Below, one piece after another: positions 1 to 64,000 of a stretch of DNA of 64,000 nucleotides; the first letter of the stretch is position 1, and every line of letters starts with the position of its first letter. The position numbers were made by a program, and so were the translations under genes. This DNA comes from Escherichia phage vB_EcoM_FT, in the sequence record MT682710.1; one strand, written 5' to 3'. Under the pieces are notes generated by a model. The model did no database searches. It saw nothing but the letters and a program-made list of their open reading frames with translations, and had not been told where the DNA came from.

Positions 1-60
1 AACCCGCCAGTAAAATGCCACCAGATACTAATGCAGCGCTTGTGATACCAATGAATGGAC

Positions 61-1389
61 TCATTTGATTTCCTCTAAATCTTTGGTGTATTCTGTAACT
101 ACATCAGTAGTTTTCCAATATTCGTTTTCTTCTTTTTTGGCTTTAGCTTCTTCAGCAAGTTTCTTTGCTTCGTCGGAAGTCATATGAAAAATGTTCATTC
201 CAACTAGTTTATCAACATAAGAAGAATACATATCAATTTTAGAAAGTTCTTCGGTCAGTTCTTTGCGAGTTTTACCTTGTACAACAATTTCACCTGAAAT
301 TACTTTCTTAATGAAATGTGCCTTGGCAAAAGCTAAACGAAATGCTGATTCAGTTTCTTTGATTTTGTTATCAATTCGTTTTTGGACATAAGTTTTACGA
401 ACTTCAACGAAGTCTTTGATTAAATCAACTACATTATCGTAAACTTGCAGCTTTCCTTTCTCATTAATGACGGTAATATTCTGGGAACGACGCTCAATCA
501 ACCCGAAGTCTTTCATAATTTTTGCATGGCGTTCTTCTTCATTATCGCTCAAAGAGTATTCTTTTCGGAATTTAACTTTGAAGCCAAAGCCATGCTCACC
601 ACAAGCATCATCCCATGTAATGAAGCCTTTATCTTCAAGCGGGTCTAAGATTTTACTCACATAAGTTTCACGATCATACTTATATGGAATCTCAGTGATA
701 TGCATTTGAGTTCGTGAAGTAAACTTATATGTTCCACGAATTTCATATTGCCCATCAATTTCAACGACTTCACCACGAAATTCTGGGAATTCTACCTTCG
801 GTTTAGTTACTTTCTTTCCTTGAAGAGCTTGCAGTACAGCTTTCTTGACAGAAGAAACACTATGAGGAAGAATGTAAGTTGCATAACCAGTTGCAATACC
901 GGAAACGCCATTAAGAAGAACAGTAGGAATAATAGGCAAATAGAAAGCAGGCGGAATGTGTTCTTTATCTTGATGTACTGGAGCATATTCAGTATCTTTA
1001 TATACGTTATAGAAATTTTTACTTACACGAGCAAAAATATAACGACTTGCTGCTGCCTTTTGGACAGTACGAGAACCAAAGTTTCCTTGACCGTCTAACA
1101 GAGGAAAGTTATTATTCCAAGTGTTAGCCATCAAAGCACCTGCGTCTTGCGCAGAGTTTTCACCATGATGATATCCAAGGTCCGCTACACCGCCTGCGAT
1201 AGAAGCGAGTTTGTGAAACTTATCTTTATTTCCTCGTGCCAAATCAAGAGCTCGAGCAATAACAAATCGTTGAACTGGCTTAAATCCGTCAATCATATTT
1301 GGAATGGCACGATTTTCAACCGTGTACATAGCATAAGCCAATGCTTCATTATCAATGATACTTTTTAAATCACGATTATTCAGTTGCAT
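61..1389 (-). CDS. 52: DNA topoisomerase II medium subunit (gp52)
   Basis: 442-aa ORF recognised as T-even gp52 (GyrA/ParC-like); same length as T4 gp52. Confidence 0.9.
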   Translation of the reverse strand: MQLNNRDLKSIIDNEALAYAMYTVENRAIPNMIDGFKPVQRFVIARALDLARGNKDKFHKLASIAGGVADLGYHHGENSAQDAGALMANTWNNNFPLLDGQGNFGSRTVQKAAASRYIFARVSKNFYNVYKDTEYAPVHQDKEHIPPAFYLPIIPTVLLNGVSGIATGYATYILPHSVSSVKKAVLQALQGKKVTKPKVEFPEFRGEVVEIDGQYEIRGTYKFTSRTQMHITEIPYKYDRETYVSKILDPLEDKGFITWDDACGEHGFGFKVKFRKEYSLSDNEEERHAKIMKDFGLIERRSQNITVINEKGKLQVYDNVVDLIKDFVEVRKTYVQKRIDNKIKETESAFRLAFAKAHFIKKVISGEIVVQGKTRKELTEELSKIDMYSSYVDKLVGMNIFHMTSDEAKKLAEEAKAKKEENEYWKTTDVVTEYTKDLEEIK

Positions 1390-1526
1390 AAATTTACCAT
1401 ACTAGTGAATGTAGTGCCATAATAACATCAGAAATGAAAAGCACGACTTGAATTAATCCGAACATTATTCCGTAATATAATGCTATCAATAAAATAGCAA
1501 GGGCTAATGAATAGCCCAAGATTTTC

Positions 1527-1685
1527 TTAATCATTAGTAGATAACAACACAAATGTTAAATATGCACACATACCCTGAGCTAAAGCTTGCGAAAACACAC
1601 TGCTGGCATCAATACAGATAGTTAAAACACATGCTACTATCCAACAAATAAATGAAATAACTCCTAATAATTTTGCGATATTCAT
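1527..1685 (-). CDS. small hydrophobic membrane protein (about 52 aa), position of T4 ac/52.1
   Basis: hand-translated ORF MNIAKLLGVISFICWIVACVL...; followed by hairpin gggcta..tagccc; too short for ORF track. Confidence 0.3.
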   Translation of the reverse strand: MNIAKLLGVISFICWIVACVLTICIDASSVFSQALAQGMCAYLTFVLLSTND

Positions 1686-1772
1686 ATTTTCCTCACTGGC
1701 GTCCGAAGACGCCTTTAGTTTTAAGATTATTACGATAAAACTGCATCACGTGTTCGTTGTGGAAATTACTCA

Positions 1773-2231
1773 TTAATATGCCTGCAAAACGAATTTAAAA
1801 TTATCAGCCAACATACGGTTCATTTCTTCAAGTGTTTGATACTCAGAATGATGATTACGAGTAAACGCTAAAGCTAACTGTCCTTTTCCAAATCCCGTCG
1901 TCAGAGGTTTCATCTTAGAAGCAGGCAGATAAAATACTGTGTATACCATATTGTTATTTGCAATAGTACGTGCAAGCTGAGACCGACGTTGACGAATATG
2001 ACTTAGAACTGCACTGAATCCTTGCTTAGAACGCTGATTACCTACATAAAATCGTGCAGACACACATGGATTACTAAATGGACGACCATCTAATTTACTT
2101 ACTAAAAAGTAAAATCCAGGTTTAGATAAAATATCTTTATGCGGAGTTCCCAAAAACCACTCACCACCCTTGATTGTACCAATAACAGTTGCGCCTGCAT
2201 TGTTCAGATCAGTAACAGTCATGTATTTCAT
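1773..2231 (-). CDS. ndd: nucleoid disruption protein Ndd
   Basis: 152-aa [36 protein letters not shown] recognised as T4 Ndd; correct position between 52 and denB. Confidence 0.85.
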
Positions 2232-2290
2232 TTTAATTTCCTCTAATTATTTTCTACTCCAAGGCCGCATGAATACACGCGGCCATTAAA

Positions 2291-2506
2291 TTAATCGTCA
2301 CAGTCGACGCTCAATTCCCAAAACTCTTCTACAGTATAAGTTTCAGTATCATTTTCAATACAGAAACGTTCATTACTGTTATTTACTAAAGTAGCGTTAA
2401 CTGTCATTTTCTCGCTGGTGCTCTTAAGAGGCGAAATACGAATTAACTGATCACCGTTATCTAAACAAAAAATTTCACCAACTTTTACATCTTTAAAGAT
2501 TTTCAT
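2291..2506 (-). CDS. hypothetical protein (ndd.1 position)
   Basis: 71-aa ORF, minus strand, compact packing. Confidence 0.5.
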   Translation of the reverse strand: MKIFKDVKVGEIFCLDNGDQLIRISPLKSTSEKMTVNATLVNNSNERFCIENDTETYTVEEFWELSVDCDD

Positions 2507-2825
2507 AATTCACCTCAAGGAGTATAAAATCCGAATGCAGTTGTTGACCATCCCATCCAATATGGAAAATTTGCACCAATGTAAAACATAAGAATATAAA
2601 ACCAACCGCTCAACAAATTCATCATTTTACACCATTCCAAATTGTTTCAACTACGGATTTTAAGCCATTTTGATGAATATCCATTCCGACTACCGCCATC
2701 AAATAGATTCCAACTACAACTGAACCTAAGGCAAAAATCAGCATAAAAATGAATAAAGCCGGAAAATATTATCGAAAAACCATTCAATAAATGTAAAAGC
2801 ACTGCGTTTACGCTTCATATTTTCC

Positions 2826-2939
2826 TCACATAAATCCAAAGTAAACGTTTAATACATCAATCATTAAAACGATTGGGAATATACTCAAAACTATTAGTAT
2901 TATAACTACATTCCATATAGCTTTAACAATCTTTTTCAT
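2826..2939 (-). CDS. small hydrophobic protein (37 aa)
   Basis: internal ATG of track ORF 2826..3074 preceded by GGAGG and an early promoter; the longer track ORF would start inside the promoter. Confidence 0.35.
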   Translation of the reverse strand: MKKIVKAIWNVVIILIVLSIFPIVLMIDVLNVYFGFM

Positions 2940-2967
2940 TTTCTGTTCCTCCGTAGTTGATAGGGTA

Positions 2968-2997
2968 ATAGTACCACGGAAGAACAGTCTTGTAAAC
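2968..2997 (-). promoter_or_regulatory. early sigma70-type promoter (GTTTAC-N18-TACTAT)
   Basis: read on minus strand; followed by conserved leader with GGAGG. Confidence 0.55.
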
Positions 2998-3182
2998 AAC
3001 TTTTTTAAAAATATTCGTAATAAATGTGAATACCAACTACTACCGCTGAAACCTGTGCAACCCACCACGCACAAGCAATAAGTACAGAATTCATAATTTT
3101 CATAATAACCTCATTACAAAAGTAAATGTTAAACAAATTACTGGAATACTAATTAACCAAACAAAACACCACCATAGTGAAC

Positions 3183-3446
3183 TCATAGCTCAATCTCAGC
3201 GATTTTCATTTCATTACTATTAATAGCCGCTTTAAGACTATCTGAAAGAATTACATTCCAATGGTCATTCATATGACCACTAACTAAGCGTGTAATTTCT
3301 TCGGGAGTTGAAAAATAAGGCGTATCAGACTCCCAATGCGATAATCCTAAGCGAGTATAAATCATACCTTCATCATCGCTAGAATATTCAACTGACACAA
3401 ACTCATCAGTTATTTTATGTTTAGCGTAATAAAATTTAAATTTCAT
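3183..3446 (-). CDS. hypothetical protein
   Basis: 87-aa ORF with GGAGG RBS and dedicated early promoter copy upstream. Confidence 0.55.
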   Translation of the reverse strand: MKFKFYYAKHKITDEFVSVEYSSDDEGMIYTRLGLSHWESDTPYFSTPEEITRLVSGHMNDHWNVILSDSLKAAINSNEMKIAEIEL

Positions 3447-3474
3447 TTTCCGCTCCTCCGTAGTTGATAGTTGT

Positions 3475-3504
3475 ATAGTACCACAGTATGCTTTGGTTGT
3501 AAAC
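3475..3504 (-). promoter_or_regulatory. early sigma70-type promoter (GTTTAC-N18-TACTAT)
   Basis: upstream A/T-rich UP-like tract ttttcacaaa; leader caactatcaactacggagga. Confidence 0.6.
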
Positions 3505-3520
3505 AGTTTTGTGAAAATTT

Positions 3521-4078
3521 TTAAATGGAAAGATACCAGCCGTTGTAATTGCTTTTTCTTACAACCTTACGAAGGTCTTCTCTATCACCGATGAACTTCG
3601 GAGTGTACTGGATGACACCTGGATGAATTTCTTTAGTGTTGAATATAATTATACAGTCAGCGACTTGATGATTTAGAATGGGCCCTAGATTTATTCCAGA
3701 ACCATATGGATACTCTCCGCTGCATCCCGTTGTTACCGAAATCCAACGCGAGTCAGTTTGATGTGTCTTAACTTCTACACGGAGCCCACAGTATTTTGGA
3801 TGTGCCAAAACATCCCATGCATATGTGTACGGATCATCGACATCTTCTTGACCTTTGTTAACATATCCACTCAACCAATCTGCTACCACATACTCGGCAT
3901 ACACAGCAATACGGCATCTTTCGATAACTTCTGCCTTATCCTGATTTGGGTTTTGTTTTAAAGAGTATCTTGCAGTATCAGCAATTTTGGCCTTCATTTC
4001 ACTAGTCAAGTCACTGTTAGATAGTGTAAATGACGGAATCTGAAATAGTCTCTGCAAACCCGGATTCGTTTTCTGCAT
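3521..4078 (-). CDS. denB: endonuclease IV (DenB)
   Basis: 185-aa ORF recognised as T4 DenB; conserved position next to rIIB. Confidence 0.85.
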   Translation of the reverse strand: MQKTNPGLQRLFQIPSFTLSNSDLTSEMKAKIADTARYSLKQNPNQDKAEVIERCRIAVYAEYVVADWLSGYVNKGQEDVDDPYTYAWDVLAHPKYCGLRVEVKTHQTDSRWISVTTGCSGEYPYGSGINLGPILNHQVADCIIIFNTKEIHPGVIQYTPKFIGDREDLRKVVRKSNYNGWYLSI

Positions 4079-4122
4079 TTAAACTTTCCTTTATGTCGGA
4101 ATCATAATTTCTCTTAAAACAA

Positions 4123-4138
4123 AAGGGCCGAAGCCCTT
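4123..4138 (-). terminator. GC stem-loop with UUCG-type tetraloop on transcript (intercistronic hairpin/terminator)
   Basis: aagggccgaagccctt; T-run follows on minus strand. Confidence 0.55.
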
Positions 4139-4141
4139 ATT

Positions 4142-4336
4142 TTATTTGAATTGTGCAATTCTTTTCTCTAGACATTCAGCATAAGATTTCATTGAGATGA
4201 ATTGTGAAAGCAGCAGTTCTTGCTCAACTGCACTAACCGTTAGAAACTTTGTGCTTTCTAAAAATTTGCTCAGTGCATTAATTTTGAGCATTAATTGATC
4301 GTATTCTTCTTTTACTCGTGCTTGATAACCTAACAT
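4142..4336 (-). CDS. hypothetical protein
   Basis: 64-aa ORF flanked on both sides by gggccgaagccc hairpins. Confidence 0.45.
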   Translation of the reverse strand: MLGYQARVKEEYDQLMLKINALSKFLESTKFLTVSAVEQELLLSQFISMKSYAECLEKRIAQFK

Positions 4337-4350
4337 AATTTTCCTTAGTT

Positions 4351-4366
4351 AAGGGCCGAAGCCCTT
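4351..4366 (-). terminator. GC stem-loop with UUCG-type tetraloop
   Basis: aagggccgaagccctt between rIIB and upstream ORF. Confidence 0.5.
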
Positions 4367-5303
4367 ATTTAAATTGCTCAGTAACGTCTTCAACTACTTC
4401 GTATTGGCAGGTACGCATTTTAGCATCGTTGTAATCAATCGGAATTGATACTACATCACGCGGATGTACTTTAACTTTTACAACTCGGCTAGTTGAACTA
4501 CCAAAGTGACGAATATAAGATTTAGAACACACATGCAGACCACGAGAACAAGTTTGTGTATCATCGTCATTCACACGAGTACGTGGCATTTTAACTACTT
4601 TACCAGGACTGTTATCAAAGGTGTTTGAGTGACAGTCAAAGTAATTGCTGCGAACTACTTTCCAAGCATAGAAGTAACCATCTTCTGTAATTTCAATATC
4701 GTTTGCTACCAAGAAATCAAAGAGTCGAGATACCGCTTTCTGGCTTGGGTTTTCCAGCAGATTTTCCAAGAACGGAAAATAAAATTCAAAGTTTTCGCCT
4801 TTTTCCATCGAGTCAAGAATACGATCAACCAAACCAGACCGCAATTCAATATTTTGATAGAATAAGCTTCCACCTTCAATTCGAACATCGCCGGAAATAT
4901 ATTTTTCAACAGCGCGACGAACATTAATTTTTTGTGCCGCTTCTTCTAACTTATCTGCTACGAGCAGATTAAGAATTTCCTGGAAGTTTGAATGTGTATT
5001 AGGAGTTGCGTTATAAGTTACACCGTCAACAGTAATTGAAATGAATTTTTTAGAAGCATTCCAAATAATGTCAGATTTAGCAACTGGAGCAATAATTGCA
5101 TCGCTATTAACTTTAACTGTAATATCACCGCTAATAGTAACTTTAGAGCGTTTAGCTTCTTCAGCATTTTTCAAAACACGACGGATTGTGTCAACCGATA
5201 CACCTTGCCAATCAGCCAATTCCTGTTGGGTGTAATTACCACTTGAATACAATTTAACAATTTCAGCTTGTTCGTTTTTGGTCAGGCATTTAATATTGTA
5301 CAT
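4365..5303 (-). CDS. rIIB: rIIB membrane-associated protein
   Basis: 312-aa ORF recognised as T4 rIIB, same length. Confidence 0.95.
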   Translation of the reverse strand: MYNIKCLTKNEQAEIVKLYSSGNYTQQELADWQGVSVDTIRRVLKNAEEAKRSKVTISGDITVKVNSDAIIAPVAKSDIIWNASKKFISITVDGVTYNATPNTHSNFQEILNLLVADKLEEAAQKINVRRAVEKYISGDVRIEGGSLFYQNIELRSGLVDRILDSMEKGENFEFYFPFLENLLENPSQKAVSRLFDFLVANDIEITEDGYFYAWKVVRSNYFDCHSNTFDNSPGKVVKMPRTRVNDDDTQTCSRGLHVCSKSYIRHFGSSTSRVVKVKVHPRDVVSIPIDYNDAKMRTCQYEVVEDVTEQFK

Positions 5304-5314
5304 AATTTTCCTTA

Positions 5315-7492
5315 TTAGGCCGCAAGGGCCTTCATAGTTTTAGCGATTTGGGAAACTTCATCATCACTTAAAGAGTTGCGATAACCGATGAAGTCGGAAA
5401 CAATACGGAATTTCTTGGTAAACTCAGCAACCATTTTATCACTGTTTTTTGAAGCATTATTTGATAATACATCAAAAAGATTAGTTACTGTCCAGATGTC
5501 ATGACCGATGGTATCTTTTCCACCATTAAAATATACACCGCGCAATGAACTAACTATATTAGCGAGTCGTGTATATTCTTCAGAAACTTCATCTGTACTG
5601 AAGTACTTCATCATAAAATCTAGTTCAGGATACTTGATAATTTTATCAATATATCGTTGAGCTGAACTTGAATAACCTACATACTTATCATAATCTACAT
5701 CATCAAAAGCATCTACATATAAATCACGCAAAGCTTCAAAAATACATTGGCACTGACCGAGCTCTTTTACCTTTTTCTGCAAAAGCGGACGAATAACATA
5801 AAATTCATTAATGCCAATAAGATTAGCCATACGAATCAAAATATTCATAGATGGATGACAAAGTGATGTAGTACCATCCATAGAGAAAATATCAGAACGA
5901 TGCATATACGCTACATAACCAGTAATTTCATCTGCTTCTGACGTAAGTGTAAATAGTTCCTCTTTTTCCCATCGCCCATCTTTAATTTCAAATTTAAATG
6001 CTGTAGCAGCTTTAGGACGAGGAGCTTTACTTTTAACTACCTTTGGAATATAGCTTTTAACCAAAGCTTCAATTTCTGACAAATAATGAATGTTAACTTC
6101 ATCACTTTCAAACATTGCCATAATATCAGGTAGTAAATCAATCTGCGATTCTACTTCCGGATTAATAAACAGAAGACGCTCATTGTGATGAATATTTAAA
6201 GTGTTATTAAATTCACTATCATCTAACGCATGTGCTAATCCACGGACAATATTAACACGATTTTTAATATTATCAATAACGATATTAATTTTTGCTGTAT
6301 TAATACCAAACAGACGATAACTTGATGCAACAGCTGAAGTTTCATGACTTTGCTTAATGCGTTTCAGTCGAGGGTCAAGATTTACTTCATACACAACCCC
6401 TGCATTGCATAACTTACTGTCAGGTTCAAACATGCTCTGCATCTTCTTATATGACAGATTTTTAGTCGTGAATTTGACTGAATTACTAATCATATAATCT
6501 CGAGCAGAATACCCCATCTTCATCAATTCACGATATGTGTGACGAGGAGACGTAGATTCTTTAAATCGTTTTACATCTTCATTAAATGCCTTTTCACTGA
6601 GTTCTTTAACACGCTCAATAATATTTTTACGAGTACGATCGTCTAATGAAAGAGCTTCGCGTGATGGAGCAATATCAAGCGAACCCATTGGAAATTTAAT
6701 GTAATTCACTTCATTGCGAATGCTTAACCAGTTACGGTCTCTAATAACACCATCGATAGGATAAACGATACCGCCGTAGATAGCATATAATCCACCACGA
6801 TCAGGCCAGTATCTTTCTGGATTTACACCGTAATAGTCATCAAAATCCGGAAAATAATCAATTTCGCGGTCAAGACCATTAATGATAGCCAAATCTTTGA
6901 ATGGTCGCATGATATAAGAAACTTCATAAGCAAAGTTTCTAAAGTCTTTTTCTTCAACTGGAACTACGATTTCAATACCAGTTTTATCATCTGGACCCAT
7001 TTCTTTTACGAATGTAGGTTTAATTTGTGGACCATCGCCATCCATGTAAGCTACATAACCACGAATTTCACCTTTATGGTATGAAGTAATACTAAACGTA
7101 TCAGTATAACTAAACGGAGATTTAGAACCTAAACCAAATCCACCAATGAAATCATTAGATTCAGCCTTAGATGAACTGAAGTATGAATTATACAGCCCAG
7201 GAGAATTATCATCACCCTGAATATCAAAATCGCTCATACCCGGACCAAAATCTCGGCAAACAAATCGCGGATCTAATCGTCCTGGAACTTGAATGATAAA
7301 TTTTTCAGGATTTCCATTGAGAGCATGGGCATCAATCATGTTGGTAATCAATTCACGGACTACTGCACGAATCTTGTTTGTATACAAATCAGATGACAGA
7401 ATTTTAAATACTTTAGGAGATGCTGTGATGCTAAATGCTTTTGATTTAGAACCATTACCAAGAATTGTTTCTTTTTCAGTGGTGATAATCAT
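5315..7492 (-). CDS. rIIA: rIIA membrane-associated protein
   Basis: 725-aa ORF recognised as T4 rIIA, same length. Confidence 0.95.
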
Positions 7493-7502
7493 AATTTCCT
7501 CA

Positions 7503-7706
7503 TTAATTTATATTACGCTTAATAACTTCAGCAACTTCTAGTAGTTCATCTTTAGTTGCGGTGTCGGATTGAATTTTATCTCTAATATCCTTAAAGCGGT
7601 TTTTAAATTCTTCGGCTTCTCCCATATCGAAAAAGCGTTGAATGATTCTATATTCTCGATGAACTGCTTTATCAAAAAGTTCTAAATTTACTTTATATGA
7701 TTTCAT
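7503..7706 (-). CDS. hypothetical protein (rIIA.1 position)
   Basis: 67-aa ORF immediately upstream of rIIA. Confidence 0.55.
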
Positions 7707-7731
7707 TCCAATATCCTCATTTGCCCAATTA

Positions 7732-7761
7732 ATTATACCACATCCTTGTGGTAAAGTAAAC
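7732..7761 (-). promoter_or_regulatory. early promoter upstream of rIIA.1/rIIA (GTTTAC-N18-TATAAT)
   Basis: -35 overlaps gene 39 stop codon. Confidence 0.55.
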
Positions 7762-9578
7762 TACTGGCTCATCCATTCTTTACGAAGGTCAGCATTATCT
7801 CCCATGAGCATTTCAAAAAGCTCTTTCCAGTTCTCAGGAAGTTTAACAACATCATATACTGGGTTTTGAATCATCTCACGATATTCAGATTTTTCCAAAG
7901 AGCCAAGTCCCTTAATATAACGGATGCTATGTTTAGGTAGAGCATCTTTAGCACTCTCATATTCAGCGACTGTATAAAACCATTCTTGTTTTTTACCGAC
8001 CTGAGCGATGATTACAGGAGTTTTGACAAAACGAATTCGTCCTTGCTCAAACAATTCTGGCCAATTACTAAAAAATCCGAGCAGAGAAGGATAAATGCTT
8101 CCTAGACCATCATGGTCAGCATCAGTCATAATAGCAATATTATGATAATTCAAGTTTTCAGCTTTTTCACCAAGAACTAATCCAGTGATTGCGCAAATAT
8201 CAAATAGTTCTTTGTTTTTAAGCATATCAGCATATGACATACCCCAACTGTTGAGAACTTTACCACGTAATGGATAACCACCATGAAGTTCTTTATCACG
8301 AACATCAATAAGATATCCGATAGCCGAATCACCCTCAGTCAAGAAAAGAGTAGTGTCAGCATCTTTACCACAAAGATTCGCTTTGATATGTTTATGAACC
8401 TTAGCTTTAGAAGCCTTTTTAGCTGCTTTAGTTTCTGCTGCTTTTTCTGCCGCCAATTTACGAGCTAATGCTGCTTCAATAATCGGCATTAAAATTGCTT
8501 CATTATTCAAAATAGCACGTGAAATCTTTTTAGCATCAAGTTGAATATGACTACGGATTTCACCAAATGGAGAAGTCAAACGCTCTTTAGTTTGAGAATC
8601 AAATCGCATGTTTTTCATATCACGAACAAACATAACGATAGTCAAACATTCTTTAACGCGTGCTTTAGTTACATCAATTTTGAACTTGCGTTTGATTTGT
8701 GGAATAAGGTCTTCACAAATATCATCCATAACACAGTCAATGTGATGGCCACCATTCTTAGTGTGAATGTTATTCACATAAGTTAATTGACGAAAACCGT
8801 CGGGTGAACGACCAACCGCAATAGAACAATTTTCTTGTTCTTGAACGATAGCATGTTCATCATACTGTCGTGCATATTTCTTAAAATTGCCCTGAACCTT
8901 TTTACCATTAAAGGTAAATTGAATATCAGGATAAACTACTGCAAGTGTCTGGAGACGATCTAGTGTAATGTCAAGATAAACTTGGGACAGTTCATTAGTT
9001 TCAAATGACATAAAATCAGGAATGAAAGTAACACGTGTTCCTTTCCATTTTCCAGGAATAGTTTCCCATGATTTATTTTCCATGCCATTTGAACAACGAA
9101 CTACAATATTATTTTGACCGTCGCCAGTTTCACCGACAAACATCACAGAAAAAATGTTTGTCAAACTAGAACCAACACCGTTCATACCGCCAGTGACGCG
9201 TTCTTTATCATCACCGAAGTTACCACCTGCTTTTGGAATAGTCCATGCAGCAACAGGACCAGGAATTTCTTCACCTGTAGGTGTTTTAACCATCGCCTGT
9301 GGAATACCACGACCGTTATCTTCAACTGTTACTTGATTGTTTTTAATAGTAACATTAATTTTATTTGCGAATTTAAACTTAGTACGAATACCTTCATCTA
9401 CTGAGTTATCGATAATTTCATCAATAAGCTTAACAAGACCAGGTACATACTGAACACTTTCCCATTTACCAAACAGAAAGCGCTCATGCATTTCATTAGC
9501 AGAAGAGCCAATATACATGCCGCTACGCTTTTTGATATGTTCAATATCGCTCAGAATTTTAATTTCATTCTTAATCAT
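7761..9578 (-). CDS. 39: DNA topoisomerase II large subunit, uninterrupted (covers T4 gp39 plus gp60)
   Basis: 605 codons from ATG at 9578; GyrB-like ATPase N-terminus MIKNEIKILSDIEHIKKRSGMYIGS; single continuous frame. Confidence 0.9.
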   Translation of the reverse strand: MIKNEIKILSDIEHIKKRSGMYIGSSANEMHERFLFGKWESVQYVPGLVKLIDEIIDNSVDEGIRTKFKFANKINVTIKNNQVTVEDNGRGIPQAMVKTPTGEEIPGPVAAWTIPKAGGNFGDDKERVTGGMNGVGSSLTNIFSVMFVGETGDGQNNIVVRCSNGMENKSWETIPGKWKGTRVTFIPDFMSFETNELSQVYLDITLDRLQTLAVVYPDIQFTFNGKKVQGNFKKYARQYDEHAIVQEQENCSIAVGRSPDGFRQLTYVNNIHTKNGGHHIDCVMDDICEDLIPQIKRKFKIDVTKARVKECLTIVMFVRDMKNMRFDSQTKERLTSPFGEIRSHIQLDAKKISRAILNNEAILMPIIEAALARKLAAEKAAETKAAKKASKAKVHKHIKANLCGKDADTTLFLTEGDSAIGYLIDVRDKELHGGYPLRGKVLNSWGMSYADMLKNKELFDICAITGLVLGEKAENLNYHNIAIMTDADHDGLGSIYPSLLGFFSNWPELFEQGRIRFVKTPVIIAQVGKKQEWFYTVAEYESAKDALPKHSIRYIKGLGSLEKSEYREMIQNPVYDVVKLPENWKELFEMLMGDNADLRKEWMSQ

Positions 9579-9600
9579 CACTTATCCTCGTTTGGTTTCG

Positions 9601-9647
9601 GGAATATTATACTCCAATAATCATAAAGCTAAAGGCCCGAAGGCCTT
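9601..9647 (-). promoter_or_regulatory. candidate middle (MotA-type) promoter upstream of gene 39
   Basis: minus strand aGCTTTA box about 12 nt before TATAAT, directly after hairpin 9631..9647. Confidence 0.4.
9631..9647 (-). terminator. GC stem-loop with UUCG-type tetraloop
   Basis: aaaggcccgaaggccttt. Confidence 0.5.
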
Positions 9648-9917
9648 TTATTTAAAACGAATAGTCGAATCCTTGAAGAATAGACCAGAACATACTGTTC
9701 CTTCTACTTTCTGCCCAGTAGGTCCAATAGCACGAAATCCAGTATGCTGGAAATCATTTTCAGAGCAACCAAACCAATTGTATCCAGTGATTTCAATATT
9801 AGTAAAACCACTTGAAGACAAAACTTTGGTTGCATTATCAGCATCAGTACATCCTACTAAAGATACTGCTAATACTAATGCTGCAATAGAACGATTAATA
9901 TATTTCATAATTTTCAC
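9648..9917 (-). CDS. putative lipoprotein
   Basis: 89-aa ORF with signal peptide and lipobox LVGC. Confidence 0.5.
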   Translation of the reverse strand: MKIMKYINRSIAALVLAVSLVGCTDADNATKVLSSSGFTNIEITGYNWFGCSENDFQHTGFRAIGPTGQKVEGTVCSGLFFKDSTIRFK

Positions 9918-10285
9918 TTAAATTTAATGGCTTGAAGAAGACTAATAATTCTCAAACGGCTTCTTTCATCTTTAACTGTAAAAGAAAGAGGGTCGCCAGA
10001 TTTCATAGTAATAGTGCATTCAAAATCAAAATCTTCTGTGACTTCTTCGAAGAAGTCAAATTCTTCATCATAAATTAGAACATTACTCTGAAAACTGTGA
10101 AGAATTTTTCCATCATTTCCAGATGCTGTACCAATCATTGTAACATTATTACCTTTCATATCTTCAACGATAAATTCGTTTGTCAATATTACAGCATTAA
10201 TAGAACCATTCCTATAAATAGCAGAAAATAGATATTTCTTTTCTTCACCTTCGCGAATACGATACTTCTTACCGATTTTAAACAT
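9914..10285 (-). CDS. hypothetical protein
   Basis: 123-aa ORF, overlapping coupling with neighbours. Confidence 0.5.
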   Translation of the reverse strand: MFKIGKKYRIREGEEKKYLFSAIYRNGSINAVILTNEFIVEDMKGNNVTMIGTASGNDGKILHSFQSNVLIYDEEFDFFEEVTEDFDFECTITMKSGDPLSFTVKDERSRLRIISLLQAIKFK

Positions 10286-10287
10286 AA

Positions 10288-10464
10288 TTATCCCTTAAGT
10301 AAGTCGTAAAATCCACCATTCACATGCTTAGGGGCAGAGACTAACCGAATAGCAATCCGATGACAATCAGGACATACATCAGTATCTCTTTCAGAAATTT
10401 TCTTGATTTTTTCGTATTCTTTTGCGCAGTCTTTGGATTGACATTTATAATCATAAAGCGGCAT
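10288..10464 (-). CDS. FmdB-like zinc-ribbon protein (58 aa)
   Basis: hand-translated MPLYDYKCQSKDCAKEYEKIKKISERDTDVCPDCH...; CxxC-x17-CxxC; fills the gap exactly between flanking ORFs. Confidence 0.5.
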   Translation of the reverse strand: MPLYDYKCQSKDCAKEYEKIKKISERDTDVCPDCHRIAIRLVSAPKHVNGGFYDLLKG

Positions 10465-10466
10465 AA

Positions 10467-10898
10467 TTATTCCTTAAAGTGAGCTTTCAACATCTGATAC
10501 AAGGACCATGCCTGTTCATTATTTTCAATAGTAACTTTCATGATCGGGAATTCAGATGGTTCAGTTACTGGTGCAGGGTCTTCCTGCTCTTCAGCAGCCT
10601 GATATGGATTTTCCACTTCATTAAAGAACCCAGCTTCGTTAGTAGAGAGCCAGATAAAGTTTTCGTCAAGGATATCACCACCGGCACAACGTTTGAGTAC
10701 ACCTATGGATGTCATAATTTTAGTAGGACGCCCAAGATAATCAGCATCTAAAATTTTAAAAGGTTCCATACCTAAACGCCGCGCATAGATTCCGTTATCA
10801 GTATGGTCTTTAATAAAATTTTCTTGAGCTTGTTTATTTTTAAATTGATACCATTTATTAACTTCAAATTTAATAGCCATTAATAAATTTCCTTCCAA
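10467..10898 (-). CDS. hypothetical protein (goF/comC-alpha position)
   Basis: 143-aa ORF; positional inference only. Confidence 0.45.
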
Positions 10899-11095
10899 TA
10901 AGTTGTGCCATTTTCAGTAATTTCACGAAATACACCATAAATTGGTTGTTTATCACCGACTTTCTCATACACATAAACAGAAGTCAAGTGAGTAAACTTG
11001 CTAGTATGTTCCTTTTGAACTACTACCAAATTTGGATCAAATAATACATCTTCAAATTCATCATTAGTGCAGTTCTGAACAATTTTACGTTTCAT
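10880..11095 (-). CDS. hypothetical protein (cef position)
   Basis: 71-aa ORF; positional inference only. Confidence 0.4.
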
Positions 11096-11266
11096 TACAA
11101 TTTCCTCATTAATTAAACATTGGAGCGATGCGTTTCAGAAGAGTATCAGCACCTTTAGCGAATTTCCATTTTATTCTCCAAGTTGTTTTCTGTATCAGTA
11201 GTTGATATTGATATAGTACCATAATCAACTACTGATGTATATAGTTTTATGAAAAAATTTTAAACT

Positions 11267-11755
11267 TTATGCATAGAGAGCATTGCTATAGTGTTTAATC
11301 CAACTTTCAGGAATGACTTTGTATGTTCCTAAAAATACCACATTGTACAGCTTAACACCATCTTCTACCCATTGATCGGTAATGTATCCACACATAGCAC
11401 GAGTATAAACAACCCTTCCATCGTCTTTGATAAAGTTAAATTCACAAGGAGCAACGAACTTGATAGCTTGACCGAGTTTCCACTTAAAGTCTACACCTAC
11501 ATGCGAAGTATCAATCGTTTCAATTCCTTTAGCGGGAACAGCTTTCAAAAACGCAGATTCAAGAAATTTCGCGCGAACATAACCAAACTGAGGTTTAGAC
11601 TTTCCATCTTTAGGAATGATACGCACTTTTACTTCAGAATCTTCATCTTTAACGCCGTGTTTAAGCTGAATGCTTACAATTTCGACCAATTTTCCTGCTG
11701 CTTTAGAACGGGATTTATCAGACACACGAGCAATTTCACCAATATTAATAATCAT
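11267..11755 (-). CDS. motB: MotB-like protein
   Basis: 162-aa ORF recognised as T4 MotB; same length and position. Confidence 0.75.
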   Translation of the reverse strand: MIINIGEIARVSDKSRSKAAGKLVEIVSIQLKHGVKDEDSEVKVRIIPKDGKSKPQFGYVRAKFLESAFLKAVPAKGIETIDTSHVGVDFKWKLGQAIKFVAPCEFNFIKDDGRVVYTRAMCGYITDQWVEDGVKLYNVVFLGTYKVIPESWIKHYSNALYA

Positions 11756-11831
11756 AGTTATCTCTCACTTGTTAAAAAGATTTTATACTCCACAGGACCA
11801 TTATACTCTGGTCCCAAGAGTTTGTAAACTA

Positions 11832-12374
11832 TTAATTCAAAATAGCTACCACTGCACTACGAGGTACTACGCTAAAATCACCCGCATGAACAACGTTCAG
11901 AAGTTCAACACCATCTTCAATCCATTGGTCTGTTACCCAACCACAGACCGAAATAAATGGGGTCTTAATAGCTACCGCATGAGTCAAAAGGTCAGTAGGA
12001 TCAACTTCTTTGAAGAGGATAAGCTCTGCTTCAAAGACTATAGTTTTAATTACTTCATCATTATCTAAACGGTGTACTCGAATCACGTAAGCTTTATTCT
12101 TATCATACCAGTTACTTTTTGAAAAACTTTTAACCACAAACTCGCCTTCACCAAAAGCATTAGTCAATGCTTTATAACCCAAATTTAGTTCAGTAGTTTT
12201 AATTTCAGTTTCAACCAGTTTGTAGGTTTTGCCAATTTCGATGGTCCGAGCAGTCATAAATGTTTCCTTAATTTCTAATGGTTTAACAAGAGTGCCGTAC
12301 ATGCTTGCTATATCCATATCAAACGGTTTAGCTACCGGATTTGGTATGTATTCAGGATTATAATTAAATTTCAT
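11832..12374 (-). CDS. MotB paralog (motB.1 position)
   Basis: 180-aa ORF; C-terminus CGWVTDQWIEDGVELLNVVHAG parallels MotB CGYITDQWVEDGVKLYNVVFLG. Confidence 0.55.
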   Translation of the reverse strand: MKFNYNPEYIPNPVAKPFDMDIASMYGTLVKPLEIKETFMTARTIEIGKTYKLVETEIKTTELNLGYKALTNAFGEGEFVVKSFSKSNWYDKNKAYVIRVHRLDNDEVIKTIVFEAELILFKEVDPTDLLTHAVAIKTPFISVCGWVTDQWIEDGVELLNVVHAGDFSVVPRSAVVAILN

Positions 12375-12376
12375 AA

Positions 12377-12877
12377 TTATCTCATTTCAATAAAATCTAC
12401 GAGTTCAGCATGCGATTTGCGGAACATTACTTGGTGCCCACCAATGATAACTTCATCTTCAGGAACTTCGTATACAGCGAGATAAAATCCTTTAGAAGAT
12501 AATTCTTCCCGCTCTTCTCGCGTGAACCATCTCATCATATCATATTCGCTAGCGAAAGCAAAATGATAAAGACCTATAAACCATCCTGGAATATGATATT
12601 CTACTCCAACATAATCTTTCTTGAACTTAGTATTAATTACTTTATTAGCGTTTTTAACTAATAGTTTATCTTCGTGTGGTAAAGGAATTCTTTTATTATT
12701 ATCGCTATGATGCATAAAATTAGGTCTGTCATAACCTACGTGTAATAACCACTCTTCGCTCCATGAATCTATTATACTCCTGTATGGCGTTATTTGAACA
12801 CAAAGATTTCGACGTATTGTTATAGCATCTTCATAATCAAGAATACTAAACGATGATTCAACGCGATAAATTTTCAT
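12377..12877 (-). CDS. hypothetical protein (motB.2 position)
   Basis: start moved to internal ATG (MKIYRVESS) with GAGGA RBS because an early promoter lies inside the longer track ORF. Confidence 0.5.
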   Translation of the reverse strand: MKIYRVESSFSILDYEDAITIRRNLCVQITPYRSIIDSWSEEWLLHVGYDRPNFMHHSDNNKRIPLPHEDKLLVKNANKVINTKFKKDYVGVEYHIPGWFIGLYHFAFASEYDMMRWFTREEREELSSKGFYLAVYEVPEDEVIIGGHQVMFRKSHAELVDFIEMR

Positions 12878-12904
12878 TTTATTATCCTCAGTAGCTATGA
12901 TGTT

Positions 12905-12934
12905 ATAATACCACAACTAACCGAGGAAGTAAAC
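12905..12934 (-). promoter_or_regulatory. early promoter (GTTTAC-N18-TATTAT)
   Basis: lies just downstream of dexA stop. Confidence 0.5.
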
Positions 12935-12940
12935 AACTTT

Positions 12941-13624
12941 TTATCGTTTTGTTGGAAGAGACAGAGGATCGCACTCTTCCTCTGACGGGGCATCTTCAAG
13001 ACCCATAGCATATCGCAAAGCATACTTCATCATCAGGATGTCTTTCGCACAGTCATGAATAGAATCATGTGCAACGAATCCATCTAAGGTTCCCTTTGGA
13101 AGAGGACATGTGGTCATATCACGAACAAGCAGAAGTGCTTCAATTCTGGTACGAATATCACGCTGATTCCAGAATTTACAAGGTTCTAACTTAAATGTAT
13201 CAAGCTCATTCTCGGAAACGCCGTTAAGACGTTGAATATCGCGAATGAGATCGACTAAAATTGGAAAATCAAACGACATTCCACGGCACCAACCTTGAGA
13301 TTTCCAAGGATCGATGTTATGTGCATTGATGTAATCATTAAATTTTGCAATACCATCGATAGTGCTTACATCTTCATCTGATGGTGCAATATTTTTTCTA
13401 GCTTCAGGTGATTGATTTTTCCACCATTCGATAGTGCTTTTAGTAAAAAGACGATGTCCTTTTTGGCTTTTTAAATCAAACTTGATTTTAATGCCACGTG
13501 AAACTAATTCATCAAATGTTTCAACGACTTCTGGATTAGGGTCAAAAGCAATTACAGCCAAATCAATAACAGCTGCTTTTTCACCACTTCCCATTGTTTC
13601 AAAATCTATAATAAAATCAAACAT
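12941..13624 (-). CDS. dexA: exonuclease A (DexA), DnaQ-like 3'-5' exonuclease
   Basis: 227-aa ORF recognised as T4 DexA; DFETMG exonuclease motif. Confidence 0.9.
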   Translation of the reverse strand: MFDFIIDFETMGSGEKAAVIDLAVIAFDPNPEVVETFDELVSRGIKIKFDLKSQKGHRLFTKSTIEWWKNQSPEARKNIAPSDEDVSTIDGIAKFNDYINAHNIDPWKSQGWCRGMSFDFPILVDLIRDIQRLNGVSENELDTFKLEPCKFWNQRDIRTRIEALLLVRDMTTCPLPKGTLDGFVAHDSIHDCAKDILMMKYALRYAMGLEDAPSEEECDPLSLPTKR

Positions 13625-13881
13625 TAAATTTTCCTTGCTAAATCGCGAATTTGACCTACAGTATAGTCTTGAATATAAACTTTATTAATAGGCTCATCAA
13701 TAAATTTTGCCATAGATTCAATATCTTTTTGTATTTCTTCAAGACTGTATACTATCTTTAAAGCTTTTTCGCGAATAGTAATATTTTCAGGACCCTGATT
13801 TTCTTGAATGACAGCTTTAACATTTGTCATAAGAGATTTAAACTGGTACCAACTTAATTCAATCATTAATAATCGCCTCAT
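13624..13881 (-). CDS. hypothetical protein (dexA.1 position)
   Basis: 85-aa ORF; paralogous to next ORF. Confidence 0.5.
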   Translation of the reverse strand: MRRLLMIELSWYQFKSLMTNVKAVIQENQGPENITIREKALKIVYSLEEIQKDIESMAKFIDEPINKVYIQDYTVGQIRDLARKI

Positions 13882-14119
13882 AAAGATAGCTAATTTCGCC
13901 TAAAACGTAATCATTGATTGTAACAGTTTTCACTTCACCACAAAAGAATTCTAACGCAATTAAATCTCGTTCAATTTCTTCTAATTGAAGCATCAACTTA
14001 CTAGATTCAATTTTTACAGTTTCACGATTTTTACCATGAGCAATTTCATAAATTTCGCTCACTTTATCTTGAAGCAGATAAAACTGATCTTTAGTTATTT
14101 CCACGAATAGCTTCCTCAA
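13859..14119 (-). CDS. hypothetical protein (dexA.2 position)
   Basis: 86-aa ORF; shares pattern with 13624..13881. Confidence 0.5.
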   Translation of the reverse strand: MRKLFVEITKDQFYLLQDKVSEIYEIAHGKNRETVKIESSKLMLQLEEIERDLIALEFFCGEVKTVTINDYVLGEISYLYEAIIND

Positions 14120-14125
14120 ATTTAA

Positions 14126-15445
14126 TCATACATAAAATACATCATAACGACCACGGGTAACACCAACATAAAGAAGTTGTTGAGCTAATTCAGCATCTGC
14201 ATAATGAATACAAGGCGTATAAATGAAAGCACGGTCTACGGACATACCCTGAGCTTTATGGAATGTTGATGCAGGAAGTGCTTTCACTTTACTAAACTGT
14301 GATTTAGCATCCCAAAAATCACTCCACGGGGCTTTTCCGCCTTTATTCCAATTTTTATAAGTTTCTGCCGTTTTACCTAAAAATAAATTAAACTTATATA
14401 GCTCTTCATCAGATGAAATTATTTTAATCTTTTCACGATAATATTCATCATCGCCGTAAGTTTCTACTGTTAAATCCCAATGACGAATTAAGTATTCTCC
14501 AGAAACACCACGAGCTTTAACAAAGGTTGATGTATACTCTGCTTCTATAATACGAACTAATTGTCCGTTATTAAAAATAATTTCTGACACAGGCTTTCCA
14601 TCAATTTTATATGTTTTAATTAATGGTTCCTGCATTACAATAATTTCACCGACAATAAAATCTTTATCAGTTTCAAAAATCTTTTTGCGAATAATGCTAT
14701 TTAACTTGTCAACAGATTTATTCGTAAATGCCATTACGCGATTTTCAAACAAATCATCTAATGATTTTACGATTGAAAAATAATTTACCATAAAATCGCG
14801 TAAAGCGGTATCACCAGTAAATCCACGTACTCCATGCCCGTCAACAACTTTATCATAAATCCACTTACCGTTGCGAACATCAGTAGCTACATCAATAATA
14901 GGAGCATTACTGCGTTTAACTTCAGTGAGTTCACACTGATAAAAATCTTTATGTGTAAAGAATGGACTGATATAAGCGGTGTTTTCTCCTGGGTCAACAG
15001 GTCTAATTTGCTTATTATCGCCTATTCCAATTATAGTACACCACGGCGGGATAGTTGAAAGCAGAATTTTGAATAGCTTTCTATCATACATTGACACTTC
15101 GTCGCAGATTAATACCCTGCATTTAGCTAAATCCGGTACTTCCTTCTGTTCAAAAAGAACGTTTTCTTCATATGTTACCGGGTTAATTTTAAGAATACTG
15201 TGAATAGTACTCGCTTCTTTCCCCGACAGTTTTGAAAGAATCTTTTTAGCTGCATGTGTAGGAGCTGCCAAAATGATACCAGTTTCACCCGTAGATATTA
15301 AAGCTTCAATGATGAACTTAGTAAGAGTAGTCTTACCGGTACCAGCAGGTCCATTAATAGTTACATGATGTTTCTTTTCTTTAATAGCCTTCATAACAAT
15401 GTTAAAGGCATTTTTCTGGCCTTCGGTCAAATCATCAAATGTCAT
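14126..15445 (-). CDS. dda: Dda DNA helicase (SF1B)
   Basis: 439-aa ORF; Walker A GPAGTGKT; recognised as T4 Dda. Confidence 0.95.
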   Translation of the reverse strand: MTFDDLTEGQKNAFNIVMKAIKEKKHHVTINGPAGTGKTTLTKFIIEALISTGETGIILAAPTHAAKKILSKLSGKEASTIHSILKINPVTYEENVLFEQKEVPDLAKCRVLICDEVSMYDRKLFKILLSTIPPWCTIIGIGDNKQIRPVDPGENTAYISPFFTHKDFYQCELTEVKRSNAPIIDVATDVRNGKWIYDKVVDGHGVRGFTGDTALRDFMVNYFSIVKSLDDLFENRVMAFTNKSVDKLNSIIRKKIFETDKDFIVGEIIVMQEPLIKTYKIDGKPVSEIIFNNGQLVRIIEAEYTSTFVKARGVSGEYLIRHWDLTVETYGDDEYYREKIKIISSDEELYKFNLFLGKTAETYKNWNKGGKAPWSDFWDAKSQFSKVKALPASTFHKAQGMSVDRAFIYTPCIHYADAELAQQLLYVGVTRGRYDVFYV

Positions 15446-15753
15446 CGTAAATTCCCTGCAATTGGAATACTAACAATACGCCCAGTATCTAGAATTCGCT
15501 GATATAATCTTTGTGTGTCTACATCAGGCTTAACATGTTTAACTTCTATTTTATTAAACCAAAATTTACGTGGAGTCTCAACTAATCTTGGAATTCCCTT
15601 GCCTAAAGCTAGTTGATACTGCTCTTTAAGAGTAGTAAATACTTTATCAGCAATATTCCATTCAAAAAATACAGCAGGACGATGTTCATCAAGTGGAACT
15701 GGCGTTGTAAATCCGTCTTTGTCTCGGTAAACTATCGCATATACATAAACCAT
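15442..15753 (-). CDS. hypothetical protein (dda.1 position)
   Basis: 103-aa ORF overlapping dda start. Confidence 0.55.
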   Translation of the reverse strand: MVYVYAIVYRDKDGFTTPVPLDEHRPAVFFEWNIADKVFTTLKEQYQLALGKGIPRLVETPRKFWFNKIEVKHVKPDVDTQRLYQRILDTGRIVSIPIAGNLR

Positions 15754-15754
15754 A

Positions 15755-16501
15755 TTATCCTCGGATAAGTTTAAAAATTGAACAATTTAGCGGGTATCCT
15801 CTTTTTAATTTGAGTTTATCAATAAATGACAAGTTTTGAAACCGCTCTACACCTTGAATAATTTTATCACACATATCATATTGCATTTCTGCTTCTGACA
15901 ACTTTTTCACAGTTTTCCAATCCGAGCCTTTAAGAAGAACGTTCAGTTTAACAACTTCAGCGCCTTCTGCTATGCGAGAACCATCAATACGAGCTTTAAG
16001 TGCTATAATCATCAGCTTAATGTCAGAGGTCTGTTTTGATTTAGAAAGCTGAGAAATGTGCTCAATTCGGTTTTCACGTTTTTTCTGTATAGCTTTAATT
16101 TGATTATAAGTCTTTTTGATTTTAGCCCATTTCTTTTCATCTAAATTTAGTTTATGAACTTTTTTCGCAGATGAACGACCAATTCGCAAAGCAAACAAAT
16201 CACGCTTTTCAATCAACTCTTCTAAAGTATAATCAGAACGAAATGTATTATACTTTTTCTTTACTGCAATAACATTCCCTTTAATGTATCCAACGTTATT
16301 ATCAAAACGTTCTAATGATAATTTCTCTCCTTCAATACGATTATCAAAAGGTTCTCCCGAGTAAGCACAAACTTTCTGATCTAAAATGTTCTTAATGTAA
16401 TTGAAGTCTAAGTTAAAATCTTTAGAACGTCTTTTTGCAGATGCCTGGGTATGCTCTAGACGACGTTTAATTTTACGAATTTGATTATTAGACAGTTTCA
16501 T
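15755..16501 (-). CDS. srd: Srd-like protein (sigma factor-related decoy)
   Basis: 248-aa ORF between dda.1 and modA as in T4. Confidence 0.6.
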   Translation of the reverse strand: MKLSNNQIRKIKRRLEHTQASAKRRSKDFNLDFNYIKNILDQKVCAYSGEPFDNRIEGEKLSLERFDNNVGYIKGNVIAVKKKYNTFRSDYTLEELIEKRDLFALRIGRSSAKKVHKLNLDEKKWAKIKKTYNQIKAIQKKRENRIEHISQLSKSKQTSDIKLMIIALKARIDGSRIAEGAEVVKLNVLLKGSDWKTVKKLSEAEMQYDMCDKIIQGVERFQNLSFIDKLKLKRGYPLNCSIFKLIRG

Positions 16502-16624
16502 ATTTTTCTCACATCTTACGGACGGTTAACTACTTATACTATAACATTTTTACCTTAACTTGTAAACAACTTTATGTAAAAATGCTTTAAAACTTTCATG
16601 GTATAATGAATCTAAGTCCTTCCA

Positions 16625-17227
16625 TTATAGATTAAATCCTTCAAAATCAAGAGTATAGATAGTGTATGTTGAATACTTTTTGTACTCATATCTATCTGCA
16701 ATTCTAAATACACTTCCAGCTGGTATCATTACTTCTTGTTCATCTGAAACTAATTCCATATTACGATAACGATGACTATCCGGAAACTTAAAGTTTGGAT
16801 TGTATTCTTTACAGCGTAGAGCTTTTATAGCATACTCCTGGAAATTGAATACCATAGGAGCTTTGAATTCAAAAATAACCTGTGTGTTATACTCTAAACC
16901 GGAAGCAAAATGTAGAGCTATATTTTTATCATATGAAGCTGATACTACTTTATCAAATGTAATAATATCAATTCCTTGATTTAACACTTGCTTAGTCTCG
17001 ACTGGAACACCTCTCCAAAGAGGTTTATCGTTTGGAACCAAACGAGATTTGATTATTTCATTTAACCAAGTATGGTCATCTGGCTTATTGGTAATACAAT
17101 GAATTAAAAGTTCAATTTCAGATAAATTAAACCCTTCAGAAAGCAATTCTTCACGAATAGAAGCACGCACCGATGCATCCATTGATTTTATTTTAAAATC
17201 TTTTAGTTGCATTACTGAGTATTTCAT
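16625..17227 (-). CDS. modA: ADP-ribosyltransferase ModA
   Basis: 200-aa ORF; R72 (LWRG), SAS, EQEVMIP motif; T4 ModA length. Confidence 0.85.
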   Translation of the reverse strand: MKYSVMQLKDFKIKSMDASVRASIREELLSEGFNLSEIELLIHCITNKPDDHTWLNEIIKSRLVPNDKPLWRGVPVETKQVLNQGIDIITFDKVVSASYDKNIALHFASGLEYNTQVIFEFKAPMVFNFQEYAIKALRCKEYNPNFKFPDSHRYRNMELVSDEQEVMIPAGSVFRIADRYEYKKYSTYTIYTLDFEGFNL

Positions 17228-17847
17228 TCAACTACCTCAATATCATAAACTTTAAATGTTCCAAATGAATCGTGTAATTTTTCTTTTGAAATAGAAGTTA
17301 TTCTATACTTTCCAATTGGAATCATCCATTCTTGTTCACGCACAATCATCATTAAGTTATCAGTACGCTCTGAATCTAATCCATCAGTATCTTCATACGT
17401 GTACTTAAACTCAGTATTAGGAGAAGAAAGTATAATATCGCTGATATGGTCAGAATAATTAAAAGCTTTATTAGTTTTTAAGCGAAGTATTATTTTAGTA
17501 AAATATTCAGCGTAAGAAAAAGAACATGCTGTGAGCAAACTAGTAGTAAATGAATCTACCCTGTTCGTTGAAAACACTTCTCCAACTTGTAAATCTTTAA
17601 TAAGTTCTTCTGTTGATTTTGATATACCACGATATAACTGATAAGGTGATTTAGTTAAATGCTTTTTAATGATTTTATTCAATTGCCGATGAAGAGCTTC
17701 ATTCTTTTTAGCTTCCATACATTGCCAAAGAACAGACTGCTCAAAGTCAGTAAATTTTTCACAGACCTTTTTATACATATCATATTGAAAATCAACGCTT
17801 TCAGCTTTTATAGATAACTGTTCAACATCTGCAAGATTAATAATCAT
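17224..17847 (-). CDS. modB: ADP-ribosyltransferase ModB
   Basis: 207-aa ORF; LYRG, FSTN, REQEWMIP motif; T4 ModB length. Confidence 0.85.
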   Translation of the reverse strand: MIINLADVEQLSIKAESVDFQYDMYKKVCEKFTDFEQSVLWQCMEAKKNEALHRQLNKIIKKHLTKSPYQLYRGISKSTEELIKDLQVGEVFSTNRVDSFTTSLLTACSFSYAEYFTKIILRLKTNKAFNYSDHISDIILSSPNTEFKYTYEDTDGLDSERTDNLMMIVREQEWMIPIGKYRITSISKEKLHDSFGTFKVYDIEVVE

Positions 17848-17873
17848 GATAGCCTCCGTATACTTCAGAAGCT

Positions 17874-17903
17874 ATCATATCATCGTTAGAAAGGAAAGTA
17901 AAC
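17874..17903 (-). promoter_or_regulatory. early promoter upstream of modB (GTTTAC, weaker -10)
   Basis: GTTTAC with A-rich upstream tract. Confidence 0.4.
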
Positions 17904-17914
17904 AACTTTTTGAA

Positions 17915-18097
17915 TTATTTTGCCCAGGGAGCCCAGGGCGGAGGGTCAAGATGGTATGAAGCTAGTTCTTCTAGAAGAGCATCTGGGGCTTCAATTCCAT
18001 AATTCTGTAATACTATACGGTACTCTTTCTTATAATCACTAGAATCATTCTGGATATTCGTAGAATGATTATCTTCTAACATCTCAAATAAATCCAT
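17915..18097 (-). CDS. hypothetical protein
   Basis: 60-aa ORF. Confidence 0.45.
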   Translation of the reverse strand: MDLFEMLEDNHSTNIQNDSSDYKKEYRIVLQNYGIEAPDALLEELASYHLDPPPWAPWAK

Positions 18098-18105
18098 ATT
18101 AATTC

Positions 18106-18576
18106 CTAGCGATAAAAACCAAAATGACGATTAGCTTCAGCAATCTTTCTTTCTTCTTCGGACATTCTCCAGCGTAGTCCAACATCAAAATGAGCCCAGA
18201 CCATCCTAACAAATGCATTTATATCTTTAATATCTTCAATAATGAATGTTTTACTTTTAGAAGGTTGACTCGCTAATTTAACTTTATCGTCTTCAAACAT
18301 GTCAAAAAGACCATATTCATGAGCTCTTTTATAGCCTTTAATAGTTAAAGCTTCAGAAGAAGAAAACGGTGAATCAGTATTCTGCAAAATATCTTCAGTA
18401 TGCTTTATAATTAGAATAACATTTTCTGGATATTTTCTTTCTTTTATATCTTTAATTAAAATATCCGGATTTTCTGCTAAAGGAATAATTAATGAACATT
18501 TTTTATCAAGTGTATTTACTGATTTACCTTCTTTGGACATAAATTCTATTGAATAGTGTTTTGCTACTTCAATCAT
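18106..18576 (-). CDS. hypothetical protein
   Basis: 156-aa ORF. Confidence 0.55.
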
Positions 18577-18729
18577 GTGATTTCCTTTTGCCTACTAATG
18601 GACCATCAGGAATTTTGTTTTCCTGAATGTATTTCTCATTTTCTTCCATCATTTTACTGCCAATTTTAAGAAGCAAATCCATTGCTTCATTTGCTTTAGC
18701 TTTAGCCTCTTCTAACGTCATATCTCTGT

Positions 18730-18933
18730 TCATGATTTATCCCCATAGATGTCTCTCATTAATTTAAGCGCTGAGCGTTCTAATTTCTTTTCTTTCTCAG
18801 CTTTAATCATAGATTTCATCCATTCTTCTGATTCGTTCTGCATTTCTTTATTTGCTTGTTCAACCCAACCGTCATCAATATACATTGAGTTTGGTCTATT
18901 GAACCATTCAAGCATTTTCTTCAGAACTTTCAT
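18730..18933 (-). CDS. hypothetical protein (srh position)
   Basis: 67-aa ORF. Confidence 0.45.
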
Positions 18934-19393
18934 TTATTTTACCTAAAACAACAGTAGGAGCATCATCAAATTCATGAATTTTTAGCAAATTTGGGTTTAA
19001 ATTATTCCATACATAATAAATAAAGTATGATAAAGCATCTTCACTCGCAATTATAAATTTATTTCCTTCATTTATTTTCCAGTCATATACTGAATCGTAC
19101 GAATAAAAAGATAAAGGATTACCATTATATTGTTCTGCGCTAACATTAATGTATTCGGATTTAGTAAATGCTTCAATTGCTCTAAACGGACTATTTGGCA
19201 CAGTTTCAATAATTCCGATCTTTTTAAGTTTTATTTCAACATCTTCTGGAACTGGCATTGAAACGAAATTTTCTACGAGATACATAGGGTTACAATAACC
19301 CTTATCAATCACTACGGCTACAGTAATTGGAACATCTTTAGCAAACGACATGCTATTACTGCTAATATACATTTCAAACAAAATCGCTTCCAT
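18908..19393 (-). CDS. Mrh-like protein (161 aa)
   Basis: ATG at 19393 (MEAILFEMY) gives 161 aa, the size I recall for T4 Mrh; position before soc. Confidence 0.45.
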
Positions 19394-19401
19394 AATTTTC
19401 C

Positions 19402-19734
19402 TCAATCGCAAGATGTAGATGAACAACCAGAATCACAAGAATTTCCGCATGAATCACCTGCCCATACATGAACAGGGACATTTGTATCATATGAATCAGA
19501 ACTAGACTGTGTATTAGATGATGTAGTAGGTACTGACCAGCGCCAAGGATTTTTATAATATTCTTGGGCTTCTTCATAAGTCATAGTAACTGCTTCTACT
19601 GTTCCATCTCCCATATAAACATATTCAACTACAGTTAAAGGGAGGTAGTCATTTGAAATAGGAACTACACCTTCTCCGGGAGTTGTAGAGAAAAAATCCG
19701 TAAAGAAACTTTTAAACCAATTAAAGATAAACAT
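19402..19734 (-). CDS. hypothetical Ser/Cys-rich protein
   Basis: 110-aa ORF. Confidence 0.5.
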
Positions 19735-19940
19735 TACAAAAAGCCTCTCTTGAATTCGACTTGCTTTTCGCCATAATCATATCGAATCTCTGCATTAAAT
19801 TCGACAGAACCATCTGCGTACATCATAAATGAATGCACAACAACTTCTGTAGACCATGGCTGTAGTTCATATTTCTTCATTACATGTCGTGAAATGATAA
19901 TATCTAAATCTTCATTTGGTTTAATCCAGCGATTTAACAT
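19734..19940 (-). CDS. hypothetical protein
   Basis: 68-aa ORF downstream of promoter 19967..19996. Confidence 0.5.
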   Translation of the reverse strand: MLNRWIKPNEDLDIIISRHVMKKYELQPWSTEVVVHSFMMYADGSVEFNAEIRYDYGEKQVEFKRGFL

Positions 19941-19966
19941 AGTGCTCTCCTCTATAAGATAATTCT

Positions 19967-19996
19967 ATTATACCATACTCATTTTGGAAAGTAAAC
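19967..19996 (-). promoter_or_regulatory. early promoter (GTTTAC-N18-TATAAT) paired with hairpin
   Basis: immediately downstream of soc terminator hairpin. Confidence 0.55.
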
Positions 19997-20010
19997 CATT
20001 TAAATGAAAA

Positions 20011-20030
20011 AGGACTCCCGAAGGAGTCCT
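20011..20030 (-). terminator. GC stem-loop with UUCG-type tetraloop downstream of soc
   Basis: aggactcccgaaggagtcct. Confidence 0.55.
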
Positions 20031-20035
20031 TGAAT

Positions 20036-20281
20036 TTATTCACCAGTTACTTTCCACAAATCTTCATTTGCAGCAATCCATTCAGTACGTTGATTTTCTT
20101 CATATACTGTAGAATATGCTGCTTTTTCTGAAGGGAATGTCTGATAATGAGCACCAGAAATTTTGTGAACGTCAGAATAAAGAGGGAAAGCTACAGAAAT
20201 TTCCTTTCCTTCAATTTTCTTATTTCCATCTAATTTCTGCTCAAATGTTTTGATATTAACATAACCGCGAGTACTAGCCAT
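20036..20281 (-). CDS. soc: small outer capsid protein Soc
   Basis: 81-aa ORF MASTRGYVNIKTFEQKLDGNKKIEGKEISVAFPLY recognised as T4 Soc. Confidence 0.9.
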   Translation of the reverse strand: MASTRGYVNIKTFEQKLDGNKKIEGKEISVAFPLYSDVHKISGAHYQTFPSEKAAYSTVYEENQRTEWIAANEDLWKVTGE

Positions 20282-20297
20282 GTAATTCTCCTTTTAT

Positions 20298-20507
20298 TTA
20301 AATTACATGATTATTTATAATAAATTCTCGCGGAACGTTAAAATACCCAATTTTAGTTAATATAACAACATCGCCGTTAATAATTACCGGAGAATAATCT
20401 TCTGGAGCATTAAATTTCCAATGGGCTCTAATATTATATCCATCAGAACCAAATGCTCGACTAGCCGGTCTCCCGGCTTTTTGCCATGCATAAAAATCAA
20501 ATTTCAT
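20298..20507 (-). CDS. hypothetical protein (soc.1 position)
   Basis: 69-aa ORF. Confidence 0.5.
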   Translation of the reverse strand: MKFDFYAWQKAGRPASRAFGSDGYNIRAHWKFNAPEDYSPVIINGDVVILTKIGYFNVPREFIINNHVI

Positions 20508-20701
20508 TTTGAATGCTCTATAATTAATTTTAAAGCTTCTTCACTGACAAAAATTTCGTCAGGACCTTCTATAACTTCAACCATATGAAGTTGATTAGTT
20601 AAGAGCTCACACACGAGCTCTTTGTTATAATCTTTAAATAGCTGGTCAATACGTTTCTTATGGGCTTTCTTGAGCTGGCGTTTATTTAAACTAGCCATCA
20701 A
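20504..20701 (-). CDS. hypothetical protein (soc.2 position)
   Basis: 65-aa ORF. Confidence 0.5.
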   Translation of the reverse strand: MMASLNKRQLKKAHKKRIDQLFKDYNKELVCELLTNQLHMVEVIEGPDEIFVSEEALKLIIEHSK

Positions 20702-21216
20702 TAACCTCGGTCTTGACGAGCGAAGTTTTCAGCATTTTTCAGATAATAAAGTTTAAAGATTTCTTCAGCCGACATTCCAAGAGCAATAAATTTATTCATG
20801 AAAAAGTGAAATTGATCAATCAGTTCAAATTTAATTTCAAGCTGATCTTCGGGAGATAAATCTTGAATTTTCTTGGATTGCATTTCAGAATAACGTTTCT
20901 TCCAAGGTTTCCATACAGCAGAAGCTTCTTTTTCACCATTACTCATACCACCAAGAGAAGTATATAGCTCGCGAGTTTCATCTGCGATATAATCGTCTTG
21001 GTTTCGCAACCAAGCAAGAACTTCTCCTGCAGTTTCAAGTGAATCAGGATGACGATTTGTTTCTGGCTTATCATTAGCCAAACGAATCTGTAAATGCCGC
21101 TGCATGTCAAGCATAACCTGCAATGGGTCAATACTGTGCATAATATACTCAGCATATGCACGATTTGCTTTATCAACACCTTCGATCAAATGAGCACATT
21201 CATTAAAGTGAGCCAT
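20698..21216 (-). CDS. 56: dCTP pyrophosphatase (gp56)
   Basis: ATG at 21216 (MAHFNECAHLIEGVDK) gives about 172 aa; recognised as T4 gp56. Confidence 0.85.
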   Translation of the reverse strand: MAHFNECAHLIEGVDKANRAYAEYIMHSIDPLQVMLDMQRHLQIRLANDKPETNRHPDSLETAGEVLAWLRNQDDYIADETRELYTSLGGMSNGEKEASAVWKPWKKRYSEMQSKKIQDLSPEDQLEIKFELIDQFHFFMNKFIALGMSAEEIFKLYYLKNAENFARQDRGY

Positions 21217-21276
21217 TATTTTTCCTTTCAATTCATTAATAAGTTAAATAATTATATCATTTGAGTATGTAAGCAA

Positions 21277-22616
<1,340 letters not shown>

Positions 22617-22641
22617 TATATCATCCTCAGCAATTTATTTT

Positions 22642-22671
22642 ATAATACCATAACAAGCTGAGAAAGTAAAC
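22642..22671 (-). promoter_or_regulatory. early promoter driving the 186-aa ORF and dam
   Basis: GTTTAC-N18-TATTAT on minus strand followed by GAGG RBS. Confidence 0.55.
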
Positions 22672-22706
22672 AAATTTGTGATAAATATTAATTTAAAGGA
22701 GGACAT

Positions 22707-22907
22707 ATGGTACAAAAATTAATGGCACTTGTTAATGCCATAAAAGGTAATAAAAAACGTATAGCTTTTACTATTTCTGCTATGGTAGGAATTTTACTCT
22801 GGAACTTTATTTTATCACCAATTGCAATTGCGCATGGTGTTAATATTCCAGTAGTTACTCTTGATACATTCGTAGATCTAGCATTTGCTTTAGTTGGGTT
22901 AATTTAA
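22707..22907 (+). CDS. small hydrophobic membrane protein (66 aa), plus strand
   Basis: AAGGAGG 4 nt before ATG; exactly fills the gap between gene 61 and the 186-aa ORF; two hydrophobic segments. Confidence 0.45.
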   Translation: MVQKLMALVNAIKGNKKRIAFTISAMVGILLWNFILSPIAIAHGVNIPVVTLDTFVDLAFALVGLI

Positions 22908-23932
22908 ATCTTGGCATATTTAGATAGCCGCATTTTAGCCATCAACCCCTGGGCAATATTATTTTTCATATATTCCATAATTTGTTCAGGGGTTGCACCT
23001 TCCTTTCTAATCATATCATTAACATCTTTTGATTTCCAGGGAGATTTATCCCAAAACATAACCCTTTCTCCTGCATCAACTAATTTAGTCATTCGTTTAA
23101 TAGTGTCAGGGTGACGAGGTTCATTATCTAAAACCCACACTCGTCTATCTTTAAATGGAACAACTTCTAGGTCTAATTGACCACCCGTAATAGCTATACC
23201 ATTTTCAATAAAAAGTGAATCTATAGGTCCTTCTAGAACATATACATCACCATCTTTAACTCGTTCGACTCCATAGATTTTTGTTGCTTCAGGATAAGCT
23301 TTGATAGTGATATATTTTTGGGGAGCATCTTTCTTTAATGCACGTCCTTGAAACGACTCAGCTTTTCCATTAGCATTATAAATTGGAATAACAAGACGAG
23401 GCTCAGAAATTTCCTTTTTATATGTTCCCGGTGCTATGCTATTAACCAATTTAGGCCATTCAGTTGTAAACCAAAGATATTTCCATTTATCCTTTGGAAT
23501 ACAACGAGCTTTTACATATTTTATAATTGGATGGTCTTCCGCCAATTTATCTAATCTGATGCATGACGGAAGAGATTTAATTATTTTCTTCTCAGGTTGT
23601 TTAGGAAGTTCTTTAGGTTTTTCTACTGGACGACTTTTACCTTTTTCTTTTCTTATTTCAAAGATATACTCACGATATAAATCAGGTTCAAACTCCTTTA
23701 AATATATTCCGATTGGTGCATGATAGTTACAGTTATAACAATGAATATTTCCTTCATTATTATCGCCATAATACCATCCACGGGCTTTATTTTGATCGGT
23801 TTTTGAATCTCCACAAACGGGACATCTAAACCGTAATTTAAAAGTTGAACTATTATTTACTTGTGCGAATTTAGGTAAATGAGCCAATGCACGGTATGCA
23901 AACTCATTATCAATCCAAGGTATTGATGACAT
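22904..23932 (-). CDS. 61: DNA primase (gp61)
   Basis: 342-aa ORF; zinc-ribbon CPVCGDS...CYNC; recognised as T4 gp61. Confidence 0.95.
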   Translation of the reverse strand: MSSIPWIDNEFAYRALAHLPKFAQVNNSSTFKLRFRCPVCGDSKTDQNKARGWYYGDNNEGNIHCYNCNYHAPIGIYLKEFEPDLYREYIFEIRKEKGKSRPVEKPKELPKQPEKKIIKSLPSCIRLDKLAEDHPIIKYVKARCIPKDKWKYLWFTTEWPKLVNSIAPGTYKKEISEPRLVIPIYNANGKAESFQGRALKKDAPQKYITIKAYPEATKIYGVERVKDGDVYVLEGPIDSLFIENGIAITGGQLDLEVVPFKDRRVWVLDNEPRHPDTIKRMTKLVDAGERVMFWDKSPWKSKDVNDMIRKEGATPEQIMEYMKNNIAQGLMAKMRLSKYAKI

Positions 23933-23934
23933 TT

Positions 23935-24099
23935 TTACTCTTCTTTTTCTTTAGATTCCTCTTTTTTCTTTTTAGGAATCTGTTCAGGACCTTTATTTAC
24001 TACAGCACCTGACGTTGTTCCAGTGGAGATATTTTCAGGATTACCACCTGAATCTCCAGCTACCATATCTTCTTTAATAAATTCTTTATATGTTTTCAT
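23935..24099 (-). CDS. hypothetical Lys/Glu-rich small protein (61.1 position)
   Basis: hand-translated 54-aa ORF MKTYKEFIKEDMVAGDSGG...; coordinates approximate. Confidence 0.4.
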   Translation of the reverse strand: MKTYKEFIKEDMVAGDSGGNPENISTGTTSGAVVNKGPEQIPKKKKEESKEKEE

Positions 24100-24100
24100 A

Positions 24101-24727
24101 TTAACCTCTATTCATAAAAGCATTAAAAATTTGGTCATCAATAGAAACATCTACTTTAGACTGTTTTTCTGATGGTAATTCATATCCACATATTACAATT
24201 TTGTGATCAATATCAAAATACACAGAAGCAATATGATTAATGATGTTTTCAGTAAAGTCTAAATCAACATCAATATCTTTTTGACCACAGCCCAAAGGAT
24301 AAATAATGCGAGTAATTCGATTATCTTTAACAAAGATTCCACCGACATACTCTGTGCTGCGTTTAAAGTCTACACGCCAACGAAATGAAAAATATTCAGG
24401 CTCTTTATGAGCTCTGCTCATAGGACACAACGAGTAACTAGAATAAGAGATGTCAAATCCTACGCCTTCAATATGAGCCAAAGTATCATGATTAAACCAA
24501 TTATAATCGTACGCCAAATCCATTAGATTATAATATGTAAAAGGCACCGGATTAACGTCATTAATCACAAGCATGTAATTAGCAACTGCTATAATTTCAT
24601 TGTTTTTAACGAATACAAACCGTGATTGATGCGAATGACCTGGACCCGCGTTTTCACGATTAATGATATAACACTGGGCACCTTTATATTTGTATGTATC
24701 TTTGCACTTGTGCATTTGATAGAGCAT
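24101..24727 (-). CDS. hypothetical protein at 61.2 position (possible AdfA-like anti-DarT factor)
   Basis: 208-aa ORF; positional equivalence to T4 61.2 only. Confidence 0.5.
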   Translation of the reverse strand: MLYQMHKCKDTYKYKGAQCYIINRENAGPGHSHQSRFVFVKNNEIIAVANYMLVINDVNPVPFTYYNLMDLAYDYNWFNHDTLAHIEGVGFDISYSSYSLCPMSRAHKEPEYFSFRWRVDFKRSTEYVGGIFVKDNRITRIIYPLGCGQKDIDVDLDFTENIINHIASVYFDIDHKIVICGYELPSEKQSKVDVSIDDQIFNAFMNRG

Positions 24728-25020
24728 TATTCACCTACCACTTCAGCGATGATATTTTTATTATTAAAGTTTTTATCGCAATACAGAACATAATTATACT
24801 GCATTACACCACCAGACTTAAGCTGTTTTTGCACTTCAGCTTTCATTTCGGGGCGATCGCGCTCAACGATATTCATAATATCTGCTTCAATTTGAGTTTC
24901 AACTTCAGTCTGATCAGCAGTCATAGACCATTCGCACAAATCTTTATCATAACCTGCCATAGCAGGCTGAGCAGCACAAGAAGCTAAAGCAAAAATTGTA
25001 GCAAAGATAAATTTTTTCAT
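24727..25020 (-). CDS. sp: Spackle (periplasmic superinfection-exclusion protein)
   Basis: ATG at 25020 gives 97 aa with signal peptide MKKFIFATIFALASCAAQPAMA and GAGGAG RBS. Confidence 0.8.
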   Translation of the reverse strand: MKKFIFATIFALASCAAQPAMAGYDKDLCEWSMTADQTEVETQIEADIMNIVERDRPEMKAEVQKQLKSGGVMQYNYVLYCDKNFNNKNIIAEVVGE

Positions 25021-25081
25021 GATTAATCTCCTCAGTAGTTTATGTTTATATAGTATCTCAATTTCCAATAAAAGTAAACAG

Positions 25082-25381
25082 TTATTTTAAAACTTTTGCA
25101 TAATCACATGTTACAAACTGTTTCTCTAGCTTAACGATCTTACGAAAATACCTTTTACACTGACGAATCTGTCGCTTCGTAGGACGTACAGCAAACTTAA
25201 TAAATTCCACTCGACCAAATGGAGGACTTTCTTCTGCTGGAATATCTAGCACCAATTCCCACGTATCTGCAATAAGTGCTTTGAATTGCGTATTTTTCCT
25301 GACGTTATACGGAGTAGGTTTAAATAAAACAATATGCATATTATCCTCGGCAATCCACTTCACACACTTTCTTGTCATCAA
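25082..25381 (-). CDS. hypothetical basic protein (61.4 position; possible TifA-like)
   Basis: 99-aa ORF between sp and dmd. Confidence 0.45.
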   Translation of the reverse strand: MMTRKCVKWIAEDNMHIVLFKPTPYNVRKNTQFKALIADTWELVLDIPAEESPPFGRVEFIKFAVRPTKRQIRQCKRYFRKIVKLEKQFVTCDYAKVLK

Positions 25382-25523
25382 TGAAAGCTTTAACTAATGC
25401 TTTATTAACTTCAGCATATTGAGTAGTAGCCCATTGAACGTCATCTTTCATCATTGTGGTTTCTTTAGTAAACATGCTTTCATTCTTAAACCACCCCATA
25501 AAAACTACCTTTACCAATTCCAT
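25341..25523 (-). CDS. dmd: Dmd antitoxin (inhibitor of RnlA/LsoA)
   Basis: 60-aa ORF immediately downstream of gene 41, as in T4. Confidence 0.75.
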   Translation of the reverse strand: MELVKVVFMGWFKNESMFTKETTMMKDDVQWATTQYAEVNKALVKAFIDDKKVCEVDCRG

Positions 25524-25552
25524 AACAATCTCCTCATTTAACCAACAAGACT

Positions 25553-25582
25553 ACTATACCATAGTCTTGTCAGCTTGTAAAC
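25553..25582 (-). promoter_or_regulatory. early promoter upstream of dmd (GTTTAC-N18-TATAGT)
   Basis: -35 abuts gene 41 stop. Confidence 0.5.
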
Positions 25583-27009
25583 TAAAATTTTAATTCATTT
25601 GCCAAAGCATCTAACTGAGCTCGAGTCGATTCGTTTCTTTGATAGCGATTCTGCTCAGCCTGAATCTGCTGTGAACCTGCTACTTCGTTCACTTCAGTTG
25701 GAGTAGAATCTTGTTCAATTTCTACCCATTTCTGATTTCCTTTTTGAACACCCATCAAAAACTTATTCCATTTATTCTTATCACCATATCGTGATTTGAT
25801 TTGCTTAATGAGTTGTTGTTCAGCAGCTGCTAACTCCTCGGTTTCAATGACCGCAAGCATAAAATCAGCTGTTGCTGGAAGACCAGCAGATTCTGCAATA
25901 TCGCTCATGTTAACATCAGAAGAATCCCAAGCCTGTTTACCAACCTGTGCTGCAGTCCAAAGAACAGTTTCAGTTTCAACAGCCAGAGCACGCAATTCTT
26001 CTGCGATGGCTTTAACAGTTGTGTAACTATTTTCTGAATAAACTCTAATGCGGCAAGATTTACAAATACCTAGATAGTCAACAATAATGATTGTTGGAAC
26101 AAAATTCTTCTTGAGCTTTAATTCATTTAAAAGCGACCGAAATGTATTAGCATCTGCTCCACCAGTAGGATACTGTTTAACGATTAAACGACCGAGAGTA
26201 GATTTCTCACGCCATTTTTCCATTTTTCCTTTATACTCAGCGTAAGAAATATGCCCATCATCAATGTCATCAAGAGAAACATCAAGCATATTAGCATCAA
26301 TACGCTTAGCACAGACTTCTTCTGCCATTTCCATGGAAATGTAAAGAACATTATGTCCGAGCTGCAAATAATCTGCTGCCAATGAACACAGACCTAATGA
26401 CTTACCAACGTTAACGCCAGCCATTAAAACGTTCAGTGTTCCAGTTTCAGCTCCGCCTTTCGTAATTTTGTTTAGAATTCTGAGTTTAAACGGAACTTTA
26501 CGAGCTTTATTCATATAAGATAGCCAGCGTGCTTCGTAGTCATCCATCCAATCATGACCAACGTAACTATCAAATGAAATTGATAATGCTTGGCGCATGA
26601 TGTCAGGAATAGCACCTACATCTGGCATTTTCTTATTTCGTTTTTCCGGAGGAAGCTCAGCATTAGTTTGAATTTCGATTATTTTAGACGTAGCATTAAA
26701 CATCGCCCTTTGCTGAACATATTTTTCTGTTTCTTTTATTAACCAACTGTGGTCTTCCGGAGAATCAGCCAGTTTTGAAATAAGTGTTTTTACACCAGAA
26801 TATTCTGTTTCAGTAAATGAACTATTTTCTAATGCAACATTTAACGCATTAATAGATGGAACGCTATGATACTCATTGACATGAGATTTAATTAATTTGA
26901 ATGTATTTTTAGCTGGACCACTTTCAAAATATTCTGAATCCATATATGGCCAAACTTTTGAAAAATAAGCTTGATCAAATATAAGATGAGAAAGAATAAT
27001 TTCTACCAC
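25582..27009 (-). CDS. 41: replicative DNA helicase (gp41), DnaB-like
   Basis: 475-aa ORF; Walker A GVNVGKS; recognised as T4 gp41. Confidence 0.95.
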   Translation of the reverse strand: MVEIILSHLIFDQAYFSKVWPYMDSEYFESGPAKNTFKLIKSHVNEYHSVPSINALNVALENSSFTETEYSGVKTLISKLADSPEDHSWLIKETEKYVQQRAMFNATSKIIEIQTNAELPPEKRNKKMPDVGAIPDIMRQALSISFDSYVGHDWMDDYEARWLSYMNKARKVPFKLRILNKITKGGAETGTLNVLMAGVNVGKSLGLCSLAADYLQLGHNVLYISMEMAEEVCAKRIDANMLDVSLDDIDDGHISYAEYKGKMEKWREKSTLGRLIVKQYPTGGADANTFRSLLNELKLKKNFVPTIIIVDYLGICKSCRIRVYSENSYTTVKAIAEELRALAVETETVLWTAAQVGKQAWDSSDVNMSDIAESAGLPATADFMLAVIETEELAAAEQQLIKQIKSRYGDKNKWNKFLMGVQKGNQKWVEIEQDSTPTEVNEVAGSQQIQAEQNRYQRNESTRAQLDALANELKF

Positions 27010-27018
27010 ACTTACTCC

Positions 27019-27381
27019 TTAAAAGAATTTAAACTTTTTCTTTGACCTTTTATTAAATGCATCTTGCAGTTGCATTGTAATACATTTTTCTACATGAGGA
27101 GCTAACTCAGCTTTTCTTTCTTGGTCAAGAACAGCAAAGTCCATTACAACCTTTCCATCAACCCAATCTAATTTTGTCACATACACAATGTGTGTAGAAC
27201 CATCTTCTAGTTTAATGACAATCTCCTGGATAACATTTTCCATGGCAGATTTAATTATCTTAAGAGATTCATTAAAAAGACGTTCTTTTCTTTCTTCTTC
27301 CCCCTCCGAAGAGGGGGATTCATCGATAATTTCTAGATCTAAGTCTAAATCATCTTTATTCATTAAATTCTTCCATATCAC
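27019..27381 (-). CDS. 40: head vertex assembly chaperone (gp40)
   Basis: 120-aa acidic ORF between uvsX and 41. Confidence 0.65.
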   Translation of the reverse strand: MIWKNLMNKDDLDLDLEIIDESPSSEGEEERKERLFNESLKIIKSAMENVIQEIVIKLEDGSTHIVYVTKLDWVDGKVVMDFAVLDQERKAELAPHVEKCITMQLQDAFNKRSKKKFKFF

Positions 27382-28537
27382 TTAACTGCTCGAGGTCAGT
27401 TTCTAAATCAGCAGCTGATTTACTTTTACTTTCTAGAGATTTAAATTTTTCAACCTTTGAGTTAATCAATTCATCAACTTCAGCTTCAACAATTTCATTA
27501 CTATCAATAGCACCTAACTGATAAGCACGTTTAATAGCATCTCGGAATGGTTGATGCTTAAATAAAGGACCCCAGAATGTAGTGCAGTTGGTATCTTTTG
27601 CACGCCAAGATTTTTCTTCGCGAATCATCTCGCCGGTTTCTTCATCAAGAAATTCACGAGCATACCAGCCATTTTTAGGTTTTACCACGAATCCTAATTC
27701 TAGAGCCATATCTAACAATCCAGAATAAGGATCGATACCACCGTCAAATTTAACATCAATAAAGAATTTACTTTTTTCTTTAACGGTACGAGATTTTTCT
27801 ACATTTAGAACAAATTGATACCCCTGAAGATCAGAACCATCTTTAATCTGGCGCTTACCGATAATGAATACAGTATCAGCCGAATACATTACGCCTGTAC
27901 CACCTGTCATCACGGTTTTACTAAACATTTCAATTGTTTCAATTGTGTGGTTAACCGCAACACATGGAATGTTTTTAATACTAAAATAAGGAGTAACAAT
28001 ACGGAATAATGACTTCAGTGATTTAGCACGAGTCATATCTGCCACAGATTTTTCATTCAAGGCATCTTCCGTTTCTTTCTTAGAAGCCATATTACCGATT
28101 GAGTCGATGAATACAATAACTTTTTCACCGCGCTCAATAGCTTCAAGCTGATTCACCATATCAATTTTCAGCTGTTCAACTGACTGGATTGGTGTATGAA
28201 TTACACGTTCCGGATCAACTCCCATGGATCGCAAATAAGCTGGAGTAATACCAAATTCGCTATCATAGAATAAACAAACCGCATCAGGATATTTGTTCAA
28301 ATACGCCGCAACCATAGTCAAAGACATATTTGATTTAAAGTGTTTAGAAGGACCTGCAAAAATGGTTAAACCAGACTGCATTCCACCATCAATCGCACCA
28401 GAAATAGCGATATTGAGCATTGGGATTTTTGTACGGATTACATCCTTTTCATTAAAGAATTTAGATGTAGTCAGCTCAGCAGTCATTTTAGAAGTGGAAG
28501 CTTTAATCAAACGGGATTTTAAATCTGCAATAGACAT
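27356..28537 (-). CDS. uvsX: UvsX recombinase (RecA-like)
   Basis: 393-aa ORF; Walker A GPSKHFKS; recognised as T-even UvsX. Confidence 0.95.
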   Translation of the reverse strand: MSIADLKSRLIKASTSKMTAELTTSKFFNEKDVIRTKIPMLNIAISGAIDGGMQSGLTIFAGPSKHFKSNMSLTMVAAYLNKYPDAVCLFYDSEFGITPAYLRSMGVDPERVIHTPIQSVEQLKIDMVNQLEAIERGEKVIVFIDSIGNMASKKETEDALNEKSVADMTRAKSLKSLFRIVTPYFSIKNIPCVAVNHTIETIEMFSKTVMTGGTGVMYSADTVFIIGKRQIKDGSDLQGYQFVLNVEKSRTVKEKSKFFIDVKFDGGIDPYSGLLDMALELGFVVKPKNGWYAREFLDEETGEMIREEKSWRAKDTNCTTFWGPLFKHQPFRDAIKRAYQLGAIDSNEIVEAEVDELINSKVEKFKSLESKSKSAADLETDLEQLSDMEEFNE

Positions 28538-28614
28538 TCATTTTTTCCATAGGCATCATTATATTTTCCTCACTGGTTAAAGATAGAGTAATTATAACAC
28601 AATAAATTTAGGCA

Positions 28615-29463
28615 TTAATCAACTGCTATTGGATGAATAGCATTAAACTTATGAAATGCTTCTGATTTTTCTTTACGCGAAACACACATGCGAAGAACCT
28701 TTAATGGCTCATCTTCTTCACCCAACGATTTTCGTTTTTCAATATTAGAAGTTTTCCAACGAGCTTGCTCTGGAAACTCTCTATTGATTTGTTCAAGCGC
28801 TCTATTATGTTTAGAATTACTACGAATTGAACTACACCCACCGGGAGCGTGTGATTTTCCAGATACAACTAGATATTTGAACAAGGCCAAATGCGGATAA
28901 CCTTGATTAATTAAATTGAGAAATGCATACATATCTTCACATAAATCAATTTTTCCATACCCAATTTGTTCTGTCGTAAGTTTTCCGAGGTCATACCATG
29001 TATTCGTGAATCCATATGAGTTTTCACGATAATTACCCCAAGATGAAGTAATTTTAAAAATTGGTAGACGAGCATGACCGTGATAATACCCGCAATCCAT
29101 AGCATCTTCAACGTATTGAATCAATTCGTAGAATTGTTCACGGGTTAATTGATTAATTTTATCTACGCGCCGTTTATCGTCTCTCTTTCGTATTGAACTC
29201 ATACGAATAGTAGTATCATCATCAATCATCCAGATTCGTTGACCTGCATACATATCAGTAATTGCTTTACGAGTACCTGCAATTCCATTAACATCATCAG
29301 GAATAGTTACAATTTTAGCTCTAGACCCATAAGCATCATAATAAGCTTTTTCTTCGTGTTCACGCACTACAATATGTGGTTCATAATCAGTCGGAAACAT
29401 ATCAAGGGCAGAAACTGCCCCTACACGTTGATAGCTTGGAATTACGAATTGAATCATTTCCAC
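28615..29463 (-). CDS. GT-A fold glycosyltransferase at the beta-gt locus (candidate beta-glucosyl-HMC-alpha-glucosyltransferase)
   Basis: 282-aa ORF with DxD motif (WMIDDDT); occupies T4 beta-gt position but does not resemble the T4 beta-gt sequence as I recall it. Confidence 0.6.
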   Translation of the reverse strand: MEMIQFVIPSYQRVGAVSALDMFPTDYEPHIVVREHEEKAYYDAYGSRAKIVTIPDDVNGIAGTRKAITDMYAGQRIWMIDDDTTIRMSSIRKRDDKRRVDKINQLTREQFYELIQYVEDAMDCGYYHGHARLPIFKITSSWGNYRENSYGFTNTWYDLGKLTTEQIGYGKIDLCEDMYAFLNLINQGYPHLALFKYLVVSGKSHAPGGCSSIRSNSKHNRALEQINREFPEQARWKTSNIEKRKSLGEEDEPLKVLRMCVSRKEKSEAFHKFNAIHPIAVD

Positions 29464-30194
29464 TCACCGTTATAATCTTTTTTCACAATATGAGTTTCGC
29501 CAGTATTCCACCAATGATCAACCAAGTAAAAATGACGAGAATATACATGAAGACTTCCAACATTCCATATAATAGAACCTGCTTTATACTGACGAGTTGA
29601 ATCGCCTGCATTCAAATCAGATACTAATTTATCTAATACGTATTTTTGCCATGCATAATCATTACGGAATCCGAAGACCACGTCATTTGAGCGCATGCTT
29701 ACTACTGCATTGACTTTCTTATCACGAATCAGGTACTGTACTGTATTCGTACACATGAAATCTGACATACCATCTTTATTGTAGTCAAATTGCATGGATG
29801 GACGAGTATAAATCATGATACCACGTCGAGAATCAGGATTTTGACCAAGTTCAGCTAAACACATATCATACTGAGCATAGTTATCTTCTGACCAGATAGC
29901 CCAACCATAATTCGAGTTAATTTCGCCTTTAGAAGATGCTACCTGCTGCCAAATCTTCGGTGTTTCACCTGGAATATCTTTAACAAACAAGCTCTTAGAT
30001 TTATACCATTCAAGTTCACGCTGAATGTATTCATCATTAAGAGCGCCAAAAATAAACGGTTCATCTGCTACAAATGATGCGCCAATAATTTCAATAGTTT
30101 TAACACCAGTTTTATCAATTACGAAATCTTTTTCCTTTAATGCAAGACCCAAATCAAGACGGATTTCTTCAACTGTCATAGAGTCACTAATCAT
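29454..30194 (-). CDS. 42: dCMP hydroxymethylase (gp42)
   Basis: 246-aa ORF; thymidylate-synthase-like; T4 gp42 length. Confidence 0.9.
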   Translation of the reverse strand: MISDSMTVEEIRLDLGLALKEKDFVIDKTGVKTIEIIGASFVADEPFIFGALNDEYIQRELEWYKSKSLFVKDIPGETPKIWQQVASSKGEINSNYGWAIWSEDNYAQYDMCLAELGQNPDSRRGIMIYTRPSMQFDYNKDGMSDFMCTNTVQYLIRDKKVNAVVSMRSNDVVFGFRNDYAWQKYVLDKLVSDLNAGDSTRQYKAGSIIWNVGSLHVYSRHFYLVDHWWNTGETHIVKKDYNGEWK

Positions 30195-30347
30195 TTAAAC
30201 CTCAATTGATACATTCATATTTAACTTGTAACAGTAATAAACCCCAACCTAAAATAATAGTTGGAATCATAAGAGGAACCGTTACACTATAGTATATACT
30301 TATTATAATCATCAAGATTAAAAGCAATGCTGTTATAATTTTGCTTT

Positions 30348-30599
30348 TCATTCCTTCTCTCTGATGATAATTACCTGATTTGGCTGTGCAGACTTTTTAG
30401 TTTCACCCGCAATTGACCAAATAAATGTAATAAACCAACCAATAATTGACCAGTTAAACAGTAAAGATGTGAAAAAGATTCCTACTGTCGATTTTGACCC
30501 ACGCATCAAGGCGATAAACCATGGAAGCATGTATATAATAATAGCCAACACACCTGAAACTAAAACCATAAAAATTGAACCTGCTACTAAAGTTTCCAT
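30348..30599 (-). CDS. imm: immunity protein Imm (superinfection exclusion)
   Basis: 83-aa two-TM ORF at T4 imm position. Confidence 0.8.
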   Translation of the reverse strand: METLVAGSIFMVLVSGVLAIIIYMLPWFIALMRGSKSTVGIFFTSLLFNWSIIGWFITFIWSIAGETKKSAQPNQVIIIREKE

Positions 30600-30606
30600 G
30601 TTTTCC

Positions 30607-30987
30607 TCACTTAGTCAAATTTTTTACACATGAATTATAAGAATTCACTACATACTCCATCGGAGCATTTTTACCAGTACGCCATTGGTAATTATTAGCC
30701 CAATTAGCCCAAAGCTCGGCGCAGTAGTTTTCAATTTTTTCTTCGCGTGTAATTACATCCGAATTACGATATGCTTGAGCAGATTCATCTGGACGAATAG
30801 CTTCGTCAAAATTCGCCTGCATTTGTTCGACTGTTTGCTTTGGAGCTTCTTTATAACACTTGACATTAGGATTATAAAATTTGCTTGAACAGTTTACAAT
30901 TTTTCCTACATCAGACTGATTTACTACCGGTCCTTGAGCTACACAACCAGTAAGACCTAATGCAATAACCAAAATAGCGATTTTCAT
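30607..30987 (-). CDS. putative lipoprotein (imm.1 position)
   Basis: 126-aa ORF with lipobox LTGC. Confidence 0.5.
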   Translation of the reverse strand: MKIAILVIALGLTGCVAQGPVVNQSDVGKIVNCSSKFYNPNVKCYKEAPKQTVEQMQANFDEAIRPDESAQAYRNSDVITREEKIENYCAELWANWANNYQWRTGKNAPMEYVVNSYNSCVKNLTK

Positions 30988-30997
30988 AATAATTTCC

Positions 30998-31234
30998 TCA
31001 AATGCAAGTAGTAATTACTCCAGTAGTGCTTATGCAGGTATTACCCATTTGCACACCTAAAGATCCATTTGTATTCACATGAAGATTATCATCAATTTTT
31101 GTTGATATTTTACCATTAGTGTGAATAACGGTGCTAGATTCAATCACAGGTTGAGTATCATTTTCAACACTAACAAATGGAACTGCTGCTAATGCAACTA
31201 AACAAACTGCTAAGCATCCCATAACAATTTTCAT
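30998..31234 (-). CDS. small secreted protein
   Basis: ATG at 31234 (MKIVMGCLAV) with GGAG RBS and early promoter upstream; N-terminal signal-like segment. Confidence 0.5.
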   Translation of the reverse strand: MKIVMGCLAVCLVALAAVPFVSVENDTQPVIESSTVIHTNGKISTKIDDNLHVNTNGSLGVQMGNTCISTTGVITTCI

Positions 31235-31269
31235 TTTATTCTCCAAATCCGTATTAGTTGATAGTTGTA

Positions 31270-31299
31270 TAGTACCATGGAAGAACAGTCTTGTAAACA
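31270..31299 (-). promoter_or_regulatory. early promoter (GTTTAC-N18-TACTAT), repeat-family copy
   Basis: shares about 50-bp core with copies at 3451, 55961, 58141. Confidence 0.55.
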
Positions 31300-31385
31300 G
31301 TTTTGTGAAAATTTTTTAGGGAATTCTAAAGGTCCAGAATCATCTGTTTTTCATAAGTATAGATTTATATTACTTGTATGAAAAA

Positions 31386-31401
31386 GGGACCCGGAGGTCC
31401 C
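31386..31401 (-). terminator. GC stem-loop downstream of gene 43
   Basis: gggacccggaggtccc. Confidence 0.5.
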
Positions 31402-31414
31402 TAGATTTATTCTA

Positions 31415-34111
31415 TCAGCCAAACAGGAAGTCTAACGAAGCTTTTTCTTCATAGTCCATACCAGCCGATTCACACATGCCTGCAAGCGGTTTAACAAACG
31501 ATTTTTGGAACAAAGTTGAGTAGTCAATCCAAGACAGTACGTCAGAACGAATTTCTTTTGGAAGTTCTGTACCCGACGGCCAAGCAATGCATTTGTCACC
31601 AAATGGATTTCCTTCACGCAATGGAAGAACCATTACTTTATTTCCATCCAAAATTGGAGCTACACCTAAACCGCTAACAGCTCGACGATAAGTTAGCACA
31701 CCACGAATATGGAACGGACATTTAAATCCTGGCCAACCTTTATCATCATATTTCGCTATATCGTTCGCAGTTTTTACTTCAGCAATAACTTTATAGTCAA
31801 GTTGACGATATTCTTTCTCGAAGTTCTTGTAATATTCTTGGACAGACTCTTCACCTTCCTGAAGAATACGACGAATACTTTCTTCGAGAGCTTCTTGGAC
31901 CGCTTTAGGCGTTGAACTCTGCTGAGTTTCCATACCCATGATTTTTAGATGTGGTTCAGCAAAACGCTTATCTTCCATATCATAAACGTTCAGAGCATAA
32001 CGCTTTTTCGCTTTCCAAAATCCACCAACGCCCTTTGAACCAAGTGGAGGGCAAGAAATAGCTTCACGGTCCATATGCATCAGATGCTCGCGGTTATTCA
32101 TATAATCACATAACTCACGATATGCAACATCAATCATAGGTTCCATCTTTTTCTTACCGAACTGATTCATGAATTCAACTAAATCGTTCTGCTCTTTGAA
32201 TCGGTCAAGACCAACTTTTTCAATAACTTTATCTACACAAACATATACCGAATCAGTATCACCTGCTGCAATGAAATCTTCGCCATTAGTTCCGCATACT
32301 TTATTCAGATATTCATTAATTTTACGAGCAATCCACTGAATACCAACTTGGCCGAAAATTGTGATAGCAGTAGCATTTCGCAAATCATAGTAACGGAAAT
32401 GAATATTACCAAGAGCACCATAAAGACTGTTAATAAGAATTTTACGGTTCAGCTGATTTGTGTTAGCAAGTGTAGCTGCTTTTTCACATTCCTCAATCAG
32501 ACTATTGAGAACAGATTCGGTGTAATTCGATAGTTCATTTAAGAAATCATCACTGAACTTAACATATCGTTCAACTTCTGGTTTAGTTGAACAGGACCCT
32601 GCGCCTTTCATAATAATCTTTTTAATAGCTTCGGCATTCATTTCTTCAGCGAACATTTTCTTTTTCCAATCTTTACGCTGGAAAAATACTTTAGCGATTT
32701 CCTTTGGAATGATACCTTCTTGATGCTTATCATACATCCATCCATTCGGAGAACAAGAATATTCATCGCTCGGTTTAGGAGCTGTTCCTGCGATATATTC
32801 ATGAATTGGATGAACTTTAAACTGTCCACGAATAGTCTCAGGACTAATGTTAACCTGACGAATAATGCTCGGATACAGAGACGTCAAGTCAAAACTCATA
32901 ATATATCGACGAGCAATTGGTTTAGGTTCAAATACAAATGCACCCGGAAAACTTTGTTTAACGTGCGAACCTTGTTGAGGAATAACCTTATGTTCACCTT
33001 TCAATGAGTTAAAAATAATAGCATCCCAAGTTTTAATAGGACTCATTACACCGGAAAAAGGCATTTTAGCGTAATAAGACATACTTAAAACTAGATCGAT
33101 AAACCCGCGAATTTTATCAATTGCTTGAACTGATTCTACGTCAATGATGTTATAACTAATGTATCGTTGATGATTAGTCTCACGAAGTTTATTAATAGGA
33201 CCGTCGTATGGTAATTTACCTTTTTTGGTTTCATGTTGAGCAACTGATTCCAAAGAGAATGACGGCAAATTAGTAAATGCGAATTTCTTATACAAATCTA
33301 AATAATCAAGAATAGATACGCCATCAATAGAATAAATTTCTTTGCTACCGTACACATTTTGAATTAGTTTAGATTTTACTCGACCGATTGGAGAGAAACG
33401 TTTCATACTGCGTTCACCGAGAACCATTTTAACGCGATTCATGATATACGGAACGTCAAATCCCTCAATATTCCAACCAGTAAAAATAGCAGGTCGTTTC
33501 TGTTCCCAAAGATTGATATATTCCATGAGCATATCACGCTCATTATCGAATGGCATATAAATTACTCGGTCAAGAATTTCTTGAGGAACTTCATCACCAC
33601 CTTCACAGTCAAGCTTAGCAGCTAACTTTGCATCCCATTTTGATACTGAACCGTACATTGAATTCAACAAATCAAAGACGTAAAAACGATCGTCAATTGA
33701 ATCATAATGAGTGATAGCATCAATTTCATATTCAGCTTTCATTGGGTCAGGAAATTTATCACCAGTAACCTCAATGTCACAGTTAGCTACACGAACAAAT
33801 TTTCGGTCATAAACAATTTCTGAACCATATGTATCACTGATATAAGCGAGTTTAAAATCGTTCATACCGAGAGCTTCGAGACCGATGTCTTCCATTCGTT
33901 TCATCCAATCTCGAGCATCTTTCATTGATGGAAATTTTTGAGGAGCGCAGTTTTTACCATAGATGTCTTTGTACTTTGACTCTTCCTTACAATGCCTAAA
34001 CATAGTTGGAAGATATTCTACTTCACGAGTACGTTCCTTTCCATTTTCATCAATATAACGTTCAACAATATTATTTCCGACTGTTTCAATAGAGATATAA
34101 AATTCTTTCAT
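31415..34111 (-). CDS. 43: DNA polymerase (gp43), family B
   Basis: 898-aa ORF; exonuclease and polymerase motifs (DTDS, YGDTDS-like); T4 gp43 length. Confidence 0.97.
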   Translation of the reverse strand: MKEFYISIETVGNNIVERYIDENGKERTREVEYLPTMFRHCKEESKYKDIYGKNCAPQKFPSMKDARDWMKRMEDIGLEALGMNDFKLAYISDTYGSEIVYDRKFVRVANCDIEVTGDKFPDPMKAEYEIDAITHYDSIDDRFYVFDLLNSMYGSVSKWDAKLAAKLDCEGGDEVPQEILDRVIYMPFDNERDMLMEYINLWEQKRPAIFTGWNIEGFDVPYIMNRVKMVLGERSMKRFSPIGRVKSKLIQNVYGSKEIYSIDGVSILDYLDLYKKFAFTNLPSFSLESVAQHETKKGKLPYDGPINKLRETNHQRYISYNIIDVESVQAIDKIRGFIDLVLSMSYYAKMPFSGVMSPIKTWDAIIFNSLKGEHKVIPQQGSHVKQSFPGAFVFEPKPIARRYIMSFDLTSLYPSIIRQVNISPETIRGQFKVHPIHEYIAGTAPKPSDEYSCSPNGWMYDKHQEGIIPKEIAKVFFQRKDWKKKMFAEEMNAEAIKKIIMKGAGSCSTKPEVERYVKFSDDFLNELSNYTESVLNSLIEECEKAATLANTNQLNRKILINSLYGALGNIHFRYYDLRNATAITIFGQVGIQWIARKINEYLNKVCGTNGEDFIAAGDTDSVYVCVDKVIEKVGLDRFKEQNDLVEFMNQFGKKKMEPMIDVAYRELCDYMNNREHLMHMDREAISCPPLGSKGVGGFWKAKKRYALNVYDMEDKRFAEPHLKIMGMETQQSSTPKAVQEALEESIRRILQEGEESVQEYYKNFEKEYRQLDYKVIAEVKTANDIAKYDDKGWPGFKCPFHIRGVLTYRRAVSGLGVAPILDGNKVMVLPLREGNPFGDKCIAWPSGTELPKEIRSDVLSWIDYSTLFQKSFVKPLAGMCESAGMDYEEKASLDFLFG

Positions 34112-34170
34112 AGATATTCCTTAGTTTATAGCCCGAGTTATTAGGCTCTTGATATATTATACTCCAAATA

Positions 34171-34186
34171 AGGGGCCGAAGCCCCT
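34171..34186 (-). terminator. GC stem-loop with UUCG-type tetraloop
   Basis: aggggccgaagcccct. Confidence 0.5.
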
Positions 34187-34189
34187 TGC

Positions 34190-34453
34190 TTAAATTAGTA
34201 CTATTTGTCGGTGAAAAATTGTCATTCCATCTGCATTAATTGACTTAACGACTGCGGTAAAGTGTTTTTGTTCTGGATGAATTAATTTTTGAAATTCTAC
34301 CTGAAATTTTAGTTGAAGGTTTTCTGGTAAATCAAAAAGTGTTTCTGTTGCAGAAAGATTATATTTTTCTTTAAGAGACGCCATGTATTCTTGCGGAGTT
34401 ATAGCAGTCATATTAATTACCAATCGTATATTTAGGAACGAGCTTCCATTCAT
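34190..34453 (-). CDS. hypothetical protein
   Basis: 87-aa track ORF overlapping regA 3' end; possibly shorter from internal Met. Confidence 0.3.
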   Translation of the reverse strand: MNGSSFLNIRLVINMTAITPQEYMASLKEKYNLSATETLFDLPENLQLKFQVEFQKLIHPEQKHFTAVVKSINADGMTIFHRQIVLI

Positions 34454-34781
34454 GTTTTTGTTTAAAAGAAATAACTCGGAAGTTATTAGTTAAATCTTTC
34501 ATAAAAGTTCTTTGACCAGGAACGATTTCAATCAGTCCCCAATCTTCTAACAGCCATGCAATCGAATCACGACGAACTTCATCTTCTTCTGTCATTTCAA
34601 CTTGGCGACCATCCATACGAAGCATTTCTTTAAAATGAACGATATAGTATAGTCCTTTTTTCTGAAGAATATGACAGGACTGATACAGAACTTTATCTTT
34701 ATTATTAGCAATTCCCATACGAGTCAAAGTTTCTTTTACTTTCAGAAAATCTTCAGGTTTTTTAAGAGTAATTTCAATCAT
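34413..34781 (-). CDS. regA: translational repressor RegA
   Basis: 122-aa ORF recognised as T4 RegA. Confidence 0.9.
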   Translation of the reverse strand: MIEITLKKPEDFLKVKETLTRMGIANNKDKVLYQSCHILQKKGLYYIVHFKEMLRMDGRQVEMTEEDEVRRDSIAWLLEDWGLIEIVPGQRTFMKDLTNNFRVISFKQKHEWKLVPKYTIGN

Positions 34782-34782
34782 T

Positions 34783-35346
34783 TTACCATTCCAATGCTAG
34801 TTTTTTGAGTTGTTTCTGTTCTTTTACGTTCTTAGTCACTTCTTTCAAAAAATCATCCGTGACTAAACCTTTTAGTTCTTTTAATACTAAAGGAAGTTTT
34901 CCATTTTTAGTAAGAATTGATTTATAGTTAATTGCATCATTTGTATTAACTTGATACCGTTTAGCAAGTAACTTAATAATCAATACTTCGGTGGAATCTT
35001 CAACCAGTTTTGCCCATTTACCATATCTTTTACCACGAGGAACTGCAGCCATCAGATAATTAAAATGAGCTTCATCACTTAAACCTGATCCAATTAAATT
35101 CATAGCATATACAGCTGGCATGCATTCAGGAAATTGTGATAATGCATTCTCAACCATGTATTTTGAATAATCTTTTTGAGCAATAGAGCATTTAGTTTTA
35201 TTATTAATAGCTCCAATTATTTCAAAAAATTCATTTTCAGCTTTTTCTTTAAAAGAATCAGCAGCGGATTGGACAGCTGTCCAATCTTTTGAATACCAAG
35301 CAACTTGATGCTCGTTTAATTGAATATCATCTTCAAATAAGCTCAT
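34783..35346 (-). CDS. 62: clamp loader small subunit (gp62)
   Basis: ATG at 35346 ([20 protein letters not shown]) gives 187 aa. Confidence 0.9.
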
Positions 35347-35347
35347 A

Positions 35348-36307
35348 TCACTTCCACTGCATTTCACATGCTAACTGAATGAAAAGATAAGCTAGATGCA
35401 ATTCCGTATTAGCTGCAATACCATGATACTGATTATTTTCGCCGACAATTTCGTACATACGAATAATACTTTGCGGAGTTACGCGTGTATAGATTTCTTC
35501 GGCAAGTTTACCCACGAACCACGAATAATCAGCTGCATATTTTGGTGCTAAAGCTCTGAGTTGTTTAACATCTTTATTTTTGAGAGACTCAAGAACATCA
35601 TCAATAGCACCACGATCGTTAGTAACCAGTGATAAAATACCAGCATCCAAAACACCTTTAGATGAATAACTATCGAGCTCGCCAATAGTTTTACGAAAAT
35701 CAGGAAAATTCTTTTTAACCAAAGCTGCTACAACTTTCATATCAGCTATAGCAATTCCTTCATGCTTACAGATTTCAGTCAATCGACGAATCATCTGCTT
35801 CATCATTTCAATTTTATCTTCATCGGTCGGTTGACCGAATGTAATAACTCGGCAGCGTGACTGAAGCGGTTTAATAATACCATCAATATTGTTAGCAGTA
35901 ATAATAATACTACAGTTTGAACTATAAGCTTCCATAAATGAACGAAGATGTCGCTGAGACTCTGCTAGCCCTGAACGGTCAAATTCATCAATAACGATTA
36001 CTTTTTGACGACCATCAAATGAAGCGGCGCTGGCAAAATTAGTCAAAGGACCGCGAACGAAATCAATTTTACAGTCTGATCCATTCACAAACATCATATC
36101 AGCATTTACATCATGACACAATGCTTTTGCTACAGTTGTTTTACCTGTTCCTGGAGAAGGAGAATGAAGAATAATATGTGGAATCTTACCTTTACTTGTA
36201 ATAGATTTAAAGGTTTCTTTATCAAAGGCGGGAAGAATACATTCATCGATAGTAGATGGACGATATTTCTGTTCAAGAATGTGTTCTTTTTCATTTACGG
36301 TAATCAT
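35348..36307 (-). CDS. 44: clamp loader large subunit (gp44), AAA+
   Basis: ATG at 36307 with GAGGAA RBS gives 319 aa; Walker A GTGKT. Confidence 0.95.
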
Positions 36308-36341
36308 AATTTCCTCATTCAAGTTTTAGTGTAAATTATAA

Positions 36342-36355
36342 AGGGCCGAAGCCCT
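36342..36355 (-). terminator. GC stem-loop with UUCG-type tetraloop between 45 and 44
   Basis: agggccgaagccct. Confidence 0.5.
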
Positions 36356-36358
36356 CTA

Positions 36359-37045
36359 TTAAAAATCGTGGGTAGAATCAGCTTCAAGAGCTACTACATA
36401 ATTCGCGTGTTCACCTTCAAATTTAGCAGCACCTTGTTTACCTTTTGCCCAGAGCAGAAGTTTATAATTTCCTGGTTGCATTTTCATATTTGCCATATTG
36501 ATAATGAAATTAAATGTATTTTCACCATCATAATCACCAAGAGTCAAAGAATATTTAACACGGGTCAGAGCAGAATCTTCTACTTTATTAAAACCGTTAA
36601 TTACGATTTTACCTTCTTTTACCGTGATAGCAATTGTATCAATTTGCAGACCACGAGATACACGCAACAGTTGTTGAAGGTCTTCAGCTTTAATTTCAGT
36701 AACAACAGATGCTACCGGGAATGGAATTGGTTTATTAGGAGCAACTACTGTACTCGGATCGGCTGCTGGCCAAAAAATTGTTGAGCGGGCATCAGCAATT
36801 TTAATATTTCCATCTTCTGACTGGGAAATTTCTGCATCATCATTAACTAGAGACAGAATACCGAGAAAACCGTTCAAATCGTAAATTGCTACATCAAAAT
36901 CAATAACGTCAGAAATATTTGCTTCCGCGTAAGTTGTACCATTAACTGCGCGAGTCATAATAAATTGACCGGATTTAAGCATAATACCAGAGTTAATAGT
37001 AGCGAAATTTTTGAGCAGAGCAGTAGTATCTTTAGACAGTTTCAT
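36359..37045 (-). CDS. 45: sliding clamp (gp45)
   Basis: 228-aa ORF recognised as T4 gp45. Confidence 0.95.
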   Translation of the reverse strand: MKLSKDTTALLKNFATINSGIMLKSGQFIMTRAVNGTTYAEANISDVIDFDVAIYDLNGFLGILSLVNDDAEISQSEDGNIKIADARSTIFWPAADPSTVVAPNKPIPFPVASVVTEIKAEDLQQLLRVSRGLQIDTIAITVKEGKIVINGFNKVEDSALTRVKYSLTLGDYDGENTFNFIINMANMKMQPGNYKLLLWAKGKQGAAKFEGEHANYVVALEADSTHDF

Positions 37046-37100
37046 GTAATTTCCTTCAATTCAAATGAGATTTAATTTTATAACTAATTTAATAAAGCAA

Positions 37101-37490
37101 TTAACGATTAAAATCAGCCGCAATTGTTTCCGCAACAATTTGAGCAGCAACAATTAGACGTTCATCTGCATTACCGCAATAATCATCTTCAAGACGTTCA
37201 CCACATGAAGTCATAATAAATTTAGCACCGGCGTTTAGGGATTCTGTAGTATGTTTGCGCATTAGTTCAATCCATTTATTACTTACTTCACGATCGATAG
37301 CTTCATAATACGCATGACGAGCAGGTGCAGATTTAATTTTGTTCTGAATAACTTCCATTGCGTTATCAGAAAGAGACAAAACCCATGCTCGACGAATTTT
37401 ATTTTGGTTTTGTGGATTTGATTCAGAACGCACGTGTTTTGGCTGAATATCTTTTACATCAACGTTATAATTCACAGTAATTTTAGTCAT
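37101..37490 (-). CDS. rpbA: RNA polymerase-binding protein RpbA
   Basis: 129-aa ORF directly upstream of gene 45 as in T4. Confidence 0.75.
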
Positions 37491-37499
37491 AATACACCT

Positions 37500-37688
37500 T
37501 TAGTCATAATAATCAGTAACAGTCCAAGCTTCATTTCTATTGGACATTATTTTTGTATATTCTGCTTTAAATGCATTCCTAAGCATAGATTCAGTAACTA
37601 TATGCTCTTCATTAGAAAAATTATTTCTCAGAATATATCGTTTTATTTCAGGAATAGTTAATAGATGCTGTCCAGTTGAATATTCCAT
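37500..37688 (-). CDS. hypothetical protein (45.2 position)
   Basis: 62-aa ORF. Confidence 0.5.
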   Translation of the reverse strand: MEYSTGQHLLTIPEIKRYILRNNFSNEEHIVTESMLRNAFKAEYTKIMSNRNEAWTVTDYYD

Positions 37689-37689
37689 G

Positions 37690-37740
37690 TTTTTCCTCCA
37701 TAGAGATTATACTCTAATAAATTAAAGCATAATCTCTTAT
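37690..37740 (-). promoter_or_regulatory. candidate middle (MotA-type) promoter
   Basis: minus strand ATGCTTTA then about 11-12 nt then TATAAT upstream of 37500..37688. Confidence 0.4.
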
Positions 37741-37743
37741 AAA

Positions 37744-39426
37744 TTAAACCATTACAGTAAATCGACCAACTTTCTTCATTTGAAGATGCTGACCGTATGC
37801 TTGTGGGTCATGGTCTCTATGCGAAATAACAAAAACATTAGTATTTTTTAAACTATCTAAAATAGTTGAAATAGCTTTTACACCTTCAACGTCGGTCGCT
37901 GAATCAAAAACTTCATCAAGAATTAGTGTGTTTATTTTAACACCTGAAACTTTTTCAGCAATATCACGCCAAGTAAATAAAAGAGCAATATCAATTCGTG
38001 CTTTTTCACCTTGACTGAATGAAGCATAACTAAAATCTTCACGACCACGGGATTTAATTGTCTCATTAAATTCTTCATCTAATGTAAACACATAATCCGC
38101 TTCCATTATTTTAAGATAATAGTTAATCTGCTTATTAAATAATGGAATGTACTTTTTAATAATAGCACCTTTAATACCAGAATCTTTGAGCATATCAGTC
38201 AAAATTCCTCGGTGGTATTTTTCCATTACTAAATTAGTTTTTGTCTTAACAATTTTATCAAGTTCTTCTTGAAGCAGTGCTATTTCATCAGCATGGTCAA
38301 TAAACTCAGAAGATGCTTTTTCTATAGCCGCTTTAACTTTTTTAGCTTTATCTACTGCTGCGATCAGAGATTGCTTTTTATTGCGAATATCATTTGCCAA
38401 CGACTGCTGAGTTTTAATATTATCTCGGTATTCATCAACAAGAACTTTTAAATTATCACGATGTGTTGAAAGCTGTTCAAACGAATGCGTGCATTCAGAA
38501 ACTTTATCTTTAATTTTAGAAACAACTTTATCACCGGAACTCAATTGTGACAAACAGGTTGGACATAATCCACCTTCGTGATACATATTAATGACTTTAT
38601 TATACGAGTCAATTTTTGATTTAATTAAAACTGCTTCTTGACCGATTTTATTAAATGCATCAGTCGGGTCTTCATCTAAAACAATATTAACTAATCTTTC
38701 ATTAGCTTCTTCTATTTCCGATTTTAGCGTTCTAGCTTCTTTTGCCAAATCATCATACATATTTTGCAGACGAGTAAGGTTGTCACCAGTTAATTTTTTC
38801 TGGCGTTCAACATTATCATTATATATTTTAATTTGTTGGATAATACTATCTTTTTTAACATCAAGCACTTGGTTTTGTGAATTTAATTCACGTATTAGTG
38901 CTTTATTAAGCTTATCCATTTCAGCTAATGTTCCTACCTCAAGCAGGTCTTCCACAAGCTTTCTTCGTGCAGGGGTCGACAAACCCATGAAAGGGGTATA
39001 CCCTGCTGTACCAAGGACAACAATCTGCTTGAAACTGGCATATGACATTCCGATAAGCTGTTCAAATTCTGCTTGGAAATCTTTACTGCTGGCAGATTCA
39101 TTAAGACGTGTACCGTTAACGGTGATTTCAAAAACGTTCGGTTTTTGTCCTCTTTTGATATAGTACTTTTTCTCATCATATTCCATCCACAGTTCAACTA
39201 AAAGTTCTTTCTTATTTGTGCTGTTTATTAATTGACCTTTCTTTACATCACGAAATGGCTTGCCAAAAAGCCCAAATGTGATGGCTTCTAACATAGTAGA
39301 CTTACCACCGCCATTTCGGCCAGTAATAAGAGTTTTTTGAACCTTATCTAATTGAATGTCAATCCCATTTTGACCAACTGACATTATATTTTTATATTTT
39401 ACTCTATTAAGTTTAAAATTCTTCAC
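37744..39426 (-). CDS. 46: recombination endonuclease subunit gp46 (Rad50/SbcC-like)
   Basis: 560-aa ORF; Walker A GRNGGGKS; central coiled coil. Confidence 0.95.
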   Translation of the reverse strand: MKNFKLNRVKYKNIMSVGQNGIDIQLDKVQKTLITGRNGGGKSTMLEAITFGLFGKPFRDVKKGQLINSTNKKELLVELWMEYDEKKYYIKRGQKPNVFEITVNGTRLNESASSKDFQAEFEQLIGMSYASFKQIVVLGTAGYTPFMGLSTPARRKLVEDLLEVGTLAEMDKLNKALIRELNSQNQVLDVKKDSIIQQIKIYNDNVERQKKLTGDNLTRLQNMYDDLAKEARTLKSEIEEANERLVNIVLDEDPTDAFNKIGQEAVLIKSKIDSYNKVINMYHEGGLCPTCLSQLSSGDKVVSKIKDKVSECTHSFEQLSTHRDNLKVLVDEYRDNIKTQQSLANDIRNKKQSLIAAVDKAKKVKAAIEKASSEFIDHADEIALLQEELDKIVKTKTNLVMEKYHRGILTDMLKDSGIKGAIIKKYIPLFNKQINYYLKIMEADYVFTLDEEFNETIKSRGREDFSYASFSQGEKARIDIALLFTWRDIAEKVSGVKINTLILDEVFDSATDVEGVKAISTILDSLKNTNVFVISHRDHDPQAYGQHLQMKKVGRFTVMV

Positions 39427-39686
39427 AAAAGATTCCTTTTAATGTATCTTTTAGACCATTCTATCATATCATCATAATCTAAAAAGTATTCATCAAATTC
39501 AGCCATGCAAACAACACCTTGTGCTGCTTTTGATGTGATATAAATTATTCCAACATATCTAGAATCTTCTTCGGTATAATCAATATTTGCTATGAATTCA
39601 TCATTAATGTCAAATGTCGAAAACTTCACAGTATGCATCCTTAATACAAGATACAGCCATATCTCGTAATGATTTAGGCGTGTCAT
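39423..39686 (-). CDS. hypothetical protein (46.1/46.2 region)
   Basis: 87-aa ORF; overlaps next ORF in another frame, one of the two may be shorter. Confidence 0.4.
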   Translation of the reverse strand: MTRLNHYEIWLYLVLRMHTVKFSTFDINDEFIANIDYTEEDSRYVGIIYITSKAAQGVVCMAEFDEYFLDYDDMIEWSKRYIKRNLL

Positions 39687-39873
39687 TATCTAAAATGTTG
39701 AAGTTAAAAGATACAGCCCAGTCAGTGCAGACTGTAACCTTTTTAATACAATTATCTTCAACCTCTAGTGGTTCAAACCAATATTCAATAATTTCTTTAT
39801 GACCAATATCATCTTTTACTTCACATTCAAAATGCTGACTCATCACAACATTTTTAAATTCATCAAAAGTCAT
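39610..39873 (-). CDS. hypothetical protein (46.1/46.2 region)
   Basis: 87-aa ORF coupled to gene 47 stop. Confidence 0.45.
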   Translation of the reverse strand: MTFDEFKNVVMSQHFECEVKDDIGHKEIIEYWFEPLEVEDNCIKKVTVCTDWAVSFNFNILDNDTPKSLRDMAVSCIKDAYCEVFDI

Positions 39874-40889
39874 TGTGTTGCCTCTACATATAGCTGATTT
39901 GCATATTGAATAAGTGCTTCACGGTCAGAATCAGTGATGTCTGGAATTGCATTAATATACTCTTCCATCAACGTCTGAAGAGATTGAACTTCAACTTCTT
40001 CACTGTCATCTGACTCGACAGAGTTATCAATTTTTGACACAACTCGTAATGAATGCACAACTTTTTCTAGTTCAGATTCGAACTTCGTCAGATTTTTGTC
40101 TACCTCAGTTACTATAACACGTACTGATAGATTTGTAAAATCTTTATAGTCAATTTTTCCTTTAAATGGATAATGAATTCTACGATGCCAGGTAGTATTG
40201 TTTGGAATAAATTCCATTCGTTCTGTTTCTGTATCAAACATCCAGAACCCACGAGGGTCATTCTCGTCACCTGCAGTTAGTGTCCATGGTGTCCCAATAT
40301 ATCTGACGTTTGCAGCCTCAGAGATAGTATGGAAGTGACCAGACCACACCTCTTTATAAGTCTTAAGGAAATCAGGTTCAAGACCGTGAGATTTCATTCC
40401 TTTATAAAAATAAAATCCATTCAGTTCCCAGTGACCAACACAAAAAGAAGCAGATGAAGTTTTGATGTGCTCAAGAATTTCACCAGTATTTTCTTCGCAC
40501 ATCCAAGGAATTAAATCAATCAAACATCCGTCAAAATCTACTGTAGTAGGCTTATCATATACTTTAACATTAGGATATTTAGCCAAAAGCTCAGTAGAGG
40601 CATTTGGATGCATTACATTTTTGTAGTGAAGATCGTGATTTCCTACAATAGTATGTAATGTGATTCCAGCACCATCAAGCATTTGAACTATTTCACGGGC
40701 AAACTCCATAGTTTTATGCGTGATTGCTTTTCGCACATCAAAAATATCACCGTATTGAATCCAGGTAGTAATTCCATTTTTCTTAGAATATTCTATTGCT
40801 TGTTTAATTCCATCAATTTGAATACCGCGAATCCACTCATCATCAGCTTTAACGCCTAAATGCCAATCACCTAAATTTAAAATTTTCAT
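39870..40889 (-). CDS. 47: recombination endonuclease subunit gp47 (Mre11/SbcD-like)
   Basis: 339-aa ORF; phosphoesterase motifs DWH, GNHD. Confidence 0.95.
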   Translation of the reverse strand: MKILNLGDWHLGVKADDEWIRGIQIDGIKQAIEYSKKNGITTWIQYGDIFDVRKAITHKTMEFAREIVQMLDGAGITLHTIVGNHDLHYKNVMHPNASTELLAKYPNVKVYDKPTTVDFDGCLIDLIPWMCEENTGEILEHIKTSSASFCVGHWELNGFYFYKGMKSHGLEPDFLKTYKEVWSGHFHTISEAANVRYIGTPWTLTAGDENDPRGFWMFDTETERMEFIPNNTTWHRRIHYPFKGKIDYKDFTNLSVRVIVTEVDKNLTKFESELEKVVHSLRVVSKIDNSVESDDSEEVEVQSLQTLMEEYINAIPDITDSDREALIQYANQLYVEATQ

Positions 40890-41050
40890 ATATCAAGAAC
40901 CGTCATTGAAATGCAAAATAAAATTATTGAAATAAACCCATCTGGTGTGCTAAAGAACCCAATCCAACATGCTCTAGTGAAAAGATAAAGCGCGAGAAAA
41001 AGTATCACATATCCAAGAAATATCATTATATCAAACTCCGTATAAAGCTA

Positions 41051-41066
41051 AAGGGCCGAAGCCCTT
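41051..41066 (-). terminator. GC stem-loop with UUCG-type tetraloop downstream of a-gt
   Basis: aagggccgaagccctt followed by T-run on minus strand. Confidence 0.55.
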
Positions 41067-42268
41067 TATTTTGTAATAATGTCAAACTGTTCTTTAAAAC
41101 AGAAGCTTGAATCTTGGTGCTGATACAAAAATTCATATGCTTTTTCTCGCTCACGGTCATAAAGAGCTCGGTCAGATGACAATTCTTTAATACGCTCGAA
41201 TGTTGATTCCATGTCATTTTCATCAAACCAAATGATACCGCTATCATGTGAGGTCAAAGGAGTATTATCAACACGGAATTTTAAATTATCACCCGTTGAT
41301 TTCCAGAAAACAGGAATTGTACCGCAAGCACCTAATTCAAGATGAGTATATTCGAGTGAGCGTTGTAAGTATTTCTGGTTAAGTTTACTCAACTGATATC
41401 CAAAGCCAGATTTACTCATTCGTTCAAGCATTTCACTATTAATATAACAATCTAGGATTTGTGCCGGTTGATTCGGCGTGAGATTCATTTTATCGATCTC
41501 ACGATTACCGTAATATTCATACGGAATACCTTTTTCCTTAATTGCAATAAAAGCAGGGGAACGTTCAAGACCTTCCATTACAGTGGATTTACCAGCAGGT
41601 TTTAAGAATTTTTCATGAAAATCAAACATCTGATAAAAACCTTTCCATGTAGTCGTACGACCAATCCAACGGTTGATGTTCATGTTAATTTCAGAAACAT
41701 CTTTCCAATAAGTTGACCGAACCTTCGCAATATCCATAGGAGGCTGAAAGTTATATACTGTTGGTGCTTCTTCAATATCATCAAACAGAGAAACAGTTTC
41801 TGGATACCATTCTTTCATCAGAACTTTATTAAAATCACCATTATCAGAATGGCTAAAAATAACATCAGCTCGACGAACAGTTTCTTCTAATCCCAAATTT
41901 CGACGCAAAGAAAGAACAGAATGATCATGCTGATAAACTACAACACGAATAGAAGGTTTAATATTATCTAAAAGTTTTTTATAGTTATTAATCGTGGCTT
42001 CTTGAACGGAAGTAGCAGGAACAGAATTAATAATTAGAATATCACAATCATTTACCAGCTTAAGTGCTTTATCGTATTCTTTAGCTAAAATAACTGGAAT
42101 TGAAAATGATTTGTGGTCATGAGAACTTGTACGAGTAAATGATTTATCTTTAGCATAAACCAAAGTTACTTCATGACCATTTTTAATAAACCAATCACGC
42201 TGCTCAAGAGAAAATTTAGTTACACCGCAACCTTCAAGACCTCGAGCCATAAAAATACATACTTTCAT
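41066..42268 (-). CDS. a-gt: DNA alpha-glucosyltransferase
   Basis: 400-aa ORF recognised as T4 alpha-gt. Confidence 0.9.
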   Translation of the reverse strand: MKVCIFMARGLEGCGVTKFSLEQRDWFIKNGHEVTLVYAKDKSFTRTSSHDHKSFSIPVILAKEYDKALKLVNDCDILIINSVPATSVQEATINNYKKLLDNIKPSIRVVVYQHDHSVLSLRRNLGLEETVRRADVIFSHSDNGDFNKVLMKEWYPETVSLFDDIEEAPTVYNFQPPMDIAKVRSTYWKDVSEINMNINRWIGRTTTWKGFYQMFDFHEKFLKPAGKSTVMEGLERSPAFIAIKEKGIPYEYYGNREIDKMNLTPNQPAQILDCYINSEMLERMSKSGFGYQLSKLNQKYLQRSLEYTHLELGACGTIPVFWKSTGDNLKFRVDNTPLTSHDSGIIWFDENDMESTFERIKELSSDRALYDREREKAYEFLYQHQDSSFCFKEQFDIITK

Positions 42269-42320
42269 TTAATATCCTCTTTGTTTTGGTTTATTTTACC
42301 AAAAATTTATAAAGCAATAT

Positions 42321-42336
42321 AGGAGCCGAAGCTCCT
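42321..42336 (-). terminator. GC stem-loop with UUCG-type tetraloop
   Basis: aggagccgaagctcct. Confidence 0.5.
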
Positions 42337-42526
42337 ATCCGCATAATACGCCATACAGAGGCTCATTAGAACTTCTAAATTTTATGCGCTTATATGTTAT
42401 AGTTCCTTCTGCTTTAGCTTTATCGTAAGACTCTTGAAAGCGTCTCATCATTTCTACTTTAGAGGAACGAATTTTATTATAATCTATTTCAGAAGTCTGG
42501 TGTTCATCTTTCATAACTGCCACCAT
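42335..42526 (-). CDS. hypothetical protein
   Basis: 63-aa ORF. Confidence 0.45.
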   Translation of the reverse strand: MVAVMKDEHQTSEIDYNKIRSSKVEMMRRFQESYDKAKAEGTITYKRIKFRSSNEPLYGVLCG

Positions 42527-42717
42527 TTTTTAACTTGATAAGAATCAACCCACACTTTCATATTAGGGTCTGCTCTTACAATAGGAGGATTAACTTCTTT
42601 AATTGAACTATCATGGTATTCTTTTTCAGAAATTTTCACACAAAGATGACCATTCAAAGATTCAGTAAATCCTGCATTAATTTTAAGACGCTTGAATTTT
42701 ACGTGTGTAAGCATCAA
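42511..42717 (-). CDS. hypothetical protein
   Basis: 68-aa ORF. Confidence 0.45.
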   Translation of the reverse strand: MMLTHVKFKRLKINAGFTESLNGHLCVKISEKEYHDSSIKEVNPPIVRADPNMKVWVDSYQVKKWWQL

Positions 42718-43000
42718 TCATATCCTCAATCTGCGATCTAGTAGTCTTCCAAAGAATACTGATGAGTTCATCGTTATATGGCTGTTTTAGAATATCCCGA
42801 CTTTTCTTGATAGCATATTCGTATTGAGCAAAATTATTATTTTCAGCCGCAATCTGAGCGTGCTTATAAAGACGATTCAGTTCGCGTTTATTTTTAGACA
42901 ATAACTTATTTGCTTTTCTTTCTGCTTCAAGACGGTTCTTTTCTTCAATAGAAGAAATAAGCTTTTCCACTTCATCATTAATTTCGGGTTTATCAGTCAT
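42683..43000 (-). CDS. hypothetical protein
   Basis: 105-aa ORF. Confidence 0.5.
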   Translation of the reverse strand: MTDKPEINDEVEKLISSIEEKNRLEAERKANKLLSKNKRELNRLYKHAQIAAENNNFAQYEYAIKKSRDILKQPYNDELISILWKTTRSQIEDMIDAYTRKIQAS

Positions 43001-43001
43001 A

Positions 43002-43220
43002 TTATTTCTCTAATATAAAATAAAAATCATCATCTGTTAAATGATACCGATAGTTTAATTCTACACCATTAGATTTAAAAGCGGTATCATACGGATTTTC
43101 TGGATCAATATCAATGTCAAGAGCTAAAACTTCCCTGAGATACATTTTAAGTAAATAGGGAATAGCTTCAACTTCAGGTATTTCTTCCAAGAATCCGGAG
43201 AGGTTAATCGTTAGCCTCAT
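43002..43220 (-). CDS. hypothetical protein
   Basis: 72-aa ORF. Confidence 0.5.
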
Positions 43221-43761
43221 ATAAAAAATCCAAACTAGGAGAATCGTCTACAACACTTTTCTTTTCAGCCCCTGGTGTTCTATAGGTTGATTCTTCGTAA
43301 TGCGTCATTTTATCGTAGATGTCTTGAATAAAAGTTTCATCTACTAACGCAACCATATCGTCGTCACGACTGTCATAGACATTGTGAACGAAGTAACTAT
43401 ATTTCTTTGCAACTTCCTTACGTTCCTTTTTAATACGTTGGACGAATGCATTAAAACAAGCTTGAGTTATATATGCATGTGGGTTTTTATATTTCGTTTC
43501 ATCAAAATTATGAAGCCCCTTAATAGAAGCTTCTATACCATCTGCAATCATTTCTTGTTTCCAAGACTGGGTGTATCCTGAAAAGTTGAAACGTTTAGAT
43601 AAGCCTTCTGCAATAAGCATAATGGCTAATCCAATAGTATCATTTTGACGAACTACTTTATTTGGGTCTTTATTATTTGCTAATTCTGTTTTCCAATCAA
43701 TAATAGCTTGTAAAAGCTCTTTATTGTTTACGTAATTATATTTAGGCTTAGTTTCTGACAT
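43204..43761 (-). CDS. 55: late sigma factor gp55
   Basis: ATG at 43761 ([23 protein letters not shown]) gives 185 aa. Confidence 0.9.
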
Positions 43762-43839
43762 TTTCACCTCTTAGCTCAATTCATAGATCTATTATATCAT
43801 AATATTTGAAGATCTATCTTAAAGCACAGAGGATATCAG

Positions 43840-44109
43840 TTATCTAAGTAAACAGTATGCTTGGAATACTTTTTCCATCATCTTTTTAAATTCATGAATA
43901 TCTATATAATGACTAGTTAAATCAGCATGATATAAAAAGTCTAAAAACTTTTCATGTGTACTAACATATTCACTTTCATTTAATTCAGAAACATGACTTT
44001 CCCAATATCCAACACCAGTTTTATTTGGGAAAAATGAAATTTTCATGTATTGGTCAACATAGAAAATGCCATAATTTTCAATAGTAATAGAAATATTAAT
44101 AAATTTCAT
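43840..44109 (-). CDS. hypothetical protein
   Basis: 89-aa ORF. Confidence 0.5.
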   Translation of the reverse strand: MKFINISITIENYGIFYVDQYMKISFFPNKTGVGYWESHVSELNESEYVSTHEKFLDFLYHADLTSHYIDIHEFKKMMEKVFQAYCLLR

Positions 44110-44321
44110 ACATTCATCAACTTAGCCGCTTCAAGAGCTGCATCTAGTGAATCAAATTGGTCAACATATTCAATCAATTCGCCATAATTGGCATATAACC
44201 ACCATTGGCTAAATTCATACTCAAGGATGAATCCATTTCCTTCAATTTGAGTTAAACCATTGCCGTTTGTATTTACTTCATATCCGGCAAGACGCAAATC
44301 GTTAATAAGAGCTTCGTTCAT
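44106..44321 (-). CDS. hypothetical protein
   Basis: 71-aa ORF. Confidence 0.5.
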   Translation of the reverse strand: MNEALINDLRLAGYEVNTNGNGLTQIEGNGFILEYEFSQWWLYANYGELIEYVDQFDSLDAALEAAKLMNV

Positions 44322-44323
44322 AA

Positions 44324-44650
44324 TTATACCTTAGTAATTTTCAGGTCTGCAAATTTTTTCTTGCGTTGATTTTTCATGCGACGAATAGTTTTATCGGAAA
44401 TTTCATGCTTTTGATAAGCTTTAGATTCTACACCAAAAGCTTTAACATCAAATTCTGACAAGATATATTGAACCAACAATTCACGGACAGTATTGCGTCC
44501 AATCTTCTGATCATTCTGTTTCATCATCTGATGAAGCTCTTTTTCCCATTTATCCAAAATTTGAGGAGTTACAATATCGCCTTTTTCTAGCAAAGAAACT
44601 ACTTTATCATATGCGTAAGAATTAATGACGTTTTTAATTTGAATAGTCAT
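44324..44650 (-). CDS. hypothetical protein
   Basis: 108-aa ORF. Confidence 0.5.
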   Translation of the reverse strand: MTIQIKNVINSYAYDKVVSLLEKGDIVTPQILDKWEKELHQMMKQNDQKIGRNTVRELLVQYILSEFDVKAFGVESKAYQKHEISDKTIRRMKNQRKKKFADLKITKV

Positions 44651-44688
44651 ACATTATCCTCAATTACGTTAAAATTTTATTATCCAAA

Positions 44689-44704
44689 AAGGGCCGAAGC
44701 CCTT
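44689..44704 (-). terminator. GC stem-loop with UUCG-type tetraloop
   Basis: aagggccgaagccctt. Confidence 0.5.
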
Positions 44705-44903
44705 AGCTAAACTGTTTGGCGCCCTTCCAGCCTTCGTACATCATTGCGGCTGATATTAATATTGCTCCTGAGCAACTTGAATATTTGTGATTCCAAAACC
44801 AGTTCAGAAAAACTTCGTCATCAATACCTTGGGCTATCATATTTTCAATGAACTGACGACGAGCTTCAGCAATTCGCTGCGATAATTTAGATTCAGGATT
44901 CAT
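44703..44903 (-). CDS. hypothetical protein
   Basis: 66-aa ORF. Confidence 0.45.
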   Translation of the reverse strand: MNPESKLSQRIAEARRQFIENMIAQGIDDEVFLNWFWNHKYSSCSGAILISAAMMYEGWKGAKQFS

Positions 44904-45119
44904 TTAAATTTCCCAATTACCATTTTCATCAATAAATTTAATCCAGTCATTTACTGACCACTTAGTTGTATCACCTTTTGGAGTAACATTTAAAGTATAT
45001 AGCCCTTGCTTAAAAAGCATTCGTTTGATATTCATAATTTCCTCAGCTGTAACGATAACACTCGTTTGATTTACGTTTAGCAACTCGTTGAGAAGTATTA
45101 TAATCAAAATCATCGTCAA
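44904..45119 (-). CDS. hypothetical protein
   Basis: 71-aa ORF. Confidence 0.45.
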   Translation of the reverse strand: MTMILIIILLNELLNVNQTSVIVTAEEIMNIKRMLFKQGLYTLNVTPKGDTTKWSVNDWIKFIDENGNWEI

Positions 45120-45381
45120 TGTAAACTGATTTTTTCAACTTTCTTACTTCACCACGCAGTTGACGATTCAATTCATTCTTAACCTCTGAATCAACACCTC
45201 GCATACGTCGCCATTTATCTGAACGAAAAATGTTTTCAACCATATCTTTATGACTTACACCATCAGGAGCTTTACGCTTTCCGAAATAGTCATAATCACG
45301 TACTTTTAAATCTTTACGACGATACGTTTTACCCATGGAGTTTAATTTCCTTAGCAACTGAACTAAATACAGCACGGTCAC
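45043..45381 (-). CDS. hypothetical basic protein
   Basis: 112-aa track ORF; true start may be internal (MGKTYRRKD). Confidence 0.4.
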   Translation of the reverse strand: MTVLYLVQLLRKLNSMGKTYRRKDLKVRDYDYFGKRKAPDGVSHKDMVENIFRSDKWRRMRGVDSEVKNELNRQLRGEVRKLKKSVYIDDDFDYNTSQRVAKRKSNECYRYS

Positions 45382-45511
45382 AAATCATCTGTTTATGTAA
45401 CTTAAGTATAAGATAATAAACTTCAAAACCGTTTACATAAGTAACACGAACAACATTACCATTAATAAAATAATATTGTCCCCTTTTAATTTCTTTATCA
45501 ACCACAACCAT
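45329..45511 (-). CDS. hypothetical protein
   Basis: 60-aa ORF behind promoter 45542..45571. Confidence 0.45.
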   Translation of the reverse strand: MVVVDKEIKRGQYYFINGNVVRVTYVNGFEVYYLILKLHKQMICDRAVFSSVAKEIKLHG

Positions 45512-45541
45512 ATCAAATCCTCAAAGGCAATTCATATGTCA

Positions 45542-45571
45542 ATAATACCACAGTTTGAACTTGTTGTAAAC
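45542..45571 (-). promoter_or_regulatory. early promoter (GTTTAC-N18-TATTAT) paired with hairpin
   Basis: downstream of nrdH-proximal hairpin 45653..45665. Confidence 0.5.
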
Positions 45572-45669
45572 AACTTTGTGAAAAATATTTTAGGGAATGA
45601 CAAGAAGGGAACGATAGCTTAGAATGGTAATATACAGAATGTAAGAAAGAAAGGCCCAGAGGGCCCATC

Positions 45670-45978
45670 TTAGTCTTCTATGATATCTCTATCATATCCA
45701 AGTGAAATGAGAGTTTCTTTGAAGTGTTTAATGTTCTTTTGTCTGGAATCATTAATGAAAATGACTGGATAACGAATGTTAAGAGATGTGAATCCAGCGC
45801 GTTTAGCAAGAGATACAATCAGTTGACGATCATACTCAATCTTACCGTTATTTGTAATAACTTTATAGAAAGTAAAAGGAGCATTGAGCTCCTTTAGAAG
45901 TTTTGTAACTGATTGACATCCAGGACAACGACCTACTTCATCTGGAATTCCATAGACTTCAATCTTATTTTGTTTCAC
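45670..45978 (-). CDS. nrdH: NrdH glutaredoxin-like protein
   Basis: 102-aa ORF with CPGC redox motif next to nrdG/nrdD. Confidence 0.75.
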   Translation of the reverse strand: MKQNKIEVYGIPDEVGRCPGCQSVTKLLKELNAPFTFYKVITNNGKIEYDRQLIVSLAKRAGFTSLNIRYPVIFINDSRQKNIKHFKETLISLGYDRDIIED

Positions 45979-45980
45979 AA

Positions 45981-46193
45981 CTATTCCTTACTAAGAGCAG
46001 CATTCAGCTTGTTAGTAATTTTATCCAGACGCTCATTGAACTCACTAGAAGATAAGCCCTTTTCTGGAGAAATCAAACTAATCACGAAAAATATAGCAAT
46101 AAAAGGAATAAGGAAAATAGCTCCAACTGCCATAAACAGAAAGAATGTTACAGTTGTAAGAAAATCAGCTAAACCTTTACGAAATTTATACAT
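45981..46193 (-). CDS. small membrane protein
   Basis: 70-aa ORF with one TM helix. Confidence 0.45.
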   Translation of the reverse strand: MYKFRKGLADFLTTVTFFLFMAVGAIFLIPFIAIFFVISLISPEKGLSSSEFNERLDKITNKLNAALSKE

Positions 46194-46308
46194 ATTTTAC
46201 CCTTAATTGATTAACCAAGCATTGATAAGCACTAAACTATATTGGGAATAAAATTCTGGACCAAAATGAAAAATCATATCATTTATAGTATCCATAATGT
46301 AATTCAAT

Positions 46309-46779
46309 TTAATCATGTTTCCACACCCCATCGGTATTTGACCAAAGCCGCTGATTATCTGATCCTCGCCACAGCTTTTTAGTCGGAAGATTTTTCTCAT
46401 ACTTCCCATCAATAATAACATCAACATATTTAAGCATTTCTAGCTGTTTAATATCTTCAAACTTATATCCTGTCCACAACCAAATGCTTTTATTGGGATA
46501 AAGATTTTTTACTGTTTGAACAATGCAATGAATAACATCTCGGTTATCAGGATAGAGAGGGTCTCCTCCAGTTATAGTTAATCCTTCTATATAATCATTA
46601 TTCAAACATTCAATTAATTGCTCTAGTGTCTCTCCAGTGAATGGAATACCATTTCTAGCATTCCATGTTGATTTATTATAACACCCTTCGCATTTATGCA
46701 AACAACCCGTAACGAAAAGAACGACCCTGCACCCAGGGCCATTCACAAAATCACAGGGATAAAATCTATCGTAATTCAT
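46309..46779 (-). CDS. nrdG: anaerobic ribonucleotide reductase activating protein NrdG
   Basis: 156-aa ORF; cysteine cluster CLHKCEGC; coupled to nrdD. Confidence 0.9.
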   Translation of the reverse strand: MNYDRFYPCDFVNGPGCRVVLFVTGCLHKCEGCYNKSTWNARNGIPFTGETLEQLIECLNNDYIEGLTITGGDPLYPDNRDVIHCIVQTVKNLYPNKSIWLWTGYKFEDIKQLEMLKYVDVIIDGKYEKNLPTKKLWRGSDNQRLWSNTDGVWKHD

Positions 46780-48593
46780 TGGTGTTTAACCCTATGCATG
46801 ATTTCTTTATTTTTACCGAGATTAAATCCGCGTTCATTCGGATTTCCCAAATAACCACATGTTCTTCTTATTGTGTTCATCTTTTTAGGATCAGTTTCTC
46901 CACAGATAGAACAAACAAATCCGTTTTCAGTAGGAGTCATTTCATGGGTACTTCCGCATGTAAAACACTTATCTACTGGCATATTAACACCAAAATAATC
47001 TAAATGCTGTGCAGCATAATCCCACACGGCCTCAAGACCTTTTAAGTTATTTTTCATATCAGGAAGTTCAACATAAGAAATGTGACCACCTGTCGCAATG
47101 AAATGATATGGTGCTTCACGAGAAATCTTTTCAAACGGAGTAATATTTTCTTCTACTGAAACATGGAAACTGTTAGTGTACCAACCTTTATCGGTAACAT
47201 CCTTTACACTTCCATATTTTTCGGTATCAAGTTTACAGAAGCGATAACAAAGGTTTTCAGCAGGAGTAGAATACAAGCTAAAAGCAAAACCAGTTCTTTC
47301 AGTCCACTGCTTAAGACGAGCATTCATTTTAGTTAAAATTTCTTGTCCAATATCACGACCGACAAGAATATTCAATTCGTGAATACCAATGTATCCTAGG
47401 GACACTGAACTTCTACCGTTTTTAAATAACTCAATTATGTCGTCATCAGGTTTAAGACGAACCCCGAATGCACCTTCTTGGTAAAGAATAGGAGCAACAG
47501 TTGCTTTAACTCCTTTTAAGGAACTAATTCTACACATCAAAGCTTCAAAACATAAATCCATTCGTTCATTGAATAATTCAACAAATTTCTGTTCATTGAA
47601 CTGTGTTCCAATATAAGAATCTAACGCAATACGAGGAAGATTCAGTGTTACAACACCAAGATTATTACGTCCATCAAGAATTTCATTACCAGTCGAATCT
47701 TTCCATACGCTCAAGAAACTACGGCAGCCCATTGGAGAAACAGGAACAGATGAACCAGTGATAGCTTTATTGTTCTTAGCTGAAATAATATCAGGATACA
47801 TTCTTTTGCTTGCGCACTCTAAAGCAAGCTGTTTAATATCATAGTTCGGATCGTCTTTATAAAGATTAACACCTTCTTCAACGAACATAACAAGTTTAGG
47901 GAAAATAGGAGTTATCCCATCACGACCAAGACCTTTAATACGATTTTTCAGAATTGCTTTCTGAATCATTCGTTCAGTCCAGTCAGTTCCCGTACCAAAT
48001 GTAATTGTTACAAAAGGCGTTTGTCCGTTTGAACTAAAGAGAGTGTTTACTTCATATTCATAAGCTTGAAATGCATCGTATACGTCTTTTTCTGTTTTAG
48101 ATTGAGCATAATTCAACGCATCAGCGATTTGCCATTTTTCTGCATCCTCAATATGTTTTGCATATGTGCGTTTAACATAAGGAGAAAGTACTTTATCTAC
48201 ATTCGCAAAAGTCGTTCCGCCATATTGATGGGAAGCAACCTGTGCAGTAATTTGTGCCATAATTGCAGTAGCAACGCCAATTGATTTAGGAGTTTCAATC
48301 TGCGCATTACCGAGCTTAAATCCGTTCTCAAGCATTCCTTTTAAATCTACTAAACAGCAATTAGTAAATGGAAGAGCAGGGGAATAATCAATATCATGGA
48401 AATGAATAATTCCGCTTTCATGCGCTTTCATAATAAAAGACGGGACCATATTTTTGGCAATGTGTTTAGACACAATACCAGCCATAAGGTCCCGTTGAGT
48501 TGGAAAAACACGAGAATCTTTATTAGCATTCTCGTTCAAAAGGTCTTTATTGGTTTTATGAATCAATCCTTCAATTTCTTTTTCAATTGTCAT
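46776..48593 (-). CDS. nrdD: anaerobic ribonucleoside-triphosphate reductase NrdD, uninterrupted
   Basis: 605-aa continuous ORF; C-terminal zinc ribbon CFTCGS...CSICG and glycyl-radical region. Confidence 0.95.
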   Translation of the reverse strand: MTIEKEIEGLIHKTNKDLLNENANKDSRVFPTQRDLMAGIVSKHIAKNMVPSFIMKAHESGIIHFHDIDYSPALPFTNCCLVDLKGMLENGFKLGNAQIETPKSIGVATAIMAQITAQVASHQYGGTTFANVDKVLSPYVKRTYAKHIEDAEKWQIADALNYAQSKTEKDVYDAFQAYEYEVNTLFSSNGQTPFVTITFGTGTDWTERMIQKAILKNRIKGLGRDGITPIFPKLVMFVEEGVNLYKDDPNYDIKQLALECASKRMYPDIISAKNNKAITGSSVPVSPMGCRSFLSVWKDSTGNEILDGRNNLGVVTLNLPRIALDSYIGTQFNEQKFVELFNERMDLCFEALMCRISSLKGVKATVAPILYQEGAFGVRLKPDDDIIELFKNGRSSVSLGYIGIHELNILVGRDIGQEILTKMNARLKQWTERTGFAFSLYSTPAENLCYRFCKLDTEKYGSVKDVTDKGWYTNSFHVSVEENITPFEKISREAPYHFIATGGHISYVELPDMKNNLKGLEAVWDYAAQHLDYFGVNMPVDKCFTCGSTHEMTPTENGFVCSICGETDPKKMNTIRRTCGYLGNPNERGFNLGKNKEIMHRVKHQ

Positions 48594-49063
48594 TTTAAAC
48601 TCTTTCTAAGCTGCTTCTTGAATGAAGCTATTAACTGTGTTTTTGTGTCAGATTCATTATATTCAAATCCTCTTTGAAGCATCTCGGCCATCATTTCCTC
48701 TTTTCCTAAACGAGAAAATTCCTTTGATTTATCTCCAACAAAGTTAGGGTGAATATTATTTTGGGTGTAATCGGATTTTAAATAAGTAAGTAAATTTTCT
48801 AACCATTCAAGATAATCAACACCCTGTCCCTTTAAGCCAGAACGATTAAATTTATGCTTCATTTGACCTTCTGCGGCATTGCATAGATTACAAAGCAATC
48901 CACGTACCTTTCCTGCTTTTGGTCCATTTAATTCATGGTCATGGTCGAGGTGATTAGCTTGAACATCAGGATTTAGTTCTCGTTGGCAAATTAAGCATTT
49001 ACCATTTTGTGCATCATAAAATTTCTGTTTTTCTTCTTTATATAATTTGCCAGTCAATAACAT
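48590..49063 (-). CDS. 49: endonuclease VII (gp49), Holliday junction resolvase
   Basis: 157-aa ORF recognised as T4 gp49; CLIC...HDHE motif. Confidence 0.9.
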   Translation of the reverse strand: MLLTGKLYKEEKQKFYDAQNGKCLICQRELNPDVQANHLDHDHELNGPKAGKVRGLLCNLCNAAEGQMKHKFNRSGLKGQGVDYLEWLENLLTYLKSDYTQNNIHPNFVGDKSKEFSRLGKEEMMAEMLQRGFEYNESDTKTQLIASFKKQLRKSLK

Positions 49064-49234
49064 AATAAACCCTTACCTTAAATAGATAAGGGTATTTATT
49101 ATTTTCAAGTATTGTAAAACATTTGATTCAATCGCTTATATTGCCGAATCTTTTGGTCAGAAAAAGAAATTTGAGTTTCAAGCCATTCAATGTATTCTGC
49201 GGCAGCTTGCATCAGGTTACCTTCATAGCCATCG

Positions 49235-49609
49235 TTATTTTTTTTGTGCAGCTAATTTAGCTAATGCGTATGAAATACGTTCACCTTGAAAATCGGCTTT
49301 AGGCTTCTGAACAACTTGATTAGTTCGCTCTACAACTTCTTCAATTTCGCCATTTTCAATGGATTCAGTATTCCACAAGCACCAATACGTAATTGGCTTA
49401 TCATAGATGTTAATAATCTTTCCGTCGGAAAGTTCAATTTCAATAATTCCAGTATCAGGCTCTATATCATCTTCACATTCTTTTGCAAGTTCACGAACTT
49501 TAAAGACAGTACCTGCACTAAGTTCCGGCCAGTAATTACACAGCCCTGTATCAGCACGATTAATTCTAAACCACTTATCTACTGTAATCATGTCCCATCT
49601 CCATATCAA
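49235..49609 (-). CDS. hypothetical protein (49.1/pin region)
   Basis: 124-aa ORF. Confidence 0.5.
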   Translation of the reverse strand: MIWRWDMITVDKWFRINRADTGLCNYWPELSAGTVFKVRELAKECEDDIEPDTGIIEIELSDGKIINIYDKPITYWCLWNTESIENGEIEEVVERTNQVVQKPKADFQGERISYALAKLAAQKK

Positions 49610-49713
49610 TTAAGTCATTTATCGTTGGTTCATTATATACTGTTTCTTCATCAGTGTAAACCGGTTCTTCCGGCTCTGGCTCTACAGTTTCCCATCTAGC
49701 CGCCCACCAAGGT

Positions 49714-49923
49714 TTAACCCCGAAGCTTATTAAGTTCTTCATAATCAATCCAGGATTCTAGTCCTGATGGCAAATCAGATTCAATTTCCCAAAGAAGCTC
49801 TTCAATTTTCTGAAGACGATCTAGTTCTTCGGCTGGAATAGTAACCATTGACGGAGTTCTTGATACACTAATATCGTAAATCATATTTACCCCAGTTTGA
49901 CCATACAATCGCCATATTTCCAT
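49714..49923 (-). CDS. hypothetical protein
   Basis: 69-aa ORF. Confidence 0.45.
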   Translation of the reverse strand: MEIWRLYGQTGVNMIYDISVSRTPSMVTIPAEELDRLQKIEELLWEIESDLPSGLESWIDYEELNKLRG

Positions 49924-50102
49924 TTAGAAATAGACTTTTCACCGTTAGAATAATAAACTTCGAGTTTAGCACGATTATTTTTAATTTGAATAACCTTTGC
50001 TGTCATCAAAGTTCCATACCCATAATAAACTGCAACCTCATCACCTACATATACCGCGCTTCCGCGGTAGTCATGGATATAATCAGTTCCTTCGAGCATC
50101 AT
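49887..50102 (-). CDS. hypothetical protein
   Basis: 71-aa ORF coupled to nrdC. Confidence 0.45.
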   Translation of the reverse strand: MMLEGTDYIHDYRGSAVYVGDEVAVYYGYGTLMTAKVIQIKNNRAKLEVYYSNGEKSISKWKYGDCMVKLG

Positions 50103-50362
50103 TTAAAGTATTCCCGCAATTGGTCAAATCCACCAATATGACTTCCATCAGGAGCAAATACTTGTGGCATTGTCAAACCAATTTGAGTATCACGACCTAG
50201 TTTAGTCAGAAGCTCAGCGATTTTCTCATCATCAAAAACACCTTTTTCCGGCATAATGTTGATAAATTCAAACGGTTGTTTCTTCACAGTCAAGAGACGT
50301 TTTGCATTATCGCAATACACACATTTATGGATGTTGCTATCATAACCATATACTTTAAACAT
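50099..50362 (-). CDS. nrdC: thioredoxin/glutaredoxin NrdC
   Basis: 87-aa ORF MFKVYGYDSNIHKCVYCDNAKRLL recognised as T4 NrdC. Confidence 0.9.
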   Translation of the reverse strand: MFKVYGYDSNIHKCVYCDNAKRLLTVKKQPFEFINIMPEKGVFDDEKIAELLTKLGRDTQIGLTMPQVFAPDGSHIGGFDQLREYFK

Positions 50363-50363
50363 A

Positions 50364-50606
50364 TTATTCCTTAATTCCTAGTACTTGTTTAAAAGTCTCG
50401 TCGTAATCAAGACTTTGGCCCGTTTGTTCTTTATGTTTGTATATAATATCACTTACTTCTGATAGCATATTTTTATATGAACGAGTTAAAGCAGATTTAA
50501 GCACGCTGTATCTATCAGGAAATTTACCGTGTTCATTATAATAAGCTATTGCTAATTCACGGACTGCCTTTTCAGCAGTCTCCATATATTCTTTACGCTT
50601 GGTCAT
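50364..50606 (-). CDS. hypothetical protein
   Basis: 80-aa ORF. Confidence 0.5.
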
Positions 50607-50608
50607 TT

Positions 50609-50998
50609 TTAATCCAAAATATTATTAGGCATTGGTTGAACACTCGCAAGTTCTTTAAAGAACTCAGTAGAGTCAGGTAATTTAACCATTTCCGGAGCAT
50701 GCTTACTAAATTTATGTTTGCAATGACGGCATTTATATTCAAGTTCCGGTTTACGCCAGTTAATCAATTGAACTTGTTCAGTACCGCATTCAGGACAATT
50801 AGGAACGTTTTTAGAAGCCCTTTCGCGACGTTCAACCATAACCATAATAGCATCCCAGGCTGGAGGTTTAAAATCTAAATCATCACAACCATGAATCTTT
50901 CCGCGCATTTCCAGATCGTCTTCTTCACCAGCCATAATAATTTTAATTAGACTGGAATTACTTGAAGCTGCAATATCTTCTAATAGACGCTTTTTCAT
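50609..50998 (-). CDS. zinc-ribbon protein
   Basis: 129-aa ORF with CPECG-x18-CRHC motif. Confidence 0.55.
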
Positions 50999-51924
50999 TT
51001 CAATACCTCAATAGCATTACGTAAACCATTTGCTTTTGCATTAAGAGCTTTTAACAATTTAGTGTGTTCGGCAATCTGAGCTTCAACTTCAACTAGTCGA
51101 GATTTGAGGTATTCACGTTCTTCGCTCAAGTTATCAATCTTTTCTACTTTAGGCTCTTTTACAACTGTCTTATATGTATTAGGGTTCTTCAGTTTAATTA
51201 AAATGCGTGAACTGTATAACATTGAACCATTATCTTCGGTTTCGTCATACATTTCTACTACGTCCATGATTTTTAACATCATGCGGAGTTTATAAGATAA
51301 CGAACGAATAGTTTTGTTGTGCTTATTAATTTCTCTAGAGTTCATGGTGCCGAGATTACGTGAGTAATAATAAGGAACCTGGATATTAATTAATACTGAT
51401 GAACCACCTGGCTTGTGTGTTACTTCATCAGCAATAACCCAATCCTTAACATGAACTGTATTTGTACGGTCATCGCCCGCGGTAAATAGTTTGCGAGCAT
51501 GCTTAAAAAGCATATTCACTTGGTCATTGAATTGACAAGCAAATTTATCAGCAAATTTAGTTTCAGGAATGGTAGATAACCAATCAGCCAAATGAGTCTT
51601 TTTAACATCGTTAACAATAGTAAATTCAACCAAATCAGTTATAGATGTCTCAGATTTAATAAAGCTCGGCTTCATAAAGTTTTTAATGTTATCGCGAGCT
51701 ACAGTAGAAGATAACATACGAGAACGTTTAAACCATTGAAGCAAATTGCCCAACGAATGAGAATAAGCGTTTTGAGTATCTTTACAGATATGATTTTCCT
51801 GGCCAACATATTGAAGGAAATCACGAAGAATATTATTGATTACTGCCCTGTGTCCGATCTGATAATTACGGTGTTTAGTAATAAGACTGTCAAAATAATC
51901 AATATAATGTTTACGAGTTTTCAT
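50995..51924 (-). CDS. coiled-coil protein, paralog family member A
   Basis: 309-aa ORF; N-terminal MKTRK; C-terminal coiled coil; internal LRMMLKIMDVVEMY block. Confidence 0.6.
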   Translation of the reverse strand: MKTRKHYIDYFDSLITKHRNYQIGHRAVINNILRDFLQYVGQENHICKDTQNAYSHSLGNLLQWFKRSRMLSSTVARDNIKNFMKPSFIKSETSITDLVEFTIVNDVKKTHLADWLSTIPETKFADKFACQFNDQVNMLFKHARKLFTAGDDRTNTVHVKDWVIADEVTHKPGGSSVLINIQVPYYYSRNLGTMNSREINKHNKTIRSLSYKLRMMLKIMDVVEMYDETEDNGSMLYSSRILIKLKNPNTYKTVVKEPKVEKIDNLSEEREYLKSRLVEVEAQIAEHTKLLKALNAKANGLRNAIEVLK

Positions 51925-51976
51925 GTTCTTCTCACTTGGTTAATGATTTATACTCCGAGCCATCCTTGGCTTTAAA

Positions 51977-52978
51977 TTACTTAATTAACTGTAAAGCTTG
52001 TTCCAGACGATCAAGACGATTAACAGATTCTTCCCAAATCCTTTTAGCCTGCTCATATTCTTTCTGCGCTTTATTAGAAATTTCTAGAACTTCTTTATAA
52101 GCTTTTTCTAGTGCAATAACTTCTGGACGAATTTCTACCGGTTCAGGTGAATCGTCAAGACATTCCATTAGTTCCTCAAGGGTAGTTTCTTCTTTAGGAG
52201 TATTCACAATTTCATCACATTTTTGTTGGTAAATTTCTTTATCAGTAGGTGAATAAGCACATTTCACTTCACGAAGACTAATTACAATTTTATATCCTTC
52301 CCAACCGCATATATTCTTAAAAGGATAAGTATGAATATTTTCTACTGTTTCCATACAAAGTAATGCGGTCTCTAATTGACGAGTTATAGTGCTAGCAATT
52401 GAGAAAAATTTATTAATATTCTTTTGGTTAGTTTCTGGTGTAAAAAATCCATAATTCACAAAAATAGATACTTTATTTTTATCAAGTTCATATTCTTTTA
52501 CGATAATCATATCAGAAGCCAAAGGATGAATTTGACGATAATCGCCATAACATAATTTAGAAGCTGATTTTAGAATTTGTCCTTTGAAAAGTCTGAAATT
52601 ACTAATCCAACGACGAGTAAAAATATTCTCAGGGTCTTCTTTATTATTAAGATGATAAGAATTAACATCACCGAACCAATTATATCCTACTACATCTTTA
52701 GTTCGTTTAATTTCTTTCCCAAAATTACCAAGAATATCCCGATTAACCAAATATGAAAGAAGACGAGACTCTTTAAAGGTTTTCTTGATAAGATCTTTAT
52801 CTACACGACTAGAAATTTTACGAATTTCATGAATAAATTTAGTAGAAGAAACAATACTTGCATCAACACTATTGAGCCATTGATTGATAATAGAAAGAAC
52901 GATATTTTGACCAAACATCGGTATAGCTTTATCATCAATAACGCTATTGAATGATTTGATATATTCGTTACGAGTCAT
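51977..52978 (-). CDS. coiled-coil protein, paralog family member B
   Basis: ATG at 52978 (MTRNEYIKSF) with GAGGAG RBS; longer track ORF would start inside promoter 53007..53036; C-terminal coiled coil. Confidence 0.6.
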   Translation of the reverse strand: MTRNEYIKSFNSVIDDKAIPMFGQNIVLSIINQWLNSVDASIVSSTKFIHEIRKISSRVDKDLIKKTFKESRLLSYLVNRDILGNFGKEIKRTKDVVGYNWFGDVNSYHLNNKEDPENIFTRRWISNFRLFKGQILKSASKLCYGDYRQIHPLASDMIIVKEYELDKNKVSIFVNYGFFTPETNQKNINKFFSIASTITRQLETALLCMETVENIHTYPFKNICGWEGYKIVISLREVKCAYSPTDKEIYQQKCDEIVNTPKEETTLEELMECLDDSPEPVEIRPEVIALEKAYKEVLEISNKAQKEYEQAKRIWEESVNRLDRLEQALQLIK

Positions 52979-53006
52979 ATTAATCTCCTCAGTAGAAAGT
53001 AAGAAC

Positions 53007-53036
53007 ATTATACCACATCCTTGTGGCAAAGTAAAC
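53007..53036 (-). promoter_or_regulatory. early promoter (GTTTAC-N18-TATAAT)
   Basis: near-identical to promoter at 7732..7761 (ccacatccttgtgg spacer). Confidence 0.55.
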
Positions 53037-54058
53037 TAGTTCAGTGCATTTAGTGCATTGTTCAGTTTAGAACGTTGCTTTGTCAGATTTTGAACCCTTG
53101 ACTGAGCTTGTTCTAACGCCTTTTCAGCTTCTAGCACTTCATTGGTCGCTTTAACGAGTTCATCATCTACTGCCTTAAGAGACTTCTCAATCGCATCCGC
53201 GTGCCATTTTTCAACAGGTTTAAGACTCGGATTTTCAACAGGAAGAAAATTCACTTTATTGAATTTCCATGCATCTTTATTACCTGAACTATACATCCAA
53301 AATTTAGGATCGTTTGATAAGTAATTGGATAAATTTAAGTTATCTTGTACTTCTTGCTTTTTCTCTTGCGGGACTTCGTCCTTTCTCAAAAATTCATATT
53401 TAAATGAAACGATCATATCAAGTTCATATGATGTTGTATCTAACTTAAATCGTTCAAAACGAGGTAAAATCTTAGATTGAACAGCAGCAACAACATCCAT
53501 ATACTTAAATGCTTCTGTCAACTGTGATTTAAGGCATTCACAAATTGAAAGAGAATTTTTTGTATTAGGTTTAAAGCTAATTCGTGCAGTTCTATTATTT
53601 TCTTTTAACGGTCTTACTTCCATCTGAAGAGTATAACCATCAAATTTCAGGTTCTTTAAGTTAATATCAGAACCTTTTAATCGACTAGCAGTAGACAAAA
53701 TTTGCTTTAATTGTTTACGGAATAGAGCAATAAATCTCCATTCAAGACGATAATGATTTGGATTGAAAAATCCAGATGATAAATCGACCTTACTCTGACC
53801 AACGCCTTGAACAAATAGAGGATTTTTATAATCAATAGTTTTACAGAAATCGGTGAGCTGCTCACGAGCAGTCATTTGTGTAATATATCCTGCTTCGCTA
53901 AAATTACGCACCCATTCGCTGCTGTTCAAATGTTTAAAGGCATGAATGGAACAATTAACTTTACCAAGGTCTAAATTATTTTCGCACAAAAATGTCATAG
54001 CATCACGAGTATAACTGGCATTACGAACCATATCTTCAATTTGAGAACGAGTTTTCAT
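53036..54058 (-). CDS. coiled-coil protein, paralog family member C
   Basis: 340-aa ORF; N-terminal MKTRSQ; FKYMDVVAAV block; C-terminal coiled coil. Confidence 0.6.
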   Translation of the reverse strand: MKTRSQIEDMVRNASYTRDAMTFLCENNLDLGKVNCSIHAFKHLNSSEWVRNFSEAGYITQMTAREQLTDFCKTIDYKNPLFVQGVGQSKVDLSSGFFNPNHYRLEWRFIALFRKQLKQILSTASRLKGSDINLKNLKFDGYTLQMEVRPLKENNRTARISFKPNTKNSLSICECLKSQLTEAFKYMDVVAAVQSKILPRFERFKLDTTSYELDMIVSFKYEFLRKDEVPQEKKQEVQDNLNLSNYLSNDPKFWMYSSGNKDAWKFNKVNFLPVENPSLKPVEKWHADAIEKSLKAVDDELVKATNEVLEAEKALEQAQSRVQNLTKQRSKLNNALNALN

Positions 54059-54066
54059 AGTGTTCC

Positions 54067-54969
54067 TTAAGATTTAAGTAAATCAACAATTTTAATTAAC
54101 TTTTCACGCTCAGATTTAGCTTTACTACTCAATCCAGATAGTCTGAAAATTTCATCATCATATTGCTGAATAGAAATATTTAGCTCTTCAATCTGCTTAT
54201 TAAAATAAGCAATTTGTTCAGAATGTTTTTCATTACTGCGAACTGGTACAGGTTTTGTAGGTAATTTAGATGAACTGGATTCATCCGGGCGATAAATTAA
54301 AATGCAATTTGAACCAATCGGACATTTAGCACCAGACACATATTCTAATGTTCCAGCTTCTTTTAAAATTTCAAAAGCTAAACAGAGATGATGACCCATA
54401 TTGGCATAATCTGTAGAGTGAGCTCTGACGTAATAATCATCTCCACGAGTGCTAAATTTAAAGCATTTAAGGTCTTCTGTATTATTGGTCTTAAAAATCA
54501 TTTGTTTATCTAGACCTTTAGCTAATCGAGCACCTAATGCTAATAATCGTCGTTGATTTTCCCACAAATCTGCGATCATTTGGTCAAATGATAATTTCGG
54601 CATTAGTCGACCATAAAGGTCGTATCCTTTATTATAATTGCGAAGGATTTCACTCGCATTAATACGAGACAATGCTCCAATTTTATTAAGGGCTTTCATA
54701 ATGCGATTAGATAAACCCATTCCAGACCCGTTTGTTCGCTGCAAATGTTTTTCTAATCCAAATCCAATATCAACTTTAAATTTATCTAAAATTTCAGCAT
54801 GAACATCTCTGTCAATAACATTCAAATCCAAAGTTGGGTTAAATCTATGAAAAAATTTATCTGGCTCTCCACGACGAAGTACAGTCCATTCATTTAATTT
54901 TTTATTAACTAAAGATTTAATTACTGCATTGACATTATTAATTACTACTGACATATTTTCCTCACTCAA
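54067..54969 (-). CDS. coiled-coil protein, possible divergent family member D
   Basis: 300-aa ORF with C-terminal coiled coil; weaker similarity to A-C. Confidence 0.55.
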   Translation of the reverse strand: MSEENMSVVINNVNAVIKSLVNKKLNEWTVLRRGEPDKFFHRFNPTLDLNVIDRDVHAEILDKFKVDIGFGLEKHLQRTNGSGMGLSNRIMKALNKIGALSRINASEILRNYNKGYDLYGRLMPKLSFDQMIADLWENQRRLLALGARLAKGLDKQMIFKTNNTEDLKCFKFSTRGDDYYVRAHSTDYANMGHHLCLAFEILKEAGTLEYVSGAKCPIGSNCILIYRPDESSSSKLPTKPVPVRSNEKHSEQIAYFNKQIEELNISIQQYDDEIFRLSGLSSKAKSEREKLIKIVDLLKS

Positions 54970-55376
54970 TTTTCAATTTTAATTTTACTAAATACGCAGA
55001 ATATGATGGAAAAGACTATATAAGCACCACACACAGATTGAACTAATACCATTCCAAAGAACCAAACAATATTATCAAACAATGTCTGTTTTACGTCGAA
55101 AGGACGTAAACTTACAGTAATATTATCACCTTTTTCTATTGAAGAATACATCTCTGGGGAAATATATTCGCTAAATCTATAACCGTCTTTGAGTTCATAT
55201 ACGGCAATAAACGATAAACTAGACCCTTTTCCTTGTGTTCCTGTAATGGTATTAACTACAGTAACATCATAATCTTTATAATGCATATAATCATTAATTG
55301 CGTAATAACCATATGCAACTACTACACATAAACAACATATCAATAAATTCAATCTTTTAATTATCAACTGTTTCAT
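54966..55376 (-). CDS. membrane protein (two TM helices)
   Basis: 136-aa ORF coupled to upstream gene. Confidence 0.5.
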   Translation of the reverse strand: MKQLIIKRLNLLICCLCVVVAYGYYAINDYMHYKDYDVTVVNTITGTQGKGSSLSFIAVYELKDGYRFSEYISPEMYSSIEKGDNITVSLRPFDVKQTLFDNIVWFFGMVLVQSVCGAYIVFSIIFCVFSKIKIEN

Positions 55377-55431
55377 AATAATCTCAATTAAAAGGGCTTA
55401 GAACCATTATACCATCCTTGGTATAAAGCGG

Positions 55432-55959
55432 TTATGCGAGTACCGTCTTTAACCGTTCTTCAAACTTCCGAAGAGTATTTTGGCGTTCAGCTCTTTGCTT
55501 TTTGTAAGTTTCAATACGCTCTGAAATGAGAGTGTATCGTTCATTTACTGATTCTTTCATAAAATCAGGAATTTCACGAGAAGCTTTAATCTCGTCAAAT
55601 TTATCAATAACAGCTTGCTCTTCAGCAATTAAGTTATCATACATTAAAATATCTTTCTTGATGAACTCAATATCTTCTTGAGTTACACGAGATAATTTAG
55701 ATGCTTTATCCTTTTTGTACTGTTCGTTAGTATCACGAGACCAGTGCAATGTACGATTTTTATTCGTATTCTTGTAAATTTCTACAATACCAATCTCATC
55801 GATAATAACGATCCAATTCCAACGAGATTTGTAAATTTGTCCTCCGTCAACCGTGATTTCACCTCCGATTGAGATGTCATTAAAGAACTTGCTTTGTGCT
55901 TCTGATTTAAATTTACCATCGTTGTAATTTACCAGGTTGAAAATATCTTTAGCGTTCAT
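55432..55959 (-). CDS. hypothetical protein with C-terminal coiled coil
   Basis: 175-aa ORF behind promoter/leader cassette 55961..56017. Confidence 0.55.
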   Translation of the reverse strand: MNAKDIFNLVNYNDGKFKSEAQSKFFNDISIGGEITVDGGQIYKSRWNWIVIIDEIGIVEIYKNTNKNRTLHWSRDTNEQYKKDKASKLSRVTQEDIEFIKKDILMYDNLIAEEQAVIDKFDEIKASREIPDFMKESVNERYTLISERIETYKKQRAERQNTLRKFEERLKTVLA

Positions 55960-55987
55960 TTTGTGTTCCTCCGTAGTTGATAGTTGT

Positions 55988-56017
55988 ATAGTACCACAAA
56001 GGAACAGTCTTGTAAAC
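55988..56017 (-). promoter_or_regulatory. early promoter (GTTTAC-N18-TACTAT), repeat-family copy
   Basis: with conserved leader ending in GGAGGAAC. Confidence 0.55.
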
Positions 56018-56019
56018 CG

Positions 56020-56334
56020 CTAAAAGAAACTTCTTTCACAATTTTTTCCACTGAACCACGCGCTCACCGCTTTCTTAGTCTCAGGAGCAGTGTTATCCAT
56101 AAACCATTCAAAAGCAGCCTTTTTATGATTCTGGAGGGCTTCTCGGGCTTTAATCTGCTCACGGTCTATTAACACTAACATATGAGCCTTTCTTGTCACC
56201 AAGGGCTTCTTATGATTCTTGGAGTATTCCCAGTCATTTGTCCAACGCATTGTCGTTGCGAACTGATGAACCGCGTCTTTAATTTTAGTTTCGTAAATTT
56301 CACGAGCCTTTGAGTATAACATCACTACCTCCAT
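56020..56334 (-). CDS. hypothetical protein
   Basis: 104-aa ORF. Confidence 0.5.
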   Translation of the reverse strand: MEVVMLYSKAREIYETKIKDAVHQFATTMRWTNDWEYSKNHKKPLVTRKAHMLVLIDREQIKAREALQNHKKAAFEWFMDNTAPETKKAVSAWFSGKNCERSFF

Positions 56335-56424
56335 TTACCAGTTTAATTCTAGTCATCTTTTTGATGGCAGTCCATATAATCTATTTCTGAACTGCCTTTT
56401 TGTCTTAGAAGGCCTCTTATGAAT

Positions 56425-57393
56425 TTATTTCAGAAGAGTAACCTCAGCGATTTCTTGCCAACCATTTTTGTCGGTCATAATAAAGTCAGCAAGATAAAGT
56501 GCAGTACGCAGTGAAACATTGCGTAAACGGTTAACATTGACTTTCATCCATGATAATGCTTTATAAGTTTCTTCATCAGAAAGACCGCGCTTTTGCATCA
56601 TGTCGGTTGAAAGAATAACATCTTCAACCCTGACCATAATTTCTTCATTAGTGTGAACACCCAAATCTAAATAAACTGAGCGGGACACTAATGCTTGTAA
56701 ATGTGGAGCAAGTTTAGTACCACGGTCTAATTCGCGGTCAATGTCAACGTTTGTGATAAAAACAATCGTTCCTTTAAATTCAAACTCACGCTCAATGCCT
56801 TTTTCTTCTAAGTAAGAAGATGCAGTGCTCCAGCAGACTTTACGGGTCTCTCCGGTGTCCAGAGCGGCTTTTAGAAGATTAAGAATGTCCATATCAGAGA
56901 AAACATCCACATCATCAATCAAAAGGACAGAATTCTCTTCACGATTATTCCAGAGCTGTTCATAAAGACCAATACCAGAGATTTTACCGTTAATGCTTTT
57001 ATATTCAATGTATCCATTATCATTTGCTTTATTCAAAGCTTTATCTAAAGAATACGTTTTACCAATACCCGCCGCACCAGAGATAATTAATGAACGAATG
57101 TTTCCGTTAATAATACCATTCGTCATCATTCCCATAACATTAAATCTTTTATTAATGCGGGTTTTCATATCTTCATATGATTCTTTAACTTCTTCAACTT
57201 TTACACCATCATATGAAATGTCTGATTTGTAAACCCAAACACCGCGACGTTTACCGTCAATTTCAACAAAAACTTTACCATCTCCTTGTGCATCTACCGG
57301 AGCATTATCTGGGAACCATTCACCTAAGAGCTCAAAAGTTCCAGAGATTTCTTTACCGAAGTAGATACCCTTATTGATAGTTACAGTTTTCAT
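56425..57393 (-). CDS. AAA+/P-loop ATPase
   Basis: 322-aa ORF; Walker A GAAGIGKT, Walker B LLIDDVD; about 100-aa N-terminal extra domain. Confidence 0.7.
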   Translation of the reverse strand: MKTVTINKGIYFGKEISGTFELLGEWFPDNAPVDAQGDGKVFVEIDGKRRGVWVYKSDISYDGVKVEEVKESYEDMKTRINKRFNVMGMMTNGIINGNIRSLIISGAAGIGKTYSLDKALNKANDNGYIEYKSINGKISGIGLYEQLWNNREENSVLLIDDVDVFSDMDILNLLKAALDTGETRKVCWSTASSYLEEKGIEREFEFKGTIVFITNVDIDRELDRGTKLAPHLQALVSRSVYLDLGVHTNEEIMVRVEDVILSTDMMQKRGLSDEETYKALSWMKVNVNRLRNVSLRTALYLADFIMTDKNGWQEIAEVTLLK

Positions 57394-57450
57394 TTTATTC
57401 TCCTTTGATTTGATAGGACTACTATAACATAATCCTATCAGTTTGTATAC

Positions 57451-57651
57451 TTATTTTGACATTTCTTCGATGTCACGACGATACCCGTCACGAACTTCAC
57501 GAAGAGCTTCAAGGCCACACATAGGCTCGATACCAGTAATGTGAACTTGATTAATCTGATACTCTACATCTTCTAACTGAGCGAAAACATAACGACGTTC
57601 AGCTGCACAACCAGATTTAGCTTTACCGAAACGTTTATTCAAAGTAGTCAT
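57451..57651 (-). CDS. hypothetical protein
   Basis: 66-aa ORF behind promoter 57690..57719. Confidence 0.45.
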   Translation of the reverse strand: MTTLNKRFGKAKSGCAAERRYVFAQLEDVEYQINQVHITGIEPMCGLEALREVRDGYRRDIEEMSK

Positions 57652-57689
57652 TTTGTATCTCCAATTTACTCATTTGTTTTGATAGGTCT

Positions 57690-57719
57690 ATAGTATCAAC
57701 AACTACAGACCATGTAAAC
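57690..57719 (-). promoter_or_regulatory. early promoter (GTTTAC-N18-TACTAT)
   Basis: upstream of 57451..57651. Confidence 0.5.
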
Positions 57720-57722
57720 AAT

Positions 57723-57986
57723 TTATTTTAATTTTCGCCAAATTTTTACTGCTTCTCGCCTCGATACTTCTACGGCGCCAAGTTCTATAGCTTTTTGACG
57801 ACGACTTGCACGTAAGTCATAATGTTTAATGCGTTTATCTTGAAACCAAGAACGTTTCATTCCTATTGCTTCTGCCATTTCGTGAAGCTCTTCAATATCT
57901 CCATCAGTGAACATATGACAATTTTTAGTTGGATGACCGCGAAGTTTCCATCCATGATTCATTAAAACATCTACGTAAACTGTCAT
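57723..57986 (-). CDS. hypothetical protein
   Basis: 87-aa ORF; preceded by an untracked 49-aa ORF (about 57983..58132) with overlapping stop/start. Confidence 0.5.
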   Translation of the reverse strand: MTVYVDVLMNHGWKLRGHPTKNCHMFTDGDIEELHEMAEAIGMKRSWFQDKRIKHYDLRASRRQKAIELGAVEVSRREAVKIWRKLK

Positions 57987-58168
57987 TGATTCTTCTCCAA
58001 ATAAGTTTCGATAATTTTCTGGGCGAGATAAACCGCGTTATCTTCAGTTGCGTCTTCTAAGAAACTTTCAAAACACTCTGAAATTTCTTCTGTATCAATC
58101 AACTTTTTTACTTCAATTGGTGTAATTTTCATTTTGTTTTCCGTTTAAGTGTTTGTTTTGATAGTTGT

Positions 58169-58198
58169 ATAGTACCATAAAGCTTTATGCTTGTAAAC
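58169..58198 (-). promoter_or_regulatory. early promoter, downstream copy of the direct repeat flanking the ART-like ORF
   Basis: GTTTAC-N18-TACTAT; preceded by hairpin and repeat gtaaacaactttgtgaaaaatttttgaaataaaaa. Confidence 0.55.
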
Positions 58199-58254
58199 AA
58201 CTTTGTGAAAAATTTTTGAAATAAAAAGGGGACCTCTAGGGCCCCTTTATGCTT

Positions 58255-58755
58255 TTATTCCATTTCTATTATATGCATGCTCTTTTTGCTATCAAAATAT
58301 ATGTTTTTAACTGTTAACTCCGAATTAATTGGCAATAAAAACTCTCTTTCATAATCCACCATAGAAAGATTATCATAAAGCTTATTAAGCTTATCATCAT
58401 CAATCTGGCCAGATTCTTCAATTGCGATTAAATTTTCTAAAATTTCAATCATAGCAGTTGAATAGTCAAAAACGTTTGCATTTTTTAACACTATTAAAAC
58501 ATTAGTCATATAGCGTTCTGCTGCAAATGTTTCAGCTATATGGGATTCACTACTAAAGGAAGTTATTCTTTTAAATTTGATTCTCCTATTAACTTCAAAC
58601 TTATGAGATAGTACTTCCTCTATTGTAAGTCCTCTAAAAAGTACGTCTTTAATCTCAAGTTTGTCTTTAATGTAATCATTAACACGCTTATGATTAAAAT
58701 CATTAATTTTGTTGCCAAGGCATTTCATTAAAATATGCATTGTGTTTCTCTTCAA
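58255..58755 (-). CDS. putative mono-ADP-ribosyltransferase (ModA/ModB-like R-S-ExE signature)
   Basis: 166-aa ORF; LFRG (R41), SFS (66-68), EREFLLP (136-142), spacing nearly identical to ModA in this window; flanked by promoter-hairpin direct repeats. Confidence 0.5.
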   Translation of the reverse strand: MKRNTMHILMKCLGNKINDFNHKRVNDYIKDKLEIKDVLFRGLTIEEVLSHKFEVNRRIKFKRITSFSSESHIAETFAAERYMTNVLIVLKNANVFDYSTAMIEILENLIAIEESGQIDDDKLNKLYDNLSMVDYEREFLLPINSELTVKNIYFDSKKSMHIIEME

Positions 58756-58789
58756 TTTTTAAAGAACGATTAATTAACTACAAATATAT

Positions 58790-58818
58790 TATAATATGCT
58801 TTATGATAGAAGTAAACA
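58790..58818 (-). promoter_or_regulatory. early promoter, upstream copy of the direct repeat flanking the ART-like ORF
   Basis: GTTTAC present, -10 less clear; same about 35-bp repeat as at 58191..58225. Confidence 0.45.
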
Positions 58819-58848
58819 ACTTTGTGAAAAATTTTTGAAATAAAAAAA

Positions 58849-58864
58849 GGAGCCCGAAGGCTCC
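58849..58864 (-). terminator. GC stem-loop with UUCG-type tetraloop downstream of NTase gene
   Basis: ggagcccgaaggctcc then T-run on minus strand. Confidence 0.55.
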
Positions 58865-58867
58865 CTA

Positions 58868-59881
58868 TCATTTATAATAACTTCGGTGGTTTTCAAGATA
58901 GACCTTCTCAAGGAAGTCATCCCAGAAACTCATGTCTACTTTTTGTTGCATACCGTTCTTAGAAGCTTCAGTAGATGCTGCTTCTACTTGATCGACCACA
59001 TCTTCCAAAAACTCTTGAACTGTTTTAAATGGATGTTTACCCAACTTCACGTCGAGAATAAATGGAGCATCTTGAAGTGGATAAACCAAGTCACCAGTTT
59101 TGTAAATTTCCAATAGTTGGAGTCCACCACGGCAAGCATGACTCAAAGCTTTCCAGTCAATACCTTCATTGGCTTCGGCCTTACGAGCACGTTCACCATA
59201 TTCAGCATCTAATTTGTTCAGTGACTGCTTAAGCTCAATAAGAGAAAGCGTTGTCTGATATTTACGACCCAACACAGTGTAGAACGTTTGTGGGCCTGTT
59301 TTCTCATGATTATGGAACACCCATTCACAGAATTCGTTTTCTGGAAGACGATGCTTAATATCTTCAACTTTAGTACGACGCTGCTTAATAGAACCATCTT
59401 CTTGGTAATCAACCCATTGCTCAGGGATTTGATTAACTACTTTCAATACATCGCGTAATGCAGCCAAACGAGAACCCTTGACACCGTATTTAGAAGCTTG
59501 CTTGCGGACATATCCTAAATATGATTTCATGTTAGTCGTATAAAAACGAGAACGGTTGTCTTGAATAAACTTCCACACATCAGGCAAATCTGATTTAACC
59601 ACTAGTTCAGGTGGAGTGTGAAGCATATCCAATGCTACAGTTTCACCATCTGCTGCTAATTTAAAGAAATATTTAAGACTGTATAGTTCATGGTCAATAT
59701 CATCTTTAGTGTTTTTAGATGATGTGTTGTTAGTGTTTTTACTCATATGCTCTTTAACATTTCCAATAAGAATATCGCGAGCAGGAGGAACAAAGATTTC
59801 TTTAAAATCTACATCAGATTCTGGAGTAGAAGTTCCATAAAGATGACTACCAAAATAGCTTTTCATTACTGTTTTCATCAT
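58868..59881 (-). CDS. predicted nucleotidyltransferase (Pol-beta-like NTase fold)
   Basis: 337-aa ORF; N-terminal FGSHLYGTSTPESDVDF fits hG[GS]x9-13Dh[DE]h; start overlaps stop of upstream membrane ORF. Confidence 0.55.
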   Translation of the reverse strand: MMKTVMKSYFGSHLYGTSTPESDVDFKEIFVPPARDILIGNVKEHMSKNTNNTSSKNTKDDIDHELYSLKYFFKLAADGETVALDMLHTPPELVVKSDLPDVWKFIQDNRSRFYTTNMKSYLGYVRKQASKYGVKGSRLAALRDVLKVVNQIPEQWVDYQEDGSIKQRRTKVEDIKHRLPENEFCEWVFHNHEKTGPQTFYTVLGRKYQTTLSLIELKQSLNKLDAEYGERARKAEANEGIDWKALSHACRGGLQLLEIYKTGDLVYPLQDAPFILDVKLGKHPFKTVQEFLEDVVDQVEAASTEASKNGMQQKVDMSFWDDFLEKVYLENHRSYYK

Positions 59882-60339
59882 TCAGCCTTATATTCAATAA
59901 CTGGACATACTTTAGCTTTACGAGCTTTTAAAAATTCGACGATAATCGATTTCTTGGGTTGAATAGGAGGTAAACCTTTATACGCCCTATCAATATTTTC
60001 TGCGTGTAAAGCATAATCCTTTTTCCATTTATAATCTTTATATTTTTCACGCAAATGTGCAGGAATAACAAATGAACCAATAATAAGTAAAACAACCAAA
60101 AGCGCAAGTATAAATGCTGATGGAATAAGAGTCCATAAACTACCAAAAATAAGCCATTTCTGTATGATTTCTGCACAGATGATAGTTAGACCTACGAGTA
60201 TAGTACATCCGAAAAAAGAAACGAAAAATGTAGGAATGGCAATAGACCAAAAATATGCGCATAGTGTCTTAGGTCGTTTCCATTCATCATTAAACATTTT
60301 GAATAATTTATAGTGCCAAGAGTTTTCATTAATAATCAT
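59878..60339 (-). CDS. membrane protein (2-3 TM helices) coupled to the nucleotidyltransferase gene
   Basis: 153-aa hydrophobic ORF; 4-nt overlap with downstream NTase ORF. Confidence 0.55.
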   Translation of the reverse strand: MIINENSWHYKLFKMFNDEWKRPKTLCAYFWSIAIPTFFVSFFGCTILVGLTIICAEIIQKWLIFGSLWTLIPSAFILALLVVLLIIGSFVIPAHLREKYKDYKWKKDYALHAENIDRAYKGLPPIQPKKSIIVEFLKARKAKVCPVIEYKAE

Positions 60340-60341
60340 AA

Positions 60342-60863
60342 TTATCCTTTCATTGAAGGCGTAACAGTTGTTAAATACTTAATCATAGCTTCAGCTTCTG
60401 ATTTTGATAATGAAATTTCTCCATTGTTTTGACGAATAGAAATAAAATCCGGATGACGGTCACCACCAGCTTTTAAAACACACATATAAGTATCAGTTTC
60501 ATCTTCAATATTTGAAATGATTGAAGCAGTTCCACACGAATGTGGTTTTTGATAAATCAATACAGCTTTTCTTCCACCATTTGACTGTTCATAAACTTTT
60601 AATACATCAAACAAATCACTTCTTTTATCAATAGCTAAGATGTTGTTTTCATCTTCAATGTTAAATCCTTCGGATACTTCATAAAGTGTCACCCATAAAT
60701 CACCTATATCGATAGTAGCATTTTCCTTTCCATGACTTTCAAGAGCATGACAAATTTTCTTGATTTCGTCATAACTCATTTTAATAATATCATCTCCTTG
60801 AATAAGGAAGATGTCATTTTTAAATTCAACACGAATTAAACCACTTCCACTTGAAATAAACAT
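60342..60863 (-). CDS. hypothetical protein, tandem paralog 1
   Basis: 173-aa ORF; C-terminus ISLSKSEAEAMIKYLTTVTPSM parallels the next ORF. Confidence 0.55.
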   Translation of the reverse strand: MFISSGSGLIRVEFKNDIFLIQGDDIIKMSYDEIKKICHALESHGKENATIDIGDLWVTLYEVSEGFNIEDENNILAIDKRSDLFDVLKVYEQSNGGRKAVLIYQKPHSCGTASIISNIEDETDTYMCVLKAGGDRHPDFISIRQNNGEISLSKSEAEAMIKYLTTVTPSMKG

Positions 60864-60869
60864 ATTTCC

Positions 60870-61424
60870 TCACTTTGAAATCATAGTTGGAATGACAGAA
60901 TCAAGATAAGTCTTTAGCGCAATAGCTTCGTCTTTGGTAAATGTGACAATATGTGATCGAAAATCGTCAATTTGGCGAATAGTTAAGACATCTCCCTCTT
61001 CATAACATTTTGATACATTTAAAAGAGTTTCATCATTCTGATTGCAAGCGCTAGTAATAATAGCATTGCAATTTTTGAGCCATTTTAAACTATGTTTTCT
61101 TTCATTAGAATAATAAAAATATTTAATCTTAGCTATAAAACTATCCCAATGGATAACTGATAAACACATTGACTCACTTTGAATATTAAATCCTGGGCAT
61201 GAAGAATAAAAATGAATTTTGTGCTCATCATTGATGCTTACTATTTTATCAGTATAAGGATATTCAATTTGGGTTAAATGAATAATTTCACTAGGTGTAA
61301 AATATAGCATATCGTCTTCTTGCGTCAAACGATACATATTATTTACTTTTTCTATAGCCAATTCACCAAAAAGTGGACTAACTTCTAATACTAATCGTTT
61401 CATATTAATCCTTTTTATTGGCAC
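60870..61424 (-). CDS. hypothetical protein, tandem paralog 2
   Basis: 184-aa ORF; C-terminus VTFTKDEAIALKTYLDSVIPTM. Confidence 0.55.
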   Translation of the reverse strand: MPIKRINMKRLVLEVSPLFGELAIEKVNNMYRLTQEDDMLYFTPSEIIHLTQIEYPYTDKIVSINDEHKIHFYSSCPGFNIQSESMCLSVIHWDSFIAKIKYFYYSNERKHSLKWLKNCNAIITSACNQNDETLLNVSKCYEEGDVLTIRQIDDFRSHIVTFTKDEAIALKTYLDSVIPTMISK

Positions 61425-61683
61425 GAATTTGTTCTAAAATTTTAGAATATTCCTTTGTATCAGATTTACGTACAATTGATACACTATAAGGCATACTATC
61501 GGTGTCTTTTATAAAGCGTTCCAAATGACACTCTAACAAAATTTCTGGATTATAAATCGTGTACATCAAATTACCTGTTGCTCCACGATATTGGCAGATT
61601 TCTACTGATTGAACACCATTCCATAATTTTGTTAAAACTAAATCACCTACTTCTAATTTAGGAAAGCCCATGTTATTCACCAA
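61405..61683 (-). CDS. hypothetical protein
   Basis: 92-aa ORF. Confidence 0.5.
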   Translation of the reverse strand: MVNNMGFPKLEVGDLVLTKLWNGVQSVEICQYRGATGNLMYTIYNPEILLECHLERFIKDTDSMPYSVSIVRKSDTKEYSKILEQIRANKKD

Positions 61684-61858
61684 TTAAAGTTTCAATATAA
61701 GAATCAAGATTTACTTTAGCTTCTTCCATAAGAGTTTTGTATTTAATCTTGTTAGCATGTCCGGAGAAAGCTGATTCATCAATAATTGTTGATGTATGAA
61801 CAGCTTTACTATACGTCTCAATTAATTCTCTTAATTTAAAAGCCTGCTCACTTGTCAT
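61673..61858 (-). CDS. hypothetical protein
   Basis: 61-aa ORF. Confidence 0.45.
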   Translation of the reverse strand: MTSEQAFKLRELIETYSKAVHTSTIIDESAFSGHANKIKYKTLMEEAKVNLDSYIETLIGE

Positions 61859-61990
61859 TACATACTCCTTTGAATAATATCAATAATGTTGTTCACCAGA
61901 TTATAAGTAAACATTGGGTAATTATATTGAATCATCACATACACAACAAACAAAACTTTCATTCTCTTCTCCTTGGCAGTTGACAAGATT

Positions 61991-62020
61991 ACTATACCAT
62001 AACCTTGCCAACTTGTAAAC
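61991..62020 (-). promoter_or_regulatory. early promoter (GTTTAC-N18-TATAGT)
   Basis: followed by AAGGAG and a 34-codon mini-ORF. Confidence 0.5.
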
Positions 62021-62185
62021 CATTAAATGACGTTTTCAATAAAATTCTGAAGCTTTGTGTGAGCATCAACCATGATTTTCATTTCTTCTTTGGCGAAAGC
62101 TGTACCTCTTTCCCGAGCAGAATACTCATAGTCAGAAACTGCGTTAGCATATTCTTCAATTAGTTTCATTAAAAACATCTGCTTT

Positions 62186-62380
62186 TCAGTTTTCATTATT
62201 CCACCTAATCATTTCAAGATATTGAACTAACTTAGCTTTGGATTTATCCAAATCCTTTTTAGCTGCTTCTATACCGTCGTATGAATATCCTTCACAATGC
62301 TCAACTGCTAATTGATATGAATCTATTTCAATATCACGTGCTAATTTAATGATTTTTTCAAACTGTTCGCGTGTTAGCAT
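62186..62380 (-). CDS. hypothetical protein
   Basis: 64-aa ORF. Confidence 0.45.
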   Translation of the reverse strand: MLTREQFEKIIKLARDIEIDSYQLAVEHCEGYSYDGIEAAKKDLDKSKAKLVQYLEMIRWNNEN

Positions 62381-62382
62381 AC

Positions 62383-62622
62383 TTAAACTCTCGTATTATG
62401 ATCGATAATTTCATCAAGAAACATATCTAACGCTTCTACAGCATTATTAACTTTATCTTCAAGTTCTTCAATACTTTTATTTGCAATTCCTGACGAAAAC
62501 CAAGCAAAGTCACTAAGTTCCTCATCTGCTTTACGAATTAAAGCTACCAATTCCTTAATTTTATCCGCTTGTTCGATACTAATCATTATTCTACCACATA
62601 TGAAAGAGAGAATATTGCACAC
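62383..62622 (-). CDS. hypothetical protein
   Basis: 79-aa ORF. Confidence 0.45.
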
Positions 62623-62774
62623 GCCATGTGAGTTGCAACTTCATCACACATATTATAACGTTTCTTAAGAAGTTCTACAAGTTCTTCACTAGTAACTTCA
62701 TCCATGTCGACGAAAAAATCACCATTAATGATGACGTAGATATTTCCTTCTTGATTAAGTGCTTCAATTTTCAT
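62586..62774 (-). CDS. hypothetical protein (62 aa)
   Basis: ATG at 62774 with AGAGGAG RBS; longer track ORF would start inside promoter 62803..62832. Confidence 0.45.
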
Positions 62775-62802
62775 GATGTTCTCCTCTTTATCTGATAGTT
62801 GT

Positions 62803-62832
62803 ATAGTATCACAGCTCAAATGGAAAGTAAAC
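62803..62832 (-). promoter_or_regulatory. early promoter (GTTTAC-N18-TACTAT) paired with hairpin
   Basis: downstream of hairpin 62848..62865. Confidence 0.55.
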
Positions 62833-62847
62833 CGGTAAAATGAAAAA

Positions 62848-62865
62848 AGTCTCCCGAAGGAGACT
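62848..62865 (-). terminator. GC stem-loop with UUCG-type tetraloop downstream of rI.-1
   Basis: agtctcccgaaggagact. Confidence 0.55.
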
Positions 62866-62869
62866 AATG

Positions 62870-63256
62870 TTATTCGAGGGAAAGAAGATACTTACTCTGG
62901 TAAAACATTCCAGTAATATCATCTATCGTGCTTTGAATGGCTGGAGGCATTTCTTTGTAAATGCTGTTAGATTGGTCTAGTATGCGATCAATCATTTTAA
63001 CTGTATCAGTAGGAAGTTTACTGGCATCCGGAATTGACGGTGTGTATTTTCTACCAGAATACCCCAAATATTGCTCACCAAATTTATCAATCAAATCTGG
63101 CAACTCAGAGAAAATAAAATCGTATGCTTTGTGTCTAGCATAACTTTTAGTTTCAAAATGCGCAGAATGAAAATAAGCTTGCGCAGCCATTAATAAACCT
63201 AAGTATTCATCTGCCTTTGAAGGTTTTCCGCTTTGTGAAAAGTCGCTGAATTTCAT
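62870..63256 (-). CDS. hypothetical protein rI.-1
   Basis: 128-aa ORF immediately downstream of rI as in T4. Confidence 0.6.
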
Positions 63257-63546
63257 TCAGTCTCCAATTTAATGTTCATAATTCTAGCGTATGATTGTGC
63301 CATCTCCGCGCCTCGTTCTATACATTCAAAATCGGAAGAGCACGGGTCATTTTTATAAGTCGTTCGCATAAAACTATAGAACTGTTCAGATGATTCTACG
63401 CTTTTATTTTCAAAAAGCATATAAACGTGTCTAATACCAGATTCCATAAATTTATCAAAATGAGGATCGACATTCGCTTCAATTGGTGGAGATAAAGCAA
63501 ACGCTAATCCTAGCATGGCAAATAGTGCCGTTGCTTTTAAGGCCAT
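63253..63546 (-). CDS. rI: lysis inhibition regulator rI (periplasmic, signal-anchored)
   Basis: 97-aa ORF with N-terminal hydrophobic segment MALKATALFAMLGLAFALS; T4 rI size and position. Confidence 0.8.
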   Translation of the reverse strand: MALKATALFAMLGLAFALSPPIEANVDPHFDKFMESGIRHVYMLFENKSVESSEQFYSFMRTTYKNDPCSSDFECIERGAEMAQSYARIMNIKLETE

Positions 63547-63558
63547 AAAGGCCTCCTA

Positions 63559-63771
63559 TCATTTTTGTCCTGTATTTACTTTATGCCGATGCACGGCCTT
63601 AACTTTATCAAGGTATTTTTCAAAATTTCGCAATCTAGTATAGTCTGCCGGAGATTGGTTGAGTGATACTTCTCGACGCAAAGCTGAAATGATATTTCCA
63701 ACTTCCCTACGAATTTCATCTAATTGAAGCACAGTAAGATTGCGAAGTTGCTTTTCAGTTAATTGTAGCAT
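63559..63771 (-). CDS. hypothetical protein (rI.1 position)
   Basis: 70-aa ORF. Confidence 0.5.
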
Positions 63772-63813
63772 ATATACCCCTTTAGTTAGATAAACCTATT
63801 TATAACTTTTGCA

Positions 63814-64000
63814 CTAACCGAGCTTTTTAGTTAATTCATTCCAATGTTTTCTACACAAAGAAACATAAATTTCATCACCAATACAGATTTGATTACCTTC
63901 TTTAACTGGTGTTCCATCTTCCATTAATCGAGCTGTCATAATCGCTTTTTTACCACAATGACAAACTGCCTTTAGTTCAATAAGTTTATCTGCAATCGCT
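63814..64000 (-). CDS. tk: thymidine kinase, C-terminal part (gene continues beyond window end)
   Basis: hand-translated C-terminus with [13 protein letters not shown]...[18 protein letters not shown]-type zinc ribbon; stop near 63814. Confidence 0.6.

Follow-up and report, generated by a model that had tools for sequence, protein, structure and literature searches.

The nrdC.11-mobD.1 region of phage vB_EcoM_FT

What does a nucleotidyltransferase (NTase) whose gene overlaps that of a small membrane protein do for a T4-like phage? The question is raised by a stretch of the Escherichia phage vB_EcoM_FT genome, of which we analysed a window of 64,000 nucleotides, and in which a preliminary description had recognized an accessory block made up of an NTase coupled to a membrane protein and preceded by two tandem paralogues. 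All four ORFs were found at the coordinates given there, all on the minus strand, and the region, from a T4-like (Tequatrovirus) genome, proved to be the one that runs from nrdC.11 to mobD.1. The NTase can hardly be called accessory. The 337-aa ORF (58868..59881) is identical to T4 NrdC.11 (NP_049709.1; UniProt P39242) at 331 of 336 residues (99%), its flanks are collinear with those of T4, with gene order conserved and both genes in one orthologous group, and the same NTase was found in 1517 phage records. The two genes are further alike in length, in their site downstream of the mobD.1 region and in their terminator region. They differ in what lies immediately upstream: the HNH homing endonuclease gene mobD in T4, and in vB_EcoM_FT the gene for the 153-aa membrane protein and, beyond it, a MobD.1 paralogue.

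The gene, its annotation as an NTase and its family membership are already on record, and little about the locus itself is new: NrdC.11 was placed in COG3541 in 2006, RefSeq already annotates the T4 protein as "nucleotidyltransferase", and a preprint of December 2025 assigned it to the RlaP family (Pfam PF10127) (PMC12776372). The gene is dispensable for laboratory growth of T4 (PMC9825161).

The 4-nt overlap originally described between the NTase start and the stop of the membrane ORF (59878-60339) exists if the first ATG is used. The junction reads GAATGATGAAA, and T4 carries ATAATG at the matching position, so that it is the second ATG, at 59878, that is conserved as the start. It gives 336 aa and shares 1 nt with the stop codon; the annotation of phage ACG-C40 also begins the NTase there. 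Directly 3' of the NTase stop codon, a hairpin resembling an intrinsic terminator (GGGAGCC-TTCG-GGCTCC plus a T run; 58847..58866, minus strand), picked out by a pattern scan and by reading the sequence, would mark the end of the transcription unit. The pattern scan also detected, at 58816-58788, a site that resembles a promoter for the next gene. Rfam and tRNA scans across the whole window returned nothing.

NrdC.11 as a long-form RlaP

The Pol-beta-type motif on which the original assignment rested, FGSHLYGTSTPESDVDF, occupies residues 9-25 of the 337-aa ORF, and the acidic triad that goes with it is intact. The HMM search that had been proposed as a check gave a match to Pfam RlaP/PF10127 above the gathering score (E 1.8e-11; 44.6 bits against a cut-off of 23), spanning only profile positions 23-142 of 249, and a match to phrog_388 'nucleotidyltransferase' (6e-137). 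RlaP was also matched by each of 54 diverse NrdC.11 homologues, and the NrdC.11-type family as a whole comprises 3444 representative clusters with full-length matches. In an alignment of 54 sequences of 35-54% identity, G11, S12, D23, D25 and D63 are invariant, and these are the predicted catalytic residues. D63 lies on a beta strand in the AF2 model and pairs in hhalign, to within about one column, with the conserved third aspartate of canonical short RlaP. We also considered D85 as the third catalytic residue and rejected it, since it sits on a helix in the model, whereas D63 is on the strand that matches the RlaP aspartate.

The AF2 model (pLDDT 94) consists of an NTase domain and a C-terminal helical domain, with a beta-rich insert at about residues 150-212. 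Among solved structures, those closest to it in fold are NTases and helical bundles of the HEPN/KNTase type; Foldseek against the PDB gave weak NTase-fold matches only (E above 4e-3). Sequence searches of the PDB with the NTase, with a 54-sequence profile or with a short-RlaP profile yielded nothing usable, and no PfRlaP structure was among the matches. The 337-aa protein is a long-form Pol-beta nucleotidyltransferase of the RlaP family.

The RlaP family was reportedly named by Burroughs and Aravind in 2016. Canonical RlaP resembles NrdC.11 in its Pol-beta NTase domain with a GS / DxD / D centre and in the succession of an N-terminal NTase and a C-terminal helical domain, predicted for NrdC.11, and homologues of NrdC.11 likewise occur in RNA-repair operons. 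In contrast, the long form measures about 320-340 aa, as against about 255-275 aa for canonical RlaP; only the N-terminal ~120-130 residues of the two align, and the C-terminal ~200 residues, including the beta-rich insert, are peculiar to the long form. In the crystal structure of PfRlaP, the last helix of the C-terminal helical domain folds back onto the NTase domain (PMC12776372). PfRlaP and PaRlaP, which come from Pseudomonas RtcB operons, add one or two NMPs to the 3'-OH ends of RNA and favour a mimic of cleaved tRNA as acceptor (PMC12776372).

These properties bear on whether NrdC.11 might instead nucleotidylate proteins or small molecules, as MNT antitoxins, KNTase, LinB and ANT do. NCBIfam returned sub-threshold matches only, that to the MntA equivalog scoring 13.3 bits against a cut-off of 60; PfRlaP labelled RNA alone and neither E. 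coli proteins nor DNA (PMC12776372); and bacterial homologues of NrdC.11 are encoded beside RNA ligases and end-healing enzymes. We therefore consider a protein or small-molecule substrate unlikely.

Bacterial homologues are encoded among RNA-repair genes

The genomic neighbourhood of the family was sampled in 80 bacterial or archaeal loci encoding a full-length NrdC.11 homologue. A short canonical RlaP is found beside the homologue in 24 of them, mostly immediately downstream, and RtcB, RtcA, Pnkp or Hen1 is encoded at most 5 kb away in 17. Examples of operon order are Hen1-Pnkp-long NTase-short RlaP-Macro and RtcB-RtcA-long NTase-short RlaP-Hen1, and a Hen1-Pnkp locus of Asticcacaulis carries the long and the short RlaP in one operon. 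In a census of Pfam families around the bacterial homologues, RNA-repair families came first and no membrane partner recurred. Among phages, a Rheinheimera phage carries a NrdC.11 homologue two genes downstream of a CCA-adding enzyme.

The presence of the bacterial homologues in Hen1-Pnkp and RtcB-RtcA operons speaks for a function in tRNA repair, where the enzyme would add nucleotides to RNA 3' ends, and not in the synthesis of signalling nucleotides. That long and short forms are often kept side by side in bacteria suggests that their two activities differ. The tandem arrangement of long NrdC.11-type and short RlaPs within Pnkp/Hen1 and RtcB/RtcA operons is possibly a useful by-product of this analysis.

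The same context weighs against the idea that the long form synthesizes or extends DNA rather than RNA, for instance by template-independent oligo-dN synthesis of the HalB type. HalB of the Hailong system (HalB/HalA; PDB 9dbh, 9dbj) is the best structural neighbour of the NTase model, the long form has a C-terminal region of its own, and PfRlaP uses dATP efficiently, though with RNA acceptors only (PMC12776372). However, the likeness to HalB (15% identity) is limited to the level of the fold and went undetected in sequence searches, the short RlaPs did not extend DNA (PMC12776372), and the gene context is one of RNA repair, which leaves a DNA-directed enzyme quite improbable in our view.

The membrane protein is an inherited neighbour rather than an obligate partner

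The ORF directly upstream of nrdC.11 (59878..60339, minus strand) does have the makings of a membrane protein, as originally described: its 153-aa product shows, by hydropathy and by comparison with homologues, two long hydrophobic helices at about residues 26-65 and 68-120, and is predicted to form a two-helix hairpin in the inner membrane (AF2 model, pLDDT 89.5). It belongs to the phage-only family phrog_944, whose members share an N-terminal motif M.IN..SWH...LC.YFW and a C-terminal motif [YF][LI]KA[RK]K.K.CP.[IL].[FY]. A sequence search of the PDB with this protein gave nothing usable.

Mosigvirus and Dhakavirus have the membrane gene before the NTase as well, again with overlapping stop and start codons, and one or two ORFs lie between the two genes in Gelderlandvirus and in Klebsiella and Acinetobacter phages. 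Of 57 viral loci that have the membrane gene, 29 carry the NTase 0-1.2 kb downstream on the same strand, every one of them in a T4-like genome with inherited gene order; the other 28 have no NTase within 6 kb. More distant phages carry the membrane family without the NTase, in KVP40 no membrane gene directly precedes the NTase, and Aeromonas phage AS-szw has the two far apart. In T2, the membrane gene is truncated or broken, yet the NTase is 99.4% identical. A search of the whole T4 genome revealed no true homologue of the membrane protein. The T4 e.4 product was picked up by profile (E 6e-4) and rejected, as the match covers the hydrophobic region only, lacks both terminal motifs and vanishes with a 41-sequence profile.

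The missing gene in T4, the broken copy in T2 and the distant phages without the NTase make this look like inherited gene order, not an obligate pairing. The coupling initially proposed for the two genes thus survives as an adjacency conserved within T4-like phages, where membrane gene and nrdC.11 are possibly coupled in translation, but not as a functional dependence: T4 has the NTase without the partner, close to half of the membrane-gene loci are without the NTase, and the NTase does not need the membrane protein.

In two readings, the membrane protein is given a function together with the NTase. In the first, the long-form RlaP would be a distinct enzyme, devoted to the restoration of a specific nucleotide or to HalB-like oligonucleotide synthesis, and, in those phages that have it, the translationally coupled membrane protein might localize or regulate it within a membrane-linked, nucleic-acid-modifying counter-defence module; we hold this to be a decidedly slim prospect. 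The second would make of the pair a Hailong-like module (HalA channel plus HalB NTase), with an NTase product that gates the membrane protein or is sensed by it; alternatively, the phage copy would mimic or counteract a system of this kind. The gene order, the overlapping stop and start, their recurrence across T4-like genera and the 29 linked loci are what one might expect of such a module. However, the membrane-protein model has no significant match among solved structures in Foldseek against the PDB (best E 3.5) and is unlike HalA, which was absent from the matches; neither protein is matched by PADLOC, whose models gave no match for any of five proteins tested; and the NTase persists at 99% identity in T4, whose genome encodes no homologue of the membrane protein. 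The 28 loci without a nearby NTase, the unlinked genes of KVP40 and AS-szw, the inherited order of all linked cases and the bacterial neighbours, which are RNA-repair families with no recurring membrane partner, point the same way, and we judge a Hailong-like module very unlikely.

A possible role of NrdC.11 in tRNA repair

Our overall reading, which we consider reasonably probable, is that the vB_EcoM_FT gene is an NrdC.11 orthologue whose product transfers NMPs to RNA 3' ends in tRNA repair and that the membrane gene is an inherited neighbour. The G-S / D-x-D / D centre of NrdC.11 would take NMPs from NTPs and attach one or a few of them to the 3'-OH of damaged RNA, above all of 5' tRNA halves. 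RloC-type anticodon nucleases of the host cut a tRNA and then trim one nucleotide away. The ends would be healed by phage Pnkp and the missing nucleotide put back by NrdC.11, after which a phage RNA ligase would close the break. We infer both the RNA substrate and the cooperation with the Pnkp and Rnl enzymes of T4. No RNA ligase or Pnkp gene lies close to nrdC.11 within the window, and pseT, rnlA and rnlB, although encoded in the T4 genome, are likewise located away from nrdC.11.

NrdC.11 would thus act in counter-defence through RNA repair. The counter-defence function proposed in the preliminary description is retained here with a different target, namely anticodon nucleases, since both the RlaP family and the bacterial neighbourhoods point to RNA repair. 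The signalling nucleotides suggested there, whether made or modified by the NTase as in CD-NTase/OAS-like enzymes or in an anti-CBASS, anti-Pycsar or anti-Thoeris role, would suit a phage gene with a Pol-beta fold and an intact centre in an accessory-rich region, but with no match to a CD-NTase/SMODS, OAS or cGAS family in Pfam, none in PADLOC, and a family and genomic context that indicate RNA ends as the acceptor, they are most improbable. If NrdC.11 does serve in tRNA repair, T4-like phages may possess, in addition to Pnkp and Rnl1/Rnl2, an enzyme to replace the nucleotides taken by 'smart' anticodon nucleases such as RloC, which would explain how a phage can repair tRNAs that were trimmed as well as cut.

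Replacement of the upstream cassette by mobD in T4

The two ORFs upstream of the membrane gene are indeed tandem paralogues (26% identity; BLASTP E 4e-8), and both contain the two domains of the T4_y05I family ('y05I-like putative transcription factor') to which MobD.1 belongs: Pfam T4_y05I_N and T4_y05I_C match the 173-aa ORF (60342..60863, minus strand) with E 6e-33 and 2e-23, and the 184-aa ORF with 1.1e-38 and 7.4e-21. The latter is the MobD.1 orthologue (60870..61403, minus strand), with 86% identity to the T4 protein. Its length of 184 aa is that of the maximal GTG-started frame, which reaches 61424; the true start is likely the ATG at 61403, which has AAGGA ahead of it and gives 177 aa, as annotated in ACG-C40. 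The 173-aa copy, in contrast, has only 25-26% identity to MobD.1. It is confined to Tequatrovirus and was found in 453 phage records, which with few exceptions are at least 90% identical. A search of the literature on y05I and mobD.1 turned up nothing on function, and PDB sequence searches with MobD.1 and with the Mod-like protein produced nothing usable.

In T4, mobD encodes a free-standing HNH homing endonuclease and lies between nrdC.11 and mobD.1 (PMC2988022), exactly the slot taken here by the membrane gene and the MobD.1 paralogue, in agreement with the mobD/mobD.x site assigned to the block from the outset. mobD itself is not in the window and has no sequence in common with this cassette (59883..60844), which we delimited by blastn collinearity, junction alignments and the T4 annotation. 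The junction alignment shows that T4 lacks the paralogue except for a remnant comprising its ribosome-binding site, ATG and first six codons. In T4, mobD has therefore displaced the membrane gene and the paralogue, leaving a six-codon scar, which makes this a clean case of a cassette replaced by a homing endonuclease. The genes next to nrdC.11 in vB_EcoM_FT are a common variant of the T4 region, a finding that is real but ordinary. The suspicion that the window carries extra DNA relative to T4 was confirmed by the synteny comparison proposed along with it, in which the flanks are collinear, the cassette is replaced, and blastn identifies three segments without a T4 counterpart: the 962 nt of the cassette (59883-60844), which take the place of the 808-nt mobD segment of T4, and insertions of 1.39 kb (57404-58797) and 445 nt (61402-61846).

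Gene identity and organization

Our analysis showed that the 337-aa ORF at 58868-59881 (minus strand) is almost certainly the already known T4 gene nrdC.11: 331 of 336 residues are identical to T4 NrdC.11, and the RB27 copy is 100% identical to the window protein. The window comes from a T4-like genome. Across the 6 kb surrounding the block, the match to Escherichia phage vB_EcoM_ACG-C40 is 97%, and hits were obtained in 811 phage records in total. The preliminary description had allowed that the ORF might turn out to be a known T4 gene with an unrelated function. It is a known gene: NrdC.11 was assigned to the COG3541 nucleotidyltransferases in 2006 (PMC1524935) and its T4 RefSeq product name is 'nucleotidyltransferase'.

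All four ORFs lie at the coordinates first proposed, on the minus strand like all genes in the stretch around the block: the nucleotidyltransferase (NTase), the membrane ORF (59878-60339, 153 aa), the MobD.1 paralogue (60342-60863, 173 aa) and MobD.1 (60870-61424, 184 aa in its maximal frame). The FGSHLYGTSTPESDVDF motif is present in the 337-aa ORF. The junction between the membrane gene stop and the NTase start reads GAATGATGAAA, and the reported 4-nt overlap is true for the first ATG. The second ATG (59878) is the conserved start, since T4 reads ATAATG at that position; it gives a 336-aa protein and a 1-nt overlap with the membrane gene stop, as in the ACG-C40 annotation. The true start of the 184-aa frame is most likely the ATG at 61403, which follows an AAGGA ribosome-binding site and yields 177 aa. 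This ORF is T4 MobD.1 (86% identity), to which the 173-aa protein is 25-26% identical. The two upstream ORFs are indeed paralogous (26% identity, E 4e-8), both matching Pfam T4_y05I_N and T4_y05I_C. Matches to the 173-aa paralogue come from 453 phage records and nearly always reach at least 90% identity, which essentially restricts it to Tequatrovirus; the 153-aa protein (phrog_944, 'membrane protein') is found in 854.

Annotation errors for these genes are spread through public records. Among the matches to 58868-61424, many GenBank entries label NrdC.11 orthologues 'thioredoxin' and one 'HNH homing endonuclease'; RefSeq calls MobD.1 or MobD.4 'molybdopterin-guanine dinucleotide biosynthesis protein MobD', a confusion of gene names.

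At the level of sequence patterns, a strong terminator-like hairpin (58866-58847) follows directly on the NTase stop, a second lies at 62865-62848, and the gene downstream of the NTase has a promoter-like site (58816-58788) to itself. From these hairpins and the separate downstream promoter-like site, the four genes appear to form one leftward transcription unit ending with nrdC.11.

NrdC.11 as a long-form RlaP

Over its N-terminal 130 residues, the NTase scores above the gathering threshold of the Pfam family RlaP (PF10127). An exhaustive search returned 3444 representative clusters of relatives, 830 of them at E <=1e-30, as whole-protein matches. In an alignment of 54 sequences (35-54% identity), all of which match RlaP, G11, S12, G16, S22, D23, D25, N57, D63, Y124, Y132, R231, K244, H248, R251 and P268 are invariant. 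The AF2 model (pLDDT 94, pTM 0.81) combines an alpha/beta NTase domain with a beta-rich insert (~150-212) and, at the C-terminus, a domain of helices (214-336). Judged by its best fold matches, the protein corresponds to an MNT/KNTase-type NTase joined to a HEPN/KNTase_C-like helical bundle. Because D63 lies on a strand (62-68) in the model and, when the two profiles are aligned (93% probability, E 2.5e-7, over the N-terminal 120 columns only), falls opposite the aspartate conserved in canonical RlaP, the catalytic triad is D23/D25/D63 and is intact, in agreement with the proposed Pol-beta-type enzyme. No solved structure matched the NTase by sequence. The idea of an accessory enzyme making signalling nucleotides found no support, with no CD-NTase, cGAS or OAS relative among the fold matches and nothing from PADLOC.

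The biochemistry of two RlaPs from Pseudomonas, whose genes lie between rtcB and rtcA, was described in a preprint of December 2025 (PMC12776372). RNA was the sole E. coli macromolecule they labelled; to RNA 3'-OH ends they attach one or two NMPs (or dNMPs), their favoured acceptor is the 5' half of a cleaved-tRNA mimic, and they do not extend DNA (PMC12776372). The authors of the preprint proposed that RlaP replaces, before ligation, the nucleotides that RloC and other 'smart' ribotoxins take away, and placed T4 NrdC.11 in network cluster 5 of the family, calling its function unknown (PMC12776372); a comparison of jumbo phages published in 2021 made the same RlaP prediction (PMC7824862). It is fairly probable that NrdC.11 would likewise add nucleotides to RNA 3' ends, as part of a tRNA repair that counters anticodon nucleases. 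Deletion work showed that T4 nrdC.11 through mobD.3 are dispensable in the laboratory (PMC9825161).

The gene context of the NrdC.11 subtype in RNA-repair operons provides new evidence on this role. We scanned one genome per bacterial or archaeal species and retained 80 of 156 full-length NTase relatives. A canonical short RlaP (about 255-275 aa) lies near the long form in at least 24 of the 80 loci, mostly immediately downstream, and RtcB, RtcA, Pnkp or Hen1 in at least 17 (flanks of 5 kb or less), both counts being lower bounds because detection used single sequences and many loci are incomplete. The long form directly precedes the short one in Pfam-confirmed operons of Asticcacaulis (Hen1-Pnkp-long NTase-short RlaP-Macro) and Nitrosospira (RtcB-RtcA-long NTase-short RlaP-Hen1), at bacterial loci L126:1088-7277 and L103:2712-8161. 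In Rheinheimera phage Barba31A, which is not T4-like, the gene for a CCA-adding tRNA nucleotidyltransferase is two genes upstream of the NTase homologue (L010:1750-4400), and T4, which has no short RlaP, carries genes for Pnkp (pseT), Rnl1 (rnlA) and Rnl2 (rnlB) at other places in the genome. Together, the bacterial operons, the Rheinheimera phage and the T4 repair genes support the view that the long form acts in RNA repair.

The C-terminal two-thirds of the long form, however, does not align with the characterised RlaPs. That a single repair operon keeps two RlaP-type NTases suggests that they divide the labour, and since bacteria keep both, their activities may differ.

The membrane gene

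The preliminary description also coupled the NTase to the membrane protein. The membrane-then-NTase order with overlapping genes recurs in Mosigvirus and Dhakavirus, and with one or two intervening ORFs in Gelderlandvirus and in Klebsiella and Acinetobacter phages, and translational coupling from the membrane gene to the NTase is possible. In IMG/VR, the NTase lies 0-1.2 kb downstream on the same strand in 29 of 57 membrane-gene loci, nearly all on contigs sized like T4-like genomes. In the other 28, among them phages of about 93, 230 and 355-378 kb, the NTase is absent from the surrounding 6 kb; the two genes are about 157 kb apart in Aeromonas phage AS-szw; the gene directly upstream of the KVP40 NTase is not a membrane gene; the T2 copy is truncated; and the whole T4 genome has no homologue. 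The adjacency is thus best explained by inherited gene order, and the two genes are not an obligate functional pair. A true partnership with the membrane protein, or a distinct activity of the long form, is very improbable.

T4 e.4 matched the membrane protein marginally, by hydrophobic-region similarity only, and was rejected as a homologue. The small ORFs (73-83 aa) between membrane gene and NTase in Klebsiella (Tevenvirinae) and Acinetobacter (Twarogvirinae) phages (L005:3491-3712, L008:2141-2392) are homologous (29% identity, E 1e-11), with none in the corresponding window stretch.

No Pfam family, solved relative or fold match was found for the membrane protein, nor was HalA. In its model (pLDDT 89.5), residues 26-65 and 68-120 form two long helices arranged as a hairpin, and a short N-terminal strand is paired to a short C-terminal one. 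Family alignments show invariant H9, C27 and C145, within the motifs M.IN..SWH...LC.YFW and [YF][LI]KA[RK]K.K.CP.[IL].[FY]; these terminal segments are brought together in the model, a hint of metal binding or of a disulfide.

Replacement by mobD in T4

In a blastn comparison, the window and T4 form collinear blocks interrupted by three segments without T4 equivalent: 1.39 kb between nrdC.10 and nrdC.11 (57404-58797), the 962-nt cassette of membrane gene and paralogue (59883-60844), where T4 has 808 nt with the mobD HNH homing endonuclease, and 445 nt between mobD.1 and mobD.2 (61402-61846). The extra DNA suspected earlier is thus real, although the NTase is not part of it, and the placement near mobD was correct, the nrdC.11-mobD.1 gap being the recorded mobD insertion site (PMC2988022). 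Upstream of mobD, T4 keeps the paralogue's ribosome-binding site, ATG and first six codons (MFISSG; T4 locus L001:15209-15284, T4 record about 57208-57283), which open a 23-codon dead-end frame ending at the mobD start. This six-codon scar shows that mobD replaced the cassette in the T4 lineage.

In the 61402-61846 insertion, 61405-61683 encodes a protein with a 'Phage_tudor' domain (Pfam E 2.7e-40), and a further ORF of 61 aa is labelled 'helicase loader' in RefSeq relatives. The insertion at 57404-58797 contains a 66-aa ORF, a DUF4031 protein (57723-57986; Pfam E 7e-22), a 49-aa ORF and a Mod-like gene, and 120 nt of it (58126-58245) are an 82% identical repeat of the T4 sequence between nrdC.10 and nrdC.11. 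The Mod-like ADP-ribosyltransferase (58255-58740, minus strand; 161 aa, or 166 aa from an upstream TTG) is the third in the window, whose regular modA and modB lie at 16628-17871; T4 lacks any counterpart at 58255-58740. Among T4 proteins, its relatives are ModB (E 1.8e-12) and ModA (E 2e-7); it lacks the N-terminal ~37 residues and retains the R / S-x-S / E-x-E motif residues. The gene has a promoter-like site and a terminator-like hairpin of its own, and the ACG-C40 protein is named 'ModB' in RefSeq.
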